A stretch of 64,000 nt of DNA from Phallusia mammillata (lineage: Eukaryota), in NCBI GenBank assembly GCA_965637545.1, contig OZ281500.1:23746001-23810000 (forward strand), written 5' to 3'. A program made the position numbers and the translations under genes. The stretch's first letter is position 1. Every line of letters starts with the position of its first letter. Under the pieces are notes generated by a model. It had not been told where the DNA came from, did no database searches, and saw nothing but the letters and a program-made list of their open reading frames with translations. Below are positions 1 through 64,000 of this stretch, in pieces.

Positions 1-306
1 TTTATACGCCAGAAGATGCGTTTCTGCTGTACACAGGATGCATCGCCTGGCCCTCGTGTGCGCGTGTGTGTACATGTGTGTGCGAGCAACGTCTGCACGC
101 GCCCGTTTTTGAGTTTGATTTGTTCGCTTGTTGCGTGTTTCTCACGAGCAGTGTTTCAAACAATATATTTTTAACAAATGATTTGTTGGTCGTACGTCAC
201 TGTCATTTAATGCCAACGGATAAAGATAATGCAATGCACATGCACTACACGGACCGGTATGAATATAACATGACGTAGTACTAAGCCAAAAAATGCGTAT
301 CTAGCA

Positions 307-483
307 CAGGTTTGTTTTTAAGGTTTGGTTTGGGTGACCACTAAGTAGTTTTAAGAGACCGCAAGTGTTTCATTTAAATACCAAAAAATAGCCATCTTTG
401 CTTAAACGAATTATTTGTTAGGCTACTGGCAAATTTTGGGAAACCGCTGGAGAAATTTGAAAAACACCTTAAAAAAAACACTG
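307..483. mobile_element. Non-autonomous hAT-type MITE (family A, copy 1)
   Basis: TIR CAGGTTTGTTTTTAAGG...CCTTAAAAAAAAACACTG; perfect 8-bp TSD ATCTAGCA; internal sequence matches 11222-11388. Confidence 0.85.
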
Positions 484-3400
484 ATCTAGCAGTTAAAATA
501 TAAAATTTTCCGAAAAACGCGTGAACACTTGTGAAAATCGGTCCAATTTGACAGACAGGTGTAAACGATCGCTTTACCCGTGGTTAAGGCTTGATACGGT
601 GGCAGGGTGTTGTACAACCACAAATAGGATAAACGTCGATATGCGCCGAGATTGAGGTCAAGTCGTTGACACAAGCGTCTTTAATGTGGAAAATCTCTGT
701 CCGATTGAACAAAAAATATTTTCAGTACATCTTGCAAATAAACACAATGCACATGATGTTTTACATTAAAAAACTTAAAGCGTTTTTGTTACCAAAGAAA
801 GTTTTACGGCAGAGTTAAATGTATTTTAAGTCTGTTATTTTCACGTTTTATTGAGTTTCGTCAATCGGTAAATGGCGTTTACTTTCACTTAAAGAATGAT
901 AAAAACACATAGGCAGAAGTGAATAAAACACCAAAACTAACTCTAAAATTGTAATCCTTGTCTGCTGTACAGAAGTAAATGTGATTAAGCTTTTCAACTA
1001 AGCTTATTTCTAATGCGATGTTTTTTAATTTACTCTAAAATCCGTTTAACTTGCGTTCCCAACACTTTATACCTAACATGTGAGGAATTTTTTTTGCTGT
1101 TCGCTGTAGCACAAGTGTTTGGGTAATTCGTCTAACAACATAGATTAGATAGTTGATTGTGTAAAAATGCATTGTTTGTTGTCTCCTTATTCGAACAATT
1201 TTAATTTGTGTGGTAACATTGAATAAATGAAGATAATTAGCGAAGGGCATGCGAGGTTGGAATTATGACCTTAATCTCTGTTGGCCGTCAGTTTCTGCTT
1301 TTGTGTTTTTGGGATGCACTAATTATAATGAGCTCTTAGATTTGGACTGCTGCACTAATTACATCTTATAGGTCTACTAAGTGTGCTGCTGCTGCTATCA
1401 CCAATATTGAGATTTGTTTGAAGGCTTTGCTTTTGCCTCAGTTTCACAAAAAGTGTGTTACTGTTTAGACCAGTGGTTTTTATTTGTAACCGCTAACACA
1501 AAATAAAATTAAAGGCTTGATAACAACTTTGGCTTAAAAAATGCTTATAAAAGGCCTGTTTGACATTTTGGCTGTACATTAATTAATGCATTCACGATTA
1601 AAACGAGTGTGTTTGCAGCTAATAAATGAAATTTACTAGGTCAAACAATAAGATTTAATATTGGCAAAGCACAAATTAACAGGATTAGTCTTAGTGGGTG
1701 ACAGAAAAAGATTTGTGTTCCATCTACAATGCCTTATCAATTATTCAGCAAAAGACAAAACGGGCTGGTGACCACTGTTTGGAGTGAAAAGATAGTAGCG
1801 CACTTTATTTTAGGCACCATCTGTTTTGCGGCAAGCCTTTTGTCATCTTACTATACGCTGTAATATTCTCTAATATTATCGACCGGCAAATCGAAAGGCT
1901 TTATTTGTCTCTTTCGTAAATTTGTTTCGTTTTGAGATGTTTGCAAAATAGATACTCATTAACTAAGGTATATTAACCAAAAGACCGCTTTTTTCTTCGA
2001 AGCAGTGTATTTAAATTGATAAATATTTTCGCTGTAATGATTTGAACAAATTAATTTGCATAATTCAGTGCGAAGAACAAAATTTGGCTCGTTGTGTGTT
2101 AAGCTTTGCAAGTATGGCATTTCGGAAAACACATTGACCATACTTTGTTAACACAAACTTTTAAACACTTGAAAAAGAGCGGGAAGCAGCGATTGAGCGC
2201 AGCACATGCGGCTTCTCGCGCAGAACAATCATTACTACTGTGACGTAAGCACAAAGAGCGCAGGGCTCGAAATGAGTGCAACAAATAAACCGTATTTGCG
2301 TGTTATTGCTCATAGCTACCTTTTCAATTCCATGTTGTACTGTAGTTTCAGTGCTGGCTGCTTTTTGTTTACACTTTCGACAATGTCTAAAATTCAATAA
2401 GGAGCTACCAAATACGTTAATTTACTCTGGTTGTAAGGTGCTGCTTAAACGCCCTACTTAATTATCTATCTTCGTGCAACTATATGAATGCTTTCAACAA
2501 ACTTTAGAGGACTAGATTATAAAAAGATGTTAGAGGCAATTTAGTCAAATTTGAACCACATTTAGCAGGTTTAAAATTTCTCTTTACGCACCATTGAGCA
2601 AAGATGGATCGTGTAAAAACAACCCAGCTTCGGTTCTTTTGTTACAATTGTCTTTGAATGCACATTTCATTTCATGATCTGTTACAACTTTTGTATTTAA
2701 ATGAGGAACCAATTTGTTTTAACTAAGGGTTTTGTCGCCATTCAGCCTTTGTTTGTGTGTATTCGAACAACAATGCTTGTTTGTTATAGAACACGGTCTA
2801 TTTTCTACGCCATAATCTCCCTTTGTCTGCAACAATCAAACATAGACACACCACCGATAAAACTATCAGTTTCGCGTACTTAAATTGCAAATAAATCTCC
2901 CCCTCCCAGCAGTGTGGTAAAGTTTGCGTGGGCGCGAATGTATAGTGGCTGTCTCTTTTCGTATCAAGTAACTTGTAAGGGCTTCTAAAAATTGCTCCTT
3001 AATTCACGTTTTGTTGACCCCGCTACGCTGGTGCTAATTTGCGTATTAAAGTTCGTGTTTCTGCTACAAGCGACTTGACGCTTTTTCTGTGCTCACGTAA
3101 TTTACTATACGCGGAAGCAGCGTGCAACGAAAAATCAGGCGATTTTTTTGAATTCTCTGCTAATTGCCGGTGATGTTTGGTGTTCTAAAATTGTGCAAAA
3201 ATACTTTGGAAAAAACATGTTTTATTCACACACAAAAAAGCGATTACAGTATTGCTGATTATGCTTTTTAATGTTAAATAATTTCTAAAAAATGAGGTTT
3301 TTTCAACTTTTTAGTGACAAAAATTTCTAAGTTTAATATTTTGCGTGCCTATCACCGTTCACTATTCGATGCTATGCGGTTATTCAGCACTTTTGCGCGA

Positions 3401-4223
3401 CCTTTTTTCCCATACAAACAAGCCTAACATTTATCAGCGCTACTACGTATGTTACTAAGCAACGTGACGAAAAATCGTGAAGAGAGAAAAAAATGTGAAT
3501 CGTCGAGCAGTGTGGAAAATTTTATGTCTCGTGATTGATGGTGATATAATTATGTCGTCACTATCAGTGTATATTGTAATGTGACAAGTGCGGTACATTG
3601 CTGCTAATAATGACTGGCGAAATATTTTTTTAAGTGTCATTGTGGTGGTAAAACCAAATCGGGGGCCTTGAGTCCGATTTTGGAAAAGGTACATGGGGGA
3701 TTTATTACTGTTTCGTTTCATTTTCGGCTTAGTTTAATAAGATTATTAACTTTCAAGAAGAATTTCAAATTTTTGAACAATTCGTGGATTGAAAAAAAGT
3801 GTACTTTTGGAACCATATCGACCTCTGGTGGCTTGTTGACACCGTACTTTATTTTTTGGCGCCTTTTCCTACCGTCATAGTTGGGATGGCAATAAAACAC
3901 TTTTTACGTATCAGGCCCTCCGACAGACAGGATGGGTATTTACGATCACCGTTTATGACAATAAATAGCTGAGAATGAAAATATTTTTAAGAAACAGAAT
4001 CAGTCAATGAATGTATATTTAAATGGAATATATATATTTCGCCTAAATAGCATCTTTAGTTCCTTAATCGAACAGAATCGCGTTGAAAAAGTGTTACAAC
4101 AAAAAAAACGATAAAGGTCCTTTTTCCTTTATTAGTTACAAGTGTTGTCAAAACTGTGTTATTTTGTGAAAAAACAATTCTATTTCAATCTTGTAAACTT
4201 TTACGTTCTTTTTTACTTTCTAG

Positions 4224-6929
4224 CATTTGTAACGACAACGGTCACACCGCGGGCGACCTGGCCAGCATGCAAAACTTCATCGAATGTGCAAGAGTGTTGG
4301 AATCAGCCGTCGCTAACCTCACACCGATCCATGCAGTGAACGGATTCGCAAACGGTAAGAAGCAAGTTACATTGTAAACAAGTCTGAGTTCGTGTACATA
4401 CTTGCTAAATGTTACTAGTCCTTGAACTCATATAAAACACGCCCTAATTAATCTGAAGTTTATTTATCACAATCCAAAAACTTCCAGGTAACTCGGGCGC
4501 TCACGTTTCTAACGGCAACGGACACGGACCAATCACGAACGGCGGCAACGGTCACGTGAACGGTCATCAGCCAATGACGAACGGTTGGAGTGGTCACGTG
4601 AACGAACATCATCCAATCACAAACGGGTGTTCGATGCGAAAACGGGGATACGACGACGAAAGCATTCCCAGCCTGAAGCGAGCACGAGTTGCAGGTAGGC
4701 TCTTTTGCGCTAGCTAGCGGTTGTGATGTGATGTCTATGTTCCCAGCGCAAGTTTGAGTTGGTCTTGAAGTTAAAAACAGCGCAAAAGGTTAAGTTGTGC
4801 AGTCAAATGTTTGTGAGAAGTGCGTGAACAAATACAGTAAACCTGGGTTAGACCGGTTTTCGTTAATCCGAATCTTGGCCTAATTCAAACAAAACTCCAG
4901 GTATTTGACAATATTTTTGGTCAAAATGTGTCAGGATTAACCGGGATTTACTGTGTATAAATGTTTGGGTTGTTAAAATGCGCAAGTGTTAACTAAATGG
5001 AAAATTAAATCTGTATTAGGATTGATCTTGCGTTTGGAACATACACAGTCTTTTGTTAAGTTTCTATGTTGCATGTATTGTCCGGTCTGCATACATATTG
5101 CATGTCAGCAAGATAAAATGGCGCAATATTCGCACACGTGAAATTACACTATGGTTTTGTTTCTTTCTGTGTTTATTTGCTGTGCTTTGCATAATTTCGT
5201 ACCGTGTGTGTGCTTTTGCCGGGATTTGAACCCGCGAACCTTGCATTACCACAAACCCACACCGACATATCGCACAGCAGATGACGTCACCTTCACGATG
5301 ACGTCACTTCTCTTCCGCCCCGATCAAGCGCGTTCGCATAGTGACGTCATTAACGATTCGATGGACTGCTGTTGTCATGACGATGAGCACGTGGCAACGA
5401 CGACCTTTGCTGAAAGTCAACGCCCGCCCGCAGTTTATTCCAACGGATATTATTGACTTTCGGTTGCTATGGCGACCGTGTATGACATCATACTCACTGT
5501 GTATGACATCACAACGCCGTGCCGCGTCATCACTTTTCTATTTCTCTCTTGTGATTCCGCGTAGCGCTCTTTGCAAAGCAAAATCGGAACTCGGGTGTTT
5601 TTGTCCCCAGGGCGCCACCCAGCGACCGAAAAACACTGCGATGACGTCGATATGACGTCACAAAATGACCTTGAGACTGGCAACGGTCACGTTTGTGCCA
5701 CGCCAGCGAACAGCCAAGAAGTGATGACGTCAGCTGAGAAATACGTCATGCAGCTTAAGGGGATGCCCCAATATGAGGATGAATTATTCTGTCCCGGCGA
5801 ATGGCCAGGCGCGTTCGATTCAAAACCTCACCAAGTCATCGGCGACTTACATTCGCATTTTGTCTGAGAACCGATTTTTGACCAAGTCCCCTTTGATCTG
5901 ATTTCATATTGGCGTTTGCAGTCATTTGTTATGCCTTGATTGTTGCTGTTTGTTTGCATTTTCGTTCTTGTGACGTCACATAGCAACCGCGCGCGCTCCC
6001 TATTATGACGTAGCTTCGTTTTCGCGCAGAACCCTTTCAGCACCTGCAGCAACCGCGTTTCCATGGCGACCAGCAGTTACACGTTGCAGTCGACCACAAC
6101 ACCGACAACTCTGCTGCTATATTCAACCTCAAGCAAAGATCAACGTCATCACACATACAAGACACTGACTGCGGTATGATGACCTCTGATTCGTCAATGG
6201 ACGATTGCGGCACGATCGACACGCCTTCTTCCCAAGTTGCCGGTGTCAGGGGCAGTTTCTACGCACAGTATCTTATCGAACGGCAGATGGAAATGTTTCA
6301 CGGCAGTTAAAGACAATTTTAACCCTTTCTTCCTTTACATCAGTCGCTGTTCTGTGTGGTTTTGCGCATTTTTAGTTTCTGTGTGCCGGAGTGATGTGTT
6401 CTTTTCTGTGATTTTTTGTTCGGTCCAGCGCAAAAGCTATGTCGAAGACTGACACCACATAGCTGTGTGTAAAACACGCAACCAGCCCCTAAACTGCGAT
6501 TTCAAGATTGTCTGTATAAGCTCGCTGCTCTTTAGCAGACACTGGACCTTACATGTACATTTGACAACCGACTTTGTCCACGCAAAGTGTCTAAACTCGC
6601 TGCTATACTTTTCACTTGCGACAGATCAGAACTGCACGACGCAAGATCATGAAATGGAAGCCGACGAAGATTGTCCAATCACACCGCCCGAAACAGTCAC
6701 GTGTTTCAATGACGTTTGCTCACCACGTGCTCCTAGCCCTGGAATGGAACTTCGATATTTGGAGGATGCGAGCAACGATGACCTCCAGGCGTGGGGTCAT
6801 CTCCATGGTTACGGCGACACCGCTGAAGCGCTGCCTGAAATTTGCGAGACTCGAAAACCGACTTTGATTGACAGAAACGAGACTTTTCAGAAGAAATTAA
6901 ACGGGATGCGCTCCAGGGGCTGGTCTTAA
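4224..6929 (+). CDS. ANKRD10: Ankyrin repeat domain-containing protein 10, 3' part (exons 4224-4354, 4488-4694, 6625-6929); upstream ankyrin exons not found in the window
   Basis: GT-AG exons join in frame. They give the last ankyrin repeat (ICNDNGHTAGDLASMQNFIECARVL), a basic motif (MRKRGYDDESIPSLKRAR) and WGHLHGYGDTAEALPEI. These match my recollection of vertebrate ANKRD10 ([60 protein letters not shown]). Confidence 0.8.
5281..5456 (+). CDS. ANKRD10: Candidate alternative terminal exon A of ANKRD10
   Basis: NAGNAG acceptor cacagcag| in phase 1, matching the donor at 4694; open to TGA (DDVTFTMTS...AVYSNGYY*). The pyrimidine tract is weak. Confidence 0.4.
5282..6070. promoter_or_regulatory. 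Cluster of CRE-like TGACGTCA palindromes and RFX X-box-like motifs
   Basis: Perfect TGACGTCA at 5282, 5299, 5342, 5653, 5725 and 5971; TGACATCA at 5483 and 5503; X-box-like GTTGCTATGGCGAC (5463-5476) and GTTTCCATGGCGAC (6057-6070). Confidence 0.45.
5611..5867 (+). CDS. ANKRD10: Candidate alternative terminal exon B of ANKRD10
   Basis: Strong acceptor tgtttttgtccccag|, phase 1; open frame GRHPATEK...GNGHV...GDLHSHFV*. Confidence 0.55.
6030..6310 (+). CDS. ANKRD10: Candidate alternative terminal exon C of ANKRD10
   Basis: Acceptor cttcgttttcgcgcag|, phase 1; open frame EPFQHLQQPRFHGD...FYAQYLIERQMEMFHGS*. The end resembles the vertebrate ANKRD10 C-terminus as I recall it (...TMHLHHGS*). Absent from the supplied ORF track. 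Confidence 0.6.
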
Positions 6930-9290
6930 GGTTGAGGTGATTTTTTGGTAATTGTTGTTCAGTTTTATTTTCATTTCACTGTTGTTGTGTTTTTTTAGTT
7001 GCAAAATACTGCCCTGTGGCAAAGTATGAAATCCGCATGTTATGTTAGTTTGAGCTGCCGAAAATTGTAAGAAGTATTTTTTTTCAATTTGGGCCAAACA
7101 TAGAGTTCTTTTGATAAATCTTGCATTAAACAGGACCTAATCGGCCAACCGAAACCTTTCTGTGTTTAAAAACAGGTAAATGGGCTAACAGCGCTGGTAT
7201 TACGTCGTGCATTACTTGTACATTTACGTAGCTACAAAGCGTGGTGTTTGTATTTGTGTTACATGCAGAACATCTACATCTGCGCGTAAAATCCAAAATC
7301 AAATTGTAAAATGCGAACTTACGATCCCTTAAGGTCGTACGGTGTTTATAGCATTAGAATGCATCGCCTTTTTTCACAGAGAAAATCGCACACGTGAAGT
7401 AATTCAATTTTTTCCTCATGGTTAAGGCTGTCTTATGTGGGGTTTTGTACACGTTTAACATTCAAATTTATCATACGTAAAGCCCGATGAGACTTAATAC
7501 AAATAGAAAATCTACCATGTGCCTGTTTGTGCGAAGGAAATATGAAAATTGTACTACACTGTTAAAAAATCTTAAACGTTAATAACTGCAACTAAATCAA
7601 ATTTAGGCCGTTTATTAAGGTCAACTTCCCATTTTATATCGTTGCTGGCTATTTCAAGTCCTGGTTTTTCTTGACTTTTGGTCGCAATGTATGCAAAAGT
7701 AACATTCGCTCAAATTTTCACTTCAAGTGCGTTCGCGCTGCTTTCGTACCAGTATCACCGTTAGGTGTCGCTAAACGCAACATTTGAACTACTAAGGGTG
7801 TTCCCCCCAAGGCCAAGTGCATTCAAAACCGTGCCGTGGTTCAAATCGGCTTTTTGCCATTTAGATTGTGCGTTGGTAAACCTAGTTCTTTGTTTTTTTC
7901 CGTCGCTACTTCGTTATTTCTTTGCACAAAAGCTTCGAGGCTGTCTGTAGGATATTCTTGCACAATCTAACCTCGCGACGTACCGCGTCATAATTCCACA
8001 ATATCACAGAGTACCCTGTAATTTCAGTGCATTAAAACACGTATTTTTGTGACGTGTACTTTTGTTCAAACTTTTCTACTTTCACCCTAATGTGTAATAT
8101 CCGATCGCTTCTAAGGTTTCGTCCCAGTGCATCAACTAAGTTAAACGAAAGACCTATTTTGCAAGCGATGTACAAACTTGTGTTTCGTGATATGTTCCAG
8201 TTTGTTTCCCCCTGTTACCGTTTTTTCGTCCACCAACAATCGCTTTTTGTTCGTCGTTGACTACCTTACAAGTTGCTGTAGCAGGCTTCAGTTACATACG
8301 CCCAGTTTTTTGAGTCCCCAACTTTCAGGCAACGCCATAACCCCAATCCGCTGTGACAACAAAACCCCGATTTAAATGAGTGTATTTTGGCATGTGAAAG
8401 TAGCCTTCTAATGCCGCTGTACATACATAAGTCCATATCATTTCCATCGTTCTTGATGCTTTTTGTTGACAGCTTTTGCTTTTCTGTAGCGTAACGGCTG
8501 TTCTTCTGTCCCATGCGGCATTCTGTTGTTGGGAGCGATTCATTTTGTTGTTCTGTTCGACTTTTTCTAGCCTGTTTTTTTACCGAAAGAATAAATTGTC
8601 AGGGAGGTTGATGCCTGCTTGTTATTTTGTCTTCAGAAAAGCGTCTTGTCATAGTTGCCATGTCAAAGTTAGAAAGATAATTAAAATGGAATGCCACTTA
8701 TTCAAATGTTAAAGGGAGTGGTTTAAAAACTGTCGCAGTAAAAACGTTTAAATTTGGTTACAGAGCTATTTGAACTATTTTATAAAGCCACAATAATCAC
8801 TAGTGACCACTAAACAAGTATTTGCAAAACTTGAGCCAAAAACTGATTTAGACTAAATATTTGGGCCACAGAATTAAAAGCCTTAAAACCATTGGTTTAA
8901 ACAAGTTTTTCAGCGAATGAAACTAAGCGAAGTAAAAATGGTGTCCAGTCCACTAGCATTTCTTTGCCCCTCTTAAGATTACAATGAAGCACAATGAGTT
9001 TTACAATAAAAGGTACTGCATAAAAATTGGGTTTTAGACAAGTTTTTGATTAACACAGAATCATTTTGTGTTGTTTTGTTTATTTCCGCATGGAACAATA
9101 TGACAAACAAACAAACAAAAGAAGCAATAATCACAGTGTCAGAAACAATGGCAGAATTTTAAAATAGGAAAAATGTGTGACAAAATCACAAACTTTCACA
9201 TCACCTACCTTACTACACATACCAGGTTCGTTCGCTCACAGCAGGTATTTGGTATATGAAAGCCTAACTGCAACTTTGAAGGGACCATCT

Positions 9291-11686
9291 TCAATTGCCC
9301 ATATCATCATCAGAATCAGGTGCCAACACAACTATTGAATGATCAGGTAGGTTTTGACTTGGCTCAAAAAATACAGATCGTATTCTTTTGAATGGAGGTG
9401 AATGTTCAGGATCATCAACAGGCATTTGATTTTGGTCTGGGATCTCTGGGCTAATCTCATGTTCACAAGTTGTTAAATCCACCTCCTTGCTGACAGGCAT
9501 TTTCATTGCAGACCTGTGTCCATTATTAAGTGTAGATGACTTCTTTTTAGGTGAAATTTTTCGTGGTGGTGCAGCATGCGAACCATGTTTTCTTGAAGCT
9601 GTAGTTCTTGATCTGTTTCTAGTGTTTGAAGAGAAATTTACATTGTTTGATTTTTCCGCTTGCTGTGATATTGAATCTTCGTCATTTGCAACTGTTGCCA
9701 TAACAAAGTTTGCGCGGAAGTAATGTTCCTGTTCTGTGCTGATGATAAGAGGTTTGCCTCCTATTTCAAAATGCATTTCCAGGGTGGTGCCTGCTACATC
9801 ACAGAATGCAAGGATGGCTCTCAAATCTTTCAGGCAGAAAGTGACTTCAGTGTCAACTCCAATCTAAAACCGTATTAAATGCTTTATGGCCAATTTTAGT
9901 AACAAATGTATGTTTGTCATACCTGCACATATGTGTTGTGTGCAATCTTAGCCGCAGATAGTGTACGCTGTTTCAGCCTGCAAAGTCTCATCAGTGCAGC
10001 TGGTGACAAGACAATGACGGTATAGGCTAGTGTAGTCACATTACTCCGCTCCAGTTTGTTGGGATTGTCTAGTCACCAGCTGAACTGATAATATGATGTT
10101 GGCTGAAACAGTGCACACTGTCTGTAGCCTACTTATCTTTATGATGGCAGATGTTTTTGTGAAATCTGAGCTACAAAGACATAACAAACATAAGTGCTAA
10201 AAATTCACCTGAAAATCAGAAAACTCTTCAGGATTCAAAGTCATTTCTGTTCTCATAATTTTTGCATTTTCGTCGTCTTCGTTAACAAAGCTTTTTAGGT
10301 TAACTTGACAAGGAGTAACACACATAGAAATCTCCTCAAGGCCGGTGGAGAAATTTGCTGCTACATCGGTAAGGAGTTTGTGTTCACATTTCAAGATGTT
10401 TGGTGACAAATCCTTGGCAAATACTGCCTACAAACAAAGTAAAAAGACAGTATATAAATGAAAATGCTGTGTTTATAATAGTGATAATCACTAGTGATTC
10501 AATACTTTTATGAAGTTTTGCTTTCAGAATGCAACTGTTGGTAACCACAGAATATAGCAAAAATAGGGCAACATAATTGTTTTGTATATATATCCTACAG
10601 CTATAATCCAGGCCACATTTTTGTTTTAAATTGAGTAAAAAGAAATTGGTTTGTCCAAACTGCCACTCTCACAAATGCATCCAATTTGACCAGCCTTTTC
10701 ATGCAATTATCTGGAATATCAACCACATTTTTTTCTCCACAAATGAAAGGTTTGGGGTTCACAATCTGGAGGCAAATATTTAAATATTCGTTTAACTGCT
10801 TCTGTATTAAAAAACCAGCTTACCTGCAGTGATTCACATTCTTGGTAAGTAAGATGATGTGTTTTAGTGATTCCGTGTCGACATTTGAGTTGGAAAACAA
10901 GTTTGCAATTCTCTCCATCAAAGTTTATGTCGCATGATTCAACTGATCGCTCGATTGTGCTCAAAGACTTAAACACTGTAATACATAATTGTATTCAAAT
11001 GTCTCTGTAATTGTATTAATACTGAAATTCAAATTTTAAGTTTGTTGATAAACTTGCTATGATATTAACATCACTTTTTGTGCATATTTTTCACCATTAT
11101 AACACAAGCTAATTAAACAAAGAAATGACTTATACAAGGCTTTGCAGTAAAGTCAGTCAACAAAAAGACATGGTACAAAATAAAAATATTCTTTTTTAGG
11201 GATTGTGAGATAGTCACAATTCAGGGGTTTTTTAAGGTTTGGTTTGGGTGACTGCTCAGTAGTTTTAAGAGACCGCAAGTGTTTCATTTAAATACCAAAA
11301 AATAGCCATATTTGCTTATTTGGGAAACCGCTGGAGAAATTTGGGACACCTTACACCAAAAACACCAAAACACCTTAAAAAAACACTGGTCACAATATAA
11401 CAGTACCTTGTAACATTGTTTTGACTGCAATCTTGCATCGAAAACCATCACTTTCTACGTCTTCGGACAATGTGCCATTTTCACTGCTAGTCGGTTCATA
11501 TTCGTAGGTTTGAAACATTGGTTGATGGAACAGAAAACAAACGTACGCAGAGCGAGAAGAATTGACCGTTTTCAGTGCTAGGCCATTTTCCAGAGGTTCA
11601 AAATAAATCTCAGAACCAATTTTTGCAAGGCAGTGCACAGCTTTAGCAAATAGTTTGACGTTAACCGCTGGTAAAACGCACTTCAT
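9291..11686 (-). CDS. RAD9: Cell cycle checkpoint protein RAD9 (9-1-1 clamp); exons 11686-11407, 10975-10824, 10427-10209, 9863-9291
   Basis: Starts MKCVLPAVNVKLFAKAVHCLAKIGSEIYFEP...TVNSSRSAY, then GITKTHHLTYQECESLQ and EVTFCLKDLRAILAF. All junctions GT-AG and in frame; basic/acidic disordered C-terminal tail. Confidence 0.93.
9955..10124. mobile_element. Fold-back MITE-like inverted repeat in RAD9 intron 3
   Basis: CAGATAGTGTACGCTGTTTCAGCC / GGCTGAAACAGTGCACACTGTCTG plus inner arms CAGCTGGTGACAAGACAA / TTGTCTAGTCACCAGCTG. A degenerate relative of the left arm lies near 16395-16480. Confidence 0.55.
11222..11388. mobile_element. MITE family A, copy 2 (RAD9 intron 1)
   Basis: Near-identical to 307-483; flanked by GTCACAAT on both sides. 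Confidence 0.85.
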
Positions 11687-12901
11687 TGTGCCTGTCTAAA
11701 CCCTTAATATCCAAAAAAGTTATTTGTAACAATTGAAGCTTACTTAAAACGTCAATATATAAGAAAACGCATTTATACAAACAATAAATTAATAATTTTT
11801 TTAAATTTAAACTGGAGGCAAGTTTTTCACATATTTCTCTAAGTACCTGAGATATCCTATTTCTAGCTTATTCTGAAATGAATTAACTGAAGCAATTACT
11901 TGACATGAAGTTTTTTTGAGCATTTAAAACTTATGCAAATCCCTCTGTAGCCAAGTTAAAAACTTTATCATAGTTGTCAACATATCTTTAATTATTGTAG
12001 TATCGTGTTATGCCAAGTTCGGAGCTCAAACTTTCGTATTTAACGAATTCATGGTAGTTTTCCTTTCCTTTTTGGTTATTTTTTACTTCAACAAAACATG
12101 TTTCAATCTCGCGCCACCAAATGGTAATGTTGATATTTACGATCTCTATGCAGTGAGATATATTTGTGCCTTTTTTCAAAATTACGCTATATTTTACAAC
12201 AGAGTTAAAAATATACAACACATATCATCATTTCATAAAAGCTACAGATCATTAAGTATTTTATGTTTTTGGTGACGTTTTTGTTTGTTGGTTGTGGTTG
12301 TGTTCTGGAATACAGGTAAAGGAACAAAAAAACAGCGGTTCCTCCACACTTCAGTAATCACGCGCAAAGAAAGAGACAACACAAGAGGCCACAGTTCTGC
12401 TTCGGTTACGCAGGTATGTGCGAAGAAAAGGTCTCAGGAAAAAAGTGAGGGACAAAATTTACCTTTTTGTTCACCACATATTTACCGAGTTTGTCAGTGA
12501 ATAGAACAAATACAGCAAGCCTGGCACAAGCTTCAGATATTTGTGGGATATTTTTAGGATATGTGACGTAAAAACCTGTTCGTATTTTGCTTTATGATGT
12601 GTTTAGTACGTTTTATGGCGTTTTTGACACATAAATTTAAAGGATTAGCCCAATTTGAATTCCAAAAAAGTGTGTTGTTTGTTCAGGAATTCCAGTGTGC
12701 AAACATTTCTTATCGGTGTCGACTGGCACACTTTATAAAAGACTTCTCTGTACGCAAGTCCAATGTCAATCATTAAGTTGAATATTCTGCGGATTTGCGG
12801 TAGTTGCTCGCCAACCGTTTGGAAATTCTGTTGCCTTCAGTTTTCCTTTAACATTTGACAGTTGATTGAAAAAGTGTGGTGTTTTGATTCTGATTTCGCA
12901 G

Positions 12902-13058
12902 GCATTTTCTTCCATACTTCGCTGAGAAAGAAGAATTCTGTAACATTAGCTGAGGATAATATGAACCAGTTTGAAACTTTTCAGTTCTGCAGTGAATCTT
13001 TTACCAAACAAGACAATGCACCGAACAATAGCGAGTGTTTTGTAACAATAGAACCAGC
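12902..13058 (+). CDS. Candidate upstream (extracellular) exon of the orphan membrane protein
   Basis: tttcgcag|...CCAGC|gtaagt; a single open frame (GIFFHTS...NNSECFVTIEPA) with an N-glycosylation sequon. Its phase-2 end matches the phase-2 start at 15686. Confidence 0.3.
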
Positions 13059-13667
13059 GTAAGTGTTATGTTTTTTGTGAGACTCTGTTACACCTGTTCA
13101 GATTGTGTACTATACAAAGCTGTTTTTGCATGTAACTTGTGATTGATATTGTAGCGAAAGGACCGTTTATCACAACAAGCTAAATTTGGCTACATATGCA
13201 GCCCTGTAGTTGGGTGTCGTAAATATTAGGAGTTTTTTTTATTGTTGTTGACATAAAAACGGCAAGTCGTCGCGAACAGAACTGAAATTGTGTTTCAAAT
13301 TGGGAATTGCAGCCGTATATGCGTTGCTATAAGCGCTGTGAATAGAATGGAGTTATTAAATTCAGACACCTTGAACGTGTTGTCAGTGTAGCATGGCTAG
13401 AACCTTTCATAATAACACACCAAAATATACTGATTTATCGGTCTGTTGTACTTGAAAAGATTACAGGTTCAACCGTATCGCAACGAAAGGCAAAGTTGAC
13501 AAATAGAAGTTGTAGGGACTGAAATACGGCATGTTGGTTCTCTGTCTAGGTTAGGCAAACTTGACCAAGCTGCCGACCGGTGAAGTCCAAACGTATTTTA
13601 CGAACATACTTTTAGTTAAGTTACAAATTTTTCGGTCGATAAACAAATTTTGTTTTATGTCATTACC

Positions 13668-13732
13668 CTAATGAAGGTGTCTCGTATTGGACATCGCAAC
13701 GTTGGCATATAAGTAAAAAGTGCTGGAAGAGC
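13668..13732 (+). other. Degenerate minimal hammerhead-ribozyme-like relic (Penelope/retrozyme type), copy 1
   Basis: CTAATGA-A-[GGTGTCT...GGACATC stem]-GCAAC-GTT, against canonical CTGATGA...GAAAC-GTH. Homologous to 49652-49717. Confidence 0.4.
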
Positions 13733-13743
13733 TAAAAATTTGT

Positions 13744-14449
13744 GGGTGGTACTAAATACCGCATGTTACCGCGTGGTATTCCGCTTAGAATACCGCATGC
13801 GTGTGTGAAATGTGAAAATAAGCCCCCAGAGTTGCAAGCGGGCCCAAAATCTGAGCCCGAACCCGGCCCGAACTCGAAAGTATAAGCCCGAAGCTCGGCC
13901 CGAACCCGAAACGTTTTTGTGAAGCCCGTTTAGGCCCGAAATTTTGATTGACAGGCCTATGCTGGGACCCAAAAAACAAATAAAAAAGAAAAAGGAGAAA
14001 GACAACAAACACAATGAACAATAGTAGACAATGGCGTAAACAACACGGTTTAAAGTAGAGTGGGCATTAGGTCAAAGCCAGAGACTTATTACTTAGCTGA
14101 TTTTTTTGAAAATTGGGGACACGTAATTACAAATTACGTTTTAGGCCCGTTTTCTCACAAATACCCAAGCCCGAACCCGACCCGAAAAGCCCGGCCCGAC
14201 TTGCAACTCTGTAAGCCCCAGTAAGGTTAAATTAGACCAGATTCTAGCATTATTTCAATTCCAAACCCTCACCCAACCCAAATAGCTCTAACCGTCAGCG
14301 CTTTCAAAAGTCCGCAAAATTATATTTTTCGTAAAAGCATCTTCAAGTCCTTTACAACTTCCTGCCCTGTAATAACATGCGGTCACATGCGGTATACCAT
14401 GGGGTCACATGCGGTAACATACGGTATCATGCGGTATTTAGTACCACCG
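13744..14449. mobile_element. MITE with ~21-bp TIRs and 9-bp TSD, hosting a nested MITE
   Basis: GGTGGTACTAAATACCGCATG...CATGCGGTATTTAGTACCACC; flanked by AAAATTTGT on both sides; subterminal CATGCGGT repeats. Confidence 0.75.
13827..14211. mobile_element. Nested hAT-type MITE with CCCGAA subterminal repeats
   Basis: TIR CAGAGTTGCAAG...CTTGCAACTCTG; perfect 8-bp TSD TAAGCCCC. A short relative lies at 19998-20087. Confidence 0.85.
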
Positions 14450-14968
14450 AAAATTTGTTGATATCTTATTTGTTATTAGTCATTATAACAATGGCCATGT
14501 ACAGTTACTTAATGCTGCTTCTTCATATCCTTAAACATACTTAAATAGTTTCAGCGTACCCAAGTGTACCGTTAAAGAAAATTTAATTTGTTGTTGTGGC
14601 ACAAATTAAAAAAAAACCACTGCCTCCAATGTTGGATTATAACATAAACCAGATCACCCTTGTTTAGGGTACTTACGGTTGGTTGGCCATTCGCCAAAAT
14701 AAGATGCTTCTAAAAAAAGGATGTCCGCTTGTTTCACAACAAGCAGGCACAATCGATTTTAGAAAGAGTTTCAGCTTACTAGTATAAAATGTTACATTTG
14801 CACGTTGTTAAAAGTTGTTTGTCAGACAAGATTACAAGTTCAACACTAAATGTACCCGAGCCGGCGGTACGTTTTTTATGAAATACATCAATTAATCACG
14901 CAATGGCGGACTAAAACATCAGTTTTTATCCTTTTGTTGTGAAGAAAAATTGTTGTATTCCCATACAG

Positions 14969-15183
14969 CAGTAGTTCTCAAACTGTGCGTCGCGACGCCC
15001 TGGTGCGTCGTTTCAATTTTCCAAAGGCGTCGCAGAACAATTCCGTTTCGTGGGTTTTTGTTGTTGTATCAATAAACACTACTTTAATAATAAGTTTCCT
15101 CATTAACTTTTAATTGCTGGTGCGTCGCAAGTCCAGAAAACTTTTCCAGAGGCGTCGCAACAAAAAAAGTTTGAGAACCACTG
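14969..15183. mobile_element. hAT-type MITE family C, copy 1
   Basis: CAGTAGTTCTCAAACT...AGTTTGAGAACCACTG; near-identical to 19295-19509. Confidence 0.85.
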
Positions 15184-15685
15184 ATATGCAGTATTGAAGT
15201 GATTATATCATAATCCCCAGTTTGGCGGTGTTTAACCGGGCGTAAAGATACACTTTAGGGCTTGAATTGGTCATGCTGTCGTGGTAAAAAGGCAAACAAA
15301 AAGTTCGTAGGATCAGTGGTTTACAGAAATTTTTCATCTTCAAAAGCCACCAGAAGTTAAAAAGAGAGAGAAAAAGCTTCGAGAAATTTCGCTTCACTGA
15401 TTCAAAATCCTCAAAAGGCTTGTTGTGAAAAAACGCGTGGTTTAAGCTTGTTTTTTTAATCAAACAAACATCTCTTTTAACACAAATACCTTGTAGCAAT
15501 CATTTTATCGTCCATGTGTGTTACTGTATTATAGTTGTATTAAAAAGACTGTATTAAAAAGACCAACAGTGATAGTCAGTTTAAGCCATGCTGTTGATGG
15601 TATTGATCTATTACTAAAGTTGTCATTTTTATGATTTAACTTTGTGTACGGTTTCGCATTTAAACAGACAATTTCGTTAACACAG

Positions 15686-17060
15686 ATACCTTGCAGCAAC
15701 CATGCTTCCTGACGGCGCAGTCGTTGGAATAGTGCTAGGTTGTGTTTTTGTCACTAACGCAATTTCAGTTGCTGTGACGTGGTTCCTGGCGAAACGTCAC
15801 TACCTGAAAAAGCAGACGCCAACCGAGGAACGGGTCTACGACCTGCCACCTGATTCAGTTTATCCACTACAACAAGCCCAAACGACAACCGCTACAAATG
15901 ACCATCCCCGCATGTTGCCAATAGCAACGGGTCCGAGGTCACCTGCGTCCAATGGTCGTCCGTCACCAGGACACGACGAATCGCGCGGTTTTCAGAATCA
16001 CATGTTCTATGACGACACAACAAACACCCCTCAACCCAAAAAGCGTACCACGTCACAAAGCAATGACGTCAGCATCAGACCTGTGGTCACACAAGGCAAC
16101 TCGATTACGTCACCATCTCCAAGCATTGTCGCTACCAGCAAGGTTAATATGTTGTATTTTTTTCTGAGTCTCATTTGATACATTTTTCTTCTTTGCTTGT
16201 CCAGCAAAGTAATATCATTCTTGTAAGGTATGTTACATGATTTGTATGTGCGAAAATATGTTCTTTTGAAACTGGTTTGGCTGTCGCATTTACAATTTGG
16301 TTTTGTCTGAAGAATAGTGCACCATTTGGTTTATGGGGAAAAATCAGAACAATTTATCCTTGTTCTTATTAGATTCAGTCTAAATAAGTAAGCTGCAGAC
16401 AGTGCACACAGTTTTAACCAGTGCTGTCTGATCTGTACAGCTATAGTGACAAGACAGTAGTATAGGCAGGCTACGGTCCTCTGTTTGGAATAATGACTTA
16501 AAGTCATGTAGCCATATCAAGTGGTATTTAATAAGCAGTACCAAAATTGTATTCACTAAAATTTTGGAAACTCTCATGAACCGCTCAAGCTTCTGACTTG
16601 TGGTTAAAACGGCATTAGTTTGCAAAAAAGTTTGTTTCATCTTTGTTTTGCATTTCTACAGATCAATCTTGCTCCCGTGCAAAAACCTCCAAGGAAATGG
16701 TCTCGTTCGGTGGAAGATTTGACACAACAGGGTAAAGACGTTGAAGGGGAAGACCATTACATCACTTACCAGACAGAGGACAGACACCGGGAGCGTGCGA
16801 TGTCCTTGGGACAGGACTTGGAGAGACAACATATGCAGACTGTGTCACAAGCTATAAAAGAGAGATCGAGGCCGCCTGTGGAAGCTATAAGCGACAGTGA
16901 CAGTGATTACGAACACTTGGTGGACGAACACCCAAAAATAGAGATTAAGGAAGATGTGATGCCACATAATCATGGATCTCCTCAAACTGGGAGTTATGTA
17001 GCGGCTCAAAAACCACAAATTCTTCCGAAACCTAAAAGGATGCAGGAAAACAGAATATGA
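15686..17060 (+). CDS. Orphan single-pass transmembrane protein with a tyrosine/proline-rich cytoplasmic tail (exons 15686-16142, 16662-17060)
   Basis: Hydrophobic AVVGIVLGCVFVTNAISVAVTWFLA followed by KRH. AAG|gttaat joins tacag|ATC in phase 0. The tail carries VYDLP, VYPL, HYITY, DYEHL and PKPK motifs. No family recognised. Confidence 0.6.
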
Positions 17061-17170
17061 GGCCTCTTGCACTTGCAAATGTAAATGATTTTGCAAACCA
17101 AGCTGTTACGTTTTACTGTTCGGTTTTTGCAACGTAAAGGTTATGAGTTAAAAGTCGGGTTAGTCTTAAG

Positions 17171-17371
17171 CGGTGGTTCTTAATCCCCTGGGATAGTTAG
17201 CCCCAAAGACGTTTAAAAATGACGAAGTTTTACATATTTTTGTGGGGTACTTAATTGGTACTGAAATTATCATTTTTTTACATTTCATGACGTCATACTC
17301 ATGTGATGTCAAACTTGTGGGATTTTTTATCTATTTGCATATTTTGTAATTGTTAAGGTTGAAAACCACTA
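17171..17371. mobile_element. hAT-type MITE
   Basis: CGGTGGTTCTTAATC...GGTTGAAAACCACTA; TSD GTCTTAAG/GTCTAAAG. Confidence 0.6.
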
Positions 17372-18722
17372 GTCTAAAGTTTTTTTAGCTGATATTTACT
17401 ATGCAAACCAGTTTACAGCATAACAAGTTTCCACTTAAAAGAGTCGGTGCTATAGGCAAAGACTAACGCTTGTAGTTTCGGCCCATCCCATATTACACAC
17501 TTTTGACTTTGTGTTGAATTATTACTTGACATGCGACAAATGTATTCAATAGTTTTGTGGTTAAAAATCCCACTGGAAACTTATAATGATAAGCCCTTTT
17601 CGTCACAATTCGGGGGAAACAAGCCGGAAATGTTGGCTTTTGGATTTGCATTTACTTGATGTGACTTGAAAACCATGTCTCGGTTCAATTATTGTAAAAG
17701 CCTTGCTCAAGGAGTCATGGGGGGTATTTGCCGCTCGGTTCCGCTGTTTGGCTCGCGTACAGCGAGCGACACGGAATTTTTCGTTCCGCGTGACTTTTCA
17801 TCATCATGTGACGCCTGACGTCAGAGTAGGTGTTTTTTGGGGTGCTATATTTGATGTTCAAGTCCCAAAGAAAATCTTAACAGGTTTTTCGTCACCTTGT
17901 TGTGCTTTGTACCTTTGACAGCTTCGTGTCGCAGAATAATAAGATTTAACGGTAACTGGTATCTTTAGGGAAATTTTGCAATACGTTGCTGTTTTGTATG
18001 CACTTATTCTGTTACTATATTTGTTATTTTGCTCACAATGTTCCAATGTTGACCAATTCCAGGTATTTTTCGTTATATTACTTCAATTATAGAGCAACAA
18101 AAGCCATATAATTTCATGTGTGCTATTTTAACAGTTATTTCTTTTCCATAATTTCATGTGTGCTATTTTAAGTTATTTTTTTTTCTATACCTACGTCTTC
18201 CAAGTTTAAGAAATATGCATTTTTCACGTTTTGTGAATTGGTTTACTAACTTTGACTTCAAATAAACGCTTGAAACCTGCTACATGATATATATTTTGGC
18301 AAAATACAAAAACTGCAAGAAAACAAAGCAAACACGCATTGAAGAACGCTTCACAGAACAAATAGGTTTGTTGTGCATCAACAACAATGGTGGCATTCGG
18401 TTTTATCTGTGACGTCACATAGGGTATTGAATTGTATTGTGCATTTTGATTGTATTCGCTTGTTGTCAACTGTTCTAGTTTTTGCAACTGCACTTGGTCT
18501 TCAAAAATAAAAGAAAAACACCGCATGTGAACAATTGAAAAAGAGCGAAATGGATGAAGTGAGAAATTGGAATGCTTGAAATCGACAGGGCTTTTAGGTA
18601 ACTCAATTTTACAGTTCATTGCACACAACAGATAGAATTACCGGAGAGGTACTGAAGCGTGAAATCACATGATCCCAGTTTAATTTCTACACCACTTAAC
18701 GCTTAAGCCAGTCCAGCAAAAC

Positions 18723-18881
18723 CAGTGGTTCCCAACCTTTTTCGATGAATTCCTCCCTTCACAATTCAAAACATTTTCATTCCTCCCCAATACACTGCAT
18801 AGTAGATGCTAAACCATGATACATGTAAAAATTAAAGTTCCTCCCCTCGAGTTTTCAAATCCCTCCGGCTGGGAACCACTG
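18723..18881. mobile_element. hAT-type MITE family B (internally deleted copy)
   Basis: CAGTGGTTCCCAACC...GGCTGGGAACCACTG; internal sequence shared with copies at 34481, 53875, 59105 and 62855. Confidence 0.8.
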
Positions 18882-18930
18882 GCTTAGGCAAACACGAAGA
18901 CTTGAGTTTGCGGGGAAAATATATGTTTGG

Positions 18931-18944
18931 GTTGCTATGCCAAC
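18931..18944. promoter_or_regulatory. RFX X-box-like motif
   Basis: GTTGCTATGCCAAC fits the GTTnCCATGGnAAC-type palindrome; it lies 59 bp upstream of an ATG at 19003. Confidence 0.35.
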
Positions 18945-19294
18945 GTGGTAACAGCGAAGCACTACAAAACCATACTACACGAATAAGGCGCGGTAACAAG
19001 CAATGGCTAAGAAATCAGACAACAAAACGCTACTATGTGGTTTAACAAAATATATTGGAACGCATTTATTAAAGAATATAGGTCTATTGAAGAAGGGCAT
19101 TTACAATACAGTGCAATGAGAAATAGTATAGCTTGTAAATATCATAGTTTAAGTGTCAGTTATTCTTGTATGGCTTTTACCCATCATATCTTCGATAAAC
19201 TAACGCTTTAAATCTCTCGAGTGAAGTGCATTGCAAAGTAATATGTAAGCTAATTGGTATTTTGCCAATTAAATCAAATTACTTTAGGCTACAA

Positions 19295-19509
19295 CAGTAG
19301 TTCTCAAACTGTGCGTCGCGACGCCCTGGTGCGTCGTTTGAATTTTCCAAGGGCGTCGCAGAATATTCGTTTCGTGGCTTTTTGTTGTTGTGTCAATAAA
19401 CACAACTTATAATAAGTTTCCTCATTAACTTTTTATTGATGGTGCGTCGCAAGTCCAGAAAACTTTTCCAGAGGCGTCGCAACAAAAAAAAACAGTTTGA
19501 GAACCACTG
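19295..19509. mobile_element. hAT-type MITE family C, copy 2
   Basis: Near-identical to 14969-15183; TSD GGCTACAA/GGCTACAG. Confidence 0.85.
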
Positions 19510-20296
19510 GGCTACAGCCTACAACAATACAATAGTGTTAAGGTTTTTGGCTAAACTGTGTAAACAAGGCTACAATGTCCATTAAATGTTTGTTTTTAGT
19601 GCACCATTTGAAAAAAAACTGAAAAAACAACATGTGATAGCAATAACAAATGTCTAAAAATCTACTACATTGATAACAATTGGGCACATTTTTGGCGGAA
19701 ATTATTGATGACAGTTTTTTTTCTGTCACCAGATAGCGCCATCGAACGCGATCCGACAACCGCAACAAGGCCCATACAAAAGGTAAAGGTATCAACGAAT
19801 ACAACACTTGGTGAATGCTACCATAGTGATTGGATTTGTCAACAGATTTTGAATAGGTAAATTCGCAACCTAAACCAAAATGATTTTCAGTTTGAAGTCG
19901 TAGGTGAAGAAAAAAGTTTGCATAGCCGTGTTGCACTAAATATCAGACGCTAAATCAAACTAAAATGGTTCGTGAAAGCAAAACCTTATGTTGGTAACAG
20001 AGTTGTAAGTCGGGTGCTGTTTTTCGGGTAGAATGCGGGTTTAAGTTTTAATAAACTTGTTTAATTTGGGCCTGACTTCATACTCTGCCAGATTTGTGTC
20101 GTAGTGTTTTGGTGGTTAGTATAATTCGGGCCAACATTTTACAAATATCGGGTTAGGGTGTGCTTATATCTCTAGTTTTTGTACACTACAAATGAAAGGC
20201 TACATTTCAAAAAGAATATAGTTAGCTTTTATGTCTTCGTTGCCTACTTTGATGCGGCGTGTGAAACAGAACTATCATTCCGAATTGTAGTTTGGT

Positions 20297-23200
20297 TCAA
20301 AGAATAATCTGGTTTTTCGAGTTTGCATGGATGTTTTTGTTCGGGAGGACAATACTGTTAAGAATGATAATTTCCGGGGCAACGTCAACCTCTCTACCTG
20401 AAAATGTATAACAAAGGGCTAGTTATATTATAATGCTTATGCTCGAAGTACATTTTGATAGTAAAAAAAATAGTACTGTATAGAACCAACCGAGCAACCT
20501 ACAAGTACACGATTTAACATACGCTGTCATTTAAAAAGTAGTGTTTTCCAACCACAAAGCGGTCGAGCTGGTATCAAAACCCGTAACCTTGTGAGTACCA
20601 CTCGGTTGCGTTTATAAAGGCAAAAAAACAAAAAGCCTGAAAATACAGTTGCCTAGTACATTATGGCAGTATAGATAAATTACTACTGTACAGAATCAAC
20701 CAACACGATTTAACAACTCTGTCTTTTCAAGGAGTTGTCCAAAACGTTATTTTGCTCGGAAAACACAAAAAGTAGTTGCTGGTGTTAGGATCCATAACCT
20801 TGTGTTTGTGTGTACAACTTTTCAGTTGCCCTAACCACCTATTATGTGTTTACAAAAAAAGAGTAAAACAAAATGGCTTACCTAGCACTGTGATAGAAGG
20901 TATAAGTCTACCGTCTTCGTTGAACAACTGACCACTGATGATCTTAGAGTAGGGGGCATTAGGATCAGGCTGCTGGGCGGTTCCCTCAACACGTGACCAT
21001 TCACCCACTTTACATTTCCACCCGATAATTGTATTTAACACACAACAGTGGTCCTGTAACAGTTGGAGGATGGTTTGTCAGCTAAGATGTTTTTTTTGTG
21101 TGAATGCATTATAATAGCTTGTGACTTTTTATGGGACAAATTAAACCAATACATTTATTTGTGCTACTCTTCAAAAAAGTTAGTTACATTTTTAAGAATA
21201 AAATTTTTGTGCCCAAATTAGTTTGTTAAGTTTCACAAATAACAATTCCCTTAAGTTATCGTTACCAAGAAAACAATTGCCAAAAAAGCTGTATCAACGC
21301 ATTATTACGCGAAAAAAAACATTTTTCGAAATAAAGGTACTTGTGATGATTGTACATCAGTCATATTCTTCGCCCAAAAAGTCAAGCTATATTCAGTATT
21401 GTATTTTGAATAGGATATTTTTTTCACGCACATTAAGTTTGGCTCCGGACAGAACAATGGAATTCGAAACCCGAACGCCCGCTCCAATCTCAACATTTTC
21501 ACCCAGTGTAACATTCGGACCAAGAACTGCTGTTGGGTCAACTGAAGCGCTTTCGTGGATAAAAACATCACCTGAAAAAATTAATACATTGCGTGATCAG
21601 ATATACCTAAATCGCTTATTGTACAGAATTAATTCTATTCGAATAAAGACTTGAAGATGTCACTTAGGCTAAATATTATGTGCACATTCATTTACTGATT
21701 CTGTTACTTGAATAATGTTTTCCATTTTTAGTTATTTAATCACATAAACGATGATCGCCAATGACCATGCTGTCTGTTGGAGGGTATGATACTGTTCAGT
21801 TCAAACGATGTCAGTACCTCTAATTATCGGACCGTCCGGATTTTTCTTAGCTAGAACTTCAGGTTTTGTCCGTCGATACACGGAGAGATATAACTTGTTT
21901 GCGTGGATAGCCGATCTGCATTAAGAAGAAAGAAAAGAGGTTGAAATTCGCGACGTTCCTAATATCTTTGTCGAGTTTAAATATTTTAGTGTCTCAACAA
22001 AGTCACGTTTTCCAGATTAGAACCAAAGCTGTGTGACGTCATAAACCAGTGGTTCTCAACCTTTCGTGGACCGTGGCCCCGTAAAAGTAACTTTTTGGCC
22101 TCGTGGCCCCCTTCAAGTAATCCTGTAGGACCTGTGGCCCCCTTAAATGTAAATGGCAATCTCGTGTTGGAATTCTGTACTTTAAAAAGGTCGAAATAGA
22201 GTAAACAAGAATCCGTAGTCCTGAGAAACCTCAGTATAGACAAATAGTATGTGAAATAGTCGATTAAATTAGGGAATAAAGTTAAAAAGAAAATGGCTTT
22301 TTGTGGGTGTTTCTGGTGAATCTACACCCGTGGCCCCCCTGGAGGGCCATGGGCCCCGGTTGAGAACCGCTGTCATAAACAGAGATTGGGAACTTTTATT
22401 TTCTCATTTTAGAATCAAAACATGTTTTCTCGTTATTGCAATTTAGTCTTAAGTTTTTGAAAGATTTAAAAATACACCGAGTGAAATTCAAAACCAGAAA
22501 ATTGATTCTTGGCGTAGTTCTAACAGCAATGACCTAATGGAAACCAACTAACAAATATTTCAAATTCCTAAAATTGCAACATTATTTTAGAGAATTTCGA
22601 ACTAAGGTTTCTCCATATACTTACGCGGCTGATTTAATTTGACCCCAGATCTCTTTGGTTTTGTAGACAAACATTTTTCCACTTCCGGCATATCCGGCCA
22701 ATATCTCCGTCTCAAGTTTTATTGCGTCAGGGAAGTTGCTGTCGCCCATTCCCATCTCCAAGCTGTAAAACATAGATCGTTAGATTGTCGGTTCGAACCT
22801 CAACTCGACCACTTATGTTTTCTTTATTAACAAACTTAAGATTCTTGATCACACTTTTGCCCTTTTTTAAGTAGTCAAAAATTCAAAAAGTGCAGTGAAT
22901 AATTTGTTGTGCTGTCATAATAGCCCTAGCACCCAAAAAGAACACTTTCACGTTTTTGCTCATTGTCACATATGACATGCAGCAAGATGTCAGAAAAATC
23001 AAGTTGGTAAAGTCAGTAAAAACATATGGGCATTGTTACAAACGAACCTTTCTTCTTGATGTTGTCGAAATACTTCGGCCATATAGCAGCGCAAGACGTC
23101 AGGAGTAAAAACGTAAACACCACAGTTGATAAGGGAGCTAACGAACGTCTCAGGTTTTTCCACATAATGAGTTGCTTCATTTGTGTTTTCGTCTTCAACC

Positions 23201-24603
23201 AAGCAGCCATAACTCATAGACTCACTGTGTGTGGCCTGTAACAATGAAAGTCAGGGGTGAATGTATTAGGTATGGCGTATGGGCAAAATTGTGCGTTTAT
23301 ATGAGCCATGGCATGTCTCATGCCATATTTTTTGCCAGAAACAATAGGTTCCAGCGATTCCTTGTTCACAGAAAATACTTTGTGCATTTCACAACAGCTC
23401 AGGTCTAGGTTTACTTGAACTTGTAGCAGGGGTTTGACTTGTGGATGTTATAGACAAAATAAGGACTCAAGTCAAGAAGGACATTTCTTAGAATAGGACA
23501 ATAGATTTTTCAAAGACATTGCCTTTCAAAATAAGGACAAATCTCAGAAATAAGGACGGTATGGTAACCTTGGGTATAAATCTTGATTCAAGAAATAATG
23601 GTTTTGGTTAATAAACCTAACTGGCAAACAACCCAACTTTCAAAAGACAGATGACATTTTTGTGTAGCTTTTACTTGGAGCTAAAGACCAAATAAAAATC
23701 AAGGAGCAAGCTTCTACCTCTGTAGCAACGATTGTGATTCTGTTGTCACCATTCTTAGATTGATGAAAATGCAGAATATCAGACAGTGGAAAGTTGCAAC
23801 AAACATCAGAATTGAAAACAAAGAAAGCTTCGGGTGTCCCAGAAAGAATCTGATCACGGAAATGATACAGACCGCCGGCGGTTCCTAAGGGACCATACTC
23901 AGAAAGGTACCTGAAATATTTCAATAATTAAAGTAAAATTTTACACAAAAATAACAGCATACTGATTAAATCGGCTTTCCTCCTTTAAGAGAACTTCGTT
24001 ATTTGATAAAATCAAACCACACAGTACACAAAAAAATGAACAGTATAATTGGCAACTTACTTTATGCTAAGAGAATATTTTTGTTTTGCCATGGTGATAA
24101 AACTCTTCAGCATTTCTGTGTAATGAAAAAATCCGATGAGAATTACTTCTTTGATTTCCGGAACCTGGTATCGAAAAGATAAATTAATAATATCACATTC
24201 ACATTGCAGAAGAGAAGTGTATTTATGCTCCGCTCTAGACATTGAAGATTAAAAAGCAACATTTCTTTTAAAACACAGAATAAGGAAAGTTATAGACACA
24301 GAATCAGGCAGCAAAAACCTCACAGTTGAAAATACACTAAATGAAAACAACATGGGATATTGAATGATCGAGGTTAATCGAACACATGAATAAGATTGAA
24401 AAACAAACTTACTTTAGAACAGGCTTCAATGTGATGTTGTATCATTGGAATTCCAGCTACAGGAAAAATAGGTTTTGGGACATCAAGTGACAATGGACGA
24501 AATCTTGTACCTAAAATAAAAACTTGTTAGCAGTTGTAATAATATAAAATTTACAACGCCAACCTTTGTCTGGGCCTCCAATCAAGATCACTGCCTTCCA
24601 CAT
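20297..24603 (-). CDS. GMPPA: Mannose-1-phosphate guanyltransferase alpha; exons 24603-24564, 24510-24413, 24164-24061, 23910-23718, 23235-23048, 22762-22625, 21915-21818, 21571-21432, 21053-20882, 20397-20297
   Basis: [56 protein letters not shown], hexapeptide repeats and C-terminal LNSIVLP...NQIIL*. All ten exons join in frame via GT-AG. The GGPxKGTRFRP signature indicates the alpha rather than beta subunit. An in-frame ATG at 24621 could add 6 residues. Confidence 0.93.
22047..22372. mobile_element. hAT-type MITE in a GMPPA intron
   Basis: CAGTGGTTCTCAACC...GGTTGAGAACCGCTG; perfect TSD TCATAAAC; GTGGCCCC subterminal repeats. Confidence 0.85.
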
Positions 24604-24895
24604 ATTGTTTTGGATCCGCATTGAAAAAAGTTTAGCAGATTTATTTTATTTATAGCTGTAAGTATGTATGTCATATCTGTGTACCAAAAACACACAATCA
24701 TTTGTACCGCATATTTTTCACACACAATTGCACAATCACAACAATAACGACTTTCAAAAACCAGGGTTTAAAAAAATTACTGCTGTTATTTATTCAAAAC
24801 AAAACATGTTTCTCATTGCAGTTTGCCAAAAAATCACTTGAAGACAACTTATTACATTTGCATAAATACACTTCAAATTTACAACAACATTTCAT

Positions 24896-26920
24896 TCATA
24901 TACTTTCTGTGTCACTAAATTCCAAAATATCGGCCTCAGCTTGTGCAGTTTGCTGGTGTAATAATGTGAGTCCAGTTAAATCCTCAAGATAGCTGTTTGG
25001 CGAATTAAAAACATCAAGTAAAAAGTCAAACTTTTGTGACTTGTACTGATCCAAAACAATATCAGAGCATGCAGTACACTTGCTAAAAGCTTCTGTTGAG
25101 GGATATAGCACCTGATTGTTTGACAAAAATCCTCGAATTTGATGAGGCACTGGACCGAGCAAAGAGCTTTCAGCTGGGTCGAACTCTCCTTGTGCATTAT
25201 CCGGCATACACAGCTTGCCTGAAGGATGCTGTAGCACCGATGCAAGCAGCTCAACTGCCAAAGCAGATGCAATCATTGAAACACCAGGTCGTGACACAGT
25301 GCACTGTTGATCCAAACTCCTATCTCGCAAGGAATTTCCTGGTGCCACAACATCATTACAGAAATAGCAACCAAGTTTTTTAGCTGCTTGTTGTTCAGGA
25401 GTTATTATTCCGTGCCTCATGACAAGGTAAGAGTCGAATCCGAGAGCTGAATTTATTACAAGTTTATCTTTTGCGGCACACATCATTGTTGGTAACCACC
25501 GGCTCTCTCTTGTATCCATCAGGAGGAATACAACATCATGACTGTCAATTAACTCCTCCAACTGGTGAACCTCATTCTGTACCTTGGCCACAAGTTCGTC
25601 ACTGCTATGTACAGGGTGTCCAGGCATTGGGATAGAAAGCTCAACACCGACGGCATTTACTCCAGGGTAAATGAGTTTCAATTTCTCAGCAGCTGCTAAT
25701 GCTTTTGGCTTTCCTCCACTGGGACTGCAGTCAGAAAATTCAAACAATGATTGTCTTACAGGATTTGAGAAAGAAACTGTTCCGTTGTCAACCATTGTAA
25801 TATCAGTGACACCCCATCCAAGCAAGCCACGAGCTACATTGCATCCTAGAGTTCCTGAACCAAGTAACAAACACTTGCATGAGGAAATGGCTTCCAAGTC
25901 CAGTGACGGCATTAACCTCCAACGCATCAGTTTTAGATTCAAGTTAACAGACGACATTGCCAGTCTGGTAGGGTCCATACTCTCAGCAAGACTTACAGAT
26001 CTTGGTGCTAGTTTGTTTTTCTTGTTCTTTTCCCATCCTGTGGCTTCCGCGCAAATCTTAACTGGTGGTAGGTTAACTTCAAGGTACAGGCTGTGAGCAA
26101 TTGTTCGTTTGCCACTGTGAGTTCGGTCCCTGAAACAAATAACTCGAACAAGGTTGTCTACAAAATGTGATGACCAATGATACGAAATCAAAGTTAGGAA
26201 GTTTCTTAAAGGCCATGCAGGATAGTCTTCTAATGTTGATGGGTCAGCGAGTCCAAATATGATAAACTCCTTTTCTTTCAATAACCGTTCAAATTCAGTA
26301 AGGGCACAAATGTTAACGCTGACTTCATCAGACTGGAATGGATTTGAAGAGCACGACAGTAAAAAGAAGCCTGGTTTATTTGAGCCATAACTAGAAAAGG
26401 CCTGTTGCAATGAGTTTTGAAAATTTGGGCAGTTAAGGTTGGACAACGGTTTGCAAATATTCTTTACAATTGCTGTTGGATGTACAAACGCTGGAAAAGC
26501 AAACCAATAATAAAACAAATACTTCTTTAAATCAGCAAAACTGAGTAGTACAAATCTTACTAAACATGATGGATTTTTAATTGCTTCACCATTTGTTATT
26601 TGCTGCCAAAGTGTATCTGCCACATCTTGCAATATTTGTTTTTTGTTGCAACTTTTGAAATCTTCAATCGTATTTTTGTTCCACAAAGTGCCATGACTCA
26701 TAAAGCAAAGAGGAGGTGCCTTTTCCATTTTTTCAAATGCTTTATAATCCACATTGTGTCTACAGGGCAGTCCTTCAACATCAGTATTGGTGTAGAAACC
26801 GTTTAAACGTTTAGGTGCATCATCAAGTTTGTACACATTCAACTTGTTTTCGGCTAATTTATTCCAAAATCCAGATTCAATAGCACTTGCAAAAGGTAAA
26901 AACTGCACAGGGCCAGCCAT
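24896..26920 (-). CDS. ATG7: Ubiquitin-like modifier-activating enzyme ATG7 (E1-like), intronless
   Basis: 674-aa single ORF with FADLKKYLFYYWFAFPA, NLNLKLMRWRLMP, nucleotide-binding GSGTLGC, catalytic DRSLDQQCTVSRPG and GPVPHQIRGFL. Confidence 0.97.
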   Translation of the reverse strand: MAGPVQFLPFASAIESGFWNKLAENKLNVYKLDDAPKRLNGFYTNTDVEGLPCRHNVDYKAFEKMEKAPPLCFMSHGTLWNKNTIEDFKSCNKKQILQDVADTLWQQITNGEAIKNPSCLVRFVLLSFADLKKYLFYYWFAFPAFVHPTAIVKNICKPLSNLNCPNFQNSLQQAFSSYGSNKPGFFLLSCSSNPFQSDEVSVNICALTEFERLLKEKEFIIFGLADPSTLEDYPAWPLRNFLTLISYHWSSHFVDNLVRVICFRDRTHSGKRTIAHSLYLEVNLPPVKICAEATGWEKNKKNKLAPRSVSLAESMDPTRLAMSSVNLNLKLMRWRLMPSLDLEAISSCKCLLLGSGTLGCNVARGLLGWGVTDITMVDNGTVSFSNPVRQSLFEFSDCSPSGGKPKALAAAEKLKLIYPGVNAVGVELSIPMPGHPVHSSDELVAKVQNEVHQLEELIDSHDVVFLLMDTRESRWLPTMMCAAKDKLVINSALGFDSYLVMRHGIITPEQQAAKKLGCYFCNDVVAPGNSLRDRSLDQQCTVSRPGVSMIASALAVELLASVLQHPSGKLCMPDNAQGEFDPAESSLLGPVPHQIRGFLSNNQVLYPSTEAFSKCTACSDIVLDQYKSQKFDFLLDVFNSPNSYLEDLTGLTLLHQQTAQAEADILEFSDTESI

Positions 26921-27393
26921 AATCCCGTTTATTCAGTTTTCAGTAGCCCTCTCCACAAAGTACATGCATTGTTGCTCAAAATTTTCACTGAAACAAACAT
27001 AGCATTACTTCCCTTCATTGACCTGAATTGAATTTCAACGAAGTTAAACTATGCCTAATCCATACAAACAGTTATGTATGGAATAAGCTAACTTAACCCT
27101 TCACAAATGAACATTTATTTATTATTTTGTCATCTGTAGGCTACACGTTGATACGTACTACGTGGAAGATATTTCTACCCTATCTACCCTGTAAATGGGC
27201 CTATGAGGTCAAAGGTCAATAACTTCTGCTTTGTGGTACACATTTGGATCGGATTCGGATTTTCATTTACAATTTACGGCTTACGCAACAGCCGCGAGTG
27301 CGAATTGCGAACATGCAATGACTCAACGTGGTGTTTGTTTATTCACGTGCGCGTTAATAAATCTTTTTTCGCAGAGTTAGTCAGGCTGGGCAG
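26921..27393. promoter_or_regulatory. Probable bidirectional promoter between ATG7 and NRAMP
   Basis: About 470 bp between divergent ORFs. Contains perfect DR1 AGGTCA-A-AGGTCA (27206-27218), TGACTCA (~27320) and TCACGTG (27343-27349). Unpaired acceptor-like sites lie before each ORF (minus strand tttgtttcag| ~26988; plus strand ttttttcgcag| 27374). Confidence 0.55.
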
Positions 27394-29187
27394 ATGCATC
27401 AGCAAAGCCTGGTTGAAACTATTTCGTTGGAACAGAGCGTTAGACAACCGGCAGAGGTTGACGAGAGAACAATGGACGAAAATAATGAAAACAATGATGA
27501 TAGCAAGGAAGTGGTATATGTCAGCGGACGAAAAGAAACAGATGTTGCGATGCCAATAGTTGCAACTTATTTTGAGGAGAGGATCCCTGTACCACAAGAC
27601 ATGGACGAAGAAATAGACAAGTTTAAATGCGGACCGTTTTCGCCGGATATGCCCGCTTTTAGCTGGCGCAAACTCTGGGCATTCACTGGTCCCGGATTTC
27701 TGATGAGCATCGCGTATTTAGACCCGGGCAACATTGAGTCCGACTTGCAGTCAGGTGCAATTGCAGGCTTTCAACTGCTTTGGCTGCTTCTTCTGGCAAC
27801 TATTATGGGTTTGTTGATGCAAAGACTCTCAGCTCGACTTGGAGTGGTCACTGGTCTCCATTTGGCCGAGGTGTGCAACAGACAGTACAGTAAAGTACCA
27901 AGAATAATCCTTTGGCTGATGATTGAAATAGCGATTGTCGGCTCCGATATGCAAGAAGTGATTGGATCAGCTATTGCTTTCTCACTCCTGTCTGGTGGCA
28001 GAATACCACTTTACGCAGGCGTTCTTATCACTGCCAGTGATGCTTTTGTATTCCTACTTCTAGACAAATATGGTTTGCGCAAACTAGAGGCATTCTTTGG
28101 GCTTTTAATCACTTTAATGGCCATAACATTCGGGTATGAGTACATAAAAGTGGCACCAAACCAAGAACAAGTAATATTTGGAACTTTAGTCCCTCATTGC
28201 ACAAATTGCGGACCAAAACAACTGTTGCAAGCTGTAGGAATTATTGGGGCTGTTATCATGCCGCACAACATGTATCTACATTCTGCACTGGTGAAATCAA
28301 GAGATGTTGACCGCGCAAAGCCTCGCAAAATTCGAGAGGCAAACTTCTACTATCTGATTGAATCCACTATTGCTCTTTTTATTTCCTTTATTATAAATCT
28401 GTTTGTAGTTTCTGTATTTGCTGAAGCCTTTTATGAAACTACATACCCACAACTTAATGCAACATGCCAAAATGCTACTAACATTCCAGGTGCCACTCAT
28501 ATGTTTCCAATCATAAATGGAACAGATCAGGCAGTAAATGTGGACATTTATAAGGGTGGAATTCTTTTGGGATGCTTTTTTGGTCCCATTGCTTACTATG
28601 TGTGGGCAGTTGGAATATTAGCAGCTGGTCAGAGTTCCACAATGACTGGGACATATTCTGGACAGTTTGTCATGGAAGGTTTTTTGGACCTGCGTTGGAG
28701 TAGATTCAAACGAGTGGTTTTGACGCGTTCTATTGCCATCGGACCAACTCTTCTACTGGCTGTGTTTTCTGACATTGAGCATTTGACAGGCATGAACGAC
28801 CTTCTCAATGTCCTTCAAAGCTTACAACTTCCTTTTGCTCTGATACCTGTTCTGCACTTTACCAGCATGGCTTCATTAATGGGTGAATTTGCAAACAATC
28901 TAGCATGGAAAATCATTGGTTTTGTAATTTCGTTTTTAGTGTTAGTGATTAACTTGTACTTTGTTGTTGTTTATATTACAGAATTAAAGTATGTTGCCTT
29001 AATAGTATTTGCTGTACTTGTTGCATTAGCATATCTTTGTTTTGTATTTTACCTTGGTGCCTTAATGTTATCTGCCTTAACACAGTCACAGTGTCTGTCA
29101 AAATTAAAACTAAATAGTTATATGCGTCAAGATGATGAACAAGACTTAGTATCAAACCCCGAAAGTCATTCGGTAAATAATGATTGA
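27394..29187 (+). CDS. SLC11A (NRAMP): NRAMP-family divalent metal transporter, intronless (start may be the Met at ~27472)
   Basis: [67 protein letters not shown] and multiple TM segments. Likely co-ortholog of SLC11A1 and SLC11A2. Confidence 0.97.
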
Positions 29188-29603
29188 ACTCGAATATGGT
29201 GTATTAATTGTACATTTATTTATTGTTTGTTTATTTCCTTATCTCTGAAAGCATTTATATGTACTAGTTCATTGTGAAATTTCTTGTGCAAACTGTAAAT
29301 AGACACCATCACCATATCAGACAAACAGTATTCATCTCAAAATTTGCATGCTACTATGAACAAAATAAAATAGATATACAGCTTTTCTAGGGTAACTTTG
29401 TTATGACTGCGATTGTTGTCAAATTTTCCTTGAAACCTTATGTGGTGCTCATAATTGTTCTTGTTATCATAAGTACTTAAGCACAACTTAACTGTGTGAT
29501 ATTGTGTCATTTTTATTTCCGTTTTGTTGATTTGTCATTCCAGGCCAATTAAATGCTATCTAGGCTGTGTTTAATGACTTAACAATAAATTGAATCCAAC
29601 CAA

Positions 29604-30956
29604 ATGTTGCTTGGAATTTTTATGGCCAGTGAAGGTGGTGAAGTTATTGTCCGAAAAGATTTTCTGTACAGTTCAACAAAATGGACGCCTGTAACTTTTA
29701 CTAGAGAGCTAAAGAGAAAAGGTAGGGATTTACCAATGTCAATCCAACTGGAAGATATGTTCTATTTCCATGTAAAGCTTGACTCTGTTTTACTGGTGGC
29801 TGTGACAACAGTAGGTACCATGTCATGTTATGTGGTGTTGGCATACTTAGAAAGCTTGTCCGATTTCCTAAAAGACCTTTTGGGCACTGTTAACCCCCAA
29901 AACATATTTTCTAATATTGGACTTGTGTACGAAGTAATTTGTGAGTCTACTGATGCTGGGTTTCCAAGACTGGTTGAAAAGGAGAAACTGAAAACGTTGT
30001 TGTGCAATGCCGTGCGTCCAGCCAAATCTAATTCTCCACATTTTCTTAGTATTTTGCCTGACAATTTATTTGGTGCTGTCGGTGACGCAAATAAACGTGT
30101 GGCATGCAGTGAAGCTACAAAGAAACCTATAAAAACCAAATCAACACAAGAGCTTGATAAACAAGAACTGTTTGTGGATCTTATTGAAAAATTATCCGTT
30201 ATTATCGACTCAAGGGGCGTTGTGTTACATTATGGACTTAATGGGAAACTTCAAGTAAAAAGCTATTTGGATAACGCCGCTAATGTCTCGGTGACATTTT
30301 CGCAAGACTCCAAACTAAAAGACGCTTTTAACAATGCTAGGTTTCACGCTAATGTTGACAAATCTAAACTTCCACGTGAGATTAGAGCGCAAGTTTGTCC
30401 TGGAACGTATACTGCCATGAACTACAGCCTGGATATTCGGGATGAAAGCACGTCTATGCCGTTTACGTTGTACGGAAATTTCGTCCCAGTACCGGAAGAC
30501 AAGCTAGTGATGATCAATTTGAAGTTACACAGTAGCCTGCCTCCGCGAAACCCTGCCACAAACTTTGTTGGGACGATACGACTGCCGTACAGCACCCTGA
30601 CGGCATCAGGTAGTTCTTCGCTAGCTAACATGGAATTAACATACGATAAACACAAGCAGTTGATACAGTTTACCAGCCCTTTGTACCCAGGAGAATCCCA
30701 CCACAGTGTCTCCGTTAAAGTGCTGGTAAAGGACTGGAGCCCTGCACTGGTGTATGAACTCAACAGTGTTGTTTTGGAGTTCGAGGCTCCAATGTTTTGT
30801 CAGTCTGGATTGCGAATCAATAATCTTAAAGTCGAGAGCCCGAACTCAACAAGCAGTGGGCCAGGTTCAGTAGTTAGTAGATGGGTTCGCTACTTAACAC
30901 ACTCAAAATCATACGAGTTCTATTTGAAGGACGACTGGATGTCGATAGGCTCATGA
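29604..30956 (+). CDS. AP4M1: Adaptor complex medium (mu) subunit, most similar to AP-4 mu-1, intronless
   Basis: 450-aa ORF with an N-terminal longin-like region, ELFVDLIEKLSVII, FEAPMFCQSGLRI and C-terminal RWVRYLTHSKSY (human AP4M1 as recalled: KWVRHLSHSDAY). Confidence 0.75.
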   Translation: MLLGIFMASEGGEVIVRKDFLYSSTKWTPVTFTRELKRKGRDLPMSIQLEDMFYFHVKLDSVLLVAVTTVGTMSCYVVLAYLESLSDFLKDLLGTVNPQNIFSNIGLVYEVICESTDAGFPRLVEKEKLKTLLCNAVRPAKSNSPHFLSILPDNLFGAVGDANKRVACSEATKKPIKTKSTQELDKQELFVDLIEKLSVIIDSRGVVLHYGLNGKLQVKSYLDNAANVSVTFSQDSKLKDAFNNARFHANVDKSKLPREIRAQVCPGTYTAMNYSLDIRDESTSMPFTLYGNFVPVPEDKLVMINLKLHSSLPPRNPATNFVGTIRLPYSTLTASGSSSLANMELTYDKHKQLIQFTSPLYPGESHHSVSVKVLVKDWSPALVYELNSVVLEFEAPMFCQSGLRINNLKVESPNSTSSGPGSVVSRWVRYLTHSKSYEFYLKDDWMSIGS

Positions 30957-32049
30957 TTGCGTGGTGGAAATTCGGGCGGCGTATAGGGATTTTCCAGCAG
31001 AAGATATTAAGTTGCGTTTAAGTTTGGAAAACAAAGCAATCGAAAGAGCTGTACCACTGGTTCAACTATCAAGTCGGGAATAGCTGCGCAACGTTGCAAT
31101 GTTTTAAGACACGAAAAAGTTATGGGGACCATTGGATTAAGGTTGGACGCGCTGTAGCTACATGGTCATTATAACACATAATTTGATAGGGCTAACAAGA
31201 ACATTAACTTGGATTCGTTTGGTTAAACGCAACAGTCCCCAAAAAACAACCGGTGTGAACCAAAATTATTTTTTGGATTTTTCAAAGTTAAGCCGTTGTT
31301 GTTGTGGTTGTTTTGCGTGTGCACAATGACATTGGCAGTTACTTTGAATTTGACCAAGTTGTCGATTATCATTTTGTGACTCATGCTTCCGAAAGTGTGT
31401 TTATGTCACGAGTTTGACTTGTGTTATCGCGCAGCAGTACAAAACGTTACCCGTTTTAGGAAGTTACCATGAATGCACTTTACAAAGATGCCATGTTCAA
31501 AATTGCCTTACCCGGATTTTCTAGTACTAAACGCTTTAAATAAGTTTTTAAAATGCAATTTCCTATGTACTTACAACAGCTGATAAAAATTACGTTAAGT
31601 CTTCAACTATTTAATTTATAACCCATGATAAGTACATAGTCAGGCATTTGGACAAAAAACTGCAAGTTTGCAAAACAAACAACAACAGTCGTTATGCAAC
31701 GCGATTAAAACATTGCAAATATTGATCCTTGTGTCATGCGGTGCAAACCACATATTGACTATGTCTGAGTGTTTAACAATGTCAACTGGGTTTACTGATT
31801 TTGTAACAGCATGTTTAACACGTGATAAATACAATGATCACAATTAAAACTGACAGAGCATGAATGCGTTGAATATACTTTGTTACGACAACAATCGGTA
31901 TTGTTATTAACAGTGTAATTAGCTATTGTTGAAACCTGTTCAATAGAATGTATTTATTATATACAAGCTTTCTGCCGGTTTTAATTGTGATAAAGCTAAT
32001 TGTAAAGTCCGTGTCCAGAAATTAAACCTTACTTGTATATTCGTTATAA

Positions 32050-32228
32050 CAGTGGTGGGATTCAGCCGGTTCGCACTGGTTCTATTACACCGTCTCACGA
32101 AATTTTATGAGATCAGCGAACCGGTTAGCGTTACTGGTTACTGTAAATGCACTTTTTGGAATAGAACCGACTGAAAAATATAACTTTTGTGATAGAACCG
32201 GCGGAAAAAAATTGGAATCCCACCACTG
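32050..32228 (+). mobile_element. MITE family D, copy 1
   Basis: TIR CAGTGGTGGGATTC...GAATCCCACCACTG; TSD CGTTATAA/CTTTATAA. Confidence 0.85.
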
Positions 32229-32485
32229 CTTTATAAGTGACATCCTTTTGTCCATGCAAATCTATTCAGTTTCTGTTCACAAATTTGCAATAGGAAAACC
32301 CCAATCATTGTCGAACGAAAAAAGCTGCCATTAAAACGTGCTTAAAATGCACAATGTCGTGACTGCATACAGCATTCAGTTCACGGAAAAAGGTTTGCCC
32401 GAACCAATGTCAGCACGATTGACTGTGTCAAGCATGTCACGCACACTCTTGTTAAGTGTAAACGTGCAAAGCTTCTACATGTAGC

Positions 32486-32665
32486 CAGTGGTGGAATTAA
32501 AATTTTTTGTCAGCCAGTTTTTTCATAAAATTCACATTTTTCAGCCGGTTCTGTTACAAAAAGTTCATTGACAGTAACCAGTAATGCTAACCGGTTTGCT
32601 GATCTCATAACATTTGGTGAGACGGTTCTATAGAACCGGTGCGAACCGGCTGAATCCCACCACTG
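32486..32665 (-). mobile_element. MITE family D, copy 2 (inverted relative to copy 1)
   Basis: Reverse complement of 32050-32228, 257 bp downstream of it. Confidence 0.85.
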
Positions 32666-33606
32666 AATGTAATCTGTGTTAAAATGAGTGCTTATAGTTT
32701 TCAGGATGATGCTCGTTCAACACGCCACTTTTGGCCCACGCACCGGAAAAACTAAATCATTTGTTTTCGATTGGTGGAAATGACTGTATAAATCAATGTT
32801 TGGCAGTTCTGTGATTTTAATTGTTTTTATGTTTATCATGGGTTAGTGAGTAAGGCATGAATGTGTTATGTTTACAAAAAAATGACCCGCCGTCGAGCCA
32901 GCTTTATTGAAAGTAGGCTACGTTGGATCTTTTATTAAAGCTTTTTCGACTTGTGGGTGATCTTAAACAATTTCTCGGTTTTGTGGGTTGCAGCACTTCC
33001 TGCTCAGGGAACCCAAGTGGTCGTGGTGGCATTAGAACCGACTACCTCGCAAACACCAGTTGTGTTCAATTCTGGGTCAAAATTCTTGCATTTCTTCCCA
33101 TTTTGCCTCCAGCTAGATCAGGATAAAATTGACAATATCCAACTCAGGAGAACGTATAAATTTGTCGGTTTTATGCTAATTTTCAACCCACTAGTCAAGT
33201 ATTTGACAAATGACGGCAATTTGCGCCATGGCTGAATGGGCACTGGTATTGGGAAGGCAATGCCACTCACAGCTATACACTGTTCATTTGTTCAGATCTG
33301 TCATTTGTGTTTGCGGATCGCGGTGTCGTGGACTTTGGACGCAGTTATTACGTAAAAAAGTCACATTCATTACGTAATAATACAAGTAGTGTTGCTACGA
33401 GGCATACTTGTATGAACCATATTTTGCTGTCTCGGGAAATGTGTATAGTTACGTAACAATGCCGCGGTTTTTGGGTCCTGTTAAACTAGCCTACTCGACA
33501 AAACCAGGGTTTTTGTTTTACTTATGGAACGACCATTTCGACAAATCCAATAAATGTGAAGAGTCATTACTGACTTATGTATTTTTAATCAATCCTTACT
33601 CCAAGT

Positions 33607-33702
33607 CTTAGCGGTGGGATTCGAACCCACGACGGGACCCGGGTCTCTGTCTACAAATTGAGCTACACAGGCTCCGTGGTTACCCCACTGAGAGTCGGAT
33701 CA
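33607..33702 (-). mobile_element. tRNA-derived (SINE-like) element, degenerate
   Basis: Minus strand shows A-box TAGCTCAATTTG and B-box GGTTCGAATCC; shares the body and a ~30-nt 5' leader with 37523-37625. Confidence 0.5.
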
Positions 33703-34135
33703 CGTGCACCTACTACGGTAACTATAGGGGTTGTCTGGACAACCATTAGTAAACAAAAAAATAAATAAAATGATTACATCTTACTGCGGTCAATGACTCT
33801 TGCTAATAACTAAAAGGACTTTATTTGGCAGCAGGTGGCACAATTGTTTTAAAAAAATACTACCTATCGTTTTACACTGAGTAAAAAACAAGTGGACTAA
33901 TCCAGTTTAATTATGGAGCCAAGCCAAAAACATCCAAAAAGTATAAAATCCACAATCTGGTACCATTCCGTAGAAAATATCAGTGTCATATTTTTGTGAA
34001 ACAATGTGGTCTTGTGGTATTTTAACTATCACTACATGATTTTCTTGTTCATGTGTTGCAGTAACAATGTTTTAAGAGGACCCTGTAACTCTTCAAGCAA
34101 TGTCTTTTTCTTGCACGTAGTTGGTCTCATTTTTA

Positions 34136-36155
34136 TCATCTCTTCTTGGATGTTGTTCCGAAACCCCCGAATCCCATGAGAGCTGCAACATCACTATCAC
34201 CGGGATCTTCCTCTTCAGCTTTTCGTTTTCTTTCTTTTCGTTTTTCTCTCCTGTGAGCTTTTAATCTTTCCTCCTGTAAACATTAAAGTGCCAAATTAAC
34301 TATTTTTGAGGCTAATAATTCCAACACTATAGAGTGCTGTTAGCCTGCTACACTAATCTTTAGATCAATGTCTTGCCACCCACTGCATCAATGAGACATT
34401 AAAAGATCAAAACAGCGTGCAATGTCTGCAGCTAACTTTTAATTATGTGAGAAAAATAATTAAAACTTTAACAACTAAATAAGTGGTTTCCAACCTTTAT
34501 TGACGATTTCCTCACTAGTAGATTGTTATTTAAAATTGGGTCCTTTATCAACTTCACATGTTATATTCCCAGAGTTAAAGTGTCTATTTACAAACCACAT
34601 GTACAAATTAAAGTAAATTCCTCCTCTGAAGTTTTAAAATCCATCCCTTGAGACTTCCCCCGGTTGGGAACCACTGAACTAAATGATTAAAACTTAAGGA
34701 ATGAAAGTTTTGTCACATACATCTTCTTTTAATTCTTTCATTCTCTCTTCAAAGTCGTATTGTTTCTTTTTCTCTTCCCTCTTTTTCTTGTTCATTTCAA
34801 ATCGCTTTTGAACTTGATCAAGACTCGAACGTTCAACTTTCATTGACATACCCAGGTTTCTTTGATCTGTTAAGACATAAAAAGTTTAAATGGCATTGTA
34901 TAGATAAATATAATTAAACCAAGATTTGGTTCATCACAAAATAATCTAACTAGCAATAAAGAACCACAAAAACACACTAGCTTTAAAATAAAACTGTAAT
35001 GGAGCATATGGTGAATATATACATTTTATTGCAAATATTTTTTGCTGGTGGCATTATCTGTGTTTCAGTGCAAGGAGATTTTGTTCTGGAACAAGCAACT
35101 ATGAAAAGAAATGTACCAATTACATTGAAAACACACATGCTCATGTTTAATTTACTAATCATTTTACTGGAAAACTAACTGGAATTTTCTCATAATCATT
35201 AATAGGCCACAGTTTGAGAGACAGTATGTAAAAAACGAGCATTGCAAACAACTGGAATTTTCTGAAGAACATCATAAGCTCACCCTGTTTGTAAACATTC
35301 AATGCAACTAAAAATTCTGGTAGCATGTCACTTACGTTTTTTTCCATTGATATGGTCGAGAAAGTTGATGGAGTCTTTCACCACACAGTCGCACACATTA
35401 CAGTAATAACCTCCACTGTCAGATGCAGCAGTCGTTTTACTAATGACCACGGATTTTCCAAGGTTGGAATCCAAGTCAATTTTGTATGACCGAGCTTTAA
35501 GCAGTTCTCGCTTCACAGGTGTTTCATCTTCTATAAAAAGACAAAATAATTAATGTAGCAATGTTTAAGCAAGAGAAAATCTTTAAAATATCTCCTTCTG
35601 TAATAGGTCTATTCAGCCTAACTTCGGGGGAAATTATTGTTAAATATCTATTCAGCCTGATTGTGAAAATAAATGTGTCTCTAACTCACAAATATACACA
35701 GATTGCATTTCCTATGTTGTTGTCTGGCAAAAATACAAAACAAAATCTTACTGTCAGGTTTGTCAAATTCTTCAGTTAGTCGCTCTGTGGCAAGTTTTTC
35801 GTATTCTTCTTTGTCCCATTTTCGACGATGGTCTCCAGGATCCTGCATTTGTTGGAAATGAAGAAGTTTTTTCTCTAATTACTTAACAATAAAAATGCGG
35901 TTTCTTATAATTAAAAGTTCAAGCCACCTTTCATTATGGCAATTTGCAATGCCAGTAAGGTTAACCATTAAAGGATTTCACAGTTAGGAAATGTTTTTGC
36001 TATAGGGTTGTGTTTAGACTGTAAAATGCAAACAAAAACACCAATCAGTTATGGGTGTAAGGTTTCTAAAATTGGCGAACTTTCACTGATAACAACCCTA
36101 ATTTGGACATAAACTTACTGGTAAAAGAGAAATAACTTACTGTTGCTGAAGACAT
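34136..36155 (-). CDS. ZMAT2: Zinc finger matrin-type protein 2; exons 36155-36141, 35842-35752, 35530-35336, 34866-34721, 34273-34136
   Basis: [51 protein letters not shown]-terminal [11 protein letters not shown]; all junctions GT-AG and in frame. Confidence 0.95.
34481..34676. mobile_element. MITE family B in ZMAT2 intron 4
   Basis: TIRs as family B; perfect TSD AACTAAAT. Confidence 0.85.
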
Positions 36156-36687
36156 GCTTGTGTGTAGATTTAATTTCTTTCTAGTTCCCAAAATACAACG
36201 TACAATAAGTCCAGAAAATGTAAACTAATATCTATACCACAACAAATGAAAATGACCACCTTTCGTATTTCCAAGTTCTGACAATATGTTTTGAAACAAC
36301 ATGAATTTACAGTATGTTGGGCTGACAACATAAAAACATATCGAGGTATAGTTTTGTCAAGAAAATATTTAGTATCAATTATAAAATAAGTGTGGTTCGC
36401 CCTGAAACACTATTGCATTAGGAAACTGCTAAACAAAAAATAACTAACAAATATTTTCCCATAACTCATCCGACATTTTTCCCAACAATCCATCTTTGTT
36501 TCTTTTATTATTGTTATTCAGGTTCCACTCCCTCGTTTTGTTTCGTTTATTGTAAGAAATTAAATAAACTTTGCGAAATAACAACATTAAAAAAGTGTAG
36601 CAAAGTACACATTAAAGGTATCTGAATGTACATTGCTAATGTAGGCTTAGTTCTGGAGGTTTTTTTAGGTTAAATGTTGGAAAAGTC

Positions 36688-39600
36688 ATGGCGTCGGACA
36701 GTCTGGTTGTGCAAGGTCAAAACCAAAGAATAAACATGACCCTGTTATTAAAACAACAGGCTAGTGGTGTGTAACTATCAGATGCATTTAGAAATAAAAT
36801 AATGTAAAAAACAACAACAATCAAAACAACAATTTTCATCAAAGATTTTGTGAAGTTTTACAATGTTAAAGTACTTTTTCAAAATTGTATTTAATATTTT
36901 TGTATCTTACAGTTTTTTGCATGTAACTGCATTAAAATAGGGCTGAATGATCTGATAAACCCGGTTCAATCTGGGATTTTACTTTAGTGCCAACGATTGT
37001 TGTGATAACAGAACAAAAAATGGAGAATGTACAACAATCCACTTACACTCTGGTAAACATTCTTCCTTCATTTATTTTGTTATTTTTAATCTCTGTTGAA
37101 AAATCTTTTCTTTGAATTTGTTGTTCGTGTTTTTCTTGTCTGAATTGTAGATAATGTTTTCAATTTTACAATGTAACAGTTTGACTTCTTTCTGTGATTG
37201 TTTTTAACTTGTGGTGTTGCATATATGCTGTTGCAGTGAGGCATAGTAAAAACTCAATTTAACATTTTTTGCACTTTGTGATTTGATTGCATTGTATTTG
37301 TAAAATCCAAATCAACTGTATTTTTATATATCACTGTCATCTTAGATGTATAAGCTTTTCTCTTTGCTCAAACGGCAATGAAAGTTTAAGAAATATGCCT
37401 AGCAACAACATTATATTTATAAAAGAATCACAGTGTGCCAGGCCCATTGAAGGCGCCATACCGAATCAGCCGGTCACCAAGCATTCACCACCACATGGCA
37501 AGGCGTAGGCTAGAAAAATCTAGCCCTCGGTGGGATTCGAACCCATGACAGGAGTCTTTCCGGGACTCGCGCTCTACCAACTGAGCTTCGCAGGCTCAGT
37601 GGAGAATCCACCGAAAGTCGAATCAATAAAGATGATGATTTGATGTAAACTTCAAGTGTGTGAACTTGGCAAGATATAAATTTTCACTTTACTTTTTCGC
37701 AGGTCCCTTTAAATGATGAAACACCTCCACCAGCGTACCAAGCATCTACAAGCACTAATACAGGTTCGGAATTTGCTTTTTGAAATGTTGTGTTTATGAT
37801 CTGAATCCAAATGACAAAATTAGGTTTTGCAGCTAAATAGGCTTAGGTAAATGTAAAAGTTTTGCTTTATAATTCAAAACTAGACCATTAGTTGAAATTG
37901 ACTTGTATTTTTACTTCCTTATGTCTCCTATTTGATTGGCAATTTCAAACTTTGGTTCAGGACTACAAGATTTTACAGTACACAGTGTTTGATTCTAAGT
38001 AGCATAACTAAACCAACTCAGTATATTAACTAATTGCATTTACCAAAAGGTAGTCATGTGATGTTTTTTAAGGGCTTAATTGTGTTTACTGTATTGGGAT
38101 ATGCTTGGAGGTGCTCTTAGTGGTGCAAAAAGCAGATGATTCCACAGATAAAATGCTGATTTGTTGTGTTTTTTTAACAAACCTACAACATATATTATTA
38201 AGAATTTGCTGATCAGTTTTTTGACAGAATTAGCAAATTTTGAAATGCATATATAACTACTTTTGTATTAAACCTGATACTTTACCTAGTTTAAACAAAA
38301 ATGATTTTCCTGTTGATTGAAAGTTAGTCAATAAGTTTCTTAAAAACCTGCAACATATAATCTTCAGTATTTGTTAATCAGTTTTTAAAACCAGATTAGC
38401 AAGTCTTTAAATATGTATCTGGCTGATGCATTTATATCGGTTTGTTTTTACATTAAGATGAAGCTTTAGAAGAAGAAAACAAGAACAACGATAATGCGCC
38501 ACCATTGACCAACAAGCTGCCGTCATACGAACAAGCAACAACTTTGCCAACTTACGAAGACACACAAAGACTCAAAGAGGATGAAGCAAGAGCTGAAATA
38601 ATCAACTACTTCTTTGGAACTGAGGTTGGATATTTTGTTGAAGTTTAGACTAACTCTTGTTTTGAAACATTTAAGGTGGCTATTGAGAATACTTAAGTTT
38701 TAAACAGAGTTGTCTAGTTTTTTTTAAATATCTAAGTGAAAGTCTAAGTGAAAATGCTCTACAATTAAGGGATTTTTATCTCTTGTACATTGTCATGTTA
38801 CCAACATTAAGATGTTAACTTGTTAAATTTGTTGGGCTTGTGTGAAGAAATTTAATGTTGCACAGCAGTGGTCGGCAACCGCCGGTCCGCGGCCCGGTAC
38901 CGGTCCGCGAGGAGTTCGTTACCGGGCCGTATACTTTTTTAGGTTAATGCTACACAACATTTTGCCCATGTATCCCGGGGGATAAACTTACTTTGGCGTT
39001 TTCATTGCTAAATATTTGTAATTTTTTTTTAAGACCGGTCCGCGATAAAATTTCAGTTTCATAAACGGTCCGCAGTGCAAAAAAGGTTGCGGACCCCTGT
39101 TGTACAGCACAGGTTTTCAACATATTTTCTTTGTTTACCTATTTTGCCGATTTGAGGTTTAACTTTACTCTAGTTTCTTTAACCACCTTAATTTTTTTAT
39201 GACTTATATTTACCCACAAGCTTGTAAAATTGTCCCAGTGGTTGAGAACAACTTGGGCGTAATACAACAACTCTAATTTGTGCCTGCCAGGCAAAAACAA
39301 AGTTAATTTGTATAATTTAGTGTTTGTTAGTCTACTTTGAATTACCATGATTAAGCCAAATTAAAACGGTTTTAAGTAATTTGCAGAATAGAAAATTTTC
39401 TTATCTGGGCATATATATATATTGTTTACATTTATTGTTAAATCTAATTCGGGTAAAATTTTTACAACCATCATTTTGATATTTGTCTTTTATGTATTGT
39501 ATTTAAACCATAATTACATTTCATATTTGTTTAACATAAATTCTATGCTATTCATAAACATGTCATTCATAATTTGTATTATTGGCTGAGACAATAGTGA

Positions 39601-42185
39601 GAAATTCTTATAATTTCTCCATGGGAAGTCAATGGCTATTCGTCCTAAATTGATCCATATTCTTATGAAAGCATATTTAAATAAACCTGAGCCTTAGGGA
39701 TATTTATGAAGGTCATGTAATATTGATTATGTGACAGACTTCCCTTCTACTTATGTCATGCGTTACATTAGGAGAGGTCCACTTACATATTGCGAGACAA
39801 AGTAAATTAGCCTCATATATGTTTCCCAATTACAGTTGAATGTTTAAAGTAATGTTTCTCGAACCTTTTTACCCCAAGATATAAAATGAACAAACTGTAT
39901 AATTGTAAATATTGAAACAATAGTCTATTAAATATAATGTTGTTTATGATCTCTTTACTTATTTCTATTGTGCACTGCTTGTGAATTACTGAGTTTAGGT
40001 ATTACAAAATGTAAGCAGTCTGTCAATTATCACTTATTGTACTCTTTTCATTCTTTGTTGTAAGTTCTCTTAATACTTTTGCTACACTGTGTTTGACTGC
40101 AGCACAAATTGTGATTAGAATTACCCGCACAAAGTCTGTACAGGGTGTGTGTCTTACTCTAGTATTGAGTATTGACTGTGTTCATGGGCGCAACTAGGGG
40201 GGCAGGTTCGTCGGCATGCCAGGTCCCTTTTCTATCGGTGTTATTGTGTATAACGGCTCTCGTACAGCGCCGAAAACACGTTCGTTCACATCAAAGCTAA
40301 AAATAACTTTCAAATGACAGGACAAGGCGCCGTCACAGCAGTAAATCGCTTCATCGGCATATATTGCGATGGTAAAAACGAAGTTTCTGCGATGTATTTA
40401 TACAACAACCTGCTATTGTGTCGCTATGTTTTCTTTCACCAAGCGAAATAAACTCAACTCAACTCAACTCAACACCTAGTCGAACGAGTTTATTTGTTAC
40501 GAAACAATGCCTTAGTTTAAAACGTCAATATACTATCACAATGGACTTTGTGACTTACGTTACTTTTTCACAGCATTAGAACCCGTACAATCCAAGGACG
40601 AATCCCAGTTTTTGTTTAGATTATTAGTGGAAAAGCGCGTCCGACCATTCGACCAATCTATGATGCGCACTTAGCAATACAATCGTTTTTGGGAAAGTCG
40701 TATTGGTAGTTCGTTGCCTACCCCCTCAATTTTCCGCTAGTTGCGCCACTGACTGTGTTTGTTGTTAACTAAGCATTTTGTGATTTCAACGACATTTATC
40801 CTATGCATAAGACCCATACTTAGCCAGTAGTTAGTCTACAGGGCACAGGCTAGTAGTCTTTTTAGGACTAATAGTTACATGATATTAGACAACTTCTCTG
40901 TTATTTTTTAACCTCTAACCTGAAAGGTACATTGGTTGGATTCACCTATTTACAACAAAACTTTTTGTCAGCTACAAACTTTTTTACGTTAGGAATGAAT
41001 TTGCTCCATTATAGAGCAACTTTTAATATGTCACCCCTTGTAATTTTTTTTCAATTTTTGGTCTGATTAAATCTTTCTCCAAAATGTGTTTACTTAAAAA
41101 GTATATCATGGATAAAAACAGTCTAACTCTAACCGTTAAAATTTTTACGTTTTGCAGAATGACAATGAAATTTATGTTGATGGATTCGCCGTTGGAAGTG
41201 ACTGTACATTCATTTTGGCTTTCATCATGGCATTCTTCTTTAACTGGTTGGGTTTTTTCATTGGCTACTGTATATTGCTCAGCCTGGCTGGACGTTATGG
41301 AGCAATTTCTGGTTTTGGCCTCTCCATTATCAACTGGTTGATGTATTTGAAAGTGAGTTTTACAAATAGTTTTAAATTGGAAATTAAAAAAAAGGTTTGA
41401 TGTAAAACAGACAGCATATAAGACTTCTGTTTTTTTTTTCTGAGAGTGTTATGGAGCCCAACTGCCCATAAATGTTACAACATAGTTAACACATTAACTG
41501 AAAAGTTGAAAGTGTCTACTTTTAGATGTTCCTTGTAGCATTATTGACTTTGCATGCATTTAAGTCGCAGATCATTACAGTAAATATTTGAAATACAAAA
41601 GTGCCAAAAAATCAGTCAAAGTAAAATGAAATAATTTATTATTTTGTGCAGTAAAATAAATTGTTACTTTTGTGCAGTATTCTCACGTCCATAATGAATA
41701 TTTCAATGATGAGAAGCTGTTTATGTGGTGGTTTTTCTTTTTACTTGGTAAGTATAAAACACTTGGTTTCAAAAACTTGCAACTCTTAAGTTTTTTGTCC
41801 TTTTCAGCTGACGTTTTGTACAAACCTTTTTACAATACTTATTGATTTTTTTCACAAAATATCCAATCTCATGTTTTATAATTTATATATGTTTGAATAA
41901 TGTGTCCATGTAATTCAAAAGTATTTGGTTCACGACTAGGTGTTTGAATCCAAACTCAATAGTAACATAGAGTGACCAAAACGTTACCTGATATAAAAGT
42001 TTTGTCTCTTGCCATCTGCCTATAAAATTTTCTCTACTGTATTGCATTAAACACCAAAATTATATTTAAACTTCACAGGCTCCCTGTTGATTGTGAAGGG
42101 GGTCGTAAATTGGTTTAAAGTTCGCAGAGTTCTTTCTTTGACTCCAGAGGAAAGAGAAAATGGCAGAGTGCTGGTTCTCTACTAA
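36688..42185 (+). CDS. NDFIP1/2: NEDD4 family-interacting protein; exons 36688-36715 (tentative), 36988-37052, 37703-37763, 38458-38624, 41158-41352, 41678-41747, 42079-42185
   Basis: PY motifs PPAY, LPSY and LPTY; three TM segments (VGSDCTFILAFIMAFFFNWLGFF..., AGRYGAISGFGLS, MWWFFFLLG); C-terminal RVLVLY*. The first exon has a weak donor; the alternative start is M-ENVQQ at ~37020. Confidence 0.9.
37523..37595 (-). pseudogene. tRNA-like sequence (tRNA-Lys-like scaffold); pseudo-tRNA or SINE head in an NDFIP intron
   Basis: 73 nt GCCTGCGAAGCTCAGTTGGTAGAGCGCGAGTCCCGGAAAGACTCCTGTCATGGGTTCGAATCCCACCGAGGGC. Intact D arm, TTCGAAT loop and 5-bp anticodon-like stem, but mismatches in the acceptor and T stems, one extra base and a CC-led loop. 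Confidence 0.55.
38866..39099. mobile_element. hAT/Charlie-like MITE in an NDFIP intron
   Basis: CAGTGGTCGGCAACC...GGTTGCGGACCCCTG; TSD TTGCACAG/TTGTACAG; GGTCCGCG subterminal repeats. Confidence 0.8.
40183..40751. mobile_element. ~570-bp non-autonomous hAT element in an NDFIP intron
   Basis: TIR CATGGGCGCAACTAG...CTAGTTGCGCCACTG; perfect TSD ACTGTGTT. Confidence 0.85.
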
Positions 42186-45100
42186 AGCTTTCATAAAGGT
42201 ATCTATAGCAACTGTTGTCGCTATATGGGTGTGATCATTACAAAGTCATTAGAGCCATCTATGTATGTTGTTACTAGTATTGTCTGTTGTGATATAAAAA
42301 AATTCAATAGTTTACGGGGGCTGAGTGGTCAATGCAATCGCTCTTTGGTCACAAGGTTATAGGTTTTAATCCCATCTTGGAAATTTAACTGGCTTTACTT
42401 GGACCAATCTGTTGGCTGAACTAAATTGAAGTCGCCAAATCTAAAATTTAATGAAAACTGTTTTTTTGAAATATAGATCTTGTTTGCAAACTTAGTATGT
42501 ACATATACACCCAAGTCTTGTTGGCAATCAAAATGAAACAAGCACATTAAACTATTGTTTGTTAATAATATCAATTTTATTCTAAAGTGTTTGCGAAAGT
42601 AACAATGATACCAGGGATTTACGTCTAATATGTTTACTATTATATGCTCAGACTAATTATTACTGGAAATTTCAGCTGTTTTACTGATAATATGTTACTG
42701 GAATCGTCTGTTTTAAGTGTTTATCTGTGGTTCAGGACGGTTTACGAACTACCATTTTACACTTTGACTCTAAATTACGGTAAAATTTTTGACTATGAAC
42801 TTACACCTGTTTATTTCTTCAGACTCATCGAAACATTCAAGCACTTGCGGTTCATTATTCATCTCTCTCTGTCTTTGTGTTTTCTAGAAACAGAATTTTT
42901 CACAGCTATTGTGGTTTTGACATAGTTTTCAGCAAGTTGTACATACTGTATATTCAAGGGCTGTATACATCAGAAAAGATTGATGCTGTGACTTAAAAAG
43001 TTATATTGTTTTTCAAATATAGGATAGTTTGTTTTGTTTTTCATTTGATTTTACCATTAGAAAATGACAAAAATGTAGCAACCATCAATATAAATAACTT
43101 ACTGTTTAAACATATATATGTGACCTAAAATGCTCTGCCATAATTTGGAACCTAGCTTGCCCAACTAAATATACTTGCTACTGCTTTTACGCAGCTTTTC
43201 ATACTGTCTTGTGCAATTATATATGTCATGTATCAAAGTTTTGTACATAGCAATGTTATCGTGTTCATTAACCCAACCAAGAAATCAGTATTTAAACTTT
43301 ATTGAAATGTTTGTGAAGAGTGCTACTGCTTATGCTTGTTAGACTGCATCAGAAATAAATTAAAGATAATTGCAAAATTTTAGCCCCCAAATGAAAACAA
43401 TAATGTTTTGGGTGAAATTGACATTATGTGCTTTCCTTGTGTCTTTACTTAAAGAGAAAAATATTTCTACCCAGAACTGGAGAAAAATGTTTTCATTCAA
43501 TCCCAGATCAAGGAAATAAAAATGTACCAAATTGTGCGTGTGTGCTTTTTCAAAAGATTTGAGCCAGGAAATACTGTTGAACCATGTGGAAGCTTGTCAT
43601 AAAGTTATTTTAAAATCTACAATACATAAAAAATGTTGTGTGGGTATTGCTTTGCGGTCTACTAGTAATTTCGCTTGAAAAAAGTGGCAAATCTGGTTTT
43701 ATATTTCTATTTGGAATGCAATTAACTTTATGATTGGAGTAAAATTTTGAGAGGAATAAGATGTAAAGGTGTAATTTTTAAAACAACTTAAGCACGTCGC
43801 GCAACAGCAAAAAAACAACAACAAACGAAAATAGTAGTTTTTGCCAATTATAGTTGTTCGCCGTTTCTGTGTCTTTTGCTCTACTGCGCAGCTGGAATCT
43901 GCGCAGAATCGATGGAGCGTAACAAGTTGCAAACTTCATTTGGGTTCGGCCCCGATTTCTTCCAACAAACCTAAGTAGAAAAATTTGAAGTTTACTACTT
44001 GGAAATTATTCCAAGTTGGAATAAGGAAGGTTAAACACATCAGTTTTAGGCCGTTAGAAGCTTAACGGAGTTGTTGAATTGAGCTTGTGATTTTTATTTG
44101 TCTTCAGGTTGTGTTTTTGCGTTTTTAAGGTAATATTATTGTGAGTTTAGAATAGATACAATTAGTTGTCTTGTCTTAAAACAATTGTAATAATCCAATG
44201 TTTGCGAATTTCGGCAGTTGAAAAAAGTGCTGTAGATTCGAAACAGACCTGCTATAAAGTTAATTTGGCTGTTTTTGAGGGTTTTTTTAGTTCACTATTT
44301 TACATTAAATGTAAAATCAAGTACAAATCAGTGATAGAAATAATATTGCACTTTTGCAGAACAAGTAAAGAAAAGAAATAAGTGTGTATGAAACAATATT
44401 CTATTTTATGTTATGTAACAAAATACTTGCAAGGAAAAAATTAAGGGAGTATTTCATGATTTTTTTAAACGAAACCCATCAGATGGTCCAGAGAATTGTT
44501 TGCTGTTAACTGTTATGTTAAAAAATAGGTAATTATTTTTCATGACTGAACTATTGCAAGTGAGGATAGTTTTATTAATTCTTAATTTGAATACTCGGTA
44601 GCACTGTAATGTTTTAATACCACACCTAATCACTAGATTTAGTTTTATTACATTATTCAGTCAGAGACAGTTGCCTAATTAAATGTAATAGAATTTAGTC
44701 TGTTGTATTACAAGATTTACTGAAATCAAATCAGTTTTAAAGTTATATTTTGGTGAATAGATAGATTGCGTTTTATGTTTTTTAACAAGGTTTTTGCCAC
44801 AACTGTGTTTAAAGTTAAATTAGCATGGACGTCATTATCAATTGGGCTTATAGAGTTAAATAAAGGTTGTTTTTATCTTTTTACCATGGTAAAATATTAA
44901 TCCCGTTATAAGACAATGGCATAGTTTAGGCTGTAATTCTATTTGTGAATTTGACACCTTGCAATTATAATGGTAACAATGATTCTTGAAAACTCTACAA
45001 CAAAATTTATCCGAATGTGCAAGTTTTCTGGCAGTTTTGTTTTTGATCAAAATGGTTTCATTAAAAATAGATTTAGAATTATTTAACTAAATTACCATTG

Positions 45101-45344
45101 GCTTTTGAAATGAGCACTTATAACTAGACTGTTTACTAAAATATAAAACAAATTTTTTATGATAATCATTATTTGTTCTTTATGTTTGTTGCAGAAACAT
45201 ATTTTGATCAGAGTATGAAGCAAATGTGAAACAGTACTAGTATAGGTTTCAACATTTATCTGTCCCCAATGTGAAAAAACATGTTTTTAAAGTGACCACG
45301 GATGGACTAAATCTGTTACCAAAAGTTGGATTTAAACTGCAACC

Positions 45345-48300
45345 ATGAGTGATGTATCAAGGAATAGGGGAAAGTCCAAATTTGTAAGTTTCCAAGACCA
45401 AACTCCATGACGTTATCTGTGGCATTGTGCTAAGCATGCCTAACTGTCAAATCCATGGCTTGAGCTGTATGACGTAAATTTCCTGTTAAAATCTGCTTGT
45501 CTTGTGCCTTTTGTATCGTGGCAAATTTCGAAACAAACCATATATACTTCCATTATGCTGATAACACAGTGTTTTAAATACCTGGGGCAGTGCAATATAC
45601 CGGGTGCCATATATACTGAGCCGGTGCCATATATGCTGTATTACCTGAAAACACAAAAATTTAAATGTGCTTTATTTTCAGTTGGATCGTTTTACATCAG
45701 TTAACGCCAAAGTGAAAAAACCCAAAGACCGATTTGCCAAGGCAGGCTTTCCTTCAACTGAGGAAGTTCAACCCGAAAATGTGTTTCCTACAGCGATGGC
45801 TGACAAGCTGTCAGAACATGAAGTGCTCACCCTCTTTGAAAAAATGCTGGTAAGTCCATGCACCTCATCCTAATGGTATTTCACTAGGCATTTTTAACTT
45901 TCCTGTTTTTCAAACACACAAAAAACATACTACAGTAAACCTCCAGACCCGATTGGACCAAAAAATTTGCTCAGATTAGGCAAAGATCAGGATTAACCGA
46001 TGTTGATTAGTTCAAGCTTAACAAATCATTTAAAAATCTTTGTGGTTTTTAAAAATGGAAGACAAACAAAAATAATCATAAAGTTGGCTGTCTGCTTACT
46101 ATATATGTATATGCAATTGGTGTCTTCATGCTACATCTTTGTTGACTACTGCTATACAATACAATGGAGTGGAGGATATATATATATATATATATATGTT
46201 TCTACAATGTCAAAGAAAAACATTTACAAAAAGGGCATCAGCCTTTTATTTCACAATTGCCACATTTGTTTTGTACTGCTGTACGTCAGTTTGATTGACC
46301 AATAGGACAAGGCCTACTTTTGTAAATAGTGGCTGTCATCTGTACACATTTACATTCATTGCTTTTCTAGAGAAGATATACTTTAAACTCGACCCTATAC
46401 TCTTTGAAGTAGGTACCTTATCAGTGTTAATATTGGCGCACTTAATGACAAGATATGTATTTGAGCAGATTTAAAGATATACCATAGAACTAGTGTGTGT
46501 GGGATTTGTCCCAATGCCTAATTACAAGTTATCAAAAGTTTTTGTGGATATGCCTGCCTTTTAAATGTTTTAAAAATAACAGTCTTTGATTCAACAATAT
46601 TTAATATTACCTCACATATAAATTATTGTCGAAGGGTTGGGATATTAAAACAGAATTGTGTTAAAACATCAACATTTAAGTGCGTCTTATGAATACATAT
46701 ATATATATATATATACATATGTAACTGGAATTGAGTGCTATAATTTAGTCAATTTTATTTCAGGATGACATGAATCTGGCAGAAGAAAAGAAAGAACCTC
46801 TGAGAAGCAAAGACCTGATTATAAAGCGAAACATGGTGGTACAATGGCTGAATAAAACCTCTATTGTAAAGGTAAATAAATGTTTACTTAGTGGGTTGTT
46901 GACGTCAAAATGTTATAAATACCTTCGTGCTGTACAAGTATGCCAAGCATCTTAATACATTTCCTTACTGTAAATGTCGGAAGGTAAAGCTGCTGGAAAT
47001 GTATGCCAAGGTTAAAATAATAAAATAACGTTAAGAATTGTTAAAAATTGTATTTAAATTTGACTTAAGCATACAAATACTTATAACCTGTTGACAAATC
47101 ACATCTTGTTGACAAAATTTTGGCTTCTTTTTCTAGTGGGATCTAAAGATTGAGTCACAAAAATAATTAGTTGCAAATAAACAGTTATATATTAAAAGTG
47201 ATATAAAACAATAAAAAGAGCAATATGTTTTCCGTGACAATGCCAAATTTGTAGATATTTCATTTTTTGGGAAATTATAGTTACTGTCAATAGTAACGTT
47301 AAAGTGTAGAACTATGGTGTTATGCATTTTGCTATTGCAGCACTTTGTAAACAAAATATATATATTACTGAACTGTAAAGATAATCATTATGCCATTGTT
47401 ACACAATTTCAAACCTTTATTGTGTGATGTGTGACCTATACCTACCCCTAACAACACATGCATGTATTAGGGAAAGTTCAATACAAGATCTAATCGAGGG
47501 TTCAACAAAGTTGTAAACTCCATATATGTCATTGCACCACATTGTTTCTGCCACTTAAGTTGCAAGATTATACCCCCGGGCTGACATCTTTATTGTTGCA
47601 CCATCATTCTCTACCTTATTGCATTTTCAAATAAAGATGTAACCCATGGTTCAAGGCAACTAATTGCCAATAATTTACTTGCGATAAAAATGCAAATCTA
47701 TTCAAAGGTGCTTGGTCATGTCTTAAGCTTTCCTATCTTGTGTATGTTTTTCTTGCAACAGGAAGCTCTTTGGCGTGACTGGCCTGACTGTTGGCATTTC
47801 ATTCACATCTACTGCATATGTCTAGTGAAAGATTATAAATATATAATGAAACAGACACATTTAAATACAAGTTTATGTATAAAAGTGTTGAGAAGATAAT
47901 GATATTGCCCTAGAAGCAAACCTATTACTTTATGTATGTAAAGAAGCATGAGTCCTTTTGCAATGTGAAAAAATGGGCAGTTTCAATAGAACTAGCAGTG
48001 TATGGGTTCTCAACCTTTTCACGTTTCCCCCTTTATAGATTACTATAGGTAACTTTACTTTAACGTTTTTAAATACCCTAATTTAAAATGTTGCCCCTTT
48101 TTTACCTTAAAAACATAACAAGTTTATTACCTGGTTAAGAACATATCAAATATCCAAAACAGTATGTTGCATTTATATTTATTTATTTAGTAAGTTTACT
48201 TGCACAAAGTATTTCCCAAAATCAACGAAAATTGCTACCTCTTAATTTACACCTTACTTGACGAAAGAGGTTGGAAATTGTTGAAGGAAAGATGAAAAAA

Positions 48301-51300
48301 ATATTCAACTATTTTTCTACATTCAGGGTGAACAAGCTATGACGCCCCAACAATTTATTCACAACATGCAAGCTCTGATTCGACAGAGTGGGCATGATTT
48401 CCATCGAAGCGAAAGCAGCAATGATATGCTACAAACCCTCGAATCACTGCGAGTTTCGCTCAACAGCAATCCTCTCAGGTACATTACCGCATGTTTGGGT
48501 TTCCAGTTAGGTTTCACCTCACTGTACATAATGTCATGACTTGTAAACATGTGACAGCAAACTTAAAGTGTTGTGACATTTAAAGATCACTGATGCGCTT
48601 CAGTGTTATAGACATTGAAAAAAGCATTTAACCTTCACTAAACCTGTTTTCGAATTTTACTTTTTGTTTACATCAATGTTTTTATTTGTATAGCCACCCA
48701 GCAATTATGCCCAGATAAATACAGAGTTTGTTTTAACATGTTTTGGTGGCTATGGCCTAATGTAGTAAAAAATGCATAACTGATATATTGTTCAAACTAC
48801 TGTGCATTATATATAATGCATTAGAATTAGATCTAGGAAGATGTTTATGGATATTAACCTGTCCAAGCATTTGGATCATTAAACAAAATATTAACAACAT
48901 TTATTACACTACAATGAAGCAAAATAAAATCATTTTTAAATGCTGTTAAGATTCTAAACTTATTTATATGTCCCAAAGATTTAGCAATTATGATATTTAT
49001 ATGTCCTAAGATTTAGTAAATCGAAATGTTTATTTCAAGACCTATCGGGAAGTTTCATTGGCCTTTATATAGAGTCTGTAGCCATATCGCATTTTTTGTG
49101 TCTAAACATAGTTTTTGTTTTGTAGCTGGGTTCAGAACTTTGGTCGTGATGGTTTGGACACATTATTGAGGATCCTCAACGACCGATACGACCACCATCG
49201 CAACTCGGACACTGACAATAAGATCAAACATGAAATTATACGGTGTCTGAAAGCCTTCATGAACAACAAGGTACAGTAAATTGTGTAAGATGGATTCAGT
49301 GGTGAAATTTGTTCTTCTGTCTTGTTTGTAGCCTAATTGGGATTGGTCCAAGAGTTTTTCCCTTGTGGTAGAACCCTTTACTGTAGATCCCTTCAAAACT
49401 TGCATGTGAAGTATTGAACTTTTTCGGTTCCTCAAAATGAATGAAATTGTGTTGCAACTTAATTGCACTATAATGTCTCAAGCGCAGACAAATTTTTCTA
49501 ATGGTAGTTTACCTATTTTATTTTTCCTGTTCATTAATTGTCCTTAGGGGCCATTGTCAAGCATCTATTGCATATTTTTTTTACCATCATCTACTATTTG
49601 TGTGTGTGTTTTGATGCTTTTGTACATTGCTATTCAAATTGTGTTATTATCCTGATGAAGGTGTCTCGTATGTTATGTCAAAACGTTGAATACTTGTACT
49701 AAAACTGCTGGAAGAGCAATACTGGTTTATACAACGGAAACTATATTATCTGTTTTGTTTTATGTGTTAGTATGGAATCAGGGATATGTTCGACAAGGAA
49801 TTTGGGATTGTATCTTTATGTCGAGCGATCGATCCGTCCAACAAGATTATGATGACCGACACCGTGAAACTTGTTGCAGCCGTGTGTCTCCTCGAAGACG
49901 GGTTAGTCAGTCCATCTTTTTGTCACCAAACCTTACATGTGTTGTTTAACTTGACTTAATGGGTTTTAGGACAGCTTAAAGCTAACGTGTAAAGACATTT
50001 TTTTGCATGCTTTGAAAATTACTGAGTGGATTTTCCAAGCTTAGAAATGATTGGTTGATTAATATATCCAATATTGTGTCACTTTTAGTGTATAAACTCC
50101 AGTAGGTTATAAAACATGTAAAATTGTTATTTTTTTACATATTATACAAGGTCTTTTTTGAAAGTTTTGCATTGCAAACCAAGTTACCGAAATCTTTTAT
50201 TTTGCAGACATGAAAAAGTGCTAGAAGCCCTGACAATTTGCCACGAAAACAATCTCTTGCACCAACAAAACGCAGTAACTGATGAGCAACAAAACCACGC
50301 TATTTTGCCGGTCGGACCCACAAGATTCGATTCCATTATAAAGGGGCTTCGCAGCGGAGAAAAGTGGCCCCAACTCCGTGTGGCGTGTCTCCAGTTGGTG
50401 AATGTCCTCGTTTGCACACCAGATGAACTGGACTTTCGAATGCATTTAAGGAACGAAATTATGCGAGCTGGCCTCGTTCATATACTTGAGGTAAAGAAAT
50501 TTTGTGTGTGTTGAGTATTGTTGCATAGTGTATACAGACCATTATGCACATGTTTATAATCGGTTGGTTAATTAATCAATTAAACACTGGATTATGTGCC
50601 ACACTTTCAAAAAGAGAAGAAACACGAATGAAAGTATAGTTGTGTGACAGGTCAATGAAAAGTTAAAAAAGCATGTATTATCAGTTTGTGTCATTAAATA
50701 GGAAGTTTCAGTTCAGTTTCCTTTGTGAGTCATAAAGTTAGTTTGTACACATATTTTGTCACTAAAAATTTTGCTTTTATTCAACAAACAATGTAACCTA
50801 ATTGTGTTTAAGATTTACGTAATTAAATTTTGAAAAGGGTTTACCATTTAGTTTTACTATTCTGTTCAGAGAATTATAGCATTTCATATCATATTAGTTA
50901 GAGATATTGGTTTTGACTGTAGTTAATATTCACAAAAATGTATATTGTATTTATGTTCTTGGAATACATTATGGCAGCATCTGTTATAACTCCACTGTAT
51001 TACCATTTCTACTGTTCGATTTCTGTTAATGGACCAATTTAAATGTTTTCTGTGATGCCTTGCAAACAGTATTTAAATAACACCATTACCTAACTAAGTA
51101 ATTATAGTCCATCCACAAGATAGTCTTAAATTAATGCACTTCAACAGTTCTACATAAGGTTTTTTGTTTACATACAGAGCTATTACAGACAACAGCAATT
51201 ACAGCCTATACTCTGTAATAGCAGTTTAAATTGGACAGTTGTAAGCTTTTGGCATGTGTTTAATAGTTTGGCCATAAACTTCATCAAAGGGTTGTTAAAC

Positions 51301-54300
51301 ATCAAACCAACTTTTATATTGTTTGGTCTCCTGGGCGGGCTGTGTCTATAAACTTTACTTTATTTTGAAAACTGGTGCCAGGCTGTAGCTTTTTGCAATA
51401 TTTATGATCAGCATAATTTGCCTTTACTATAAAATAATGTGATGTTTGCAATCAGGTTACTGAACATGGGCATCTTCTTTGAAGGGAACACCTTTTTATT
51501 TAACTTACATTCCAGTACTCTTAGCAAAAACAAAACAAAAGATGTTTTCTTATCTTTACATGTAATGATTGATTTGTAAGATGCTAAATTTAAGACAAGA
51601 CCAGTGTTTTTCATTCTAAAAAAGAATTTTTGCACATTAAACTTTTTTTCTACATGTAATTTGAATTTGAAAAAAAACTGTGTTCCTATATATCAAACTT
51701 AGTTATTGACTTATATAATGTATTAATATTGGTGGTATTAATAAGATTTAAACAAGTTATTAAGTAATCATAATTAAAATCTAAATGATAATATTTTAAA
51801 GTTGTATGTGACATTGGGTATCAGTTGTAGTACTTCACTTTCCATGTTTGATGTTTTTCTTGCAATAGTTGACCATATTCGCTACGTAATCCTTGGAAAA
51901 CGATTACAGCGTTTTATTAGTTAAGGCGGCCAGCACTACCATAACAGGAAATGCTTGTAAATCGTGTTGCATTAGTGCACTGTTTGACATCATAGCTCCA
52001 TCTTTGACACTTCCAACTGCACCACACTGTCATTGAGGGTTCGTTTTATCTCTTGTGGCCGTTGTGGTATCAGTTTCACAAATGTAACCACCACTAACAT
52101 TAAAGCTAAAATACAATAATTATGCTTTAATTGTTTTTTATTAGGCTCCAATACGTTTAACTAAAAAGTAATAGCATGTTGTTTATTGTATGCCACTAGA
52201 TTTTTACTTCACCTTTTGACAATGACATAGGCAAATAAATGACCACAGGACTCTAAATGTGGAACAATCATTTCATTCACCAGATTACATATTTAGTTTT
52301 CCTTTTAACTGTTATAAAGTTCAGTTTCAGTTTACATAGTTTGGCATTTTGTGCACAATATTTTTTCACAAGCCAATCTATTTTAAAACTTTATTGTTAC
52401 TGTGGGGCCAAATACAATAGCCAATATTAGATCGCGGGCCGCACCTGTGTATCACACAAGGTGATTTTACTTCGTTGCTTACCCAATATATTTAACTACA
52501 AGTAAAATTCGCATTTGATTCTAGCCACAAACGCCTGGTCACAGAAAAATAGCATCGGGCGCATTAATCTGCTTAAAGATGTATAGTATTTGGACTCGTT
52601 TGTAAGTACATTTCAAATTCAGTCGTCTCTGCGGGCCGCACAACCTTTATTCAAGGGTCGCATGTGGCCCGTGGGCCGCAGCTTGCCCACCCCTGCTTTA
52701 GAATGTCAGAAGGGGTTTGAATCTTACAACTGAAACTGTATGACTAATCTGATTCAGTTATGTAAGGAATTGGTTTTGCTTCAGCAGTATTTTTACCCAA
52801 ATGTGATTTGTCTTTAATATTAAATTACCATGACTAATTTATTTGATTTAGGTGTTTGTTTCAAGCAGGTCTCGTGTGTTTGGACTACATACAAAAATAT
52901 GCTATAACACAAAAATCTAAATAACGATTGTAGAAGTATAAAAATAAAAATTACACATTTTGTGAATCTGTTTTTGTTTTTTAACCAGGGTTGCCCTGTT
53001 CAATGAAACAAGAAAACACAGCAGGGATAAAATGAATAAAATACTAAAAAAATATGTGTTTTTTGTTTCAGGATTTAAAAAGAAGTCAAAACGAAGAACT
53101 TCAAATCCAGTTGAGAGTTTTCGAGGAGCATCGTGACGGTGATTTTGATGAGCTTGTGGGAAGATATTATGACGTCAAGCAAGAATTTGAATATCCTTTG
53201 CTAAAACTTTAAAATAACCCTAGATCAAAGAGAATCAGCCGGTTTACACAATATTTGCACAGAAAATATATTTTAAACTTTAAAATATTTGACTAGTTAT
53301 GCATTGACAAGAAATACGATCCACATAATTGTCAAAAAACACTTACATTTTGTGCTTTGTCAATTCAGGTGAAAGTGGTAGTGTACTGATTCTTAACATG
53401 AGATTTTTCGTCCCTAAAGAAGCCTTTTGACATTTTTTAGACTTAATTCTGTGATGTCATGATTAGAATTTTAGTTTTTTGAAAAGGGGGTAAACGAAAA
53501 TCGTCTGGTTGTTTGTTATAACAATAACAGCTGGTCAGGAACCACTGGTTTAGAACCCGATTTTTTGACTTAAAGTAGCTTCTGAAAGTGAAACTTGATC
53601 CAAAACCTGCAAACTTTGTATTAAGGTTGTAACAGCTGACAGGTTAGAACTTTGATTTATTATGATTAATTGATTGGTGTCATTTTAAAGGAAGTTCAAT
53701 AATTGGTGAGCTATTGTCTACAGTGCCATCATGTGGGCGTTTCATTGACTGCAAGGTGATGAATAAATTGCCTCGAAGGGTTTATAGGCCTAATGAAACT
53801 ATTTGTTTCAGAATGAATCACTTTGTCTAAATAAGGTAACTTTTTACTGAACTGGTCAATTTGTTGCCCTAAGGTAGTAGTTTTCAACCTTTATTGGCAA
53901 CAATTCTAAACAGTGTCATTCCTCCCTAACATACTACATAGTAGATGCAAACCACACAAAGATCATTTAACTTTACGGGTCATGTTCCCAGAGCTAAAGT
54001 TTCTATTTACAAACCACATGTAAAAATTAAAGCAAATTCCTCCCCTCAAGTTTAAACTTCCTTCCCAGTTGGGAACCACTGCCCTAAGGGAACACATATC
54101 TTGCACTCTTGCATAAAAAAAAAATGGGGAACAGCATTAATATACATTGCACTACATTAAGCTGTAGTTACATGTGATCTAAAAAACAATAAAAAACGTT
54201 AAGCATGAAATACTTATGTTTATGCATAAATATTTTTTTAAGTTCCCCCTGTTTTTATATTTTTCTTAACTGACTTATTGTCTCGTTCACGGAGCCTGGC

Positions 54301-57300
54301 GAAATTTTTGAGATTTTGCAAAACTCGTTGGACGGCACGCCAAGTGAACCCTTCTTTCTGTCGATTCTTCAACATTTTCTGAGCATCCGTGATGATGAGT
54401 GGGCAAGGTGAGTGTTTCATGCGTCTGAGTAAACATTTAAGTTGCAACTTGATCCATACTTGATATTTGTTGCTGTCTGCTGTGTTTTGGATCAAAAATT
54501 TATCTTTCGGTTTATGTTATTTTAATTAGACGAAAAAGTTAAACACATGTTAGATAATTTACAACACCATCGGTTAACGTATATTTGTGCTTTAATTCCC
54601 GAATGTACTCAATACAAAAAAGCTATGTTTGGTGCTGTGTTCAGTACCGTATGCATATTTGTAGTTGGTTTGTGTTAAGAGCAAAGCACAGATCCACGAT
54701 TTATATCATTAATTTTTTAACATAAAATAGATAAAGCCAATACATTTGTGAAAGAATAATGCTTTGAAAACCTTTTTGACTTTTTGTTTACAATCATATT
54801 AGAAATACACTTCAGTATTTGTTTTAACAAAATAACAAACGAGTTATCAAAATGTCATGGTTTTCTTAAACATGTTGGCTTGTCTGTTTCATGTTAAAGT
54901 GTAGGTCTTGTGATTTGCCATTTATCCGTGCACAGACATAATCGTCTTTTAAACTTGCAGGCCTCAATATTACAAACTTATCGAAGAGATGGTCTCGCAA
55001 ATTATCCTCCATCGGAGCGGAATGGATCCCGATTTCAGGTAGTAACACAATGCTGCTATTGTTACATCACAGTTGCTTGAAGTCACACAAAAAGTTTTTC
55101 ATGCAATCACCGTTTATTGCTGGTTTGAAAAAAACAACAGGCAATCTTTCTTTTTCCGCAACAATCTGAAAAAACTTTGTTGACTACAAGTAAAGATGTA
55201 CACATAAAAAGTGCTCTATCAAATCAACAATACTATTTTGGCAACAAAAGAAAACACAAGATTATAAAAAAATACCATTAAAATCAGATCAAGAAAATTC
55301 AGCATGAAAAACAACTAAACCTGTCGCTGTATATTATATGTTTTACAAAAAACAAATGCATTTCGTTTTTTTCCAATTATGAGTTAGATTTGTTATAAAT
55401 GCTTATCTATTACTTGCCAATCATGATGCTTGTGTTTTTTGTGTGAAACTTTAAAATTGTTATTTTGTTTTCTAGTTACCGTAAGCGTTTTGCGATGGAC
55501 GTTGACCCTCTTATTGACCAGATGGTCGACAAAGCTAAGGTGGAAGACAGTGAATACCGAGCAACCGAAAGCCAGAAACAGGTTTTTTATCTTTCTATGT
55601 TTTCCTAATCCGCTTGTTGTAAAAGCATGAACAACGAAAAAATGCAATGTTTCTTAAACTGTATAAAACAACAAACCCTTTGAATAAATTACCTAAGTTA
55701 TAAAGTTTCATCAATGCCTTTTTATGTCAAACTTAAATAAACTAAGAAAAAAGATTGTTTCTACATGGCCAGAAATTTTTTTTCAGTGTAGCGTTTGAAA
55801 ATCAGTTAAAACTTGAACAATTTGTTTGGAATCTTCACACAAACTGTTTGGCTGTCTGTGGAGCACAGTGGGAACTGATGTCATTTTCTGCACACTTTTG
55901 TTACTTACCACATAGCTCCCTTTTTATGTTTACTTTCCTCATATAAAAAAAACTGGGATAAAAACCAGTGACCTTTCGTATAATTGCAAATCTTGGGCCA
56001 TGTTTGCAGAATGTGATATCTTGGTATCGACCAAACCCCTCTCAGGAATGTCAATTAAAATTTAATTCATTAATAATTGGTGAAGGAACTTCTATTGTCA
56101 TCTGTAAGATAGATTGAAAAACCCTACTGAACTGGGTATCAATTTTTAATGTGAATTTTAGATTACATTCACTGGTGTTGTATAACTATGGGTTTGTTCA
56201 AACTGTTTCATCAGGAAAGAGTGCTTCAAACTTATTTAAACTTGCACATGCTAGTTACTTATCCAAATTTACCCCTCCTGAAGTTTAACCCCGAATGATC
56301 CAGCGGTTCACCCACAGGCCTCCAAGATGTGAAATTTTAAAAATGGCTATACTTACTAAACTTCATGATTCAGGAGTTTCATACTTTGTTGCTTGGTGCA
56401 TTAGAATTAAAATAAAAATGATGTTTTGTATTTAAGATCCATATATTTTTGTGACCTTATATGTTTTTGTAAAAGCATTAAATCTTTTATTCATCGTCAT
56501 CAAAATAACACAAGTCAGATTATATTGGTAGAAAACTTTTGACATTCGCTTTACACTGCTGCACAATGTTTTACCAAACATTCTTTTAAAAATTGTGTAA
56601 ATAAGGTTTTGTAGACCTACATATGTTTTGCTTGAAAACGCATGTCAAAGGTTTAAGCTGTTACATTACTATCTTTGTGAACATTTTATTAAAGTGGTGG
56701 TTTTTGTTGTTCCTCAATCAAAATCAAAGTTACCATGAATTTAGAATTTATTTCCAAATTCATAAGCTCAGATATCGATCATCTAAAATATTGACTCTTT
56801 CATTGGTTTGGTTTTTATGCTGCTTCTCACATTGTTACAGCTTGAACAAGAACTCATCGCGAGACAAGAGGCAGAGCTAAAGTTGAACAAGAAACTTAAC
56901 GAAGTAACAGAACTTGAAAAGAAATTAAAGCAACAGGAATCTGAGATTACCGACCTAAAAGAAAAGGTGAATTTGTAACACAATTGTATTTGTAACAATG
57001 TTAAAATGAACGATGATTTTCGAAGCTTTTATTTCAGAATTAAAAAATCATTGTTTGGTAAAATCTGTACCTTATCTGGTTGTGGTAAATTTACTGATGA
57101 ATTATAAAGAATGTTTTATTCTTGTAACAATACGGATTTTTCGTTACATGTAAAATCTGTGCGATATCTGTTCGTTGTGTGTTAATTTACTGTAAGTGTA
57201 ACAATACAGATTTTTCATTACAGGTGAAATCAGGAGTAGTAGTGGCAGCAGCAAGTGGGAGTATCCCTCCACCACCTGGGTCAATTCCCCCTCCCCCAGG

Positions 57301-60300
57301 GGGAATTCCCCCACCCCCTCCACCACCAGGGGGCATACCACCCCCTCCTCCACCACCAGGTGGCATCCCTCCGCCCCCACCACCACCAGGGGGAATTCCC
57401 CCACCTCCGCCACCACCAGGGGGTGTCCCCCCACCGCCACCAGGGGGAATTCCCCCTCCGCCCCCTATGGGTGGAGTCCCACCACCGCCCGGCGGTCCTC
57501 CTCCGCCCCCCATGTTTGCCCCGTCAGCCCCAAAAGGACCCACTTTGCCAGCGGGGATGACAGCGAAAAAAACTTTCAAACCTGAAACCACAATGAAGCG
57601 CTTGAACTGGCAACAGCTGAAGCCTACAGTTATAAAGGAGGAGAGTTTCTGGGCCAAAGCGCAAGAAGACAAGTTCGAAAGTTCAGATCTCTTCACGAGA
57701 CTTATGGCTACGTTTGGACAGAAAAAAATCACTAAGAAGACTACGGAGGTCGAGAAGCCCCAGAAGAAGACCAAAGAACTGAAAGTTTTGGACGGAAAAT
57801 CAGCGCAGAACTTGTGTAAGTGATTTGGTTGTGAAAGTAAAATTGCCGTTTATAAAACTAACTACGAAGCACATAACTAAGCAATTTGATTACTTTGATA
57901 TCAGCCTGAGTTGTTGAACTTAACTGCACCAACCAGGGTTATTAAATCAGACTTAGTTTAAGTTAGTTTTTAAAAAAATTGGAGTTGGAGTTGATATTAA
58001 ATCATACAAGGCTAGCCTAAAGGCTTATGTTTGGTTGGATTCGAAGCAGAATATTCAGTAACTATGACTGTTGACAACATTAAAACTTACTGAAATCATA
58101 ATAATAATAATAATAAAGTCTCTCAGCATATCAGCTGTTGCTGCCAGGTATAATATCAAGTTTGTAGAGCTCTTCTGGCAATTTTATACAACATTTCGAC
58201 GTCCTATTCAGTTCGCCTTTATCAGGGTGAAGGTCTCTGAATTTTGGACTATCTGGCCCAGAGTATTAAAAGATACTGGTCTTATATTAAAATTTACTGA
58301 TATTTGGGCCAATATATTTCTCATTTGTGTGTGCTTTTATTTGTGTAGTAAATGTCTTGTGTTTTCATATAATAAAAGTAATGTTGCAAATATTTGTTTC
58401 AGCAATTTTCCTCGGCACATTAAAGGTTCCGTACCAAGATTTAAAAGACATGATCTTGTCAGTGGACGACAGGCTTGATGAGGCTTTGCTGATCAACCTA
58501 ATGAAGCAATTACCCGATGGCGAAATTATCGATGCACTAAAGGAATTCAAGAAACAATATGACGAGCTTCATGCATCTGAACAATTCCTCTGTACCGTAA
58601 GTACCCAAAATACATAAAACTCTGTGGTGGGATTCAAATTTTTTTCAACCGGTTCTATCACATAAGTCATATTTTTTAGCCAATTCTGTTACAAAAAGTC
58701 CGTTGACAGTAACCAGTAATGCTAACCGGTTCGATGATCTCATAAAATTTTGTGGGACGGTTCTATAGAACCGGTGCGAACCGGCTGAATCCCACCACTG
58801 GTTCTAACCCAAGCATGTGGTGTAAACTAGACGACGGTCGGAGAACCCTGTCTCCGGGCCAGACTGTGGCCCAAATGCGGGCCCATCAGCACGACACACT
58901 GTCCCGGGCTTCACTTGGTGCGTCATGAAGTATCGACCGCGCCAACATGTCGCAAATGATGCGAGCGATATCGCAGGCTCACGAGGCTGAGGCGAACACA
59001 TTTTGTCTAACTTTCTTAAGCCTTGTATAATGTGTCAAATCAAAACAGTGGTGTTGCTGTTTCGAATAGTATACTATGCTAGAATTATTTTGGACTAGTT
59101 AAACCAGTGGTTCCCAACCTTTATCGACGAATTCCTTACTTAACATTTCAAAACATCTTTATTCTTCCCCAATAGACTTCATAGTAGATGCTAAACCATA
59201 GAGAGATCTAAAATTGGGTCTTTTATCAACTTCACAGGTTATATTTCCAGAGGTTAATTGTCTATTTACAAGCCACATTTAAAAATTAAAGTAAATTCCT
59301 CCCCTCAAGTTTAAAAATTTGGTTGGGAACCACTGAGTCAAACCCAAACCATAATTGCAAATCCTATTCTGCTTTTTTTAATTTTCTGAATTGTGTAACA
59401 ATTTGATCGTAGTTGAGCGATGTATCACGGCTTCTACCAAGACTGAAGCACATTCAGTTCATGCGACAGTTTGACGAAATGGTCGGCGACATCAAACCTA
59501 ACATCGTGTCGGCCACCGCTGCCAGTCAGGATATACTAAAGAGTGACAGGTAAAATGGACTTTGATTTATACATAGAGAACATAAATAAAAAAATCAGTG
59601 TCAATCTAGTTCCAAAGGATAAATAATTGAAGAAATTATTTATATATTACCTTTTGCATATTAGTATATTCAAGATGAGTATAAATTTTCCACTGTTTCT
59701 TAAAATCTCTGCTTGATTTCTTGATTTGTGGGATAAAAAATAGGTAAATAAGTTACTCTTTTTACAAAGAAAAACGCTTAATTATGCATATAATATCTAT
59801 GATAAAAAAACTCTGGAAGATAAGAATTTTGGCAAAGTTTGCACTTTTTTTGAATGTGTACACATATCCATGCTAAATGTAGACTCCTTTTTCTGCATGG
59901 TTTGTGTATTCACTTGTCTCAAACTTAGCTTTAGACATATGGTTTGCCTACACTTAGTTTTTGTGGCAAAAATGTCAAGATATTAAAGTATTATCTGCTT
60001 TTCAAGTGGTCACATCAAACTTACATCACCGTAAAATTTACCAAAACTAGTTTTTCTTTAATTTCTTCTTCTCTGTGTAACGTTGTGAAGCATTTTAATC
60101 TGTTTCATTCTTGTCCTTAGATTTAAGAAATTCCTTGAACTTGTCCTCATGGTTGGAAACTACATGAACTCCGGGTCGAGAAACGCTCAAACTCTCGGTT
60201 TCGACATCAGTTATTTAACGAGGGTAAGGTTAACTACAAGTAATACGACTTAATGTCTGTGTTATAAAATAGTAAACCAACATTGTAATTTCTAATAATA

Positions 60301-63300
60301 CAACCATTAAGTTCTGTACAAATAACAATATTTCTATTTAAGTTGAGTATACATTTTGTTTGTTTATTTAACATGTATGTATCCATCTGAAAAATGTGCA
60401 TTTTATTAAAATTAACAATTATAAATACAAAACTACTTCAAACATTTGGGTATTTTTTTACAACATTGTGTATTTTAATTTAAATTAAATAATAAAGCCT
60501 AGGAAGACTTGTATTTCCTGGTTAAATAAAACTAATTTCATGGCCCAAAGTTTTTTCATGCCATTTTTGTGCATCTGTAAACTAAACATTGATTGGGACA
60601 TTGATCTCTATGATGTAATGCTTGACCTTTCCATGTATGTGACAAGGGTGGGTCTAACAAACATATTGGATGGTGCAGTTCATTGTAAACTATGGCATTT
60701 ATTGCCAGTGTCAAGTTAATCTTTAACAACCCGACTCTATAGGCCAGTGGCTCCCAAACTATGCGCTGCGGCACACCAGTGAGATGTCATTAGGTGTGCC
60801 GCAAAAAATATTGAAATTAAAATCCATCAAGTAGAGTAGTAGTACCAGGTGCTTAGACCACTAGGCCAACATGCTCCACGTCTCTGAGATGTTCAACTAG
60901 GCTATTTAACTATGAGAGTGACCTGTATAGCGGATTTATGACCTCATAGTTAGTGCCTTTGTCAGCTAATTTGCTGTGCCATTTTAAACTGAAATAAAAA
61001 ATTCAAATATATTTTTTATTCAAATGTTCGAAGTGCGCCAAATCATTTTTGTTTTTTCTAAAATTAAAAGAAAAAATATTGGGAACCACTGCTATAGGCC
61101 TATACAGTGAATAAACTTTCCTTTTTGCTCAACTGGCAAATATAAACAAATCGTCTGATATTTTGCTGTCTCATTTGGGCGCCTTTATTAGGGTATACAG
61201 CAACTAAACTCCCATTTGCCAAACTTTTTGTTGTGTTTACCTGGAATGTAAAATTAACTAAAATGTTTTCATAACTGATGATAGCTAGAGTTAGGGTTTG
61301 GGCATGTAATTAAACATACACTTGTGATTGATTATTGTCTGTTTCATGACAAAAGTAAACACAGTTAACTCCTAGCAAATATTAAATTTACAGATTTCTA
61401 TGATAAAACATAAAAGTAGATTTCTATGATAAAACATAAAAGTAGATTTCTATGATAAAACATACTGCCTAAAACATACAAGTACAAAATATCAATCAAA
61501 ATTAAATTCAACATTCAACTAAGTTTGAATTACTTTCCAGTTAAAAGACACGAAAAACACGGAGAACACTTTCACGATGATGCATTTCCTCGCTTCAATG
61601 ATTGAGGAGCAGAAAGACAAGCGATACAATGAAGTCTATGGCTTTATCGATGATTTTAAACATATTCCTAAAGCTACAAGAGGTACATAAGTTAATTCGA
61701 ACCTGTTTGTTTAAAACAGGGGTCACCAAACTTTTTCACTGTCAGATAAGTTTAAAAATGATTCGCGCAGGCTGTATAGTTTACATGCCCTAGAGCCGTC
61801 TTTCCAAACTTAGACCGCGAGGCGATTTTAGGGCTGCCACAATATGGTCTTTCTACTATCACATTCAAAATCTGGTAAAGTGACTGTTAAACTGTATGTC
61901 GCCTTATCTTACAAGCAATGCTTGTATATTATGTCACAAGTAACAAAAGAAGACAATTGTTTGCACACAATTAACACTTGTAGTCTTGTCTGTAACGTAA
62001 CAAACTGGCTTTAAATCAATCCTGGGCGTTGTAATCCTTTAAAACTAGGTAGTATTATTCTTCATATCGCATCAGGAAAACTTTCGTGAGGAGTAGATTG
62101 ATTTTCGAATGTTACAAAGTTATCAATACAATTTGGCAAACCAAAAATTGTGGCCGCAGGTCGGATGAAATGACCTCGCAGCCCAGATCCGGCGCCCACT
62201 GACCATAGTTTGGTGACCCCTGGTTTAAAAGGACAATACACTAATGATACATATATACTTGCAATAATTCCATTAGTTTGGCAACACAACAAAGACGTTT
62301 ATTTTCAGATTAAAACCTTTGCCTTTTTTATTTAATACAAATATATTTTGGGGAAACATTGCTCTCTTTCTTTTAATAAAATCTGAAAAATCATTCTAAT
62401 ACTTGCAATAAAGGACAGAAAAAGGGACATTTTTTTATTTGTTTCTGCAATGGCCACCAAAAGTTATATTATAAGCCAAAACCAATATACCTGATTTATA
62501 CTTGATTTATACATCCATTATAGCCAGTATATTTTTGTATTACACTTATAAACTGATCATGAGCCAATTTACATGGAATTGGCTGTTCCTGTTTGAATTA
62601 TTTACACCATTTCTTCCTATCTCTCAGAGAAAGACTGTTTTTACTTTGTAAACAGTAACCCCTGGAAATCTTGTTTTTAGTAACTGACGACCAACTTCAG
62701 AAAAATATTAAAGTGATGAAAAGTGCCTTGAAACTTATGGAGAAGGACATCGAGTCGTTCGGCAAAAAGAAAGACCCCAAAGACAAATTCTCCGAAGTGA
62801 TGTCGATATCCTTTATTAAAAAAACTTACACATTAACTATAAAATACATTAGTGCTGTGGTTCCCAACCTTTGTCGACAAATTACTCCCTTCACAATTGA
62901 AAACATTTTCATTCCTCCCTAATAAACCACACAAAGATCATTTAAAACTGGGTCTTTTATCAACTTTACAGGTTATTCCCGGAGCTGAAGTGTCTATTTA
63001 CAAACCACATGTAAAAATTAAAGTAAATTTTTGCCCCGTTGGGAACCACTACATCAGTGGTTCTCAAAAATGGGCCAAAATGGGGTGTATGCAATAAGAA
63101 TAAATAAGCAAATCCTGGCTGTAGAACAGAATTCATTGATAAGGGAAATTTGGTCATATATCTCTTTATATGTTCTACATAACCAACTTAGTAAAAATGT
63201 TTTTGTGGCATGGAACCTGAGAAACAAATTTACATGTTTGTGTTTTTAGTTTCCAATTACAGTTAAAAAATAATCCTTAACCACATTTTTTTCACGTCTT

Positions 63301-63460
63301 CATTGAAAAAGCTCAGGACCAATTTGGTCTTATTGAGGAGATGTACGAAAACATGGTAAACTGCTACGACAAAATCTCTGATTTCTTCTGTTTTGACAAG
63401 AAGAAAAAACCAATGGAAGATTTCTTTGGTCAAATGAACACGTTTCGACAAGATTATCTG
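45345..63460 (+). CDS. DIAPH: Diaphanous-related formin (GBD-FH3-FH1-FH2), 3'-incomplete; exons 45345-45383, 45682-45849, 46764-46871, 48327-48478, 49126-49270, 49771-49901, 50208-50490, 53072-53190, 54291-54407, 54961-55038, 55476-55581, 56841-56966, 57224-57815, 58403-58596, 59413-59549, 60121-60223, 61541-61682, 62681-62805, 63296-63460
   Basis: LDRFTS, LESLRVSLNSNPLSWVQNFG, CLKAFMNNK, LDFRMHLRNE, FLSILQHFL, poly-Pro FH1, KELKVLDGKSAQNLSIFLG, LELVLMVGNYMN. All 19 exons join in frame, two of them via AT-AC introns. Confidence 0.95.
46176..46197. repeat. (AT)n microsatellite
   Basis: About 11 AT units; a second run lies at 46697-46715. Confidence 0.9.
49652..49717 (+). other. Degenerate minimal hammerhead-ribozyme-like relic, copy 2
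   Basis: CTGATGA-AGGTGTCTCGTA...-AAAAC-GTT...TGCTGGAAGAGC; homologous to 13668-13732. Confidence 0.4.
52400..52695. mobile_element. 5'-degraded hAT/Charlie-like MITE
   Basis: GCGGGCCGCA subterminal repeats and right end GCTTGCCCACCCCTG; the left boundary is approximate. Confidence 0.5.
53191..54290 (+). other. U12-type (minor spliceosome) AT-AC intron 1 of the formin
   Basis: 5' site ATATCCTTT; branch point TTCTTAAC at 54263-54270; 3' end GTTCAC|. The flanking exons join in frame. Confidence 0.92.
53875..54081. mobile_element. MITE family B inside U12 intron 1
   Basis: Perfect TSD CCCTAAGG; family-B ends and interior. Confidence 0.85.
58622..58800 (-). mobile_element. MITE family D, copy 3
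   Basis: Near-identical to 32486-32665. Confidence 0.85.
59105..59335. mobile_element. MITE family B
   Basis: CAGTGGTTCCCAACC...GGTTGGGAACCACTG; TSD AGTTAAAC/AGTCAAAC. Confidence 0.85.
60745..61091. mobile_element. hAT-type MITE
   Basis: CAGTGGCTCCCAA...TTGGGAACCACTG; perfect TSD CTATAGGC. Confidence 0.85.
61392..61463. repeat. 26-bp tandem repeat, ~2.8 copies
   Basis: Unit AGATTTCTATGATAAAACATAAAAGT. Confidence 0.9.
61717..62222. mobile_element. ~500-bp non-autonomous hAT element
   Basis: CAGGGGTCACCAAACT...AGTTTGGTGACCCCTG; perfect TSD GTTTAAAA. Confidence 0.85.
62806..63295 (+). other. U12-type AT-AC intron 2 of the formin
   Basis: 5' site ATATCCTTT; branch point TCCTTAAC at 63274-63281; 3' end TTTTCAC|. 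KFSEVMS joins VFIEKAQ in frame. Confidence 0.93.
62855..63051. mobile_element. MITE family B inside U12 intron 2
   Basis: TSD CATTAGTG/CATCAGTG; family-B ends. Confidence 0.8.
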
Positions 63461-64000
63461 GTGGGTGAAATTGAAATAGTTTAAATTTGCTGTTTAACAA
63501 AACACTATGAAAATATTATAGCATTAAGCATTTGTTTATTTGTCATATGGCAGTCACTTACTCACAAAAACTTTTTACGAAATGATTCATATATGAGTGG
63601 GTTGCAAGACCTTATGGATTTAGTGCAAAATGAATTTAAATTCATGAAGTAAAACTAATTTCTATGTAAAACAATTGTAGTATTTGTTAAGCTACAGCAC
63701 TTTTACCGTTTCTTTTTTTTAATTCTGGAAAACAACCCCTTTATTAACTACATTTTCAAGAATTAACCACACACACACATTAGTGTGGTGTCTGGTAATA
63801 TGTCTCCTGACTCAAATAGTTAGAAAAAGTTGTAAACTTGTTGTGTCAAACATTTTAGCAATTGCTTGTCATTAGTGATAGTCTGGCTCAGTGGCATATC
63901 CAGGGGGTTAGGAGTCCGAACCTCCCCTTTTCAAACAGTTTTACACAGATTAAATAGGCACAAAATGTTCCGTTTGCAGCTGCATGATTGCAGGGAGTCA

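What the first reader, a model, noticed from the sequence alone, without database searches (positions are those of the whole stretch)
4694..6929. ANKRD10 carries an array of four phase-matched alternative last exons (a possible C-terminal tail switch)
Seen: after the exon ending ...KRARVA G| (phase 1), four successive AG acceptors (5281, 5611, 6030, 6625) are all phase 1. Each opens a frame of roughly 58-101 codons that ends in its own stop (...SNGYY*, ...HSHFV*, ...EMFHGS*, ...RSRGWS*). The exons are GC-richer than the surrounding intron. Recalled knowledge: vertebrate ANKRD10 has [11 protein letters not shown] and a terminal HGS* in one tail. Here these two hallmarks sit in different exons (D and C), so at least two exons look functional. 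Inference: one ankyrin scaffold gets mutually exclusive C-termini through 3' splice-site or polyadenylation choice. The different ends could act as distinct binding motifs or C-degrons (exon D ends in an RxxG-like motif). I know of no description of such an array.
Basis: partly seen in the sequence, partly recalled or inferred. Interest (0 to 1): 0.85.

Follow-up and report, generated by a model that had tools for sequence, protein, structure and literature searches.

The report
ANKRD10 four alternative C-terminal tails
In this sea-squirt genome, the ANKRD10 gene joins one splice donor to any of four acceptors inside a single long last exon, giving one ankyrin protein four different ends; all four ends are conserved in other ascidians and already appear as predicted isoforms in two of them.

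Summary
Spliced transcriptome contigs from four studies join donor 4694 to acceptor A at 5281 in all four runs, with a NAGNAG variant at 5278. They join it to C at 6030 in three runs and to D at 6625 in one run. No run shows a junction to B at 5611.

Comparison supports all four tails. In Clavelina lepadiformis the tails lie in the same order A-B-C-D after the same donor, and each is an annotated isoform. Ciona intestinalis has annotated A and D isoforms. Five unnamed ascidian genomic loci keep the A, C and D end motifs, and the closest one also keeps B.

The proposed mechanism needs correcting. These are not separate last exons with their own poly(A) sites. They are nested alternative 3' splice sites in one terminal exon. 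Contigs run unbroken to about 8610, and the only AATAAA is at 8590.

D carries the vertebrate-like GDTAE core. The link between C and the vertebrate HGS end is only suggestive. The RxxG C-degron idea fails.

This is a real, conserved example of a known mechanism. Interest is moderate.

The parts
4224..4354 (+). ANKRD10 exon 4, the last ankyrin repeat and the start of the linker. Exons 1-3 lie upstream of the window: G000:C7:23738001-23746000 = L003, at 5717-5926, 6896-7048 and 7540-7631.
   Evidence: Junction 4354->4488 seen in all 4 runs. The loose end before 4224 maps to L003. tblastn to relatives, E 1e-6 to 3e-12.
4488..4694 (+). Exon 5, the shared last common exon. It encodes an N/G/H-rich linker and RKRGYDDESIPSLKRARVA, which looks like a bipartite nuclear localisation signal (inference). 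It ends in phase 1, with the donor GT at 4695-4696.
   Evidence: RKR...DESIP..KR is invariant among 9 D-type orthologues.
5278..5456 (+). Tail A. The acceptor places the exon start at 5281, with a NAGNAG alternative at 5278. It encodes 58 codons ending ...PPAVYSNGYY*, stop at 5454-5456.
   Evidence: Junction 4694->5281 in 4 of 4 runs and 4694->5278 in X1. The [FY][ST]NGYY* end is present in all 5 relatives' loci. It matches the ends of Ciona intestinalis isoform X4 and Clavelina P0023.
5611..5867 (+). Tail B. It encodes 85 codons with the core TSAEKYVMQLKGMPQYEDELF and ends ...HSHFV*. It has the best polypyrimidine tract of the four acceptors (13 of 18 pyrimidines). No junction was seen in the 4 runs.
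   Evidence: 51% identity over 55 aa to L006, E 4e-12. 37% over 86 aa to Clavelina isoform P0024, E 7e-11, aligned to the very end.
6030..6310 (+). Tail C. It encodes 93 codons ending ...GSFYAQYLIERQMEMFHGS*. The Clavelina counterpart of this end is predicted to form a C-terminal helix.
   Evidence: Junction 4694->6030 in X1, X5 and X17. The end motif, with a stop directly after HGx, is present in all 5 relatives, each with an upstream phase-1 acceptor. Clavelina isoform P0022 matches. Helix 306-320 of P0022, pLDDT 53-65.
6625..6929 (+). Tail D. It encodes 101 codons with RAPSPGM...LQAWGHLHGYGDTAE...RSRGWS*. This is the tail of the database Phallusia mammillata ANKRD10.
   Evidence: Junction 4694->6625 in X1 only. 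98% identity to P0017. 12 hits in 1.84 billion representative proteins, of which the 11 retrieved end in or near ...GWx. The GDTAE core aligns to vertebrate ANKRD10.
6930..8611 (+). Shared 3' UTR and common transcript end. AATAAA lies at 8590-8595. For A-form and C-form mRNAs the UTR begins earlier, at 5457 and 6311.
   Evidence: Contigs run unbroken over 5277-6055, 6026-6651 and 6622-8587/8604/8611. One X9 contig joins exon 4, exon 5 and 5277-7422. Poly(A) signal scan.

Best explanation
This is the 3' end of the ANKRD10 orthologue of Phallusia mammillata or a very close relative. A single donor at the end of exon 5 (4694, phase 1) is spliced to one of four alternative 3' splice sites at 5281 (or 5278), 5611, 6030 and 6625. 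All four lie nested inside one composite terminal exon about 3.3 kb long that ends at a single poly(A) site near 8610.

Each acceptor opens its own short reading frame with its own stop. The constant part is the four ankyrin repeats, a disordered linker and an NLS-like RKR...KRAR motif. To this is attached one of four unrelated, mostly disordered tails, each ending in a different conserved short motif: A ...YSNGYY*, B ...SAEKYV..L.G.PQYEDE...H[YF]x*, C ...FY.QYL.ERQM.M.HGx*, and D RAPSPGM...GYGDTAE...RGWx*.

Sequence downstream of the chosen stop, including the later tails, is carried as 3' UTR. Every stop lies in the last exon, so none should trigger junction-dependent nonsense-mediated decay.

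Shown: junctions to A, C and D; the continuity of the exon; conservation of all four tails and of their order across ascidians. Inferred: that the tails are alternative partner-binding or free-C-terminus motifs; that acceptor choice is regulated; and that B is used in tissues or stages not sampled here.
For: - RNA: GT..AG junctions 4694->5281 (4 of 4 runs), ->5278 (X1), ->6030 (3 runs) and ->6625 (X1). No other junctions occur in 4100-8900 apart from the exon 4-5 join. In X1 the junction depths (22.3+16.4, 31.8, 27.9) sum to 98, against an exon 5 depth of 104.
- Single 3' end: AATAAA occurs only at 8590, and contigs end at 8587-8611.
- Gene identity: 98% to Phallusia mammillata ANKRD10 over the tail, and Ank Pfam hits on exons 1 and 2.
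- Conservation: Clavelina lepadiformis encodes A, B, C and D as four contiguous blocks in the same order after KRPRVA|G. Each is an annotated isoform. Ciona intestinalis X4 is A type and X2 is D type. Five unnamed ascidian loci keep the A, C and D ends in the order A<C<D, and L006 also keeps B.
- Frame-specific control. The region is single copy in the genome, and the tails are not paralogous to each other.
- Structure: the ankyrin domain has pLDDT above 90 and the tails are disordered, with a C-terminal helix in the C-type protein.
Against: - No junction to B appears in any of the four runs, so B is supported only by conservation.
- The RNA evidence comes from Logan contigs, not raw reads. 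Rare isoforms are dropped, depths are unitig means, and strand and true 3' ends are not shown. Internal non-canonical poly(A) use cannot be excluded (ATTAAA at 6896, 7125 and 8031).
- The runs are labelled RNA only by guess, although their GT..AG junctions show they contain spliced RNA.
- D, the database isoform, was seen in only one study.
- No protein-level evidence exists for any tail.
- The few polymorphisms in C and D are mostly non-synonymous, which gives no population-level support for constraint.
Confidence: 0.85

Rival explanations
1. True alternative last exons, the reader's model: each tail is a separate terminal exon with its own cleavage and polyadenylation site, so tail choice is made jointly by splicing and poly(A) site competition.
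For: Clavelina has an AATAAA about 90 nt after its A stop. Contigs cannot show RNA ends. ATTAAA variants lie at 6896 and 7125.
Against: No AATAAA or ATTAAA lies between the A, B or C stops and the next acceptor. The 5277-6055 unitig has a mean depth (61 in X1) at or above the A-junction depth (39). One X9 contig links exons 4 and 5 to 5277-7422. All runs end near 8600.
Confidence: 0.08
2. Only tail D is functional. The A and C junctions are splicing noise at cryptic acceptors, tolerated because they escape nonsense-mediated decay.
For: D is the only Phallusia isoform in the protein databases. It has the strongest cross-phylum similarity.
Against: A is the most widely seen junction (4 of 4 runs), and D was seen in one run only. 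The A and C end motifs, with stops directly after them, are conserved in six other ascidian loci whose flanking non-coding DNA does not align. Clavelina and Ciona have annotated A, B and C isoforms.
Confidence: 0.04
3. Tail B is a relic in this species. It is conserved in sequence but no longer, or only negligibly, spliced, so the working array has three tails.
For: No junction to 5611 in four runs from four studies. No B-type frame was detected in four of the five unnamed relatives.
Against: The 85-codon frame is intact and has the best acceptor context of the four. The core is 51% identical to L006 and matches a Clavelina annotated isoform to its last residues. No polymorphism was seen in 5281-5867 in X17, against about 1 per 125 nt elsewhere. 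Contigs drop rare variants, and the sampled tissues are unknown.
Confidence: 0.3
4. A, B, C and D are consecutive constitutive exons, and their apparent stops lie in introns just past real donors.
For: A GT at 6306 after C would keep phase 1 into D.
Against: No junction starts inside 5281-6929 in any run. The residue before the C stop varies (S, F, V, L) with no conserved GT. Relatives' annotated isoforms end at these stops.
Confidence: 0.01

Closest known systems
Predicted ANKRD10 isoforms of other ascidians: Clavelina lepadiformis (P0018, P0022, P0023, P0024) and Ciona intestinalis X2 and X4 (P0019, P0021)
   Same: Same gene and same branch point after KR.RVA. Same four tail types with the same end motifs. 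In Clavelina the genomic order A-B-C-D is the same, within about 1.9 kb.
   Different: Those are automated gene models in sequence databases. I found no paper describing them. For Phallusia only the D isoform was found in the databases. The tail interiors are highly diverged, at 34-48% identity.
Alternative 3' splice sites in a composite terminal exon, including NAGNAG tandem acceptors
   Same: One donor, several acceptors, shared downstream sequence and a shared poly(A) site. The 5278/5281 pair is a textbook CAGCAG tandem acceptor.
   Different: The acceptors are 330-1340 nt apart and each opens a separate conserved coding unit with its own stop. Four conserved outcomes is unusually many.
Alternative last exons with coupled alternative polyadenylation
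   Same: The outcome is mutually exclusive C-termini on a constant N-terminal scaffold.
   Different: The tails have no separate poly(A) signals or ends. Upstream tails' mRNAs carry the later tails as UTR.
Human ANKRD10-1 (long) and ANKRD10-2 (short) splice variants (PMC11882939)
   Same: The same gene family has C-terminally different isoforms. The paper reports that only the short form binds MYC and co-activates it, so tail choice can change partners.
   Different: I did not compare the human sequences. Other vertebrate homologues combine the GDTAE core and the ...LYHGS* end in one tail and have a different short tail ending ...MQTPCRCTNSYAYL*, which shows no profile similarity to tail B.

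Membership tests
ANKRD10 orthologue | N-terminal block of ankyrin repeats | tested here: met
   Pfam Ank/Ank_2 hits on exons 1 and 2. AF2 model of P0017 residues 13-186 has pLDDT above 90 and is helical-repeat.
ANKRD10 orthologue | Best named relatives are ANKRD10, and the linker motif RKR..DESIP..KR is shared | tested here: met
   Named ANKRD10 hits run from tunicates to mammals. 98% identity to Phallusia mammillata ANKRD10 over the tail. The motif is invariant in alignment A3.
ANKRD10 orthologue | C-terminal G[YF]GDTAE core | tested here: met
   Tail D carries GYGDTAE. It aligns to the vertebrate HGFGDTAE at E 1e-5 to 1e-7 in the local database.
Alternative 3' splice sites within one terminal exon | One donor joined to two or more acceptors | tested here: met
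   4694 joins 5281, 5278, 6030 and 6625 with GT..AG.
Alternative 3' splice sites within one terminal exon | All forms share downstream sequence and one 3' end | tested here: met
   Overlapping contigs run unbroken from 5277 to 8587-8611. AATAAA occurs only at 8590. Contigs cannot exclude minor internal ends.
Alternative last exons with own poly(A) sites | Each terminal exon has its own cleavage and polyadenylation site | tested here: not met
   No poly(A) signal lies after the A, B or C stops, and transcripts read through.
Gly-end C-degron (RxxG*) | Glycine is the C-terminal residue, with Arg at -3 or -4 (from established knowledge of these degrons, not tested experimentally) | tested here: not met
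   D ends R-S-R-G-W-S*. The conserved pattern is GWx*, with Gly at -3.
NAGNAG tandem acceptor | Two AGs 3 nt apart, both used, differing by one codon | tested here: met
   CAGCAG at 5275-5280. Junctions to 5278 and 5281 both appear in X1.

The most novel reading that the evidence does not exclude
The four-tail array is an ancient, regulated C-terminal motif switch. Each conserved end (NGYY*, H[YF]x*, HGx*, GWx*) recruits a different partner or reader of the free C-terminus to the same nuclear ankyrin scaffold. Vertebrate ANKRD10 derives from fusion of the D core (GDTAE) with the C end (HGS*) into one tail. On this reading, ascidians expose the separate modules and offer a simple system, with one donor and four acceptors, for dissecting ANKRD10 function and distal 3' splice-site choice.
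Probability: 0.25. Interest if true: 0.6.

Novelty: new member of a known kind. Interest (0 to 1): 0.42.

Why it matters
ANKRD10 is poorly understood. One paper reports that human splice variants with different C-termini differ in MYC binding (PMC11882939). An ascidian gene that offers four conserved, mutually exclusive tails from a single donor gives a compact natural experiment on what the tails do. It is also a clean model for how the spliceosome chooses among acceptors spread over 1.3 kb in a terminal exon.

There is also a practical annotation point. The only Phallusia isoform found in the protein databases (D) was the rarest junction in the sampled transcriptomes, and A was the commonest.

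Tried and rejected
- The search for homologous proteins with tail C alone gave nothing, and with the B region of P0024 gave only P0024 itself. These blanks are uninformative because of the tool's length window.
- The protein-atlas search and Pfam on the tails returned nothing usable.
- The idea that tail B is homologous to the short alternative tails of teleosts and snakes (...CRCTNSYAYL*) or of Lingula, Owenia and Amphiura (...C...[FY].I*) was rejected. hhalign gave probability 0.1%.
- The idea that the four tails arose by internal duplication was rejected. Pairwise scores are at or below shuffled means.
- An HMM of seven tunicate C ends against non-tunicate ANKRD10 scored at most 6.2 bits, not above the decoys. 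Homology of the C end to the vertebrate ...LYHGS* end is therefore only suggestive, although the top real hits all align to the very C-terminus.
- The TGACGTCA cluster as a conserved regulatory element was rejected, because it is not conserved as a cluster in relatives.
- The A/B/D shared frame as a relic of one long ancestral exon (only 9 stops in 549 codons) is not supported. The frames differ in L006.

Full report
**What is in the sequence.** Window 4224-4354 and 4488-4694 are the last two common coding exons of an ANKRD10 gene. Exons 1-3 lie just upstream of the window (L003). Exon 5 ends ...RKRGYDDESIPSLKRARVA plus one G in phase 1, followed by GTAGGC. Downstream, AG acceptors place exon starts at 5281, 5611, 6030 and 6625.

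On sequence alone this is not beyond chance. The 5100-6900 stretch is GC-rich and poor in stop codons in most frames, and 20 of 96 AGs open 50 or more codons in phase 1.

**RNA evidence.** Logan contigs from four transcriptome-like runs of four studies were laid on 4100-8900. All four show the exon 4-5 junction, so they contain spliced RNA.
- Donor 4694 joins 5281 in all four runs.
- It joins 5278 in X1; this is the CAGCAG tandem acceptor.
- It joins 6030 in X1, X5 and X17.
- It joins 6625 in X1 only.
- No junction reaches 5611, and none starts inside 5281-8600.

Contigs are continuous over 5277-6055, 6026-6651 and 6622-8587/8604/8611. One X9 contig carries exon 4, exon 5 and 5277-7422. In X1 the junction depths (38.7 for A, 31.8 for C, 27.9 for D) add up to the exon 5 depth (104). 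The only AATAAA between 5281 and 8800 is at 8590, and no ATTAAA follows the A, B or C stops before the next acceptor.

The architecture is therefore nested alternative 3' splice sites in one terminal exon of about 3.3 kb with one 3' end. It is not four exons each with its own poly(A) site. Contigs cannot show minor internal ends or rare junctions.

**Identity of the gene and organism.** Tail D was searched against 1.84 billion representative proteins and found 12 relatives. The 11 retrieved end in or near ...GWx. One is a Ciona savignyi protein in which KRARTA runs straight into a D-like tail. A full-length relative (P0009) then retrieved named ANKRD10 proteins from tunicates to mammals. Phallusia mammillata ANKRD10 (P0017) is 98% identical to the exon 5 to D product. 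The 240-Mb genome is therefore Phallusia mammillata or a very near relative.

**Conservation of all four tails.**
- Clavelina lepadiformis has four annotated isoforms that diverge right after KRPRVA and end ...VVYSNGYY* (A)...SAEKYVRDLQGVPQYEDE...CHYS* (B)...SFYSQYLLERQIQMYHGL* (C) and ...GYGDTAE...MGWQ* (D).
- In the Clavelina genome the four tails are four contiguous blocks in the order A, B, C, D within 1.9 kb.
- Ciona intestinalis isoform X4 is A type, 85% identical over the last 13 residues. Isoform X2 is D type.
- Five unnamed ascidian-like genomic loci, found through their D-like ORFs, each carry [FY][ST]NGYY*, then ...ER[QE]M.M.HGx*, then GDTAE...GWx*, in that order. Plausible phase-1 acceptors lie at the heads of the C frames.
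- The closest of the five (L006) also has B, at 51% identity over 55 residues.
- As a control, all 87 stop-free segments of 4695-8600 in six frames were searched against these loci. Hits came only at the B, C and D cores, plus off-frame or antisense shadows of those cores and one weak 24-residue hit just downstream of D. Tail A did not pass this control and rests on its end motif and the annotated A isoforms.
- The region is single copy in the genome, and the tails are not similar to each other.

**Relation to vertebrates.** In vertebrate ANKRD10 one tail holds both H[YF]HGFGDTAE and the ...LYHGS* end. Tail D aligns to the GDTAE core with modest significance in the small local database, but no vertebrate protein passed E 0.001 in the 1.84-billion-protein search. 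The C end shares only the Y...HGx* outline with vertebrates and amphioxus.

Vertebrates and several invertebrates have yet other short alternative tails, which are unrelated to B. Alternative C-termini therefore seem to be a general habit of this gene. A paper on human ANKRD10 reports that the long and short variants differ in MYC binding.

**How it probably works.** The ankyrin block folds confidently, and everything after residue 186 or so is predicted to be disordered. The exceptions are short helices, notably the conserved C-type end in the Clavelina isoform. Each tail is conserved right up to its stop codon.

I infer that the tails are alternative short linear motifs, possibly read at the free C-terminus, attached to a constant and probably nuclear scaffold. 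Acceptor choice sets the ratio of tails. The ratio differs among studies: D appears only in one, and A is dominant elsewhere. That hints at regulation, but the sample identities are coded. Acceptor B has the best consensus context yet is unused in these samples, which fits either repression or tissue specificity. The RxxG degron idea fails, because the glycine is at position -3.

**Verdict.** The mechanism is corrected to nested 3' splice sites with a shared 3' end. Novelty is limited. The kind of mechanism is known, and the isoforms are already predicted in Clavelina and Ciona. However, I found no paper on them, and for Phallusia only the D isoform was found in the databases.

Noticed in passing
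window 5282-5978 (also 16064-18410): Six perfect TGACGTCA (CRE-like) palindromes lie within 700 nt spanning tails A and B and the C acceptor region. The whole window has 13, against 0.66 expected. The 5000-5999 bin holds 14 TGACGT/ACGTCA matches (a perfect palindrome counts twice). The cluster is not conserved in relatives, except the copy inside the B core. Function unknown.
   Followed up: partly
window 5275-5281: CAGCAG tandem (NAGNAG) acceptor at tail A. Both 5278 and 5281 are used in run X1, adding or omitting one Ala codon.
   Followed up: yes
window 4695-5280: The intron before tail A is retained at low depth in X1 (12.7 against 104 for exon 5) and partly in X17 and X5.
   Followed up: no
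window 6308-6310, 6640, 6906: Run X17 differs from the reference at the C stop codon (TAA to TAG, still a stop). It also carries T>M and M>V changes in tail D that match the database protein P0017. No differences were seen in 5281-5867, although the rate elsewhere is about 1 per 125 nt.
   Followed up: partly
window 5281-6929: Tails A, B and D share one reading frame that has only 9 stops in 549 codons, against 17-33 in the other five frames. The frames are not shared in relative L006, so this is probably coincidence or a composition effect.
   Followed up: partly
L013:10988 (Clavelina lepadiformis): An AATAAA lies about 90 nt after the Clavelina A-tail stop. Poly(A) choice may contribute there, even though it does not appear to in this window.
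   Followed up: no
L010:15725-18550: A 941-residue ORF with reverse transcriptase, RNase H and integrase domains (an LTR retrotransposon) lies downstream of the ANKRD10 locus of one unnamed relative.
   Followed up: no
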